Below are positions 1-64,000 of a stretch of 64,000 bases of DNA, piece by piece. The stretch's first letter is position 1. Each line of letters starts with the position of its first letter. This stretch comes from Lytechinus pictus (taxonomy: Eukaryota): contig NC_087251.1 in assembly GCF_037042905.1 (NCBI RefSeq), positions 16,928,001-16,992,000 on the forward strand, written 5' to 3'. A program made the translations under genes and the position numbers. Below the pieces are notes generated by a model, which saw only the letters and a program-made list of their open reading frames with translations, had not been told where the DNA came from and did not search any database.

Positions 1-1530
1 GAAATACCTGTGTGGTCAACATTCGAAACGATATTCGAGTTATTCCAGTTGTAGCAGTGGAGTATTGAGCAAAAACATTTGAGGGGTAGAAGAACATGGT
101 GTATTGGGCAAAATTTCGAGGATAAAAGTTGCGATTAAGCGAAAACGTTGACCTTTACAATGATGTCAACCCTTCTCTTTTCGTTTCCTTTCGACTTTCC
201 CCTTCCCTTTTCTTGGTCTTGGAACTTTTTTTATGGGGCAAGTAGTCGTCCCCTTTATGAATAATTGAGTTGTGTGAAAGATGAAATGACATTGAGAGCT
301 TTCAAAGTATGTTCATGATATTTATGGACAGTTTATGACATTTGTCCGCTAAGAGAGTTGCTCTAAAATGCCTGACACTTATTGCAAAAAATAATGATCA
401 AAAGAATTTATGAAACAGTAATTTGTTCCGACTATGTCTGTAGTTCCATAGATTCATTATATCTGAGAAGTACAGGCGATATAAACATAAAATATGATAA
501 ATGTATAATTTAGGTGATTTTTACATATTAAACTTACAGTAAACATCATCTCTTAGTTTAATTGTACCCTTAATAATAAGAGATTTCCCAATCACGATTT
601 CAAACAGGTCTTTTACCATTGAAACTAATAACTAGAACTAAAATTTATCTTTAAATCATATTGATTTTCAATTGTTTGATTATATAAGTACTTAGGCACC
701 AATGTCGACAAAGCAGTCAGGCCAATGGAAGCACTGTAAAAAAAAATGCTTTTTTAAAATAAGAAAAATTGTTGTTTCTATTATCATCCCTACTTTGTAT
801 GGTCTGTTTTTAGTTTATTTTCGTAGAATTGTTAAAACTTCATTATTTGGGTCTTTTAAAGGTTATTTTTTAAACTCAATCACGACCACACTGCATGTTT
901 ATGAACATGAGTTATTCTAATACTGACTCATCTAAACTATATAATGAGCTTATGCTGGATTTCAGATGAATGAGTCTTTGTTCGCATAATATAAAGGGAT
1001 GAATTTACCATTGTGATTTGTAACAATCAGAAATAGTGTTTGTATAATATTTTTTAATTGGGAAGGGGGTGGTGGTGTCAACAATTTTTAATGATAAAAT
1101 AACATAGCATGTACATAACTCTCAGATAGGAATACCGGGGGAAGGAGAATAGTTGAACCATTTTTTTTTCTCATGCTTACTATTGCATACTTTTCAACAT
1201 CTTAGGCGACCAAAAGCTGACAATTACAAGAGGATTGCATTAGCATGATTAGCATAATATAGCAGTAGGGTATATATGTTGATTGTGCTCTAAGTGTTGG
1301 GAAGTTTGATAAGTATTTTCAATAATTTTAATGTCTGAGGCATATAACTATACGATGAACAAAGAACCAAGAAGGGTTTTAAATAAACGAAGTTATTGTC
1401 AAGATAATTCATGAGCAAATCCTGCCGTTTCTGAATTTTACTGCTGTATCGCTAAATTTTCTCGGTGTCATTTTTTGGAATGGATTTCCTTTTTACATTT
1501 ATAAGGTTTTTATTGCACTGAAGCCAATAT

Positions 1531-1806
1531 GGGACGTCGTGGTCTAGTGGTTAAGACTCTCGTCTTTCAATCTGAAGGACGTGGGTTCGATTCCAAGCCA
1601 TGGCGTGTTTTCCTTCAGCAAGAAATTTACCCACATTGTGCTGCACTCAACCCAGGTAAATGGGTACCGGCAGGAAGCAATTCCTCAAAAAGCTGTGCGC
1701 ATCAGAATTGGTAGACTAGCTTAGCCGGGGTAATATAGGAGCGCCTTGATCACCTATCAAGGTGGATACGTGCGCTATACAAATCCTATATTATCTATAT
1801 TATTAT
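1531..1806 (+). mobile_element. tRNA-derived SINE (SINE2; central part resembles the Meta-domain of MetaSINEs)
   Basis: Pol III A box TGGTCTAGTGG (1540-1550) and B box GGTTCGATTCC (1584-1594) in a tRNA-like head. Core TCCTTCAGCAAGAAATTTACC...CCCAGGTAAATGGGTACCGG. 3' end GCGCCTTGA...GCGCTATACAAAT followed by an (ATT)-rich tail. Family assignment is from recalled consensus, not a search. Confidence 0.85.
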
Positions 1807-3208
1807 GTTTATCAAGTATAAATCTCATATTAAAAAAACAAACAAACAAATGCCCTTAACTCATCGTCATTAGGTTACGAAAAGAAAAGATCCTATAAAA
1901 TCACTTCTTCTTACTGGACACTGTGCGGTATTTATTTTTACATTGGTAGAAATCATCGGATATTATGTTGCCATTATTTATGATTTTATACTGAAATCCA
2001 GCCATGAATTCACAGGCGATGACTGCCACTACAAAATTTAGTTTCATTGTTCAAAGAAATAAAAGATAGCAAACAGTGAACGAAGCTGAAAAAGATAAAT
2101 TTAAAATCAATGCCTGCAGGAAGAAAACATATGAATCAAATGATAATGGGACATGCAATGATGTGTATAATTGTTACGACAAACAGAATCAAACTCTGCA
2201 GTTAATTTTGTGGTGTTCATGCAGGTTTTTGCGGTCACCTTGCTTCAAAAGGAGACCGTAATCTCATAAAAAGGTAGTTATTATAATCCACAAATACACT
2301 TATCCATAATTGGCAGTGAATTATCCACGAGGATTACAATGATCATGATGATCTTTCAAATGTCCGTTTTAGTTATCATTGATAATTTCGATTCGATAAA
2401 TGTGCGTCATGTGGTTAAATCTAAAATCAATGTTGAACAGAGCGACCGTCATGACAATTGAACTGGCTTCGCTTATTCTGAGAAAGTAAATACACCCGTA
2501 TTATAATAATGAATGAATAATCATAAAAAACCCAAAGAAACATTTTAATTTTATATTCAATAATTCTTACAGCTCATAAACTTTTCTAATTGTAATTCTC
2601 TCGCGATTGTTATTTTTTTTTACATAAAGAATGATAGTTGAAGATGACAAATCAATGGCATTTTTTCGGCGCGAGTCAGTGTGCGGAGTGTTGACTCAAC
2701 TCGTTATAAACCAAACATTATTTTCTTGGATTTATCAATAGCTTATATCAATCTGCTGGCACATTCACTAATGTTGAATGTTGGATAGGAGGATGTGACC
2801 GGTAGCTGTGAGAAACTGAGATAAGATCATCCCAACTATTTCCCCATTCTAATCTTATGAAGATCTATATCAAGTTAAACAATGAGTGACGTATTTTTGG
2901 CAACACTAAAGTCATCTCCCAAGACGAAAAGTGGATTAGGGAAAATCCTCGTTTTGTATTAAAAAAGAGAGAGAACATGAGATGAAGGAGGAAGTGTTCG
3001 ATTGCAAAATAGAATTCAACTGTCCCCCACGCCGAGGGATGCTTGATAAACTGCAAATATCCTTCGAACCTGCTCATGTGCCATATTTCTTAGAAAGGAC
3101 ACTTCAACTCCTTAATTTTAAATCATCAAGGAAATTTCATGATCTTCTTTTTAGTTTACGATACATGGTTCATATTCAAAATGAACGTAGATAAAAACGC
3201 ATGCACTG

Positions 3209-3460
3209 CAGGCGCGTAGCCAGGGGGGACGGTGCCGCGGTGGGGGCGGTCGCCCCCCAAAACGTTCCCAAAAAGAAAAAAAAAGGGAAAAAGAGAGGAG
3301 AAAAAGAAAAGCGAAGGGAGGAAAGGGAAGAAAGGTAGCTTTGTGGGCTTTTCTTTTTATTCTTTGTTTTTTCTCAAAAGAGAAACTCCTTTACTCTTGC
3401 TCTAAATTCATATATATGAGTTTTGCTTCCGCGCTGCGCGCGGTTAAATGACAATATTGC
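3209..3460 (+). mobile_element. Left arm of a CAG-terminated non-autonomous DNA transposon (hAT-like MITE fragment)
   Basis: Starts CAGGCGCGTAGCCAGGGGGG, then GGGGGCGGTCGCCCCCC and a purine-rich tract, like the complete elements at 43140, 53424 and 56885. No matching right end found, so the end coordinate is approximate. Confidence 0.5.
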
Positions 3461-4223
3461 AGTTCTCCTTGGTATCCCCTCATCCTTTCTCTAACCCTGT
3501 TACTCTAGTTTGAAGAGAGAGGGACAGAAGAATCTGAAAGTGATGACCGGTTGTTATGTCATTTTTTTCTTAATTTCAACGATTAAGCGATAAACTCTCA
3601 CTCTCTCTCTCTCTTCAAAATGCTTCTCTTTTAATTTGTTTTATCGTTTGACAATCATCGGGGATTTTGCCTAACCCACCCCCTCAATGGCGCTGCTCTT
3701 CTAAATGGTGATTTGATTGATTGGTAGTAATGTTGGAGTTTCATGGACATAGCGAGGAGATCGACACGATATCCTGCTAAAGACTAATCAATATTCAAAT
3801 TTAACGAAATTATTTTTTTAAACAAAGTTTTAGAAAGGATTGTGAGGAAGGAAAGAAGAACGAGGAGGAAAACAGAAGGAGAAACCCGGGAAAGACACAT
3901 TTCATATTTGACTTTTTTTTATTAGTCACATGCAGAAAAAATAATAAATTGCCCTTGGTGAGAAAAATGAAATTCTTAAAAATTATGCCAGTTAGTTTAT
4001 AACAAGATAATAATTATGCAAACATATATAAACTAAACTCTTGAGACTGAGTTACTCACAAAAAAAAATAGATCATAAAAATATTTTCTTTTTTATTTTT
4101 AAGCTAGATTATAAACATTTTTGTAATGGAATTAGATTATCCACTAAACATGCTAAAATGAATACCTAATCTAGTTTTGAACTCGTCATTCTTCATGCTT
4201 TTTTATTAAATTTGATTAATCTG

Positions 4224-4328
4224 ATTATTATTATCATTAATATTATTATTATTATTATTATCATCATTATCATTAGTATTATTATTGTTGTTGTTGTTAT
4301 TATCATTATCTTTATTATTTTTATTATT
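4224..4328. repeat. (ATT)n/(ATC)n/(GTT)n compound microsatellite
   Basis: Imperfect trinucleotide run read directly from the sequence. Confidence 0.9.
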
Positions 4329-6042
4329 GCTTGTTAATTCGTAAAGACACTAATAAACCGATTTGAATTGAATGAATCCTTAAATTTCGGGGGCATTCCG
4401 TTTTTCATTTTTTAAATAAATTGACCATAGTGATTCAAAATGATTTTGTGCCTCAACTAAGGTGTTTATTAATAGCATGTCTCTTCCGGTACGTCATCAA
4501 TGTATAATGATCATGATATGAGGTTTGATGAGGACATCGGGAAGGTTATGGAAGACATCATGGTCTGGTGGATCTACAATTCTAGAGAAGGCACACTGGA
4601 GGTTTCCTCTGTGAAAGAGATAGAGCATGCATGGTCGACCCGACTAGTCTCAAGACACGACCCCAAGTTTCCTCTACGTGTAGGTAGAAACAGGATCTCG
4701 GGTAATTAGATCCACTCACAACTAATCTCCGCCCCTCTCCTTCATCCCCTGGATAGCTTCATACGGGTAAAGGTGGGGGTGGCAGAGAGCAGTCACCCAA
4801 AGTGCAAGATATTCACCGTGAAGCCACGCTCATATAAAGACCTGTGAAATTTTAAGTTCGTTTTAATCTCATCCTTGTTTCCTATTTCAATATCCGTCCG
4901 GATTTTAATGATCCCAAGTGGAGATAAAGTGTGAAAAACGAGAAGCGCACGATTAAGTACGATGGGGATTTATACAAAACAATTAAGTGTATAATAGTTT
5001 TATGAAAATTTCGATACAAATAAATAGAAAAGAAAGATAATTATATTACATTATATGTCACATGCATAATATGTAGAAATTGCTTTTGCTAGGCTTTTGA
5101 TTGGCTTTTGCTTGATTCCGTATGCATAAAAATGAGCGAGCAAATGCTTTAGCTAGTAAGTTCAAAGCTATCGCTAACTGACTGCTCTCATTTCCTTGAC
5201 GATTAAGCTATTGCTAAAAAGCGTATTCATAAAGCGAATATTTCGCTTGTGCATTTAACGTTTAAGGCCTGGTCACATCGCCCGAGCGTTGTTGGAGCGG
5301 TCGTGGAGCGGAGAGAAAAAAATCATCACCGCTCGCTACCGTTCACCACCGTTTAACCAAAGTTGGCCTCCGTTAAAGGCAACGCCGAATACGCTCGGCC
5401 ACCGCTGATGGTCCCTCCTACCGCTCCGAAAGTTTTGAGCTGCTCATAATATTGCGAGCGGTGAGGAGCGGGCAATTTTCCGCTCCAGCAAAGTTAACTA
5501 CCGCTCTAACAACGCCCAGTCAAAGTTTGGCACCGCTAGACGAAAGTTCGTGAACGCTTGGGTCCGCTAGGCCAATGCAAAAATCTTCAACGCTGGACAA
5601 CCGCTGCTTCGCCAGCGTTGCCCGGCCGGTGATTAAACGGTTCACAAACTTTGGTGGAGCGGTTGTAAGCGTTTTCCGAGCGGACACGGGATTGCTGGAA
5701 TAGTGCTGGGCGTTAAAGTAGCGATCCATTGCGGTGATGAACCTTGGTTTAGCGTTGGTATGGAGGTGTCGGAGCGGTACCAGAATTTGGCTATAAATAC
5801 GGGGAGAAATGAATAAGGAGCTCATTTGGAATCGAAATGGGCTGATAATCCATGTTTTTTGCATTTTCATGAGAAACGTTTTGATTTCCGTGGATTTCCG
5901 TTTAAATTCTATCATCATAATTTCGCCCGGTGTCTAAGCCTTAAGTCGATACCAAATTCAGCTGCCCGTTTTTGCCCGTTTTTATGTTAGAGCCGATTTT
6001 ACTTGAGACATCACCCCAAAAACCTGTTAAAAAACTGTCATT

Positions 6043-7239
6043 TTTGTCTCGCCTGCATAGCAGAGCGAGACTATAGGCGCCGCTTTTCCGACGGCGACGG
6101 CGACGGCGGCGGCGGCGTCAGCATCAAATCTTAACCTAAGGTTAAGTTTTTGAAATGACATCATAACTTAAAAAGTATATGGACCTAGTTCATGAAACTT
6201 GACCATAAGGATAATCAAGTATTACTGAACATCCTACCTGAGTTTTAGGTCACATGACCAAGGTCAAAGGTCATTTAGGGTCAATGAACTTAGACCATGT
6301 TGGGAGAATTATTTTCAAAATCTTAACCGAAGGTTAAGTTTTTGAAATGACATCATAACTTAGAAAGTATATGGACCTAGTTCATGAAACTTGGGCATAA
6401 GGTTAATCAAGTATTAGTGAACATCCTGCTCGAGTTTCAGGTCACGTGACCAAGGTCAAAGGTCATTTAGGGTCAATGAACTTTGGTCAAGTTGGGGGTA
6501 TTTGTTGAATTACTATCATAACTTTGAAAATTTATGGATCTAGTTCATGAAACTTGGACATAAGGTTAATCAAGTATGAGTGAACATCCTGCCTGAGTTT
6601 CAGGTCACATGACCATGGTCAATGGTCATTTAAGGTCAATGAACTTTGGCCATGTTGGGGGTATTTGTTGAATTACCATCCTAACTCTGAAAGTTTATAG
6701 ATCTAGTTCATAAAACTTGGGATATAAGAGTAATCAAGTATCACTGAACATCCCCTGTGAGTTTCAGGTCACAAACCCAAGGTCAAAGGTCAGTTAAGGT
6801 CAATAAACTTAGGCCATGTTGGGGTAATTGTTGAATTGCCATCATAACTTTGAAAGTTTATGGATAGAGTGAATGAAATGTGGACATGGGTGTAGTTGAC
6901 AAGTCTTAAGTCACCGTTCAAATGTCATTTATGGTCAATGAACGTGGTATTATGCACTCTAAAAAACGAAGTGCTAATTCAGCTCTTAAAGAGCGTGTAT
7001 AGTGACTGCACTTCGGAGTGCTGATTTTTTAGTTCAAATTTGAACGAGAAAATCAGCACTCCGAAGTGCAGTCACTATACACGCTCCTTAAGAGCTAAAT
7101 TAGCACTCCAGTTTTTAGAGTGTGTCATTATATGAATGGTGTTTTTGTGAATGATTATTTTATTGTAGTTTTCAAAGTTAGCACTGCTGCTATATTAAAT
7201 CGCGTAATGCAGGCGAGACTGCCAGAGGCGTTCCACTTG
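6043..7239 (+). mobile_element. Helentron-associated non-autonomous element (HINE / Tsp / pearl-like) with an internal tandem array
   Basis: T-run insertion site; 5' subTIR GTCTCGCCTGCA with adjacent inverted copy GCAGAGCGAGAC; (CGG)n microsatellite; tandem monomers anchored at 6159, 6351, 6514, 6677 and 6840 (spacing 192 then 163 bp); 3' subTIR TGCAGGCGAGAC (7208-7219) plus small hairpin GCCAGAGGC. No TSD. Confidence 0.75.
6955..7122. mobile_element. 168-bp palindromic MITE with CACTCT termini (CMC/EnSpm-like)
   Basis: Near-perfect foldback over its whole length (CACTCTAAAAA...TTTTTAGAGTG). 2-bp TSD TG at 6953-6954 and 7123-7124. Confidence 0.9.
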
Positions 7240-8037
7240 TTATACCGTGCAGTCTTTGCAGCGCACCGTGTGGGGTGTACATTGCCGTTCATTTTTGCAA
7301 TTTTGCACGGCGGGGACGATTCCCCTTCCATTCCATGAAATTCCGGGCATAATGTAAACAAAATGAAGGTTGATAACGCATATAAGGGCTACCCAGCCCT
7401 CTTCCAGATATAAAAGTTACTTGTAGAATAATTTCAGCCCAAAACATTCATCATAGTAAAACATTCGTTGTGTTATAAGCAAGGTTTCCACTTTGGCGAG
7501 TTAACATCGCGAGTTATGGCGAGTTATAGCGAGTTGCCAAAATGAGGCACTCGCGATAACTCGCATAAAGCTCACCATGAAACTCGGGATAACTCGCGAC
7601 AACTCGGCATGGCTCGGCGGAGCTCGTTCAAGCTCGGGACAACTCTCCTTGAAGTCGTGAGCAGTTTCAAAATTTTTGAACATGTTCAAAAATTTTGCTA
7701 ACTCGCTGTAACTCGTGCTGAACTCACCTAAACTCGTTATATACTCTCAGTACTCGCAATAACTCGTAAGAAGCTCGAGATAAACTCGCAATAACTCGTA
7801 ATAACTCGCCACATCTGAGTATACGCGAGTGCGTTCCGAGTTTTCAAGAGCGAGATACGAGCATTGCGATCGTTTTACGAGTCAAGTGGAGGTGCCCACG
7901 AGATTAGCGTGACTTTAGATCGAGCACCCCGAGTTACAGCGAGTTTCGTATGAGTTTATTCCGAGTGCGTTGCAAGTGCTCAGAGGCATGCCAGCTGAAT
8001 GATAAATGTCCAGTGATCTATATTTTCCCCACAAATA

Positions 8038-9144
8038 AACCCCTCAAAAAAAGTTTGGAAATCTGAGTTTGGCCATTAATTTCTCCCAATTCCAAAATTT
8101 ACACATTGCATTGTGACATCATTTAAAAGGTCATTCAATTTTCTTTAAAATGCTACAATGCTTGTTATGATCATGCCATCACGAAAGAGCAGGATTCAAA
8201 AGTGCTGGATGAAGTCTGAATTGAAAAGCTGCAAAACGAGCAAAAAAGTTTGGAAATCTGAGTTTAGCCATTACTTTCTCCCGACTCCAAATTTTACACA
8301 ATGCATATTTGATATCTTTCAAAAGATCATTTGATTCTCTTTAAAATGATCACATGCTTGTTATGATCATGCCATCAAAAAAGAGCAAAATTGAAAAGTG
8401 TTGGATGAAGTCTGAAGTGAAAAGCTGCAAAACGAGCAGAAATAATCATGAAGGGTATACAGAACATGATTGTTTTGTCTGAGTCAATAAAGATGAAAAT
8501 CCATTCAAATCAAAACCCTGCTTTTTCATTTTATAATGTTTTGTTGTGGTTTATGTTTGTTTGTTGTGTGTTTGCTTGTGGAGAGGTCTGTATGATTCCA
8601 TTTGAATGTTGATGTTAAGGTGCATGAAAACAATTGCTGAGAATCTCACTCATCATCATGGAAGAAAAAAAAAACAGTGACTTTCAATATTGTGTCATTT
8701 TGCAACTTTTGAATTTTGATCTTGCCCCACATTTCAAGGCACTGCACCTCCATGTGAGCCAAAATCATATCATGGAAAGTATCATTTTAAAGAAAATAAA
8801 ATGATCTATTCATTGATATTAATTTAACATTGATATTTACTAAAACCGAGGCGGGATTATCGATCAAACTTAAAAGAAACCGCTTAAAAAACTCTTTCAT
8901 CACCACGGAAAAAGGAACAGTGACTTTCAATATTGTGTCACTTTGCAACTTAATTGTGAATTTTGACCTTGCCCCACATTTCACGGCACTGCACCTCCAT
9001 GTGAACCATAATCATATCATATAGGGTATCATTTTAAAGAAAGTTAAATGATCTATTCATTGATATTAATAACCATTGATATTTACTAAAACCGAGGAGG
9101 GAGTTTTGATTAAAGTCGGATTTCCAAACTTTTTTTGAGGAGTT
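8038..9144. mobile_element. Non-autonomous Tc1/mariner-like element nested in B
   Basis: TIR AACCCCTCAAAAAAAGTTTGGAAATCTGAGTTT vs AAAGTCGGATTTCCAAACTTTTTTTGAGGAGTT, flanked by TA (8036-8037 and 9145-9146). Each half has an internal tandem duplication (~8045/8243 and ~8670/8910). Confidence 0.75.
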
Positions 9145-9426
9145 TATTTTAAAGTGAGAGCACATTTTAACTGACCCACGCAATGTACACGTACTTTTAA
9201 AAAGGCTGTTGCCACTGCATTATTACAACTTTCAAGAAATAAGGAGAGAAATATGCCTCGATCCAAAAGATCCAAGAGTTGTGGCCATTCAGGTAGGGAA
9301 ACAGCGAAAGAAGATGACATTCAAACAAGGGTAGAAGAAGTGCAGGAAGAGACAATTGAAACGGAAGAGGAGGTCAATGACGAGCAGAGCCAAGGTAAAA
9401 GAACAAGACATCAAACTAGACAAGGT

Positions 9427-10551
9427 CCAAGTGGAGTGCCTCTGGCAGTCTAACCTGCATCACGCTATCCAATATAGTAGCAGTGCTGACTTTGAAAACT
9501 ACTATAAAATAATTATTCACAAAAACACCATTCATACAATGATACAATACTACGTTCATTGACAATAAATGACATTTGACCTTGATCATGTGACCTAAGA
9601 CTTGTCAGTGATACTTGATTACCCCTATATCCACATTTTATAAACTGTATCTAAACTTTGAAAGTTATGACAGCAATAAAGTATTAATCTCCAAAATGGC
9701 CAAAGTTCAATAACCTTGAATGACCTTTGACTTTGGTCATGTGATCTGAAACTGGCATGAGATTTTCGGTGTTACTTGACTACTCTAATATCAAAGTTGA
9801 TGAATCATATCCATAAGCTTTCAAAGTTATGATGGTAATTCAACAAAACCCCCAACATGGCCAAAGTTCATTGACCTTAAATGACCTTTTACCTTCGTCA
9901 TGTGACCTGAAACTCGCACAGGATGTTCAGTAATATTTGATTACTCTTACATCCAAGTTTCATGAATCAGATCTATAAACTTTCAAAGTTATGATGGTAA
10001 TTCAACAGATCACCCGAACATCACTAAAGTTCATTGACCTTTGACATTGGACATGTGACCTGAAAATCGCACAGGATGTTTAGTGATACCTGATTACTAT
10101 TATGTTAAAGTTTCATTAATCAGATTCATAAACTTTCAAAGTTATAATGTTAATTTAACAAATACCCCAATCGGCCAAAGTCCATTGACCATAATTGACC
10201 TTTGACCTTAGTCATGTGACTTGAAACTCAAGCAGGATGTTTATATACTTTAATAACCTTATGTCCACGTTTCATGAACTAGGTTCATATATTTTCTAAG
10301 TTATGATGACATTTCAAAAACATAACCGTAGGTTAAGATTTTGATGTTGATTCCCTAAACATGGTCTAAGTTCATTGACCATAAATTACCTCTGACCTTA
10401 GTCTTGTGACCTGAAACTCAAGAAAGATGTTTAGTAATGCTTGATAAACCTTATGGTCAAGCTTCATGAACTAGGTCCATATACTTTCTAAGTTATGATG
10501 CCATTTAAAAAACTTAACCTTCGGTTAAGATTTGGTGTTGACGCCGCCGCC
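9427..10551 (-). mobile_element. Second copy of the Helentron-associated satellite-bearing element, 5'-truncated
   Basis: CAAGTGGAGTGCCTCTGGCAGTCTAACCTGCA is the reverse complement of the 3' end of the 6043 copy. About six ~160-bp monomers with TGACCTTTGAC motifs. Ends at the (GCC)n microsatellite; the 5' subTIR is missing. Confidence 0.75.
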
Positions 10552-11864
10552 GGCATCCATCTTTGAGTGCCAAAAATGTGCATATCCCGCCCCTTGGTCG
10601 TATGAAACTCTTATCACTCGTAACAAAATCTTTATAACTCGTTCATAGCTCGCTTTAAGTCGTATAAAGGTCACCGCAACTCGTACTAAGCTCGGCCTGA
10701 CTCGTTTCGCGCTCGGTTCACTCGTACAGCGAGCGTAGTGAACTCGATGTTAAGTCTTTTGTCACTGAAGCAAATTCCAGGAAAAAATGTAAATTTCGCG
10801 CGAGCTTGTGCGAGCTAAGGCGAGTTAGAGCTCGCGCAGCTCGCGTATGACTCGCAACTCCAACTCGCAAAAGTGGAAACCTTGCTATATACTCTGCGTT
10901 TTAACCAAGTCTACACAGCTTGATAAAGCGCGGTTAATATTTTTCAGATCTTAAAGTATTTTTTTAATCTAATGATCATTTTGATGCCATAAAATTATTT
11001 TCAGGATCTCATACACACTTTTTAGGCATGTGAGAAGCATAAACCAACGTTCACTATGATCAATCTTAAAGTAACACATAACGCAAAGTTGATATACTTC
11101 ACATTGTTTAGCGTAATTTGTCTTTTCACAGATAGGTTTCAAGCAGCCAATCAAAATTTGGTATCATAGTGACGTCCTATGGGCTTTTAATTATGTTCAG
11201 TCGATTCTACGCCAAAAATTACCCTTAATCTACATGTTAAAGTAAAAATATAACACGGAAAATAATTTTGGCGCACTTTCAACTCATTCCAGCTGGCCCA
11301 CTGTTCGACGCCCGCATGCGCAGAACTCTGCCTTATCAACGCTCGAGTCACCGCTAAACCAACGCTAAAGCTACGCTGGCTTCAGCGATGCACCGCTACG
11401 GCAACGCCCATGTTTTCGATTTTTTCCCAATTTTGTGAGCGGTGACAACATGACGAGCGTTGTCGAAATTCGACCCTCTCTCCCTACCGCTCCACGACCG
11501 CTCCAACAACACTCGGGCGGTGTGACCAGGCCTTTACTTGCTAGGGTTTTTTCAAGCTCCGTCAGAGCAGCTTGAGCGTTTGCTTGATCTGGGCCCCGTC
11601 TTACATGATCCAATCAATCGTAACTCTAAGGAAATCCATTTTGCACAGGAAATGTGCAAAAATGTCTTTTGTAAACAAAGGAGAACACACCGAACTGTCA
11701 AGGAAAACAATGAATTTATGGATATACATTCATATCTAGAAAAAATTTGGGCAAACATGCATTTTATAATTATGATGACTTTGCTGGCTTTCCATAGACG
11801 GCCCCCCAGGGAGTTTTTTTAATGATATTTATGCACCTGAGAGAGAACCCCAATGTGTACCGTA

Positions 11865-12079
11865 CACTCTAAAAAAGGTTTACCCAATATTGGGTTAAAT
11901 GGGAACATGAATGTTGGTTGGGTAAAAAAATAAACAAATTTTTTGTAAATTATACGCGTTGAAATTTACCCTTAAAACATGCATTTTTCCCAATACGGGG
12001 TAAAACGAATACCCAGCAAACACGCATGTTCCCTTTCTACCCAATATTGGGTAAAATTTTACTCAGTGTTTTTAGAGTG
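11865..12079. mobile_element. MITE with CACTCT termini (CMC/EnSpm-like)
   Basis: CACTCTAAAAA...TTTTTAGAGTG termini, internal inverted ACCCAATATTGGGT motifs, 2-bp TSD TA (11863-11864 and 12080-12081). Confidence 0.85.
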
Positions 12080-13207
12080 TAGCTAACATGTACAAGTTTT
12101 CTTCTTAATAAGTGCAAACCAAATGCCAAATATAAATTTATCAAAAAGAAACAAGTTAGTTTGACAACACATCTGAGGAAAAGATGTTATAGGAAAGAAG
12201 CGGTAATTTGCACTGCCACACCTTGGCGCTCGTCCCGCCTTTTATGTGAGTCGTGTTTGCACCAGCATGACGTCATTATTGTTCAAACCACTAGCAATTG
12301 TTTTCTGAAGGCAAGAAAAGGGTTCACGCTCTAGCAAAGGGTTATGCATATGAAATAAAGCAATTGCTAAAGCATGATATTTTGCTTAGCTATCTATTGC
12401 TAATGCTTGAAGCAATTGCTTGTCAGCAAACTCAGCAATTACTACTTTTTATGCATCTGACCCAATGTGTTAAAATAAATAACATCCTTTGTACATGTTG
12501 CAAGCTTTAGCTCTTAGGTCAGGGATTTCTGACGTTGTTGTGTTTCTTTTTAAGTGTTTTTTTTTCAATATCGTATAAAACGTCATGCGCTTGAATCGTT
12601 GCTTCGTTACGTTATCTTTAAAATACCAAATCATGAAGAAGTATAATATAATTGGAAATTAAATTCATAAACTTTCTTTCGTTCGAACCGAGATCGAAAA
12701 CTGAACGAATATTTAGCGCTTTCATTTGGATTCCTTTTCTAAGATGAAAACAGGCTCCGGTTTTCAATTGTAGAATATTTTAATTTCATATACACGCTGT
12801 ACAAATAGCGCCACCGTTTGCCAAAACAAAGGCACAGTGAGGAAGGTAATTGTTAAACTGCCAATTTCAGGAAGAGAGCTGTGCAGGGGGACAAAACACA
12901 CACTAAGTAAAATCAAATCAAATGAAATAAATAAAACAGTATTCCAAGATAAGTTATACTTCCAACATGTCGCTTTTGCAAAAAAAAAGACAGACAGATT
13001 AAATATCACGCATAAATTGATAGAAATAATCGACATCTCCTAGAAGTGAAATTGATACATTGGGTGCACTCAGATTATCCCCTTCATTGTATACCCTATA
13101 CCATATTGATACATAAGCTAGCAAAATGACATAGTCTGGCGATAAGTGCATTATGTACATGAAAATCATGAAAATGAAAAGCTCGCATTAATTCTCTTGT
13201 TGGATAC

Positions 13208-13681
13208 TTTTCTGTCTCACCTGCATAGCAGAGTGAGACTATATAGGCGCCGCTTTTCCGACGGCGGCGGCGGCGGCGTCAACATAAAATCTTAACGAAG
13301 GTTAAGTTTTGGAAATGACAGCATAACTTAACAAGTATATAGACATAGTTCATGAAACTTAAACATAAGGTTAATCGAGTATTACTGAACATCCTGCTTG
13401 ATTTTCAGGTCACATGATCAATAGCAAAGGTTATTTAGGGTCAATGGACTTAGACCATGTTGGGGGAATCGACATCAAACTCTTAACCTAAGGTTAAGTT
13501 TTTGAAATGTCATCATAAATTCGAAAGTATATGAACCTAGTTCATGAAATTTGGCCATAGAGTAATCAAGTATCACTGAATATCCTGTGCGAGTTTCAGG
13601 TCACATGACTAAGGTCAAAGGTCATTTAAGGTCAATGAACTTTGACCATTTGGGGGTATTTGTATCCTAACTCTGAAAGTG
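13208..13681 (+). mobile_element. Third copy of the Helentron-associated element, 3'-truncated
   Basis: TGTCTCACCTGCATAGCAGAGTGAGAC start, (CGG)n and about two monomers homologous to 6126-6520, then an abrupt break. Confidence 0.75.
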
Positions 13682-13905
13682 TATTGGCAGAAAAAATTGG
13701 CGGAAAAAATAAAGCCAAAATATATATCTCATCAATCAGAAATCACTTCAAAAAGGCTTTGCTCAACTTAATTACTTGAAAATACACAACTACTTCACGC
13801 AGTTGAAAATCTCATGGTGAAAATACTAGTTTGCACCAAAGCGCCCATTTTTACATAAAAGTGCCCTTTTTGCCCCCCAAACGAAAATACGTTCCGCCGC
13901 TCCTG
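13682..13905. mobile_element. Right arm of a CAG/CTG-terminated MITE fused to the truncated element
   Basis: Ends GTGCCCTTTTTGCCCCCC...GTTCCGCCGCTCCTG, similar to right ends of the other CAG...CTG elements. Left end absent. Confidence 0.45.
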
Positions 13906-15589
13906 CTTAATGATTCCTGGGTTGTGGAACATACTTAACATTTTCTGTCTGCTCGATTTGTGGCTATTATGGAGAGTGAGACGTAGGTTTCGAGATAAAT
14001 TGAATTTATTTCGTTGTGAATGGATCGGGTTAACTGCGCGTGTGTATATGGACCATAGAGATGTATACTAATAATCTCTATGATGGACCTACAGTATAAC
14101 CAACCATGCTGTGTGACACTGGCGCCTTGATTGTGTTTAAGGTTGAAGGATCGGACAAGGAAGAAAGCATAGCAAACTTTCTGAATACAAGCGATTGTTG
14201 CAGTATACACCCATAGTTTGGACTCCTTTTAGACCCCCCCCCCCGATTTTTGTTTGTTGGCAAAGAAGTAAAATCTAGGTTATAATGTAATTGATAGCTC
14301 CAATAACTCATATAAGTGGGTTTTGTGATTGAAAGAAAGCTATTGTAGCGCCATGGCGCACGAACTCAATGAATATTTCTTTTACGTAATTATATCGGCT
14401 CAGTATATCATTATAGTCATAAACTGGTCATGTTGTCACGTTTTTTTAAACAAAATCTTTGAAAATAGGCTTAGTGTTTTGGACATGATTTATCAACTGC
14501 TAATGATTGGTTTAGAAAATCCATACACTTAGAATCTGGAATTCATTTTACCTCACTAAAAATTGATCCCACTCATAATTGTGAAACATCCCAGATATTT
14601 ATGAAACACTGAATGTATCGAACTATAATGTAATACATATCAAGGTCTCCACCTATTCATACATGTAACTCTTTGTGTGCTGAATTAACTCTGAGGGCAC
14701 AATGATGAATTATTTGTCATGTTTACTTGGAAATATTTCTTATAGCACCATTAATGTTGTTGATTAGTTTTTCTGGTACAAATCAGAAAGGCAATTTTGC
14801 GCTCACAAGTTTCAATTCTGGCTTACAGATGGGGCAATGCCACACCCATTCCCTTAAAAAAAAAAGGGGGGGGGAGTTAATTATAAGAAAAGTGTAAAGT
14901 ACTAACTAATTCTGGAAATCATGTTGAAGTCCATCATGCGATTAAAATATTCATCATTTCAATTAGGACACTTTCTTGCTTACTCGCAACTTTTTCAGTA
15001 TCCCTCTAACAAACCATGTTCTGCCTTCTCTTTTTTATCCCCACTGCATTTGATTTATTTCAACTGTAGCGATGATACAATCTTCTTTATGGTATTGACT
15101 TGATTTATTTGACTGAATTTCGTTGGAAATGAAATAAAGACGATTTAAAGTAAACAAAAAGTAATAATAATTTAATTCACAATTGATGAAGACGGTTAAC
15201 GAGAAAGCATCAAAATGATGATCAACCATATATTTATAATTATTTCTTCCCCTTTTCAATTTCCTAAACCTAATTTCGACATTCTATATCAAGTTATTAA
15301 GTGTTCTACGAGTTTCATTGACCCAACGAATGATATAAATGTGTCAGGAAACCGCCAAATCGAACACTGGTAATCCCCAAATCACAGGGAGGAAAGAAGA
15401 AGCGTGAATTGATGATTCAAAGCTTACCGAGTCAAGCCCTAAAACTCATTCGGATTAGTTTCATATTACCCTCTGGATTTACAATCTGGTTCTTTTCCTT
15501 CCTATCTACTTGTAGTTATGTTGGATGACATTCCAAATCGAAGTGTTGCTCCTTATATTCTAAATAAAGGTCGAGTAAAGGTCTACCAA

Positions 15590-15770
15590 CTGCTGGGTAA
15601 AAAGAACATTAGTGCTTGTTGGCAAAAAATGTGAAAAATGTTACCAATAATAATATATAGAAAAATATGTTTAAATTTTCTCATTGTGTGACCCAATTTT
15701 ACCCAACTAACATGCGTGTCCCCTTTCACCCAAAATTTGTGGAAGTTTTACTTAGTCGTATTTAAACACC
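15590..15770. mobile_element. Degenerate relative of the 11865 MITE
   Basis: GGGTAAAAAGAACATT...TTTTACCCAACTAACATGCGTGTCCCCTTTCACCCAA resembles 11890-12050. Termini decayed. Confidence 0.45.
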
Positions 15771-16118
15771 ATTAAAACAATTAACCACACTAAAGAAAAT
15801 GTCATAAAAACACATTGAGATTTTATCATAAATCAGAGATATGCATATTATGCAAATGAGAGGGCAGATGATGTCACAAGCAATGTTGTACCGTTAATTA
15901 GATTTGTATACATTAAAGCAAATATAATAAACCCAAATGAGTAACCATTATGGTTTAAAAATGACGCTTTTATATGCTTTACATCATGAGCAGACTAAAT
16001 GCAAAATAAAAACATTTGAACGTCCCCCAAAAAAGTAAGAGAGTGAAGACATCTGCTTTTCATGCACATACCGCCCTCGTCATGACTATTTTTTATTGCT
16101 GAAATTCTGCAAGTTCTG

Positions 16119-16274
16119 GGGAGCGTTACATGAAAGGACTTGTCAGACGTTTTATCCAACAAGTCCCATTTTATCCGACAGTTACCATAGTAACCGTGCT
16201 TCTCATCCAATCACATTCAAGCAAAGTTGTCTGATCTGACAACTTGTCGATGAAAATGTTGATGAAACGCTCCC
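16119..16274. mobile_element. Short Harbinger-like MITE
   Basis: TIR GGGAGCGTTACAT...ATGAAACGCTCCC. Flanks CTG and CGG form an imperfect 3-bp TSD. Confidence 0.7.
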
Positions 16275-19200
16275 CGGATCTAAATTTGAGATAAACTCTG
16301 CCTTTAATGAATTATATGAAAATTAATATAAAAAAGGGGGATTTTCACTGTGCATGCAGTAGTATAAAAGGAGTGTAAATTCTGTTTTGATCCTGGAAAT
16401 CATTTGAATTACGATGTTAACTCAGTAATCATTTAATTTCAAGTCTTTTATTTTAACAACTAAATAACAGCTTCCTAACCACCGTTAAAAGGACTCTATA
16501 ATAGAATACTCATGGGTTTATGTTTTTATCGTGTTAAATTCTTTTCATCTTAAAATAACTACACTATTCATAGGGCAGGAGACTAGAAAATGGAATCTGA
16601 TATTTTTAGATTATGAAAATTGAATTTGTCAAAATCAAAGTCTTATTCTCGTCATCCTGATCAAAGATCTGTTATTAATCTCTTTAAGTATTCCAATAAT
16701 CGTCTGTGTATTTCCCGACCTGTTTTCCATGGCGCCTCGTTTCCGGATCACGTGGTTTTGTGAAAACTCGGAGCTTTCCTTCCCACGTCGATGAATTATT
16801 ACTGGCGTCCTTATACGGACTACCAATAGGATAACACAAATTTGATTCAATTACAGTCTAGTTTCTCATCGGAAAAACACAAAATTTACAACGTCTGAGC
16901 AATTTGAAACCGCAAGTCTGTGGAGTTACAACATCATTTTAAACTTTCCATCTAAGATATACATAGGACATTGAACAAATAGCAGTATTGCAAAAAACAT
17001 ATGAAATGATAATAAAATACACTAATGATTTACCATGCTTACTCTCTTTGAGAATAACATGAAGAAATGTATACCTATATACATGTATAATTATGTAATT
17101 TGATTTCTCTGATTGATTGTCAATGTTGTTGCTACTTTTTGTACAAGTCTTGTTAATGCACTATTTCGAAAATATAATTGATTATGTTGATTGCGCTATT
17201 ACAATGGTATACTAGTCGGTCAAATCTGAAAAGTTTATGCTGTGTGGGCAAATTTTACTGTGGCACTCCTATATAGACTCTGTGACGGGAGTATGAATAT
17301 TACTGCCGTATAATATAATCCTCAAGTTCCTCAGCAGCTCAGAGAGCTGGATTGATTATAAAAACGGAAAGCTGCTGCCAATTCCTTATTGGAATCCAAA
17401 TGAAATTGAAATCGTTTGGCAACGCCTTAAACCATTGAGCATCAACATATCCATAACCAAAGGCAGAATATCTTTGGCAGATCTGATTTTAATCGCATAT
17501 TTCTGTATTGACTCATGATTTGCATGTCTCCAACACTGTCTCCAATGATCAGAACTATTCCTTATGAATTTTATTGAGAGTATTTTATCAACTGGCATCC
17601 AATTGGAGTCTCTCACCATTTCCCCGCTTTTTAATTCCAAATTTGTCGACGTAGGACGATAAGATCGAATGTATAATTCGAGTAATGGGAGTAAAGTGTT
17701 ATAATTCGCTTTCAAAGATCGCTTGATGACGAATTCATGGCACGATTTTGCACTTTGAGATTCAAACCATGATTAGAAGCTTGTAATCCCCAAAACACTT
17801 AAGTTCTAAGAAAAGAAAGATTTGTGTAAAGTGCACTTTTGTGCACTTTCTGTAGATATGAAGTCGGTGAAGCTACTGTAGAAAAAAAGTACACAAATAG
17901 GCCTATATACGCAAACATACAAAATAAACTGAGGTGTGGATTGGGCACCTAATTCAGAATCTGACGGTGGATTCTCACTTCTGGATATGCATGGACCTAT
18001 CACAATAGGTCCATGTGATATGTAACAGTGTCCCTGAGAGGAAATCTAGAATCGGTGGCATTTTCAATGATATTTATGACTTCACAATTATTTCATTAGA
18101 AGCCCATGAAATTTGGCGAGCCCCCATGATGGATTTTCACTGCCCGCAATAATGTGTTTTATTAAGCACCACACGCGGACCCCCACTCTCTTGAAAATGT
18201 AAATACCACAAAATATGGAATCGTCGACGGTTTGTGATTTAAAAACCATCTTCTATTTATTTTTTGTTTGTCCAATGTCGATGTTTTTGGAGTTGATAAC
18301 CTTTTTTGTCTTCTTTCTTTGCAAGATTTCTGAAGCCGAAAATGCCGACTTATTTAACCTCCAGTGTACGATGACTCCCAACTCTCCGAAAACGGTTTTA
18401 GACGGAATACTTCCAATCTGGGAGGCTATGTTTGAAGTGATCAATTAAGTCTTTGTCTGTGAATATAAATGTACGTGATATTTCTATCATGCATGCCAAT
18501 TGTAATGATTGCTTGTTGATATCCTGACGATTCGATCTTTTTGGTAACTGTTTGGTTTATGCAATCTATAACCCTATATTTAATATAATTATGTAACGAC
18601 AGTGTAGTGCAGTACACTTCCCTTACATTACACGCAATTCCACAAACGCTAATCCAATAATGATCATCTAATTATTTATACCTTTGCCAACAGCGGTCAG
18701 AACACGTACAACTAATCTCTTCCACTCTTTCCCCTTCTCCGTTCCTCTCTCTCTCAAACCTGGACATCAGGCTAAGACAGGATCTCCTGGTTAAAGGTTA
18801 AAGGATGCGAGCCAAAAAAGTTCGTTAATTAGAAACACATGAATTTCAGGTCCTAAACTCTAATAAAGTCGATAGTTTATGATTCCGAATGATGCCACAC
18901 GATTCACAATAGAATACATTAATATAATTTTGAACTGGCCCCCAAGGTGCTAACGCTTTTCGTAGTTTCCAGCAATGTTTTGCAACCAATTTCCTATAGA
19001 CATGATATATCACTGGGTTATGAAAGTTGTACCATATACAGTACTATATAACCTAAACTTCAAATGCGATACACTATTGTTCAATATTTCAGTCCCATTA
19101 TACTCATCTAACAGTTGGGGCCTGGGAGTGCTGATAATTACAGCCAGCATGGCCAGGTGTCTACACCTATTATACCTACACAATTACCAATTTATACAAA

Positions 19201-21894
19201 ACTGAAACCATGCTAAAATAGTTTAATAAACTATGTTATAGTTCAAATTCAGACTAAGAGTTTTTTTAGACCAACAGAGTGTGTTAATTTTAGTAGTCTA
19301 AGGATTTTACATGATATTCATATTTATCCTGGGACTCGAATGTTAAATATAGGCCTGATATTAAGTTCTGCCGACAGATTCAGACTCAACTAGTGAAATA
19401 CTCACATCTATAATTTCTACTCAAAAGACATCCATTTCAAAAACTTAGAGGGTTTTCTTACATGCCTTATGAAAATTTCAAATCTGTTCAATTTTGTGTT
19501 ATAAAATCAATTATTCATGATTGCGCCCTTATACCTAATAATTTGTTTTCATCAAAAGTTGTATTGTGGCCTTTTTAAGGTGTCTGCCATTTGTTTCAGA
19601 AGTCGAAGAAGTTCAGATGTGCTAAAACTAAAGAATCTAAACACATTCCAACAAAATGAGCTTTAAAATGTTTGTATGCTGTAAACACTCTTCTGTTAGA
19701 CCAGAAATGTGCAACAAATGTTCCCGGTGTCGCATTGCTAAACATGCTAACTTGGACCCTTTTAAAGAATGTTTAAATAAATGATATTATCCATCCATCT
19801 CTCTGGTAAAAAAAAAGAAGCAATCTGTAGAAATGAGCTGAAGTAAGTCTGGCATTATGTTTGTTAGTTATCATGGTTATGTGTCTTTTTCCAAAATCTG
19901 TGATTAATACGCGTGCCGATTGCTCACCAGCAGCCATTTTCTGCTTTGTTGATTTTTTTTTCAGGTACTCTGTTATTTTACTTGTTTCAATTACTTCAGA
20001 ACATTTGACCTGATTTGAATATGCTAGAACTTACTACCATATACGAGATATAGATCTATGACAGGATGAAAATTCACATTGATTATGTCCATGACGTGGA
20101 AGACTTTCTCCCATTGCTCACTCTCATTACTTGACTTTTGTTTTAAAATCGAAAGTTGTAACACCCCTATGAAGAGTGTGAGTACTGGGCCAACCCTGTG
20201 ATTACAAACCACCTCTCTGTCAGATCCACATTCCTATCTTATATCACAATTATGAAGTGAATTGCCTATTATCTGATTCCCTACTACGTCACAACATGTA
20301 TCTTGGCTGGCATGACAGCTTTCTGGTAATTGCCGCAGATCGGGGCATTATACCCCACAAAAGAAATCACGCAGATTCAAAACGAGGTGTAACGCAATAT
20401 TGGCAATATTCAAAGAAATGTAGCTCGGAGAATGGTTTTTTACGATGAAGTAGATTTTCTTCGATAATGAATCACCCCCCCCCCCCCTCTCATAAGAGCA
20501 TGTTGGGGAGCGGAGGAAAGGAAAGTCGAAAAAACGTATTGATTCTTAGCACCTTTCCTCTATTTTTTGAGAAAAAAAAGCTAGTTAGTAGTTTTACGAT
20601 AAAGATAAATTATAATTCACATGACGTGTATATAGTTTAAGAAGATGGATGGGAATGTCTCAAGTTGATTCGATACGATTTGTAGGCTTACTCAATTGGA
20701 TGACGAAGAGATGTTGAGGATTGAGATTGAGAGACCGTGTAAAAAATGCGATTGACCGAAGACGACGAATAAAAATCAAATCTTTATTTTTTTTATAGGT
20801 TTTTAATTATGTCCTGTGAAAATGTAGATAATTGTCCATATATTCACTGAAAAAACAGTGTTGCAATGATACTCTCCAATCGAAACTTCTTTATTATCTT
20901 CCTGTCAAGCTTTAAAAGACGATGCGAAGCACCCCACGCAGTCAATCGACAAGTGAGTTTTGACGGTTTAGCCACAAACAACTTAAAACCTGTCATACAA
21001 AACAATTACATACAGAGATGAAAGAACAAAATGAAACGTGCATTCCACAAATATATGATTTATTAAATTTTTATATTCTGGGAAAACCAAATGAAAAGTT
21101 TTAAAAAGTGCAAAACCTTTGGTATACCCTTGCTGATCGCGCTGATTGAATTTGTGGGGAATAAATTTAGTCAGGTAGATGATGAAAAGATAAAGACATC
21201 TCAGAATAGACAGGGAAGGGTAGATATAAAGAGCACTGATTCCAACCAAACATTTTTCCATTTTGTAATCTTTCTTCTGCATTATCAAAGAAAACGAGTT
21301 GAGCCCTACTGCATCGGGTAAACCTTAAATATATATATATTTTTGCTGCTGTTTTATTGAAAATTACATGGGTCGAAATATATAAACAGTTATCCCCAAA
21401 AATCTGTTCTGTGCCAAAAAAAAATGGTTATTTCTGGCTTTTCATTTTCGACGTAAGGGGAGGCATTAGAAAAATGATATAATCAATTTAAAAAAATAAA
21501 AAATTCACGACCCTAAAAAATATTTTTTTCTTTTAACATATTAAATAAATAAAAACATTATTTTGTCAAAGATGTACATGTGAAATGTCAGACCGGCCAT
21601 AGATACCCAAAACTTCAATTTAAAATCTTGATGTAGAAAAATACAATGCAACAGTTTAAAATGAAAATTCATATTTACAAGATGTTGAGGGGACGGGAGT
21701 GAACTCTCGCCCCCAACCCCTACCAATTTGTACATCGGTTTGCACATTTGTACATGTTGGTGTTGAAATTGAGGATACATGAATGCTTGAATATGTGAAT
21801 TGTTGTGTAAATTTAATCAGATGATGACGTGGAAGATTGAACCAAAAGCATGAATGGAACCATATTTCTTGCACTACAGAATTTTTCAAAATTT

Positions 21895-22110
21895 GATTTC
21901 TTTCAATCGTTTTTTCATTTACTCTTTACTTTTTATTTCTGTTTGTATCTTTGTCTTTTTAAATCTGATTTATTCCTCATAATTTTTTTTCTCTGTTTTT
22001 ATTTTTATTTTTATTTCTTTCTTTCTTTCTTTCTTCATCTCTTTCTCTCTCCTTTCTATTCATTCCCCATTCCTTCCTCTCTCTTCTTCCTATTTTTCTA
22101 TCATCTTATT
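21895..22110. repeat. Pyrimidine-rich low-complexity tract
   Basis: T/C-rich run that generates the spurious Phe-rich ORF 21850-22158. Confidence 0.8.
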
Positions 22111-24466
22111 CATGAGTACATTAAGTTCCATAACCTGCATAATATTCTTGATACGTGACATTTAGAATCATTAAGACAGACGTTCAACAATCCTGACCAT
22201 CCGCCACTCTATCACATCACGTTTACATGGGATAATGTCGCCATGGTAACGTGAAACATGAAATAGGTCATAACGATATAAGAGGAAAAAGTTGTAATAA
22301 CAAGGCCAACCGGTTCACGAAATCACCCAGTTTCCACCTTCCCAGGCCTACTTGAAGTATCGCTGACATGGAATAATTGAATCATTGGTAATGTAAGACT
22401 GATTCATCAACAAGTTGTGATTGTATAAGGATGATTTTTTTATTGATCAAAATTATCAAATTATTGTTTTTTTATCAATAGTATGAAAGTATTCATTGAT
22501 TCAATCCAGCTCTCATTGACATTTTCGAGCATCATTTTTTTATACCACATTCTTACCCCTACCCCTATCCCTCCCCGAGAATTGTATCTAGGTACGGTCG
22601 AGCTGCTGGGGTATGTGTATACCTTCCTTTCTTGTTACCACCCGTTATATCAAATCAAACGGGTCAGTCGTGGTTGAATAACTCTAAAAGAGCTCGAAAT
22701 TCAGACCAACCTCACATTTGACTAGAATCTGCAAACAATCAGTCGTCACAATTCTTTCGAATATTTGACGAATACACATTCCGGCAGGTATTTGCACGGG
22801 AATTATAGCAGCGATGACAGATCACTCTTTTTTCATTTCTTTCATTTTCTTTTCTTGAAAAAAAAATCTCTCTCAAGAAGACGAAATGTAGGTTAAAAAG
22901 ACGGGAAGAATTCCTGCGAGGATGCGAAAGGAATAACTTTAATCTGACCCCGTCAAAATAACTTTGTTCACGTTTGACTTGTATTCGACCTTACGTTCTT
23001 TTTGAAGGTGGCAGACAAGTGTGTCAACATGGTCAACACTGCACTCTTCAAATTCTCGGCCAGATTACTGCCACATTTCTGTTGAGTGAGGTTTTCATTT
23101 TTCTCTCTCAAAATTATAAAATATCCATTATTTCGATGTTTATTGTCTAAACTAATTACGAGTCGATTTGTGCTTGAAGGTGCACTGAGGGAGTCAGTTC
23201 GTGATAAATTACATTAAATAAAAAAAGAAAAACAAACAACCAAAAATAATAGTATTAAAACAAATCAGGCATCATTAATCTATTGCGATTAAAATAATGA
23301 AACACATTATTAGATTTCCTTAAAATAATGTAAAATAAATTTGCCGGGGGAGGGGGGAAGGCAATGCAAGTGCATCTATTCCTGGCATCTATTCTGATTA
23401 ATTTTTTAATGGCAATGTGAAATGGTATTTTGTAATTTTCGTCACTACAAGGTCACGGATGACAGCGCCTAGGTTCACAATAAGGTGAGTCGTCGCGGTA
23501 TCTGGTCTTCCGATTCTTAGCAAGAAAGAAGATAGGATGAACTGCTTACTTGATATTAGCGTGCATGCATCTCGGAGAAAGGTCAAAATTCCGTTAGTTC
23601 ACAAAACAGCTTTTTTTCTGGCAAGATGGCGTTCAAAATACATGAAAACACTTGCAACACTGATCAGAACAGTCTGAAGATGTAGGCCTAAATGTGAAAG
23701 AATGTTTGATGATTAGTACATTGACCTACAAGCCTACATCTTGAATGTCAATAGACCACTGGACATACCATTCATCATCCGTGCTTGAATAGTCCAGTCA
23801 AGGACAAATTCTTACCTTCTATTGACAAAGTCACGATCAACGATGCGCAGAAACAGTCGGTGGTGTTTCGGGTTGTGGGAGAAGAAGGGGGTGGGGGACA
23901 GGTTGGAGAAATATCGTGAATCGTGTCGGCCTACGTAATTTTTTATTATTGTTTGCTTGTTTTATGAAAAAAAATCGAAGTCAAATTGCAGTATTAACTC
24001 ATAATCAGTGATATCAAACTAGGTGCTGGGGACTGGAAGCCTAGAAAATTAAAATATATATATATTTTGCAACACCATATGAAATTTCGTGGAAAATGAT
24101 CTTGCTGGTTGCATTTTATACTACATACAAAATCTCTGACAATAATTTTGGTTCACTATCTTCACTTGCTCGCAAATTTTCAGAAATAGTGCACTGTCTA
24201 AGAGAGCATATCCTTTTCCAAGAATCAATAATTGCCCCATTACATTACTGCAGGGCAGCATTTATTTTGATAGATACGTATTACAATCTTTTGACCCCCT
24301 CACTGAAAAAATCTTGATTTTTCACAGGACAGCAAGTTATAGTCGTTCTTAATACAGTGAAGTGAACGAGTCACAATTTGCGTTAAAATACAGACTTTTC
24401 AACAAATAAATGTGAATTAAAAAATATTTGTATTTGTCCTCAACAGTCTATTTAATGAAAACTTAA

Positions 24467-25047
24467 AGGGATGGTCCGGGCTGAAAATATTTATATCTTA
24501 ATACATAGAGTAGAATTCACTAAGCAAAATGCCGAAAATTTCATAAAAATCGGATAACAAATAATAAAGTTATTGAAGTTTAAAGTTTAGCAATATTTTG
24601 TGAAAACAGTCGTCATGAATATTTATTAGGTGGGCTGATGATGTCACATCCCCACTTTCTGTTTTCTTATGTTATTACATTAAATTATATTTTTTTCATT
24701 ATTTCATACTTGTGTGAATAATATGTCTCCCTTATGGTGAAATAAGTTGCAGCGATAAATATCTAATTCACTAAATCAGTTGTCCATCCAATTTTTCTAC
24801 TTCTTGGAGGAAAAAAATTGAATAAACCTAATTTCATATAATAAAATACAAAAGAACAAGTGGGGATGTGACATCATCAGCCCACCTATGAATATTCATG
24901 ACGACTGTTTTCACAAAATATTGCTAAACTTTAAAATTCAATAACTTTGTTATTTGTTATCCGATTTTGATGAAATTTTCGGCATTTTGCTTAGTGAATT
25001 CTACTCTATTTATTGAGATATAAAAACTTTCAGCCCGGATCATCCCT
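24467..25047. mobile_element. Complete non-autonomous Kolobok-type DNA transposon with long inverted arms
   Basis: TTAA TSD (24463-24466 and 25048-25051). Termini AGGGATGGTCCGGGCTGAAA / TTTCAGCCCGGATCATCCCT. Near-perfect ~200-bp inverted arms containing GATGATGTCACATCCCCAC. Confidence 0.9.
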
Positions 25048-25554
25048 TTAATTGCAATGTGGCCCAGGCCACACCGAGATCTTTAAAATAAAAGCATAAT
25101 TTGTAATGGCAAAATATCGGTCGGGGTCGCCGGAAGCTATGTGCCCTTTCAATGCTTGGGAGGAGTCACTTCATGTAAACCTAGGGTTAATTGACATGAA
25201 TAAACCTGACACTTTTAGTATACCCCGAGTTCACCTTCATGAAAAAATGAGTAATTCTGCTCAGTGAAATCTGATATTTTGGTGGAATTCAATACAATAA
25301 CCGTTCATTTACAATCTTGCCTCTACAGGGACTAGACGTCAGATCCAAGACTAATGAAAGTGAAAGATAAGGGCGAGATCGGTCTGTAGAGACGAGACCA
25401 TCTGGACTGGTCAATGATCTAGTGGGCTGCCCGGTGATGTCGTAGACGGGAATAAGAGGGGATGTGGGGGGCGGGCCATCGTAGATGCCCCCACGAATTA
25501 TTTTGATCTCCAATTGATAGTTGAGTACTTAATGTACATTACTTTGATCTTTTT

Positions 25555-25820
25555 GATTTGTTTGTTCACTCATTTATTATTATATATATCTATTATTCTA
25601 TATATCTATTATTCAATTTGTTTTATTCGTTTATTTATTCATTAATTCATATATCATGTTATTAATTTATTTTGTATAAATTCATTTTTTCAATCAATTA
25701 GAAAACAAATTTTTATCTACATGTATTTGTGTATTCGTTCGCTTTTAGAATTTTTTTTTACTTATTCATTCATACGTCTTTTATTCGTTTATTTATCTCT
25801 TTATTCGTTTATTTTTTTAA
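25555..25820. repeat. Degenerate (ATTT/ATTC)n low-complexity tract
   Basis: Recurrent TTTATTCGTTTATTTATT-like units. Confidence 0.6.
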
Positions 25821-28800
25821 TAACCTTTAATTTGTAAATTCTATGTTTTATTATTTACTCCCTTCTGCTTGTACTAGAATTTTCACAGGGGCCAGACGTT
25901 TGAAAAAAAAATTATGATCATTTTCAAACACTGCAAATAATCGAGAGATTATGTTGCTTATTAGAACAAATCACGTTTTTACACATAAAGTTTCGGATTG
26001 AAACTCTTGTTTGCCATCAATGTCATGAATGTTAGAATGTCTCGCCAAATTGACGAGTCTGCTGTTTCCATGGTGTGGTGGTTGAAGGCGTTGACGATCT
26101 ATTTAAGTCAAGGATACCATGTCGATTTCCGGAGGAGACATCCAATTCACACTTTGCATTTTCTAGAAACATTTTAAAAGATCCATTTTCCGCGATTAAA
26201 GCTGATTCTGAACTCAAGTTTTAATCTCGATTGAGATATAAACTAATTATTACAGAGAATTTGAATAAGAAAGTGGAGACGGACTTTTAAGGGGAAAATG
26301 AGAAGGATTATCGAACTTCAAGGGGTATAGCTTGTTGACCTGCTCGTTACAAGTTTACTAATTTTATAATATTTTATCCCCAATATGAAACAAAGCGAAG
26401 AGAGAGAGGGGGGGAAGAGGTTGTGTGTGTTAGACAGAGGGAGAGAGGGGGGAATACGTTGGTGGTGATACGCAAATTATGATTATGTATCGTCGTGCAG
26501 CAGAAAAAAAAATAACACTGTTAAATGGAGCAAAATCATGGAATTGAAACAAAAATAGAGTTAGATGGGGGACTATACCATCTCTCCTAAGTAAAAAAAA
26601 AAAAAAAAAAAAAACTGGCCACGCCTCTACTAGATGATTGCATCCTCATGGGGGTGGGTGAGATGAATCCACTTGTTTCCACCACTCACGAGAACCTCAC
26701 TGTGTGGTGGCGCTAGACATCAATACTATAGCTCGTCATTTCCGGTCAAAAGTCACCGCGGAAGGTCAAATTCAAGTAACCATTCCGCCATTCCAGCCAT
26801 GATTGAACGATTATTTCTCCCCTTCACCTTTCATCATTGAGAGATTGAATTCTATGATTGATTGATAAGATTGACTCTCTGATTTTCTTTCCTACACAGC
26901 CAAGGTGCTATTGTCAGGTGAATATTGTTGACCATTTTCACGCAAACAAAGACAAATATGATGTGACAAAAAGGTCAACTTTATTTTGGTTTCTCTGGAA
27001 TTTGGAGCAAATTCTTCCCCCTTTTTCAATGTCTCGAGAAACAATAGTTTGTGCACTTGTTATTCTGGAGTCAGCATTTTCTTATTGATTAGGCTTGAAT
27101 ATACATAACATATTTTTGAGGATGAGTTGAAAGGTGACAATACAGGTTGATATTTGGCAAATAAAAGAGACTTTCGTTATGTTTATATTCGTTTAGTTTT
27201 GGATCATTAATTGATGATTGGTTAAACTAAGATTCACGTTTCAGATCATAAGCGGAATATTGGCCTGCATGAGTTTATTTGATATGACGATTATGAAAGA
27301 ATTCGTAGTCTCTAATTTAAGTCGTGTCTCACCATTCTCACTGCCCATTTCCATTTAGTTAATAGTTCTTCACAATTGTGTCTCATTTCTTTTGCTTTAT
27401 TTCTCGCATTCAAACCTTGTCATAATTATGAAGTTCTAAAATCAGTAGTACGGCATGTATGAAAAAAAAATTACTTTCCGGAGTTCCTGTATTTTGAAAA
27501 CATACTACAATTTTCCGTTCTCAGAAATCATTAATCAATCAAATGAATTTCTTCCATTCATTAACTTGCACGCAACACCCTTTGGCTCTGAACTTTTATT
27601 AAAGAGATCCTTTCAGATTGATAAACAAGAAAGTGTTATTTCACTTTTTATGAATCAGAGTGGAAGTCATCAATTTGTTTTATGGTTTAAAGTAGACTGG
27701 AATATATAACAAAAATTCGATTTAAATTGCAGCCCAGCATCTTCTGGTGATTGTTACTTTGCTGACTTCTTTCTTTTATTTAACCAGTATTAATTGGGAC
27801 TGTTCCTGTATTAAAATCAACCACTTCACCAGTCATTTGGCTTTGTAGTCATATTCTAAATTAGTGAGTAAAGAAATTCAAATTCTTTATCATAGATATC
27901 CCCTTCCGTCAACATGGTCAATGTTGGTTGAAAGGGTCATAACTTACAATTTTGTCACTAAATATTCATTTCGGTGCCAAAAACTTGACGATTTGTATTC
28001 GCTCCAATCGGATGCAAAGTAATGAAATTGTCACAGAGGAACTCACAGAGATGTGTAGATAACTGGTTTATATTGAAAGTGAAACCCAATACACGAGAGC
28101 TGCGTTACCTTACGCAATTAAGAGTTTCTCATTGGGAGCAATAGTATGCAAAAAGTACAAGAACATAATTATGTTAGGGAGCGAGATGGAGCAGCTGGTT
28201 ATGATTTTTTTTTTTTGGGGGGGGATATTTAAATTGAAATTGAAAGATCTGAGATTGAAAGATTTACGTCAGAATTACTGTTATTAGTATTTTTTTAATC
28301 GCATAACCGCGTAAGGCAAAGAATGAAAGTAAATTTAGTCGGACATAGGGCATAAACAAATTGTTAGTTGTCGCTTGGTTGTGGAAATGGGAACAATGCT
28401 TATATACGTATTAATAACATAAAATTTGAAAGTATCCAATTTCGTGTAAATCACATTAAAAATAAATTAAATACAATGATAAATTAAAGCCAGAATACAT
28501 TTTTGGTACATACTACTCTATTAATGTATATTTTAACAATCGTATCTGACATAGGAGTACATACTGTTACATTGATTTCATTTATTTATTCCTATATCTG
28601 AAATCAATTATTAAATCAGACCCCCTCCCCCAAAAAACAGTTTTATATAAGTTTTCTTATGCTCAATATGGTGCAGCGCATCTTTCACGAATGTGTTTTA
28701 TGACATTTTATTTTTTTTTAAATCATATTGTAAGCTTTCCATAATTTGCAAATGAATATTCGTTCACAATCTCTTTAGAGTACATAATTTATATATATCA

Positions 28801-30464
28801 CATCCACGCGGGTTAAAAAGTCAGATATAAATTTTGGTGACATCCGCATGTACGGATATACGATTTTTGTACACAAAACTCATTTATTAAACTGGTGATA
28901 ACTTGAAATCAAGCGTAAACTTTTATTTACTTCTTCTGAATGAGAGGAATCCCATGGGGATCATCTTGTCCAAGGTCTAGTTCAAAATCATCCTCCAAGT
29001 TACGACAATGCGTGAGAACTAGTTCGGTATTATCCTACCATCTTAAAGTCCAAATTGGGTATGTTTGATAGCTTGTAAGCCTGATGAAAGCTTCTTTAAT
29101 CGAGACCTTGGCTGTCACCATGACCTGTATAGTTCCACCGCTGTCCTATATCCATTCCTATATTGCAAACTTCCGATGTAAATAGTCGATAATATGGGTT
29201 GATTTCTTTAATAATGTCTTTTATTTCGGCACAATTGCTCATCATAGCGCGGGGATTATGGAACTCTCAATCCATATTATGATCAAATGCATAATTATCA
29301 ATACAGACTCCATATAACCGATTTGGCATCTTTTTCCGTGTTATTTCCGCTGTAATCAAGGTTTCATAATGTTTTGGGCATTCAAAATCAATATGTTTTG
29401 TTGGAATTGGTGGATAAAATCTTCACATAATACTATTTGAATTAGAGGGGAGAGGGCTACATTGTATCAGAGTCCACCTTTTAACTTAAATTTGCGGCAT
29501 TTTCAGAATGAGAGGAATCGATTGATCCATATTTGATCTAATGATTTATATTTTATTTATTCATACGCCATTAAGACTAGAGTCCCGAACTAGCTTCCGT
29601 TGAGGACCTGGTTAAACAGTTAAAAATACGACAGACAGATAAAAAAAAAAAACAAGCATGAAGGCATGACAACGAGCAAAGTAAGAAAATACAAATATAA
29701 AGAAAATGTAAATTAACAAAATCATTACCTCAAATTTAAATTAAAAGAAATTCACTGGACAAAAATATCTAAACCTTAAGGATGAAATATAATTTATTCG
29801 AAATGTTTGTAAATTTTCATTAAACATGCAAAATGACAGAAAAAAAAATTGAAGTCATTTTATACGTTTTCCTCAGTTTGCACTTTTTTTTCTACTTGGA
29901 ATATTATCAAAGAACGATAGGGGGGGAAATAATTCATCATTACATTCTCAGTGTACACGTCCTGACTAATATTGGTTAATTACACTCCAAACGGTTGAAA
30001 GGACAAAGATAACAAAATATGAAGGAAATCCCTTAAGCTAGAATATAAAGATTTAGTTGTGACGCGGTCTTCTTTTGATCTATTCACATTGTCTTCTCTG
30101 TAAACAAGAAAATTCAGTGTAAGTTGACAAACTCAAAGAGAGAAGAATTACCTTTGGAGAGCAGATAAATCTGTGTATTTACTCAATCAATGACTTCAAA
30201 AGAGATTCATCTCTAATGCAGATCAAATGAAGCTCATGAAATGAATACATGATAAACGTTGATTGTTGAGAGAGCCTGAATATTTAGGGAACTATCGATG
30301 TTTTGTCGATTCGCCCCATGTTTAGACTCAAGGGTCCGTACTCTGAACCCGGGTTTAACTCAGACTGTGGTGGTCTAACTATGTGCTAAATTTATGGGAA
30401 GCCAAACATGTCAAAATTTGTTCACATCATGGTGTGTTTCTTATGTTTACTGCTGATGCACAGT

Positions 30465-30904
30465 CACATGAAAACGAGAGAATCGATGATGCCCCTCACT
30501 ATTTCTTTTTGTTTTTCATTGTTCGAATTATACATTATTTCAATTTTTGCAGATTTGACAATAAGGACCAACTAAACTGAACCATAAATGTTAAGCAATG
30601 GTAATTCAACATGTTCAGGGAGAAATAAAACTTTGTTTCACAAGGACAATGAGGAGAAATTAGAATATTTCATATTTCATATAATAAAATACAAAAGAAA
30701 TAGTGAGTGAGTGATGTCCATCAGTTTCCCTCATTTGCATACCGACCGGGATGTGCATATAACTGTTTTGTGAAATTAAGCGAAACTTTAAAATATCATA
30801 ACTTTCATATTTTACATCCGATTTTGATGAAATTTTCAGTGTTATGCTTGTTGGATTTTTCACTTTTTATTCAAATCAAAATTTTGTTGGGGTGGACTTG
30901 TCCT
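30465..30904. mobile_element. Left-truncated Kolobok-type element (related subfamily)
   Basis: Right end GGGGTGGACTTGTCCT|TTAA. Shares ATCCGATTTTGATGAAATTTTC with 24959-24980. Internal inverted CTCACTATTTCTTTT / AAAAGAAATAGTGAG. Confidence 0.75.
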
Positions 30905-30914
30905 TTAATTACGA

Positions 30915-31768
30915 ACAGGATGGAATTTTATGCGTTTGCGAAGCTAGAGCTGAAATTTGTGATATTCCGACCTAACTTGTTATTCTAAGCATTTTTTGTA
31001 AACAATGAACAAATTGGTCACTATTGATATATTTTTTATTTTTTATATTCCGACCTGAAAACCGGACATTCTAAACATTTCATTTAACTATGAACAGGAT
31101 GGAGATACCTAAACAGTTGTGAGCACGAAGTGCGAGCTGAAATTTTTGATATTCCGGCCTAAGAACTGGATATTATAAGCACTTTTTGTAACCGTGAACA
31201 AATTGGTTTCTAACTAATCAATTGACGCGAGCGCAAAGTGTGAGCTGAAATTTTTTGATATTTTAACCTGAAAACTAGACATTTATTATAGGTATCCAAG
31301 TAAAAAATTGTTGCGAGCGCTTAGCGCGAGCGAAATTTTTATTTTTTAATTGCATTACCTAAAAGTTGTTCTGTACCTTTTTCCTGTCCCTGGTCAGCGC
31401 AGTCCGTACTCACTATCGGTACAGAGAGCTCTAAAAGTCGCATTGCGTAAAAATCCCAATTTACCGATAAAAGTGTACAGTTTAATTGACATTTACCGAC
31501 AAAGATGGTTGAATTAAAAAACCGATTCAGTTGGAACAGCCCCGTGTGCCCGACAGTTTATAATTTTTTCCGACAGTCTGCAGTCCAGTTTTTGTTTTCC
31601 CTTTTCTCTTAAACTCTTTCTTCTTTTTCCCCTTCCCCCTTTTTTCTCTCTTTCCTTTTTCCTCTTTTCTTTTTTCTTTCCCTTTTTTCGCTTCCTTTTT
31701 TGTTTGCTTGTGACTCATCAGGGGGGGGGGCAGTCTGCCCCCTTGCCCCCCCCTTAGGTACGCTAGTG
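30915..31768. mobile_element. Right part of a hAT-like non-autonomous element with ~100-bp internal tandem units
   Basis: About five diverged units (ATTCCGACCTGAAA-like at 30964, 31047, 31151, 31260, 31354, with GCGAGCGC..GCGAGC motifs), a T/C-rich tract, then terminal GGGGGGGCAGTCTGCCCCCTTGCCCCCCCCTTAGGTACGCTAGTG. Confidence 0.55.
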
Positions 31769-34700
31769 ATCAGACATAATCTCTTCCGATTAGGTAAAAA
31801 TGTTTGATATAATTATGTGCAGATTTCCTCTGCACATGTTGCATCGGTAAATGCTGGTTACTACTGGCCTGCGTTCTCTCATTCAGCAGCACAAACATGG
31901 CAAAAATGTTTCGTTACCATATTTATCGAATTCTATTTCTAAACGATGCTCTGACCCGACGACGTTTCTTAAAGTCAGCGTTGTTACATAAACCTCTTTT
32001 CATACGTTTTTAAATCATTTTGAAGTGGGCGTGTCTGAACGCAAGGATAGTGAATTGAATACTTTACAGGGGATTATCGAAATAATTTACATTCCATAAG
32101 AATGATGCAATTTGTAGGTTTCTCTGGTGCCTCGGCTTTGCGATACAAACCTCCCCTCGTTCACCCAGTCATGACAATTCATTGTATGCACGTATTGTGA
32201 CAGACTGTTATTATAAAGTCGCCGGGTAAAGTATATATACATGATAAAGGTTCTGTACTTAAGTTGGCAGAAAGGATCTTTGATATCTGCAAAACACTTT
32301 CAGTGGTCATTACACATTGATTATGTTCCGAGAAACAAATTATAGTTTCGAAATCATCCCTTGTATTGTGTACTAGTAGGCCTACTGTTGGCATGTAGGT
32401 CTACATACCTACCCTTAACGCTAAAAGTAATTCCATAGGAGTCTGGAAATAATACAGGGCGTCGGTGAAGAATTCGTCATGTTCGGAGAACTATTACCCA
32501 AGTAAACTGATGGGGACATTATTATGGTCGGTCATCATGGTCATTGTACTGTTTCCCACATGTTACATTGCTAACAATAGAGAGATAATCGGAAAGTGAA
32601 CACAACTCCCACGAAATCACCATCGAGTAATTTGAGGCTCTAGATGAGTTACTTACGAACACACACATCGTAACACATTGTGAATTATTTCACTTTCGTA
32701 AATAATGTCTTACAAAAAACTGGCTGATGGTGCTTATTTTACCAATTACTGAGCAATTATCACTATAATTATAATCTTTTTTCTTTTTATACATAAAATC
32801 ACTCTGGTGGTCTTTTTGTTGGATTCTGTTCTAATTCATGTCGTGATTGTTACCACAACCGGAATTCATTTCTTATGGGCGGTCGTTTTGGAGGAAGTGA
32901 ATTTTTGTCTGATCTAAAACTATATGCATCGATGTAAGTCATGTAAAAAAAAAATCGAGCAAAGTCATAGACAAGTACCAGTGCAATACAAACTTTATAA
33001 AAGAGAATAATTCAGTCAATTTTGTTATCAATAATTGTTCTTTGCATTGAAAAACTTTGCTGAACCATAATAAACGGATAAACAAAGGTTGTCCTGTTTG
33101 CCTATTAATGTCTAAATGTATCCCTACTTTCATTCATCACATTTAGGCTTCTCAATTGACCTTACCCCCATAGCCTGACACATATATATTAATAACCCCC
33201 TTCCTCTGAACTTGAGGGTTGAATGTGACCTATGACCTTCATGTACAGCTGTTCTTTATCGTCACGCCGCCCTCTTTCTGCCAAATCGGATAAGTTTTAC
33301 AATGCATCCTCGTAATATTTAGCTGCTTGGAAACAAGGTTGCATTGTGAGAGAAGTACGGAATAAGTAGAATAAACAAATAATTGCGCCAGGAAGAATCA
33401 AAATCTTCACTCACACATACACATGTAGATGCCGTTCGTTTCTCTGCAGTGGTGCCAAATTGGGTGAGGGGCCCTCAAACATGATATACGCGCAGAGCGC
33501 ATTCACTTTGCAGTGGGTATACAAGGAAGATAATATTATTTGATGTTTCACCATTATCTTTACGAAAAAAATGCTATATTGTGAAAAATCAAATGGGAAA
33601 TTATAAAAATCAGAAATGAGAGGGCTTTAATCAAAGTCGAAGAGTTTGAGGACGATACGAGGCCTACTTTGTATTGTTAAGGGAATCATTTTTGAAGTAA
33701 TATGATAGCAAAGCAACATTAATACTCACAAAACAGGGAAATGTTTAAGAAATATACTAACAATAGTTTGGGATTCCTCCCTCCGCCGAAAGCAAGAAAA
33801 CATCAAATTATCCTATAAATCGAAGGGAGAGAAAACAATTTTTTATGATAGTGAGCACACACAATGCAGTGGAAAGGAAATATGATTGGGGATACTTTAT
33901 CATTTGCCTTCTTTGAACGAAGTGACAAACGAAAATCGTATTTTCAAAGAAAAAATCTCGTTGAAGCATCCTTTTTGCTGCGCCTAATTTTGATCGCAAA
34001 TACTATATCATTATGCTGATGAAAAAGAAAATAAATCCATGAACTCTTGAAGACCCTTTAAAATTATCAAGGAAAGGTGAATCCCTCTCTGCCTCCAGGA
34101 TCGTTACATTTGCTTTAATGAAAGAAACATTATTAGTGTACCGTCAGTGACTTTATGAACATGATAAAAACAGCTATTTTGGGTAGAAAAGTTCCCATAA
34201 GTACTGGTATCTTGCTTCAGTCCCCGCCCTAGACGATAAAACATGATATGGTTTCCCTTATTATAATGAATAAAGCCTCATAGGATAATGTTACCAGTAT
34301 AGATCATTATCATGATTAATGAATGGGAGATCGACGAGGCTTATCATTCTACAACATACACAGTACTTGTATTTTTTATATCTTTTCTTTCCTTATGACT
34401 CCCACAAGCACAAATGTTTTTCTGAGGTTGCTATGAAGCATGATTAAAAATAAACGATGCACTATAACGAAGCTAAGGAATAAAGAGTTTGACTCGATAG
34501 GCAGAAAAAAAAAATCACCGCAGACTAATAAACGTCAATTCAAATTTTCTTCTTTCCCCCAAAGCGGAGCAATCAACATTGCAATATGAATATGTGACGT
34601 CAGTTTGGTCAGTTGCGTAATTTACACATCTTGAACTCACACTAGTATCTCAGCCAAACACAATCTTGCTGAGCATACCAGATAAAGTGTACATACGGAC

Positions 34701-36178
34701 GGGAAGTCATCTAGAAATAAATGACTAAAAAAAAACAAGACAAAAAAATCAATATGATTGTTGCTGGATACGAGAACTTGTTCACTTTTCTGGACAGTGA
34801 TACATTAATGGTTGCCATAATCTATTGGGTGGCCAGGATGAATTTGATAGGGACTGGTGTTGGTTCCAGTGAGCACGCTGTGAGTGGATAATGGTTGCTG
34901 GATTATGGGTAAATGGCTGGGTGTAAGATGGAATGAGGATGAATTTCATTTAACAGGACGAACAAAAAATATTGTATGCCCTCACATGCACAGACAAATT
35001 GTGCCACCATCCATACTTGCAGAAAAGCACGTATTGTTCGCACGCTAGAAGTTTCAGGATAGTTAAACTAACTAGTAAGCTATCGATACATACATGTCGA
35101 TTTTAAGAGGAGGAATAACACTAAAAGTATTCTAGTAGCTGTCATGTCAAACAAAATCCTGACAATTATCTGTCATTGAGTATATCCTAACGGAAGACTA
35201 CTTCCCAACTCACAAGTATTAACCCCATCCCCCCTGTCTCTCTGAAATACATTAATATTACGGCAGGGAACGGTGTAAAATCCAGTATATAATTCACAGA
35301 GGTTAGTATCAAGTGGAAAAATATTTTTGGGAAAAATTAATCAGCGCCAATTTCCATCGAGACACGATGAGACAAATAGATAAAATAGATAAAAGATAAA
35401 AGGGAAGTCCCGATCCCGGTGTGTTCGAACAACACACGCTCAACGCAACTTTATGGGTAATGACGTCACATCCGGTAGTGAAACCGACAACAGGAACCAA
35501 GGGTCTCTAGACATCATAACAAACACCGTGTTGGAAAAACAACACCAAATAGAGCGACATGGTGTCAGCCCAACCAGAAGACCTGAAGGAAACAATAGCA
35601 TCTTGGTCAAGATAAAACAATAGAAAGTCGGTCAGTTTCCGCGAAACGTGAAAACTGTTATCAGAAGAACCGTTGACAGAAACGATCGCTTGGTAATGCG
35701 TCAGGCGATCTTGTCACGGTTAGTAACTTGTTCTTTGATCTTGTAACAAAATAACACGCAATATTCAAAGTCCATTCACTGCACTATGGCTTGATTTGAA
35801 CTTTGTCAGTCTGTCGAATATGAAATCAATCAAATTTTAATTAAAAATCAGATTTGATAATTGATATTGATGGATTAGGTCAGAATGAGGGATAAAAAAG
35901 GAAGACCCTCAGGGTGAAAATTATATCGAAGACGGAAACAAAAAAGTGAAAGTGTTTTGAAACTGTAAGGAGGACGGGTCACCTCATAATCTTGACCGAA
36001 ATGATTTCTCCAAATGATACACGCAATAGAAACCATTTAGAACACCTTGTATCCAGGCAATTTTTTTTTTAGAAATCAGGTCTGATCGAGACCTTCCATC
36101 TCCCTGCTCGATCATCTCCTTAAAAACGACACCATTATGACCTTGGGTTCCGTTAAGACCAGGTTACGGCACGACCAG

Positions 36179-36294
36179 GGGCCCGTAACACAAAGCTTAG
36201 CAATGATCGTAGAACTTTTTCTACGATTGATTCCATTGACTACAATGTACAATCAATCATGAAAATCAATCACTAACCTTTGTGTTACGGGACC
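36179..36294. mobile_element. Short Harbinger-like MITE
   Basis: TIR GGGCCCGTAACACAAAG...CTTTGTGTTACGGGACC. 3-bp TSD CAG (36176-36178 and 36295-36297). Confidence 0.85.
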
Positions 36295-36857
36295 CAGGTA
36301 ACTTTTTTGTTACAGTAATATAATGATACCAGAACGTTTAGTGCAAGCATAATGGTTAATTGAGGCAAATATACAACGATAAACTGTTAATGGGTGCCGA
36401 ACGTTGCGTAAATAAATTTCAAAACATCATCTCGTGTCCTCCAATCAATTGACTTCCGACATGAGGGCAGTGGATAATACAACTCTCCCGGGAGAGATAG
36501 AGAGAAGGCTCAAGCGAAAAAGTAATCCCTTGACTAAACAAAGACGACCCTATATCAGGACACTGGTCTACAGGGACACGATAAGATCCAGAGATCGCAG
36601 ACGATCATTGGCATGGTAACACACCGAGAGGATAAGCCCTGCGGGCGATACGACACGGCCAGGGAAACTGGACTTCACGTAGTCTTTAATTTCGAGCCCC
36701 AAAGGGCTTTCATAATGCATTCATACAGCAACAGATATAGGCTACAACTGTGGTGTCGTGATTGCAAACATTAATCAAGGCAAACAGTTTAACAGACCAA
36801 CTCTTGGAAATAGGATTCGTCTTCTACGACTTACTCCGTCACCAGCAAGACCAATCG

Positions 36858-37050
36858 TCATCATCTTCATCATCATCATCATTATCATCATCACCATCAC
36901 CACCACCACCGAGTGATTAATTGATCAATCGATTTTATTAATCAAATTCATTATCATCATAATATTATAGATCCTAATAATTTTCATCACTATCATCTGC
37001 ATCTTCATTACCATCATGATCCCAATCATCGACCGGCCATCATCATTATC
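36858..37050. repeat. (CAT)n/(CAC)n microsatellite with degenerate extension
   Basis: Read directly from the sequence. Confidence 0.85.
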
Positions 37051-40000
37051 AATCTTCCGTTTTCTGACTGACCTGCTATACTCAAAAGTTGACAAAGTAC
37101 GACAGTTGTCTCGTTGTTCCATATCAAACATGTAAAGGTAATATAGGCTAATCGTAATGGGCAATTCGCCTGATATCTATGTCAACTAGCATCAATCATT
37201 ACAACGAAACAAAGAAAATAAGAAGAGAACATTTTTTTCTTACATTAACAGTCTATGATAAGCAATCTAAAGTGTCTTCCGGTGCCCTCGATTATGCAAC
37301 TGGATATTCACGTTTCGGAATTCTCGATAAGGATAGGAAAGTGACTGAATTTGTGAGACTATCAGGGCCACATTCCAATGGGATATTCTGTCCGTCACGC
37401 GAGACCACGGCGCGTGCCTCATGACCTTAGATTGAGGTCAATACAAGAGAGAAAACGACCCAGGAGGATATGACGTATCACAAATGATGCGATTATAATC
37501 TATGATCTCCAGCTTCGGGATACCGACATCTTCCTGATACAAAATGAAAAATAAACCATTAGACTTTCTTTGATCATTCGGCAATTAGGTTAAAAATCGC
37601 GATTTTTTTTAAACTATAGCTGTGATAAACGTTATATTCTTTTATTTAATACTTGTAATTCTTTTGTAGATTCCAATCATTTATCTGTGTAATTGCTTTC
37701 GATACAATCCTAATGAACCACCTTAATCATTTGAATCACTATGCATGGAAATGGCGCTGTGGAAATTATGTACATTTCTAAATCTACAAATAATATATTT
37801 TCAAATGTTGACATCATTGTCAGACATTATCAGACATGTGATGTGTGCAAAAGGATGTACTTTCAAATGTAAAATGTAATATTTATGGGTAAAATTTGCA
37901 GTTAAAACAGTTAGGTCCCCATGTTTGTCTTATTTTTTGCCTTTAATATATATATATTTTTTTTTTTTTTGGGGGGGGGGGGTATTGCAAAATAAATGAA
38001 TAAAGATTATTTCAGGATCAATATACAATAACTAAATCTGGGAGAAAAACCATGTTGTACCAGATAAAAAACGCTTAATCTTATAATCACTCAAATTTTC
38101 ACAGAGAATCAATCAAAGATAAAAAATAAAACGTCACGAAGCTTTCTTAAGAATGGAATGTTAGAATGCTACTCCAATATAATCCCCATTAGTAAAAAGC
38201 AATCATTACAGCTTTAATCACTACGAGTAAAATAGATTTACATCGAAATCCGACAAGTTGTACCGGACTGGCTGTACCCCCAACAAACCTATAAAATCAT
38301 CTGTATTAGCATTTAGTGTTCTCGTGAATAAGAGTATCGGCAATATTTATGTTTGTTTACAGCGAGTTTTTAAGGATCCAGTCATCTAGATAATTCCCGT
38401 CTCGTCTGGATTATCTGGGCTCATCCATTATTTCCTTCTTAAAAAAAACTATTCTACTTACCATGACCCCAACAGCGCAAGGGAATATACTACCGAACTG
38501 GAGCTATGCGCGGTCTAATTGAGGTTAGATGAAGCCACTGCAATGACTGTTTGAAAATATACACCAAAATACTAAAAAAGTTTATGAAAATTTCATCGAA
38601 ATCTGAAAAATTGTTTGATAAAGCCGTGAAATGCAAAACGTTGTGAAAGCATGAAGTATACCAACATTCAAGGGCAAACATGTTTTATATGTTATTATGA
38701 ATATAAATTATACATGCCATTAATTCATTTTTCTGCCCAGTCTCCGTTTGATAAAAAAACTTTGAAAATATTATTTTAGGTATTAGTTCTAGCTATGTTT
38801 CCCAAACTGAATCTCCTCTTCTAACTATTTCATTCTCCCTCTTCCCTTTTCCCACTTATGCTATTCCATTCCCTTCCCGCTATTCCTCACCTCATCTATA
38901 TTCTTAGTGTTTATTAGTAAAGTCAATTTCTAGGATGACCCGGGCCGTCTTTCCACCACGTACATCCCATTCGTGATTCCGAGAGCTTGGTCAGATAGGA
39001 AATGTCTCTGACCTCTTGCTGTAACCATGGACCTATTTGGAATGCTGTAACACACTCTATTTTTTAAAAATCGTACTTTACGTTTGGCATATTCAAGTAT
39101 ATCAGAGGTATCTGCATGCATTGGCACTATATGCATGATTAAAAATTGTCTGCTTATTTAATATCATTTATATCATATTGCTCATTTTCATAACTTCATG
39201 AACCTCATTTCTTGAGATTCATCTGTCGATCTTTGTCAATAATCCATTTGTTAAATTATTCATTTAATTTTATCTCTTCAACTACCATGACTATTAATGC
39301 CGTCATGAAAGGGGATGGGTGGTGTCTATTTCAATTTCAGTTTTCAATTTCACTTTATTCCAATATAGAGTCATTCCAAAATGTATTACGTTATTAGTGA
39401 TCCAGTTTCGCTTGGTAGTCTGCCCACGAGTAAATTGCTATGATAAAAATAACATAAACAATATTGTTTATATATTGACTAAATGTTACAAACTCAGATA
39501 ATAACTATCCTAGTTTTAATTACTTAAACAGAAATATGTGTGTGTCACAGTCATACTAAAAACACTGATCGGAAGGAACGTGTTGGATCACCAGTCTGTC
39601 ACGTAACATCTATGTCAACCATTGATTTGAAAGGTCGTTAAAATCCAAATGTAAGGATATCAAAATAAACTATAAGGAACATATTGCGCATTGTCATTGA
39701 CTCGTTCGTCACGGCGAGTCGCACTTGTTTACATCGCCGTTTCCGCCTCCGTCTCATCCTCACGGTATACCCCTGCTTGCTGGCGTGAGATCAGCGGGGT
39801 TTGAGCATGGATGGTTTGAGGATGGATGCAGGGATAGGCTCCTTCAGCCAGGGATGGATGGGTGTGGGAAGCATCATCCACGCCTGGTGAACCGTGAGAG
39901 TCTCGACTAAGGAGATTGGACTTTACGAGGGATAGGGGATGGGATGACGGAAGGAAGGTTCGAGAAAAAAGGTCAAAGAAATATATACAGGGTGTCTACG

Positions 40001-40639
40001 AAGACATGTATATATTGAAATAATTAGACAGACAGAACTTGAAATGACTGAAAAATAAAGTTCGTTTATTATAAATATTTTGAAACTCTGACTCAGAAAT
40101 ACTAACGCCCACCGTCAGCATAGAGATCAGAAAGATAAATTCAAAATAGTACAACCATCAATTTGGCAGCTATATACTTGGCATTCAAATTTAAACCTTT
40201 ATTCTACCCCGCAAGCTAACTTCGTCTGTCATGCATCCCATTTTAATAACGCAACTACTAATGATTCTGCTTTAATAAGGAGGAGCCTAAGAAAGCATAA
40301 ATATCACATAAATGATCTGGAACCAAGTATTGGTAGTTAAGTTTTCCAGAGCATCAGGCAAAGTAAAAAAGAATACAGAATGACGTATGATCGAATCTAC
40401 ATTTCAGATTCCTCATTGGCCATTTTTCCTACTTCTAATCAAATCCATGGTTAAACTCAAATTTACTTCGAAGGAAATAGCCATGATGATATCCTAACTG
40501 GGGGAGGCCGTTACATCACCCATTCAACCATGAAAGGTCAGGCGTGCGTGTCGTCACATCAAACTAATAATTCCATGCAGTGTTGCAAGCCATTTCACAA
40601 AGATTCATCTTTAATCGCTCCCCCTCTGCTCCTTCAACC

Positions 40640-40778
40640 GGGGGAGCGTTTCATGAGGCAATTTGCCGATGATTTCCATTGACAACTGTTATAAGCCACT
40701 GATATACTTGTATCTGATTGGCTGAGGGAAGATTTGACGCTTAAAGTAACCGATATGACGCTTAATGAAACGCTAACC
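40640..40778. mobile_element. Diverged relative of the 16119 MITE
   Basis: GGGGGAGCGTTTCATGA...TAATGAAACGCTAACC termini. Confidence 0.6.
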
Positions 40779-42589
40779 AAGTTTACCCGGTGATGTGGAT
40801 GACTCCAGACCAGGGGATTCTAATGAAGCTCTTCTCACTGGCCGAAATATGATTCATGATTCATCACACAAACTTGTTTTTTGTAATTAAGGTTCAAAAT
40901 TTCGATGATTGAATCAATAGGCCTACTTGAAATCGGCCTATGTTCATATCATTTTGCTTTTAAAAGTATATGACCTTCTACACTGTTCTAAAAACTGTAG
41001 TGCACTTGCAAACGGAAATTCCGCTGAGCATTTTGTAAAAAAAAATATCAACGCATATTATATATTTCACTATAATCATTAACAACTTATGTTTGAATGC
41101 AGATTCATAATTTGCCCATAATTTTTGTATATTCGTTCTATCCTCTCTCCTCATATATTTTTCCTATAATGTGTGAATGACCGAGCGAAGGTTACCCCTT
41201 GATCATACAATCATTCACACGAATGCTATCTTTCGTCTCCTTCAAATGTTTCGTGATATTTTCATCATCTTCTAATTTGGAGCCTCGACTCACGGTTGAA
41301 TGCCACCATTTTCATTAATATAAAAAAGGTAGTGTTGCACATAGCTATTAATGAGCATTTCATATGTTACTATTACCAATTTTCCACGTTATTCCTATAC
41401 CAGCAGCAGGGTCAATGGTGGTTCCAAGACCACTAGATTCAAGATGTATCTTGTACCTTGACTAATCACATACATGGATCCATTTTATCGACTTTTTCTT
41501 CAGCTCAACTACTAGATAGAGATTAGTGTCTCAAAGTGTCCTCGTAAAGTCTCTGCACTAAATATGTGTGCTGATTTTATACGTTGGTTGTTAAAAACAG
41601 CACACCGACGTAGTACATTGACTTCCCCAAAGTACTGAGTTTTTTTTTCTTCATTACACCAAGTGCTGAAAACAAGAACCCTGAAGTGCAGCCACTATAG
41701 GATCCACTCCCTAGGAGATCGTGTATTAGTGCTCAATTTAGCATTTTTTAAGGCAAGGGGAATATGAAACGGCGAAAGGTATGTTAACGTCATTGTCACA
41801 GAAACGTACACAGAATCAAAACTGATCCTCCTAACGTGCCTATACACTGCTACAAGAGAATCAGAGGGGTGCGTTGCAACACCCCTGCATGCACTCGGAG
41901 AGCAAGGATGTACAAAGAGGGATGATCCTGCGATGACAGATCTCTATCCGGATACATGGATCTCTCATTACAAGAGACAAGTAGATCCTCATTTGATCCT
42001 TACCTTCAGACTCACCCAATGCACCACTGAACAAGATGTCATCGAGCTCGTGCTTAAAGGTACAACACCACCGCCATTCTATGTTTGACCCATTACAAAT
42101 CAAGTCACTTTGTTCTTAATGATGTGTCAATTACATATGTATTTTCTGCAGGTAAGGAAGTTGCAAAAACCAAAAAAGACATTGAAAATAATTTATATGC
42201 CTTATATGTTAGTAAAAAAAATCTAAACGAATGTTTAATGCAAGATTTTTGTTGTTCCTTAGCAAAATTTGTTCCCATAGACTACACATCCAAGATTGGT
42301 ACCATAGATGAAACTTTGTTTAACGAAATGATGATAAGACAATAATATTTTGATTTTATATTGATCTCGATAAATCAGAAAAACGTCAATGCTTTACGGA
42401 TCTTGTCCCCCGTCATTGGATTCCGGTTGCTAGCGCGCAATGTTTATGCACGTTCTCCACTCACTGGGGAGCATTCCAGGAGAAGCTTCTTAGCGCAAAT
42501 TGCTAGGCATACTGCATTGACTTTTGGAATATAGTGGGTAATTTGTATTTTATGATACGGTATTAGGTTCATTCAAAAATTTTCTACCG

Positions 42590-42930
42590 AGAACTAGAAC
42601 AATTGGATTGACAACTAATTAAGTGCATTAGTTATTTATTGGTGTAACTTATTTCATCATAATGGAGACACATCATTTACACAATGTATGAAAAATGAAA
42701 CATTTATGATTTCATGTAATAATATAAGAAAAATGGAAGTGGGATGTGACATCATCAGCCCTCCTAATGAATATTCATGACGATGTGCATATAAGGGTTT
42801 TCATAAAATATTGATTAACTTTAAAATTCAATAACTTCGTTATTTGTTATCCGATTTTGATGAAATTTTCAGAATTTTGCTCTGAATTTACTCTATTTAG
42901 ATATAAATATTTTTTGCCCGGACCATCCCT
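42590..42930. mobile_element. Left-truncated copy of the 24467 Kolobok-type element
   Basis: Homologous to 24850-25047, ending GCCCGGACCATCCCT|TTAA. Confidence 0.8.
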
Positions 42931-43139
42931 TTAACACCTTGGGTGGAGAGTAGCAAGGTGTACATTGACGCTCAGCTATGTAGTACCACGATTCGTTATG
43001 AACACACATCGAAACGGTAGCTAGATTATAAAGAAAAATAGAATACGAACAAAATCAGGCAATTCCTCATAAATTAAGACGAACGGCTGAATTGAATGAT
43101 GTCAAAATACATCCATAATGCCTATTTTTATATCGAAAT

Positions 43140-43401
43140 CACTGGCGGATCCAGTGGGGGGGGGGGTACAGGTCGGCTTTGAGAGGCACAATTAAAATTT
43201 GTAATGTAAAAAACAGAAGTGTGCCCCCACCCTTTCGAAAGTGAAGACCTTTTTTTTTTTGGCTTGTCCAATTTTTTTGTGGACGAAATGACCCTTTATC
43301 TTTATTTTTGGTTAAAACCCCCTTTTCCTTTTTTTGGGGGGGTCAAATTTTCCTCGGGAAAATGTGACTCCCCCTTTCGAAAAATCCTGGATCCGTCCCT
43401 G
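43140..43401. mobile_element. hAT-like MITE
   Basis: TIR CACTGGCGGATCCAG...CTGGATCCGTCCCTG. Flanks TCGAAAT and TCTAAAT form a 7-bp TSD with one mismatch. Confidence 0.7.
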
Positions 43402-43937
43402 TCTAAATATATAGGCTTTATTTTTGTCTCAGAAAATCAAGTGATGTATAATAACTAAACACATTTCCTGCCAAAATTTGTTCACAGGAAAATATTTTCA
43501 TATAAAAAGAAAAAAAACTTCCTGGGATTCGAGCTAACCGATATAATGTTTTAGTGCAAATAAGAACATCCCAGACATCCAGGGTCTTTTGTCAAGTTTT
43601 TGTTTGTTCTGCTGATACATCCAGTTTGTTATAAATCAAATATGAGCAATCACTGGCATAGCATTGTTCATCGACAGGGAATATGATCATGACGATTATC
43701 TTGGATGGGTGACGTCATTGAATCGTTTCTGACAATATCATTTTATGATGTTCAAAATAAAATCACATAGGGGACGTTTATTTGGATTGGGGTCTAGTAT
43801 GACCTCGCACAAGAACTTTTGCCTTCACGCTTAAAATGTTGGGCAACATACCGTCCAATGTGTTGGGTAATGTATGTTGGTAAAAATATATATATATTCT
43901 GGGCAATTATTTTCCAATTGAGCCAATTTATTACCCA

Positions 43938-44677
43938 ATTATACTCGGCAAACAAAATGACAAAACAAAATAATATGCGATTATGTCGTGGCTTTATTCA
44001 ATAGAGATGAACACTTTTCCGAATCTGGTGTCACAATCACATAAGTATAAAACATGGATATGAATACCTCTGATTATAGACTTACATTCATGTATGTCTG
44101 GAACCAACCGATAGCCTTTGTTTAGCTCCCCGAAGGGGGGTTAAACCCCCGGCTAGAAGGCCCCCCTCCCAGAAAATTCAACGTTAAATTTCACGGCTGC
44201 TTTCCCACTGGTTCTCTGCTAGCCGGACAGGAATACCAGCACAGCTATTAACTACATGTATGAGCTATCGGCAAATCGGTGGATTACAGATGGCATACTT
44301 ATATCATATAATATACATATATATACCAGCCTTCCCGCATGAGAACTTGGGTGAGGCCAAAATTTCACGAAAAATATAAATGTATACAGAATACCAGCCT
44401 CCCCGCCTATGAGATCAGGTGAGGCCTAAACTGAAAGTTCGAGCGTGACACCCTTACATTCAAATTACAATTGCGTTCCTAAAGTACTATGTAAAGTTAT
44501 AAATAAATCCCCTTCGTCTAGGTACCGAATGAGGACCCGATTCAATATGAAATATTAATCAACGTACATGGCATCAAAGTGGAAAATCTAATAACTAGAG
44601 GCTAAAATATCATTCACTGCTTTACACACCTTGCAAAAGTGACCATTGTGGATTAAAGAACATATGCCATGCCAATA
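43938..44677 (-). repeat. B2 repeat (740 bp); duplicate B1 at 45412-46151
   Basis: Near-identical direct repeat from ATTATACTCGGCAAAC to CCATGCCAATA. Confidence 0.95.
43945..43998 (-). terminator. Candidate polyadenylation signal with downstream U/GU-rich element (second copy of AATAAA at 45467-45472)
   Basis: Minus-strand AATAAA at 43998-43993 followed ~20 nt later by TATTTTGTTTTGTCATTTTGTTTG, just before the element end. Confidence 0.55.
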
Positions 44678-45132
44678 ATATGAGAACTCTATTTAAGTGA
44701 ATTACCAACATATAACGAACACCCAGTCCCAAAAACGGGTAAGGGCGAAAACCCACCTGACCACAGACCAAAATAGATCAGAAGGATAAAATTCCCTTAC
44801 GGCCCACATTTCTAAATACACGACGATCTTTATATTGTTTTGATGTGCGACCAGGCAAACTGCCCCCGGATTTGACTTCGTGTTTCGTTATATAAATCAA
44901 CATTAAATTCATGTAAGTAAAATAATTCAAATGTCCAAATTATTATATAACAATTCTACATCCGTTATTCCATTCATAACGAGCTATACACTCCAATAAA
45001 ACACAAATCAACTCTGAATGATACTTAGAGTATCTTTATTCTCGACCTTCCCCATTGCATGTGTTTAAACATTCCAACATTGTTTGACCCAAACGTAACA
45101 TTTACATGGATGGTTGTTGGGGAGGAGGTGGG

Positions 45133-45416
45133 AAAATTACAAGCGAATATTTTGGACGTTCATCTCCGTTGAAAGCCAAGACTAAAATGAAGGATTTTTC
45201 GCGCCTTCGCCTAGGCGCGCGCCAAAATATGAGCGCTCCTTGCGCCCAGTATAAATTATTGTCATTGTGCGCATAAACAATACCGTCTGGCGCACCATTG
45301 TGACGTATCACCTCGTCAACCGCGCCATTCCAAATTACAAACACCTTCATGACCTGGCTTTGTTCGCCGACCTATAAATCATTTTAAATCGCCGAGTCGT
45401 CTTTAAAATACATTAT
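45133..45416 (-). repeat. A2 repeat (284 bp); duplicate A1 at 52470-52753
   Basis: Apparently identical direct repeat from AAAATTACAAGCG to TTTAAAATACATTAT. Confidence 0.95.
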
Positions 45417-46452
45417 ACTCGGCAAACAAAATGACAAAACAAAATAATATGCGATTATGTCGTGGCTTTATTCAATAGAGATGAACACTTTTCCGAATCT
45501 GGTGTCACAATCACATAAGTATAAAACATGGATATGAATACCTCTGATTATAGACTTACATTCATGTATGTCTGGAACCAACCGATAGCCTTTGTTTAGC
45601 TCCCCGAAGGGGGGTTAAACCCCCGGCTAGAAGGCCCCCCTCCCAGAAAATTCAACGTTAAATTTCACGGCTGCTTTCCCACTGGTTCTCTGCTAGCCGG
45701 ACAGGAATACCAGCACAGCTATTAACTACATGTATGAGCTATCGGCAAATCGGTGGATTACAGATGGCATACTTATATCATATAATATACATATATATAC
45801 CAGCCTTCCCGCATGAGAACTTGGGTGAGGCCAAAATTTCACGAAAAATATAAATGTATACAGAATACCAGCCTCCCCGCCTATGAGATCAGGTGAGGCC
45901 TAAACTGAAAGTTCGAGCGTGACACCCTTACATTCAAATTACAATTGCGTTCCTAAAGTACTATGTAAAGTTATAAATAAATCCCCTTCGTCTAGGTACC
46001 GAATGAGGACCCGATTCAATATGAAATATTAATCAACGTACATGGCATCAAAGTGGAAAATCTAATAACTAGAGGCTAAAATATCATTCACTGCTTTACA
46101 CACCTTGCAAAAGTGACCATTGTGGATTAAAGAACATATTCCATGCCAATATATCTTATGACAACAGTGTTTAGGCGGCATAATTTGACAAATTACCGCC
46201 AAACGAGAATATATTTTATATATATGATCGGCCGCCAAAACACTTCATTAATTTTTAAGCCTTCGTTCATAATTTACTCCAGTTTTGTGTTAGCTGGCCA
46301 AGCTAAATCAGTTATCATGCATAATCAAGAAGGCCTCCAAGCCCTCCATCAATAAATTTAAATGAATCAAAAATATACATCTTTGTACAACCTTTGACGT
46401 CGCTGTCTTTCATGACACAATTACCTGAAGGCTTGCATTCTTTGCCTCTAGA

Positions 46453-46516
<64 letters not shown>
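46453..46516. repeat. (ATT)n followed by poly(T)
   Basis: Read directly from the sequence. Confidence 0.95.
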
Positions 46517-46521
<5 letters not shown>

Positions 46522-46889
46522 ACCTGCTTTCTATATTTGACCAACATACCAGCCCCCTTTTAAACCAGCATGAAATGACATTTAAAAACCAGATAGAAAT
46601 ATTCAATACAAGTATATGAACAAATATCCATCTCAAGTTTAATGAGAGCATGGAAAACACTTCTATGTATTCAATTGTTGGAAACAATCTCCCAATAGAA
46701 ATACATTAAACATAAACCGTGTCAGAACTTCCTTCACAATTAAGATCTGATTACCATGCACAAAACTAAACAAAACATATGAAGGAAGACAAGATAATAT
46801 GCAATTTTAAGTATCATGGTTTTGATACAAACATATTGCAAGCTTCAAAATTGAAATTCATTGCATCACTAATTTTGATAAGTTATCAA

Positions 46890-47722
46890 TGGTGGCTGAA
46901 CGCCATCGGTTTGACCTTAATATAATTAACAAATACTAGCATCCCAACATTGCTAAACTAGCAATGCATGCCGCACTGAGGTACTGCCTCTTTCTTGTTG
47001 CCCAATTTGCCATACATTTATAACAGTGCATGGTTTAACCCTATGCACACAAATAATTCAATTGTGGACAATCGATCAATAAAATCCAACATTTAGCATT
47101 TAGCATTTAGGTAGCATTTAGCTATCGTAGTCACCTCACACTTAATTCCAACAAATACATATCATACCATTCCTGAGTTATAATTGTATTTTTATGGATT
47201 TTGTATACTGTTCTGTTGGAAATGAGATAAAATAAAATCTAAAACTGAAAACTTGAGTAACATCCACAAAATAACCCCATTGGATAATGGGGTATAACCA
47301 TGATAACTGAAGGCACTAAAACTAATTTGATGGCCGACCGCCATAAGTTTGACCATATAGTTAACACATAGAAGCATCCCAACATTGCTAAACCGGCAAT
47401 GCATGCCGCACTGAGGTACTGCCATTTTCTTGTTGCCCCATTTGCCATTTATAACAGTGCATGATTTAACCCTATGCACAAATATAATTCAATTGTAGAC
47501 AATCGATCAATTAAAATCCAACCACAGCATTTAGTTAGTCACCTCACACTTAATTCCAACAAATACATAATTATACCATTCCTGAGTTATAATGGATTTT
47601 GTAAATTGTTCTGTTGAAATGAGATAAAATAAAAACTGAAAGCTTGCGTAACATCCACAGAATAACCCCATATAAAACATGGAGTATAATCATGATAATT
47701 GAAGGCACTAAAACTAATTTGA
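46890..47722. repeat. Diverged tandem duplication of a ~400-430 bp unit inside the split-repeat element
   Basis: AGCATCCCAACATTGCTAAAC at 46939 and 47373; GGCACTAAAACTAATTTGA at 47312 and 47704. Confidence 0.9.
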
Positions 47723-49819
47723 ATATGAAACCTTCCCGATCAGGACTACTCGGTTAGAGCAACACTCCTCAATTAAATATGCTGTTAAACTAAGAACCAG
47801 TTAACATAAACTGGAACTTTACCCGGGATGAATCATTTCGATAATGTTTTCACATATCAACGTAAAGCATGACTGCCTTTTTATTGTTTTATCATCCTCA
47901 CCACATCCATGAAATAATTATTTATTTCAAAAATTAAATAACATCCGAACAAGTAGTCCTTCAAACGATAATGAATAAAATTTGAAGTGGCTTATACATT
48001 GATACATTCATATATGCTTATCCTGAACAATATGTTCCATTCTTGTTGGCAAAAGCATACGTACAAAGGGCTTTCTTCATATGTTCAACATGTTCAAGTT
48101 GAACAATATGGGGGACCTCATAAAAAGTCTGAAACTGAAATCATGACGAATTCATCCTCATATTATATCCTTCAAGACAGCCCACTGTATCATGATGTTT
48201 CAAATATGATCTTTCCCTGTTGCTTGAAGGCTAAAATGTTTGTTCACCAGTTTTTTGACTGAAGAAAAACCTCTATTCCTTGGAATACGTATCAAAACCA
48301 CCTTGTCGGTAAATTAGTTCTATGAAGATGAAGACGTTGACCACTGCTCCAATTAGAGTCATTGCTGGCAACAATACCCAGTTCAGTTCTATTTATTATA
48401 AGAGCGTATTAACGCCCCAAAATGACATCCTTTACTATGGACTCTAAGCTAACTGTTCAGGAAATAGATCCAACCAAAGGGGAACTCTTTGGCAGCCAGA
48501 CTTGGAGCGTTCTAGATCATACTATAGTAGGTCTACCGTCTAATTGTCATCAGACTTTCCTGCCAGCCTACCTTGCCTCGCAGTAGCCCACTTGAATCCC
48601 TTTCATCCAAAGATCCGGCACTGCAAAAGAAAAGAAGAAAAAAAGCCTGGGCAGAACACCAAATTCTATATCTAGTACCAAAACGGGTCTGTCCCTCTGC
48701 TATCCTTTTCGATTTATCACTCTTGTAGGCCCGAAAACCGAAGGACGTATATAACAGAGGTTATGAACATTTCTTCATCTACTGCAAACACACAAGCACT
48801 AGTGAAAGCATATTAAACAATTTGGAAGATTACAATCCTCACCAGTATTGGGGGGGGGGGGGGGCTCAATTGAACCCCCTAAATGCCTATGGAGTTGTAC
48901 CATTTATTCAGAAATAACAAATAAAATATATACATGTATATCCTTCGCCCTCTTTATCATAGCTTCCAATATACGCGTACTTAAATTTTTAGCTTTATAC
49001 GAAACGAGCAGCTTCCCGAAACATCTGAAACCGCCTTCACAGAGTAATCATTAGTCCTGCTCCTTATGTTTCATTTATAACTGCTATTTTCAAATTCCTT
49101 ACAGTATAACCCCAACCAGCGATGCAATATCATCTGCATATATGTGCGTGTTGCAACTTCGACAATATTTCAAAACCAGATTCAATAAGCTTCAAATAAT
49201 CTGTTCCATTTTAGACTATAACTTCTCTTATCATTTTTATTATTTATTATTCTTATTTCAGTATTCGGTTTTACCTCTACACCACTGCAGAAATAATCAA
49301 GCCAAATTACTGCATCCAGCCCATTAGATACATTTTCATAATCAACGGGCCACCAGCACGAATATTTCACACGCTGTCCAATTCCAAGAAGAAGATATAC
49401 TTTTTGGAACCTGGTTTCTGATTGAGCAATCGGTAAATTTCGTTTGATTGGCCAGTATACCTATATGGCTTATTGCATTATTAAGGCATCCGTATATTGT
49501 GTCCCCCGAAGCAACAAAGGGGAAATTATAGTATGGTACAAGATTTCAGACACTTTCCAACACAGGCCCATGCAACACAGGCCCATGTCAATCGACTACA
49601 TCAATTTCTACTGAATGCCTTCAAGAAATTAGCTCATAATTATAAGCTCATCATCATTATTTATTATTTTATTTGCCGCCTTGATCATGTATACCAAATC
49701 TATAATATATTATCATTATTTTAAATGATACTATCGATATTATCTCAGTTCAAATCATTGATCAGCCAAATAGGCCTATTTGATATATATCTTGAACCAT
49801 GAGGTGTAAGGTTCAATTC

Positions 49820-49876
49820 TGAAGCGCTTTGGGCGGTTAGAGGTTGATAAAGCGCTATATAAAAACAATTCAATTC
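49820..49876 (+). mobile_element. Short 3' tail fragment of an L2-type LINE/SINE
   Basis: GAAGCGCTTTGGG...AAAGCGCTATATAAAAAC stem-loop followed by (CAATT) units, resembling the tail of the 1531 SINE. Confidence 0.45.
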
Positions 49877-52469
49877 CAATAGGGCCTAAGCATTTATATT
49901 CTTTCATTTCCACAAGATATAAACCATACAAAATCATTATTAAAAAAAAAAATCAAGGTTCCTTGTTTGGAGGCCCATACTATTATAACAACTGCTCGTT
50001 GAACCCCTTGACTTCAATCTAAACTAAATTGAGGATTCCAAGCTAATTCGAAATTACATCCACATTTTATCATGTGCATGGTAAGTTTACTTTTACATGT
50101 GCCATGTTTCCTCGAAACTTCGAGCTCACAGTTCTACCAAGCATCGGCATTTAATTCATGCAAAGTGAATTCCCAAAACCAACCTCCTTTCAAGGCGTAC
50201 ATGTTTAAACAGAACTGCTTGGTGCAAGTGGAGGTATTTATATTTATAATGATTATCAAAGTGTATTATTACAAAATGCTAATCGCATAATCATAATGAT
50301 AAGCATCATCTGCTACTTTCCGAAATAATGACTGATTCAACAATAACATTTGAAAGCTGAGTAGAATCTATAATTATTACCACTACCGGTCTATCCACAT
50401 AATTTTGCGACCAAGAACACAGCTCTCGCTGGCCCATAATCCAGAAAACGTCATAGAGGTCAAATACTACTTTAATATAGGCCTAACTGAACCATCTGAT
50501 AATAGGGTCTATCCTCAAACATACATGTAAAACCGCGTCTACTGTAAGTAGATCTAACGTTAGGCCGAGCCTAGTTTCAACTTTCACTCTGTGGTGTCAC
50601 CATGCACTGCTGCAGTGCAGTAGACTAGGCCTACTTGTAAATTTATAACAAAGTGACATTTCCCACTCAATTATTTATCAATAATACCGAAAAGTTTAAA
50701 CTTTTCGCCAATCACTAGTAGACCCTCTATTATTCTCACCATTTTTCAAATACGGTGGCTTAAAATTAATCATGGTCCTAAATAGATCTTAGCCTAGACC
50801 ATAACTAGGCCTTAAAATAAGCTGTTACTTTTAGTGTTAGCGCCAATATAGACTACAATTTCCTTTTGATTTTCCATCGTATATACATATTATCGATACT
50901 AGCCGAATTTTTAGAACCGCAATGTTGGCATTCACTGGGCCAAATCCAAACCACCGGCTTCGAAATTATATATTACAACCGTAGGGCCTAGGCTATATCA
51001 TACCCGTCCATAGGCCTAGATCTAGTCATGCAGATGCACTAGGGCCTACGCCTATATATACGCTATACGGTAACCAACGTTATAATTGTTGAACTCATTC
51101 TCAAAACCTCCAATCTCCATCATTACACACCTGGTTCAGACAAAAACAAAGTAGTCAAGTAGGACCAGGTCTAGGCCAGGCTAGGCTTGTGCTTAAATTT
51201 TGAAGCTAACCCCTCCCTTTTCCATCATGATCGTAATTAAAACACTTGGTCTTGGACCAAGTTTAAAATTAATTCCAGGCCAAGTCCAAGTTATGTCTAG
51301 GATCTATGGCTTGACATTTGGTCCTAGGCTAGGCCTACATGTAAATCCCCAATTGCGTTAGCAAGCCAAATCATGGCAAATAGACCCCCCCCCCCCCCCT
51401 GTTTGCCTGACTAAATTTACTAGGCCTAGGGCCTAAAGTTAGGCATTTGATTTGCCTAGCACATGGGAATGGGATCTTCGCGTGCTAACGTAAAAACCGG
51501 GGGGGGGGGGTATTGAAGGGCCATGAAATTGAAACTATGGAAGAGCTTTGTGTCAGACTCAGAGCGTAACTAATCGACTTCTGACCAATAAGAACCTAGG
51601 CCTATTTTTTTTTTTTTTTTTTTAATCTCAGACTAAGGCCTAGGCAGGCCTACTTGCGCTAGTCTAAACTAAGAAAACTCCACAAGTTACAAATCACCCC
51701 GATACTACTAGTACTACTTTTACTAGCACTGTACTCTGTAGCAGGCCTCGATCATTCAACAAGCCTAACTAACATTAACAATACTCAATAGGCTTAATTA
51801 AGTTAGGCCTAGGCCTACTAGTAGTACTAGCCTAGTACTTTAGTAGTACTATTTTTACTAACACTAATCCAGACTGAGACTGAGTCTAGCCTAGATCTAT
51901 TCCTGCTTCCGTACTCACCGGATAGGCTAGGTCTTGCAGAGACTGGAACTTGTAAATTGTCTGGTACCGACCCCTTTCCGTCTGCTAATCCAGACCGTTG
52001 CCTCGGCTCAGCCACAGGCTTCGCATCATACTCGGTCTCGGGAGCTAGTAGTAGTAGGACCTCTGACTCGGGCTCTGACTACCGTAACATTCAATACTCA
52101 TAATCATGATGAATCCCAGTCGACCGTACGTCGTTGAACGGAATTCCATCTCGAGTCAATTTCTCATCGTTGCTGAAACCAAAAAGTTCTAGGACCCAGC
52201 CGATCTGCTACTGCTAGTGCTACTGCTAAGTCATTAAGTGCTAGTGTTATACTTAAGTTATAGCGACAACACGTAGCGTAGCTCCTCGTACGGTACCGTC
52301 GTATAAAACTCGGTTCAAAGCAGACGGTTAATCGTTAGGCCAGGCAAGAAATAGAGAATCCTCAAGTAATTCGGACAGCATTTACAGCTGCATTAAGCAA
52401 AATTAAGATGATTCCCGATCGATGATGGTTTCAACAAAAATTCTTGTAGATCTCGTTGTACTTTGTAGA

Positions 52470-52753
52470 AAAATTACAAGCGAATATTTTGGACGTTCAT
52501 CTCCGTTGAAAGCCAAGACTAAAATGAAGGATTTTTCGCGCCTTCGCCTAGGCGCGCGCCAAAATATGAGCGCTCCTTGCGCCCAGTATAAATTATTGTC
52601 ATTGTGCGCATAAACAATACCGTCTGGCGCACCATTGTGACGTATCACCTCGTCAACCGCGCCATTCCAAATTACAAACACCTTCATGACCTGGCTTTGT
52701 TCGCCGACCTATAAATCATTTTAAATCGCCGAGTCGTCTTTAAAATACATTAT
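52470..52753 (-). promoter_or_regulatory. Candidate Pol II promoter in the A1 repeat
   Basis: CpG-rich (GGCGCGCGCC, TGCGCA, GTGACGT) in an AT-rich background, upstream of a strong minus-strand splice donor CCG|GTGAGT (51918-51913) and a TAGGCCTA-rich tract. Confidence 0.45.
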
Positions 52754-53423
52754 TAGTTTTTTATCGCCCAATTTGGATAGATTTCAACCAATAGTTGTGT
52801 GGACAGTATGTTTCCCAGGGTTGGTTAAAAGTTGGGCATTTTTTGCTCAACTATTATAAGAGTGTTGCGGGAGAAACATACGTAACATGATTTCTTTACA
52901 TGCCAGCGAGAGAGCAAAGCAATCGAGTCGTTAATAAGATGATATTTGTATTTTTATATTGCCACCTCCTTCAGCAAACCAAGTCAAACCGAACAAAACA
53001 AAGAGCACACGCTGTGGTAGCGTCTCAATAAATTTAAAGTGGGATTCGACCGAGTTAGCTTTTTTTCAAGTTTTCCGAGCTGCAGTAAGGAAAATTCTAA
53101 TCCAACATTTCTATTAAAAAAAAAACGTACAACGTACTCAGTTTTGACCAATGACCATGTTGAGTTTATGCCCTACATATAATAATTACTGTGTTTGTAG
53201 CTGGGTGAGGAACTCGACCGCTGTCGTAGCAGTGATCGGGTTTTCCCTGTAATTTGTCAATTTTGTAGGCCTTTTTATGCAAGGAATGTTATAGATGTAA
53301 ATATTTTTTTATTTGTAGGTCTATATATTCCAAAAAGAAACAAAACGTTTTAAAAATCATGAAAATGGCAATGCATCAACTGAATCTGTGCATGAATGTT
53401 ACCAACTAAAAGAGGGACTATTA

Positions 53424-53584
53424 CAGGGCCGCTGAACTGGATGGGGGGGGGGGGTCTTCATCCCCCACTTGGTTTCAGTAAACGTCTAAAAAAGGGGGAA
53501 ATAACCATCTGATTGTCTCTATTGCGTGGTCAGTCAACCACTTTCGGCTCAGCCAGCATCTTCGAAATTGTATTGCAGCACCTG
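53424..53584. mobile_element. hAT-like MITE
   Basis: CAGGGCCGC...GCAGCACCTG termini with a G-run near the left end. 5-bp TSD TATTA (53419-53423 and 53585-53589). Confidence 0.6.
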
Positions 53585-54256
53585 TATTAGGTGTCATCTA
53601 CATTAACATTTTACTTTCAAGATTTTAAATACGTAAATGCGAGCATTGAATGAAGGCTACACAAGTACAATGGCTATTTGAACTTGAGTACATCAATTAA
53701 GCCGAGGACACCATAGTTCAGTCACCGTAGCGACAGATGAAGCAATCAAACAAGAAGCTGGACAGAGCGAAATACAATGATAAATAACGCCTTGTTTTCT
53801 AATGGTCCCGTCTACTTAATTTCTTGTGGTGACATGTAGTCCGAAGAAACACCCCAACTCGGTACGATCACCTGCTTGTGAGAGTATTTTTAGCTCGATA
53901 GTCTGCGTGTGAGCGCGACAGTTGCCGTTTCTTTATGACCATTTTAACTGTTGGATAATTACCCGTGACATTTCAGACATTGTCATCAATGCCAAATAGA
54001 TAATTTCTACATCTGCACACCACCGCATCCGTCTTGAAATAGGGTTTAAAGGCATCGTCGAAAGACGTTTGTTGGAAGAATATCTTTCCGCTTCACGATA
54101 CAATACAATGTAATGATTCCTGACACAACATACATTATACTATAAAGTACTACATTTGATTGCTTTTGAAATGTAGTATTCACAAAAAATGGTAATATCA
54201 ACATCAGCATCGAAAGAATGTGCGTTAGGTTTTCCAAATTCATAAAAATGTATTTT

Positions 54257-54326
54257 ACATAATAATAATAATAATACACAGCATTTATTATGCGCCATCT
54301 ATCTAGTAATCTATTCCGAGGAGCAG
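54257..54326 (-). mobile_element. 3' tail fragment of a LINE/SINE
   Basis: (AAT)n followed by ACAGCATTTATTATGCGCC, the reverse complement of a GCGC-ATAAAT-(ATT)n tail. Confidence 0.4.
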
Positions 54327-54469
54327 CGGGATGGAGGGATTACGGGGAGAAAAAAACCATTTTGTTTCCTTTCAGTATCTAGGAATATTTTCTGTACATG
54401 CAATGAATTTTTTATTAGAATTTAGGTACATTTTTACTATTTTTTTCTAATTAAAAAAGGTACGTCATT

Positions 54470-54925
54470 ACGATTATATAATACAGTAGAGAGACGATCG
54501 ACAAGAACATGACTTGTATTTGTGCGAAGTAAACAAACTCTGAAAAACCTCCATGAATATTATAACTAAAGCCCCTGAGGAGTTCAAAAATTTGAACTGC
54601 GAATACCCCCTTTCTAAAAGAAAAATCGTAAAAGTAAGTTTAATAAATATAATACATATATACACATATCCTCTTGGGTGCATTAAAGTACTAATTTAAA
54701 ATCGAGAGACGTGTAAAAAAAATTGTCAAATTGAAATATACATGTACATGCATACTTGTAAAGTAAACAAACTCTGAAAACAACCTACTATGAAAATTAT
54801 TGTAGCCCTTGACGTGGTAAATTCTCCTTTCATAATTTTTACGTATTTTTGAAGGGGAAATCGTATAAAGGGATAAACTGTATTTCAAATAAGATGACCC
54901 TTGGGTATATTGAAATAGTCCTTTA
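54470..54925. repeat. Degenerate ~230-bp tandem duplication
   Basis: AAGTAAACAAACTCTGAAAA at 54527 and 54761; CTTGGGT.CATT-like motif at ~54673 and ~54900. Confidence 0.6.
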
Positions 54926-55611
54926 CCCTTTTAATTGCTTACATAATAATGAATATAATGATAGGAGCAAATTTTATGACTTTGTTTGTTAACATCAATA
55001 AGAATAAAAGTATGACCTCTCCTTGATGGTAATCCATCGTCATCCCAATGATATGGCTGTCGATATCACCTCTCATTCACGGTCTCATTGATGTTTGAAA
55101 TTGTGCATGTTGTTTACCCACGATGGTCGACACTCCCACCTAATGAAAGACAAACTTGGATGTGGGCCTGGGAATGCCAAGCTTCACCATCAAAGATGAA
55201 GGTTTGGACAAATCCAATGTCACGTGATACTAGGCCTGTTTTACTACTTCACTCATTACACAGGTTGACATATTGCTCGGCACACTTAAAGGATAATTAA
55301 GCGTTTAGTGACCTGCTAACGGACCAATTTCCCCCTCATCTCGTACGATTAATTTGTTCCGTTACCTAAAAGTAAACAGGTACTTCCGAGAAGAAGGTGG
55401 TGATGGGGTGGAGAGTAAGAGGAAAGGATGGAGGATGAACTGAGAACGGTTAGGGTGAGGTCGAAAATGTTTGGGAGTGGGTCAGCAATCAGAGGAATGA
55501 AAATAGGGTCAAATTTCTGGAAATGTTGTAAATCTGAGTAAAAATAATGAAGAAGCAAAATGATACTGATCTTACTTCATCAGGGAAGGACGTGTAAATT
55601 GTAATATTTAC

Positions 55612-55770
55612 GATGATGATGATGATGATGATTATGATGAGGATGATGATACTGATTTTGCTGCTGATGATAGACGGTGATATCAGACTAGGATGCTAAT
55701 GATCATGATGATGAAGACAGTGATGATGCTAAAGATGGTGCAGGGGATGTTGTTGTTGATGATGGATGAT
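55612..55770. repeat. (GAT)n microsatellite with degenerate extension
   Basis: Read directly from the sequence. Confidence 0.85.
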
Positions 55771-56884
55771 TGTAGTGATTTATTTTAACAGTAAGGGATG
55801 AAATCTGATATCAACGATGGATTCCAGAGATCTAAAAGTTCCCCTGCGTTTGGAAATGACGAACAGCGTCTCCAGAAATCCCTTTATACGTCACAGGAAT
55901 GAAATGGGAGTGAGCGAGGGTGTATACCTCGTCGCATCCTACCAGGAAATGTAGATGTCACATCAAGACGATAGCCTCTCCTCTCCTAATCACGTAGCTC
56001 AGACAGGTGATATTTATAGATCTCGGCCAGTCCCACTCCTAGAACATGTAGAAGACGCACTCTGTCCCTTCCGCCAGTGTTCCGCATTCATGGATGTACA
56101 AAATGATTAATCCATGTTCCCCTCTGCCTTTTCCAATGGGACCCGTTCTAGAAAGTCACATTCAAACATAACTGAAAAACAAATCAAGCCCCGAATACGA
56201 GCTCTTGATTGGTTGATAATCAAGTTGTGTTTGACTTCTAGTGTTGTGTTTGATTGCTACCCTTGCTGCAACGGGTCCAGGGGATCTTCGAGATACAAGA
56301 GGAGAAGACACATCGACATTTATCGATGCTGGCAAGCACGATCCAATCTTTCAATTGAGAATGACCTTCCGGAAGTAATAAAGATCACTAGATAAAGAGG
56401 ACATCCGTTGTCATGGAGGTGAACTAGATTTCGACCCCGTACTTGAAAGATGTAGAAACAGATCGTCTTGCTGTTGTTTGAGATGATAATCAAAATTAAG
56501 GAAAGATAAACTTTCAATATCATGTTTAACATTGGGTGAGCCTCTTAAATAAGTCCCACTGGAACATCGCGACCATAAATCATTAAGGATCCAGAAATCA
56601 TAGTAACCCATCAGAAGTTTCTTTGTGAAACCGATCATGTCAGGAAAATTATCTGTTCCATGTGACAAACATATTTAAAATTTAATTCATAATTAGAGTT
56701 TTCTACATTCTTACGAACAATTTAGTCAAAATTAAGCAAACTATTTGTTACAGTCTTCTAAAGTATGGCCTGATTTTGACCAGTCCTTGTGGTCGGTCAC
56801 ACATTCGACAATTATTGGTTATTTTGTCGAATTATTTTCAAGCGTTTAGAGTATCTATGGATAATATTTATAATCTTCACAAGC

Positions 56885-57165
56885 CAGAAGCGGATCTAGA
56901 GGGGGGGTTGGGGGGGTTGCAACCCCCCCAAAAAAAAAATCAAAAAAAAAAAAAAAATTTATACCAAAAAGAGTGGTGTTTTAGATGCAAGGAAACGCCA
57001 TTTTCACACACAGATTTTCAAAAATTTTCCCTACTGTGGGAGGGGGGACACCCCCCCCCTCCCACACCCTCCCCCCTCGCTCGCTCCGCTCGCTTGGACT
57101 CGGTCGCTACGCTCCCTCGCATACCACCCCAACCCCCCCTTTATAAAAAGCTGGATCCGCCCCTG
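56885..57165. mobile_element. hAT-like MITE with 6-bp TSD
   Basis: TIR CAGAAGCGGATCTAG...CTGGATCCGCCCCTG. Perfect TSD ACAAGC (56879-56884 and 57166-57171). Internal G/C runs and CGCTCGCT repeats. Confidence 0.85.
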
Positions 57166-60100
57166 ACAAGCTCTGAAGCATCTCACAATCCGTTCTCTTA
57201 TAGCTGTGTAAAACTTTGGTAAATAATGCGAACTATTATATTCTATTATATTGTCAGCCTATTCCATGACTGAGCAGTGGTACCAGAAACAAATATATAG
57301 GATCGCTTTTATGTTTATTGATGGGCTCAATTTGTTTAATTTAAACATTCTAATTGTAAAATTTAACCACATGTAAGATCTGTCATATCGCATATTTTAC
57401 ACATAACGTAATAGTTTTATGATACACTATTCGACAGACAGAGAATATTTATTATGTGATTTATCAAAATTTGATACAAGCTTTGACATGCCCTTGAATA
57501 TCATTGTTTAGAGCGGTGTTTTATGTTAATAATTTAATTAAAACCAGTGTTCTTGGTCCCAAACGAGAATAATCCTGTACATTTTTTTAAATTGAAGCCT
57601 TGTTACTCATGCACACAACCACTTGACAGTTGTTAACAGAGCTGATTATTTGAAGAGCAAGGGTGGTAAGTCATAACCCTGAGGGAGGGGGCGTTTTTGG
57701 TGTCATGGATGTAGAACCTGTGGGATGACATAAAGATAAACTTCATAGCGTTCATGAACCCCAGGAGACTACACTCTTTAGGGTTCGATGTCATTTTTAG
57801 GAGTAGTTCAGTGAGATTGATATTGTTTTACTATGATCCCTGTACCATTATACAGGGAGGTTGATCTCCTCATTTTGGAACATTTTAGGTATTAAAATAT
57901 TACATAATATACATTCTAATTGACCAAGCCTTTTATGTTGTGCTTACATGGGACCCTAAATCATTAAAAGTACAACAAGCTCTTAAACCCTACAGGAATG
58001 TTGTCTTAGACATGTGAGATGACAGGAGTCTTGTCTACTTGATAACTTGCGCTACCTTCATGAACTTGTTGGCTAATGGGATGAAAGATTTCACACAAGA
58101 CATGAATGAATTATAATGTGAATGACTCCTTTGAGCATTCTTAGTAAGATGAAGGGTTACCTTCTTCAAGACCATCATGTTTGAGGGCATTCACCTAACA
58201 TTGATGAGATCGTCATCAGGCAAATAGGGTGCTACCAACAAGGTGTTAACAGTTCGACATTGGCAACCAACTTTCCTATGAAGAGGGCACAACCTAATCC
58301 AATATGCTGTTCATCGTGCCCAGATGTTCTACATTTGTCACCAGAAAGGCAATAATAACATAAACAATAGAATCGCTCAAAATCTGTGAATTTGTTCCAT
58401 ACTTGTAACCCTTCTTCGAAGAATCAATAATTAATACCGTCTATTTAAGATTCATCTGACATCTTTTATAATGATCAACCGGAAATGATTTCCGCTTCGA
58501 GGAAATCAACTAGATCGTAGATGTGTCATAATCAAAACCTCATCAGCAGGAGTTTAAATTAGTACAAACATATTGACCATTTAAACCATGAGATTCGACG
58601 GTTCAAATATAATTCACATGTTACAGATAGATGAATAGAGGCACATATTCAAGCCAGTCGCTCCAATGAATACACTTGTTGGAAATATCAAAAATGTTCC
58701 GAAGGCATGGAAGGGTGGGGTTGGATCAGGGGGCTGGTGTCCACTTTACCAACAATCTACGTAAAGCTAGGATATATACGTAAGCCCATAAGATTTCTCA
58801 CTTCAATAGCTATATATATTGAAGATCACGGAGAAACAAACAGTTTTATACCGCCACGATTATTTTGGGATGGATAACATTTAATGCGCTCACGATGTAA
58901 CTTTTCTGTCTTGTTGTTTAAGTATCAGCTATGCTCATGATTTGAATTTATAGTGGGCTGTCGGAATGTTTGGGTCCATGAACATCACTGAAAAATGCTT
59001 CATAAAATCAACGATTGTTCATGATTTCATTCTCATATAGTGTGAAAATCAGTTTGGTCCCATCTTTTCTTGCCAACTTATTACATTTTGGCTTATCTAT
59101 CTCTATTAAATAGCATTGTGATTGGTAAACTAGGACACTCATAACATTTTTGACAGTGGTGCAGGTACAGGTCCTGTGTTCCGCATGGGAAATGGTTGTA
59201 ACGTCTCGTACGACAGAAAAAAGAGGAATAAGATTTATTGAAATGAAATAAAGTGTCAATTGCTTCAATGATCATATTTACACATACGACCTTGACATTG
59301 CTGAACTGAGAATATAACCTCATTTCGCATGAACTAAATATACCAAATCAAGATAAGGATTGGTGGATTGATAAGTATCGGAGGAGCTGACTTCCCCAAA
59401 TTTCCTTCTAAACATCACCATCATTGTTGTGATTCTATTCCTTAGGTTGGGTGAGGAGTATACTAAATATAGACGTTTATCAGTCTGATCATGACCATCG
59501 AGGTTTTTTTTTCCATAGGTGTTACTTTCCATAATCACAGTATAAAATCAATGCACCTCGTCCTCAGCTTGTCAATGTCGATATTGCTCTGCTCGAACAC
59601 AGTTTGTATGTCACTGCAAGAACGTCAATTCAATTGGACAATCAGATAATGGATGCTTCTTTGTAATCTATAATATGAAACGTGACTTTGTGTCACTTTG
59701 ATTTGCAAAAGGATTCACTTAGAATAAAATAAAAAAAGTCACTTAACATCTAGTGATGCATCAAAAAAGAAGGAGTATATGTGAATGACTTCCCCTACAT
59801 GGAAACTGTCTTTATAATTGATTTCATAATGACTTACGAGCTTATTTATATTGCAAATTATTTGGTATTACGATAAATTATTCTCAGATTAAGTCTAATG
59901 ATAGTGGGTAACTAGAAATGCCAATGACACTGCATCATGCAGCCCTTCGAAGAAATTAGATGGTGCAATGATCTTTGATGTTTGACTTGGCAGAGACGTC
60001 GTACAGCTGCAAGAAGCCATGTACCATTACTCGATGGCACTTCCTCACTTACACACCCCTCAGGGGGGTCAATTGAGTATCTGTCATCGCCCCCTCCTCA

Positions 60101-62897
60101 TCACCCTCGCAGTCTTCATCGTCTATCTTTTGGTCAGCCAAGATCGTGATTATCACTCTTTTTCGTTTCCGAAACATCTTTATAATCCTATCTCCCAATC
60201 AATTATACAACTGTCATTTAATTGCACTTTGTCTCATCCGTCTTTCAAAATTACCCATTTTTATGGAAAACCGCTTGGTTTCACAAAATTTCTCTGACTT
60301 GACAAAATTAAGGTAAATTTCTTGAATCTTGTCAGAATGATCTAATAGCCAGAGTTCATGGATTCTTTCTTTTTTTAGATAACCAAAATATTTGAAAGTG
60401 ATCATTACAACCTAAAAAGTTATGCAAAATAATTAGAATATTCTATTCAATAAGAATACAACAAGTTGTGATCCAAAGTGCTTACCAAAGATATACTCGA
60501 AAGTGAGTTAAATGTCTAATTGCTCTCTTTAAAGTCCCAAAATGATACTTAAATCTGCGATTTTAAGGATGATTCAATACTGATAATTCAAACAAGCTAC
60601 CAACACTAATCAAATACTATTATTTCAACTATATTTTCGCTATATGTTTATCATGATTGTTCATTACCACGATTACAGACAAATAAAATCCGGTACGATC
60701 ATTCAATCTAGTCCTCCAATATTTAAAGTACTTAATATCGGCATTGTGACATGACCTTCCTTGATATGGACATCAGCTGGATGAAGGGTTCGCTTTATTG
60801 AGAGTTTGTATTCTAGGTCTAGACGAGGCTGACTGAATTACTGAGGCCATCATTCATATCAGAGGTTATCAAAGATACATGTAAGTGACTATAAAAATGT
60901 GCATTAGGGCCTAAAGAATAATTTTAAGCAAGGTGGTTAAGCGTAGGTGGTCGATATCACGTGGGTGTCCGGGTAAGATGAATGGTAAGTGTGTGTGGGT
61001 GATGATAGTGCGTGGGTCGGTAAGTGGGTGTCTGTGACTGCTGAATGGGTCCAACAGGCAATTTAGTTTTGTCACTTATGAATAACTTCACATGGATGTT
61101 TGCTCTTGCAGTCTTAACGACATAATGTGGCGTCTCGCACACGCACACCCACTTCATGGGCTCCACCCACCCACTCACACCCAATAAGTTGTGCCCATAG
61201 GACACGAAAATACCTTGAATGTCTTGTTGGATATCTCGTCTGGTCAGTTACCCCTGTATTAGATAAAATCAAGGAGTGGTCAGACTGATATGTTTTTGAG
61301 TTAGGACAAACAACGTTCGTTTCCTACGAATATACCAGATGACCTTTTAATGATACTATAAGAACGAGAATGTGTTTTTCAGCATACACCAATTTAGAGC
61401 ACCATTCCGTCATTCATTTCAAACTGTAATGACATGAATGACGAGTGACCTTTCTTACAAGTTACGACACCTACCAATAATCAATAATACTTGTTTTCTT
61501 GTTTATTTGAAATGTATATCCCTTTATCCTCTTTTGAATATATAGACAAATAACTTGCAAGGATGGTGTCTCTTTATATTTTTTTCGTGATCTACTTTTG
61601 TTTTCTGGATTACTATCATGATTAAGCATATTTCCAGCGGATGCTTGATATTTTGATGTTATTTATGGAGGGGGTGGTTTAAAAATTTGATGGGCGAAGA
61701 CAGTCTACCGTAGAAAGAATCGATACAGAAAGCATTTTTACGTTTCGTTTCAAGAACGAAACGTTTTAGTAAGGAGTGATGTACTATTTTAATATTGTAT
61801 TGTCTATAAGAAATATGAATGGATATGCTTGTACAAGTCTAATGTGAAAAGAAGAAAAAATATATATATATACATAATAATGTATGATATAATATATACA
61901 ATATGATATATTCTGCACATATAACTAACAAAGCCCACAAGTGTTTTCGCCTTGTTGTTGTTGTTGTTTAAAAAAAAGAAACAAATTATTTTAATGTTTA
62001 ACCCATCTGTAAGCACAGGTACACTAGCGCCCCCTCGTCTATGCATGGGTGACCTAGGCATTTATGTCCGAAAAATCGGCACAATGTACCGTGCTGACCG
62101 GTATGATTGCATCTTTGAAAGGGCAGGGCAAGCGCAACTAGTTGGAACTGAGCTGAAGATAGCGGTTTGTTTTTGGTGAAGTTTTGTTTATATGCCATTT
62201 TGACAAGAGTTACTGCAAACTTTTGTACATATCATAATTATCCTCTTTCATATCAGAAGGATACAAAAAAAATATTTTATATATGTATACATCATATTGG
62301 TAATAATATTATTATGTGAGAAGTGAGATTTTTTATTAATAATGTCAATGGCGACAATAGTCAAATATGACTAATCGCCACTCAAACCAACATAAGAAGA
62401 AGAAGATAATACTTGAAGAGCAGCCAACCAACCATGTTGAGACTTCCTACAATCTAACCATGGTACCTCCATGATCTAACTTGAATGTCAGTGCCCTAAT
62501 ACATGCCAAGATCTCTTCAAAATATATCAAAACAGGAGGAGGAGAGGAAGAAAATATTCTTCATGTACATCATCAAAAGATGACCACAGCGACGAAATCG
62601 GACTTGATCATCGCCCGTTCAAATCTGGCCTAAATACACAACATTCGCCCTTTCTTTCAGAAGGACGTTTAAAAATAAATTGAATATACATAAGTAAGGA
62701 AAATTTGATTCTGTTTTGTTCAAAGTCTTGGCATGGCCTCTGGGATTCCATATTAAGATTTAAAACTAATACGACTTTAATTGTAATTGGATATAATTAA
62801 TTTGGTAATGAGCAGGATAGTGTTGGGGCACTGTACACGTAGATGATGATGATAGATATGGAAACAAATTTGCACCTCCCATTATTGTACAACTCTG

Positions 62898-63347
62898 GGT
62901 TTATTTCCAATTCGTCTAATGCGAATTCGTCCAATTGCCAACTCGTCTACTATCATTTGGTCTACCATCAGTTCGTCCACTATCCACTTGGTCTAATTGA
63001 CAACTCGTCCACTCATCACTTCGTCTAATAACCAGTTGGTCATATAGCCATTTAGTTCATATACCATTTGGTCTAAATGGACGAAGTGTTAATTGTGTAA
63101 AATGAATGAAAATGAACATGGATATTAGACCAAATGGTTATGATACGAAATGGTCATAGACAAAATGGTGATTAGACGAAGTTACGATTGGACCAAATAG
63201 TTGTTAGACGAAATGTTGATGGACGAAATGGCATTAGACTAAATAAAAGTAGACCATGTGGTGAATGGACGATTTGGCAGTAGACTAAATGAAAGTAGTC
63301 CATGTGGTGAATGGACGATATGGCAGTAGACGAAATGGTAATTAACC
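62898..63347. mobile_element. Foldback / Mutator-like MITE built from ~15-bp subrepeats
   Basis: Left arm of (T/G)GTC(T/C)A units and right arm of inverse T(A/G)GAC(G/C)AA units. Termini GGTTTATTTCCAATTCGTCTA / TAGACGAAATGGTAATTAACC. No TSD resolved. Confidence 0.75.
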
Positions 63348-64000
63348 TTTAGATGCACTCTAAATGATCCACAGTTGCACCTTTGAGAGTGCTAATGTGC
63401 TTTTCATGGTGTGGAAAAGACACTTGTCCCCTTTTCCGTCTTATTTACATGGGTTGTACGATTGATTCCATTCGAAATAGTTGTGATAATGTTGTTATAA
63501 GAACGTAAATCCGAACTTTCTTTTCTAATTAATGTCCATCTTGTCCTGCTGTCAAAATACTTCTCACATCTGGCCCTTAAATTAATTATTTGCTACACGG
63601 GTAATACAAACTGCAGAATTTTCATACGGTTATGGTCCGAATTAATTAATAAACATCATCATGATCGTTATCATCATTTTCTTTCATGATTCTCAGGGTC
63701 ATTCATTCAATCAAATGTTAGTAGGATGCATTTTAATCAATACAAATTTATTAACTGGCATTGGTTTCTTGCTAGACCAAGGGATGGTGAGTTCAAAGAG
63801 GATTTGGGGGATGATCTAATCTTCACGTTTCATCATCACCATTTTGAAGGAAGGATGAACATGAACTTCCACATTCTCATATAGGATGGCGAAATCTTAG
63901 CATTTCCAACATGCTAATCTTTCCAATCTATTCTTGTCAAACGCACTTTCCGTAGCACAACATGAGACAAGGTACATATATAGTTAGACGATCGACCTTC

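Follow-up and report, generated by a model that had tools for sequence, protein, structure and literature searches.

A gene-less 8.8-kb insertion with split direct repeats in Lytechinus pictus, probably a non-autonomous TOC1/PAT-like retroelement

The 64,000-nucleotide stretch of Lytechinus pictus DNA analysed here (the window) contains a gene-less insertion of 8,816 bp (43938-52753) with split direct repeats. It is probably a non-autonomous tyrosine-recombinase retroelement of the split-direct-repeat, TOC1/PAT-like kind, likely moved as a passenger by the reverse transcriptase and tyrosine recombinase of another element. The design is already known from an alga; the element adds one more member of that kind. 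It contains these repeats and associated features:

43938..44677, minus strand: 740-bp repeat, outer copy (B2 in the orientation of the first-pass annotation); pairwise comparison
44678..45132, no strand: unique 455-bp spacer; blastn and shuffles, present in all four runs compared
45133..45416, minus strand: 284-bp repeat, inner copy (A2); pairwise comparison
45412..46151, minus strand: 740-bp repeat, inner copy (B1); pairwise comparison
52470..52753, minus strand: 284-bp repeat, outer copy (A1); pairwise comparison
43993..43998, also 45467-45472, minus strand: candidate poly(A) signal, AATAAA then a T-rich stretch; motif scan

The first-pass annotation described two interleaved, near-identical repeat pairs, and pairwise comparison confirms them. 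The 740-bp pair (43938-44677 and 45412-46151) aligns without gaps and with one mismatch (44666 G, 46140 T); the 284-bp pair (45133-45416 and 52470-52753) is identical. The difference within the element is 1 in 1,024 nt. Likeness ends abruptly at every edge, and the sequences past the inner repeat edges are alike at shuffle level (equal or higher scores in 312 and 203 of 1000 shuffles). The inner copies had been described as abutting; they overlap by five nucleotides, ATTAT, at 45412-45416. The layout, A-u1-BA-u2-B, is identical when read from either direction. A2 carries what we take to be E2F-like and CRE-like motifs, and the candidate AATAAA at 43993..43998 lies 55-60 nt inside the outer edge of B.

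The spacer had been called unique and missing from the interior, which holds in both comparisons. It has no other blastn match inside the window at E<1e-3. Its best local alignments to the interior score 189 (plus strand) and 172 (minus strand); the means of 30 shuffles, 196 and 183, are above these real scores. Derivation of the spacer from the interior, or from repeats that were once longer, was rejected, as the likeness is not above shuffles.

The remainder of the element is non-coding:

46152..52469, no strand: 6.3-kb non-coding interior; frames, Pfam and phmmer, pieces in all four runs compared
46453..46516, plus strand: (TAT)11 then T32; sequence
46890..47722, plus strand: old tandem duplication of two units (about 440 nt and about 395 nt) that share 90% column identity and differ by indels; alignment

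The reported absence of gag, RT, RNase H and recombinase is borne out, with no Pfam family at E<=1 in any of the six read-through frames of the element. One 1,200-residue frame of the six (3.6 of 8.8 kb) has no phmmer match among 1.84 billion proteins, and the whole window has no Rfam family at gathering score. The longest stop-to-stop frame, 101 aa (52406-52708, minus strand), crosses the boundary between the 284-bp repeat and the interior; the next is 98 aa (47195-47488, minus strand). Both exceed the 95-aa frame which had been given as the longest internal ORF; that frame does exist. For an 83-aa frame (51830-52078) compared with longer proteins, 0 of 164 candidates matched. Outside the element, 150 of the 197 window frames of at least 62 aa gave one sub-threshold Pfam match and no host gene; the 47 frames left out lie in or across the element or, in some cases, are of low complexity. 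The hammerhead core pattern is absent from 43938-46200 and 52300-52753.

The insertion is found within a high-copy repeat, and the sequence ATTAT is present at each end and at the inner joint:

43938..43942, plus strand: ATTAT core, left end; sequence, empty targets run from 43942 into the right flank
45412..45416, plus strand: ATTAT core, inner joint (5-nt repeat overlap); sequence
52749..52753, plus strand: ATTAT core, right end; sequence
43826..43937, no strand: left part of the high-copy MITE-like target repeat; loose ends before 43826 in runs X1, X10 and X18
52754..52865, no strand: remainder of the target repeat on the right side; joints leading in from 43942, loose ends after 52843 and 52865

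At 43912 the target repeat has a summed contig depth of 19,247 in X10 and 1,895 in X1. Empty targets are represented by 37 X10 contigs which depart from the window after 43942 and continue with letters matching the right flank. Joints that connect 43942 with 52767-52779 occur in X1, X10 and two reads of X18. ATTAT is present once in the empty target and at each end of the filled site (paralogous empty sites, one filled site). DIRS trinucleotide cores are described as following the same pattern, one in the target and one per end of the filled site (PMC7192593). ATTAT is rare among TT sites, being the sequence at 188 of 6,230 elsewhere in the window and at 3 of 36 within the target repeat, so that the core match exceeds a plain TT preference. 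A T|T insertion without target change is formally possible within ATTAT at this one site.

Diverged pieces of the element occur in all four sequencing runs compared, and relatives in these other runs are 96-98% alike in the repeats. Spacer and interior both occur in another organism's run. One X9 contig (45068-45799) runs continuously from the spacer through A and the joint into B, covering 65 letters of spacer and extending 383 past the joint; the B-to-spacer connection is bridged in X1 and X9. A 460-nt X1 contig of B differs from the window by 18 letters and 5 gaps, a 736-nt X9 contig across the joint by 22 letters and 4 gaps, and a 249-nt X9 contig by 4 letters and 1 gap. Summed contig depth, which is not a copy count, is 8-127 in most element bins in X1 against 3.6 and 0 in the flanks, and reaches 357 inside the element in X10 against 40 for a flank contig. 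No second full-length copy was seen in the four runs and no piece spans the element; among 24 listed pieces of about 2,850, none bridges interior and repeat in another sample.

At three paired positions both window copies share a minority allele. X18 reads differ from them at 44077/45551 (13 of 13 and 10 of 10), at 44119/45593 (14 of 14 and 13 of 13) and at 45294/52631 (12 of 13 and 14 of 16). It should be noted that contigs are majority paths and that a young sub-lineage with the alleles of the window could be hidden; at 45551 in X10, 136 of 238 summed depth is without the other allele, and a small number of X18 reads do agree with the window. The adjacent duplication (46890-47722) is only about 90% alike, so homogenisation is not a general property of repeats in this element. 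Together with the shared minority alleles, this indicates that both repeat pairs were likely rebuilt from one template.

TOC1 of Chlamydomonas reinhardtii has split repeats with a short unique segment separating A2 from B2, and is about 5.7 kb long. The element differs from it in its animal host, its 8.8 kb, its 740-bp B, its 455-bp spacer and its 5-nt core; movement of TOC1 has been observed, whereas that of the element is inferred. TOC1 is listed as a non-autonomous DIRS-order retrotransposon (PMC9940879). Non-autonomous elements of this order are hardly in print; TOC1 is the only one named in a search with most subscription journals and Repbase outside its scope. Elements of the PAT group and Ngaro (order DIRS), including Pat1-like and Ngaro forms of sea urchins, are described with identical pairs in the order A1-...-B1A2-B2 (PMC9210276, PMC4157794). 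Nematode Pat1 and Kangaroo share with this element an inner block that has a unique region on either side. In Ngaro, however, B1, A2 and B2 are adjacent, so the 455-bp spacer places the element outside Ngaro proper; a spacer between A2 and B2 is a better fit to the PAT/TOC side. The defining genes of PAT and Ngaro are gag, RT/RNase H and YR, with MT as well in PAT. In the element none of these was found, which bars the naming of a clade; their absence is as expected for a non-autonomous member. The Ngaro/PAT-like retroelement first proposed is thus partly supported, by the split-repeat layout, the core shared by ends, joint and empty target, a repeat identity well above that to other copies, and the lack of coding capacity.

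VIPER of T. cruzi is reported with A and B pairs that are 100% identical and with 5% divergence between copies (PMC6681497). The same source gives SIRE, which stands as a short element, as A2, about 30 exclusive bp and B2 of VIPER. VIPER codes and is confined to kinetoplastids, whereas the element is gene-less. The likeness to SIRE lies in RNA, where the B-spacer-A unit is read separately; a free genomic copy was not seen. In one RNA run the read depth of this part is some 25-fold that of the interior, on one strand. Cover is thin over the whole element and strong solely over B-spacer-A; under an uncontrolled strand convention, the strong RNA would be plus-strand if the library is of the commonest stranded kind, opposite to the inferred sense. 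The strand bias of the interior (mean depth 1.16 against 0.65, 18 bins) is too thin for use. The B-spacer-A part seems to exist or to be transcribed separately. Full-length RNA, cDNA or circles were not seen.

Further features concern the joint, the ends and the part of the interior next to B1:

45359..45430, no strand: B1|A2 joint, predicted 72-nt imperfect hairpin which needs both halves; DNA fold
43945..43956, also 45419-45430, plus strand: 12-bp subterminal inverted-repeat arm near the left end; sequence
52696..52707, also 45359-45370, minus strand: partner arm, 11/12 match, 46 nt from the right end; sequence
46166..46244, no strand: predicted three-way stem inside the interior, 14 nt from B1; DNA and RNA fold

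The predicted joint hairpin rests on the 12-bp asymmetric subterminal inverted repeats, and the ATTAT core sits in its middle stem. The DNA fold of the joint has -16.8 kcal/mol (z -5.8) on the minus strand and -12.8 kcal/mol (z -3.2) on the plus strand; the two termini give z +0.8 and -0.2, i.e. the hairpin is predicted at the joint and at neither end. The three-way stem has DNA fold z scores of -5.9 (plus) and -6.1 (minus) and RNA fold z scores of -4.9 and -3.7. The exact 23-nt joint has 0 occurrences in metagenomes. A paired-arm pattern at 8 metagenome loci was dropped as chance, its likeness being limited to the motif (best blastn E 0.31).

These ends bear on the main rival of the retroelement reading: two non-autonomous Helentron (HINE/Helitron2)-type units of 1.5 and 7.3 kb with shared ends, arranged head to tail or as a rolling-circle composite, the interior being captured host DNA. 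We consider this unlikely. With a cut at AT|TAT each half stands between T and T with the target unchanged, and each has the 12-bp inverted repeat (11/12), whose arms are 5 nt and 43 nt away from the respective ends, with a stem-loop after it. Such matching ends are rare by chance (5 of 3,000 shuffles, 2 of 3,000 random window stretches), and the short unit is read alone in RNA. Mite HINEs are described with inverted repeats of 12-15 bp, 2-4 nt and 38-60 nt from the ends (PMC4067079). The element thus resembles HINE, DINE-1 and Helitron2 in its asymmetric subterminal inverted repeats, 3' stem-loop and possible T|T insertion. However, the mite HINE source places the 5' arm 2-4 nt and the stem-loop 8-35 nt from the end, against 5 nt and 4 nt here. 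A 5' hairpin, named as a Helitron2 feature (PMC3627910), is lacking (fold z +0.5 and +1.3), as are palindromic arms, a nearby short inverted repeat and a T-run at the ends. The first-pass annotation's own alternative, a head-to-tail pair of rolling-circle type, keeps some probability because of the Helentron-like ends of each half. The element also has 5-nt target homology, of which the extra A.|.AT match has a 3-8% chance, and two interleaved identical repeat pairs. Rolling-circle copying has no known route to such pairs while spacer-linked repeats elsewhere carry other alleles.

The ATTAT pattern is an equally good fit to a pair of Crypton-type DNA units, each bounded by a 5-bp terminal direct repeat, where one unit integrated as a circle into the end core of the other. 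Terminal direct repeats of 4-6 bp, movement as circles and non-autonomous forms with a few hundred bp in common at each end are described for Cryptons, but the animal Cryptons in the same source were found without terminal repeats (PMC3212892). Neither free single units nor a partner were seen. A short and a long lineage would also need the same minority alleles at both ends, though spacer and interior are unrelated, and this reading is very unlikely. An assembly artefact, or a single local duplication event, is scarcely credible as the source of the doubled repeats: near-perfect identity and the lack of a long read over the locus would suit it, but the spacer, A, the joint and B are joined in an independent contig that differs at 22 letters, two runs bridge B to spacer, and empty targets fix both outer ends exactly.

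As a retroelement, the insertion would be transcribed, likely on the minus strand, into an RNA that starts inside one outer repeat and stops inside the other, and a helper's reverse transcriptase would copy this RNA. The outer repeats would be rebuilt from the inner B1|A2 block, and circularisation of the copy would thereby create a second B|A joint. The helper's tyrosine recombinase would then exchange this joint with a target bearing the same core, leaving one core per end. No helper or autonomous partner was seen, and metagenome scans gave nothing related. Ordinary tyrosine-recombinase sites are described with 6-8 bp between their arms (PMC3212892); the inverted arms here do not flank the core at that spacing.

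The joint is predicted to fold on itself when single-stranded, and this may be the form enzymes read. Integron attC sites are described as imperfect hairpins of 57-141 nt, recombined as folded single strands by a tyrosine recombinase (PMC3458562). The joint resembles them in its 72 nt and unequal predicted folding on the two strands, as an analogy only. We tentatively suggest, with considerable doubt, that B|A is a folded single-strand recombination site like attC, forming only in single-stranded cDNA. The helper enzyme would integrate via the hairpin, and the same joint in the double-stranded genomic element would be inert; one and the same helper would be exploited by two parasites, the gene-less 8.8-kb element and the 1.5-kb unit that is read separately. 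If so, split-repeat retroelements could keep an internal circle junction without self-cutting, and they would be tied to asymmetric Helentron ends. Integration of these retroelements is modelled with a double-stranded circle (PMC7192593), and that model would have to be revised if enzymes recognise the joint in its folded, single-stranded form. A member that has no genes leaves the cis-signals of split-repeat elements on their own; this one offers three candidates, namely the joint with its predicted fold, the predicted stem next to B1, and the spacer.

Among 15 joints listed (102 further joints exist), none is spliced. One X10 contig skips a unit of the tandem duplication, from 47320 to 47717. 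By eye, the interior resembles exon-intron DNA.

The 8,816-bp element is built on two interleaved pairs of direct repeats, in the following order on the + strand:

43938-44677, B repeat, outer copy (B2)
44678-45132, spacer
45133-45416, A repeat, inner copy (A2)
45412-46151, B repeat, inner copy (B1)
46152-52469, interior
52470-52753, A repeat, outer copy (A1)

The first-pass annotation described near-identical pairs, which is borne out: the copies differ at 1 of 740 sites in B and 0 of 284 in A. The spacer is also unique as claimed; its likeness to the 6.3-kb interior is not above that of shuffles, and it has no match anywhere else within the window. The inner copies were said to abut; instead, they overlap by ATTAT, and the same ATTAT is found at the element start and end. 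The element was considered non-coding. No Pfam family is found in its six read-through frames, but 95 aa is not the longest frame (read from stop to stop, the three longest measure 101, 98 and 95 aa). A 1,200-residue frame has no match among 1.84 billion proteins, although heavily decayed coding remnants could be missed by both the Pfam and protein searches. The window contains no Rfam family.

B contains a pair of 40-nt units (44323-44430 and 45797-45904) that are 78% alike and separated by 68 nt. A contig from sequencing run X10 jumps from 45751 to 45868 within B. The interior includes an old tandem duplication (46890-47722) with units ~90% alike; one X10 contig has a single unit of it, while 48722-48990 and 49481-49659 are missing from others.

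The element probably functions as a split-direct-repeat tyrosine-recombinase retroelement. The nearest match is TOC1, which also has a split-repeat layout. Ngaro elements have an adjacent B1-A2-B2 order, which the element fails to show. TOC1 has been termed a non-autonomous DIRS retrotransposon (PMC9940879, in part). The clade of the element cannot be assigned without a partner. The literature search found no published account of an animal split-repeat element without genes, though supplements or Repbase repeat libraries may contain the family; the portions covered of PMC3783388, PMC8226300 and PMC13465315 hold nothing further on such elements. The element is a new member of an already known kind, and its predicted folding joint (the B1|A2 junction) merits testing.

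Four of 20 sequence runs (X1, X9, X10 and the RNA run X18) were aligned to 43380-53279 at 85% likeness. Both flanks (43826-43942 and 52754-52865) are one ~230-bp repeat with very high summed depth. By eye, this target repeat has imperfect terminal inverted repeats; it occurs in runs with two organism labels. Thirty-seven X10 contigs track the left flank up to 43942 and from there on agree with the right flank; X1, X10 and two reads of X18 contain joints that link 43942 to 52767-52779. Because these run straight into the right flank, the empty target has one ATTAT, while the filled site has one per end plus one at the joint; the empty sites lie in further copies of this repeat and are not proven to be alleles of the element's locus. 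DIRS cores are likewise found once in the empty target and once per end when filled (PMC7192593, in part). ATTAT is the reading at 3 of 36 TT sites within the target repeat and at 188 of 6,230 over the remainder of the window.

Repeat, spacer and interior pieces are found in all four runs. B is linked to the spacer by contigs in X1 and X9, a 736-nt X9 contig crosses spacer-A-joint-B (22 letters differ from the window), and an X10 contig, under a different organism label, passes from spacer into A. No full-element span or interior-repeat bridge occurs among 24 of about 2,850 pieces and the 15 of 117 joints listed. The element is real and, as proposed from its repeat identity, young. Repeat-covering contigs are 96-98% alike to the window, whereas the window's own pairs are 99.9% alike. 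At paired sites 44077/45551, 44119/45593 and 45294/52631, both window copies carry an allele missing from nearly all X18 reads; exceptions, in which the other allele does not show, are 3 of 29 X18 reads at 45294/52631 and, at 45551 and 44119, some of the X10 depth. These shared alleles, the identity difference and the only ~90% likeness of the 46890-47722 units suggest that both pairs were copied from a single template, at or near the time of insertion. VIPER copies are comparable, with pairs 100% identical and 5% divergence between copies (PMC6681497, in part). The sole B mismatch is 12 nt from the inner edge, a suggestive position, albeit a single site, since an RNA end would retain its own sequence there.

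Each half can also be read as a non-autonomous Helentron unit close to the HINE definition (PMC4067079, in part), with one arm of a 12-bp inverted repeat 5 nt inside its start on the + strand, the partner arm 43 nt before its end and then a stem-loop; each is readable as a T|T insertion. However, the halves lack the 5' hairpin of Helitron2 (PMC3627910, in part), and the alleles shared within both pairs are not accounted for by rolling-circle copying.

X18 is total RNA (one run, one sample; ~6% used, 368 reads on the region). With the first mate on the - strand, depth is 8.3, 8.0 and 7.6 in bins purely of B, 17.8 in the spacer and 8.1 in the mostly-A bin, against a mean of 0.65 over 18 interior bins; it is 1-2 throughout in the opposite direction and 0 in both outer flank bins. 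Total bases aligned suggest that reads are divided between repeat copies, which makes B:spacer:A about 1:1:1, ~25x the interior. Position 44690, just within the spacer, is covered away from read ends by 16 reads from 12 starts. Given this depth and coverage, B-spacer-A is read as a unit on one strand in X18. A precedent for such a unit is SIRE, which corresponds to A2, spacer and B2 of VIPER (PMC6681497, in part). The RNA may be a solo copy in a host transcript, antisense RNA or short RNA from A2; the library strand convention has no control.

The sense strand of the retroelement is probably the - strand, given a candidate signal (AATAAA with a tract rich in T) close to B's outer end, motifs in A that are presumably promoter-like, splice-like sites and a GC skew that stays negative on the + strand across 44-52 kb. 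On the - strand of the interior, sites resembling splice donors and acceptors were seen by eye, along with a stretch rich in CTAG (approximately 51921-52470, 49275-49460 and 48565-48613). These give the interior the look of a spliced non-coding gene; the 15 of 117 joints listed include no spliced joint in it. A circular intermediate would carry two equal joints, and permuted copies would therefore be predicted.

For the joint (45359-45430), folding predicts an imperfect hairpin, with DNA folds of -16.8 kcal/mol (z -5.8) on the - strand and -12.8 kcal/mol (z -3.2) on the + strand; 0 of 200 shuffles are as good on either strand. The two termini, each with half of the hairpin, do not fold (z +0.8 and -0.2). 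The joint ranks second by z among 876 scanned windows of 81 nt, of which 12 reach z -4, so that a low z by itself is not rare here. The hairpin's outer stem consists of a 12-bp inverted repeat, with 11 of 12 positions matching, which occurs four times in the window, all within the element (expected 0.76); such an inverted-arm match is found in 5 of 3,000 shuffles. The ATTAT core sits in the predicted middle stem. A second structure is predicted at 46166-46244, adjoining B1. Four metagenome contigs (L001, L004, L007 and L008), unrelated to the element, share an inverted-repeat stretch fitting the arm pattern.

At ordinary recombinase sites the arms flank the core at 6-8 bp spacing (PMC3212892, in part), unlike those of the element. 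The arms, with the predicted fold of the joint, are like integron attC sites in their size and in the difference between the two strands. attC sites are recombined as folded single strands (PMC3458562, in part), and DIRS-1 cDNA is single-stranded, both linear and circular (PMC7192593, in part). By analogy, the joint could be a site read as a folded single strand; if so, its genomic copy would stay inert. The words integron and CTX are absent from the covered text of PMC7192593.

Elsewhere in the window, units of 161-192 bp form arrays at 6102-6887, 9688-10557 and 13282-13677. The first two arrays lie face to face, with 313-nt arms that are 88% complementary and separated by 3.8 kb, and may be the termini of a DNA transposon whose arms are satellite-like. 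A loopless palindrome with 84-nt arms, 92% complementary, lies at 6955-7122. A 590-bp element at 24463-25051 has 164-nt inverted arms, 95% complementary, and pieces of older relatives occur near 30.7 kb and at 42.5-42.9 kb.
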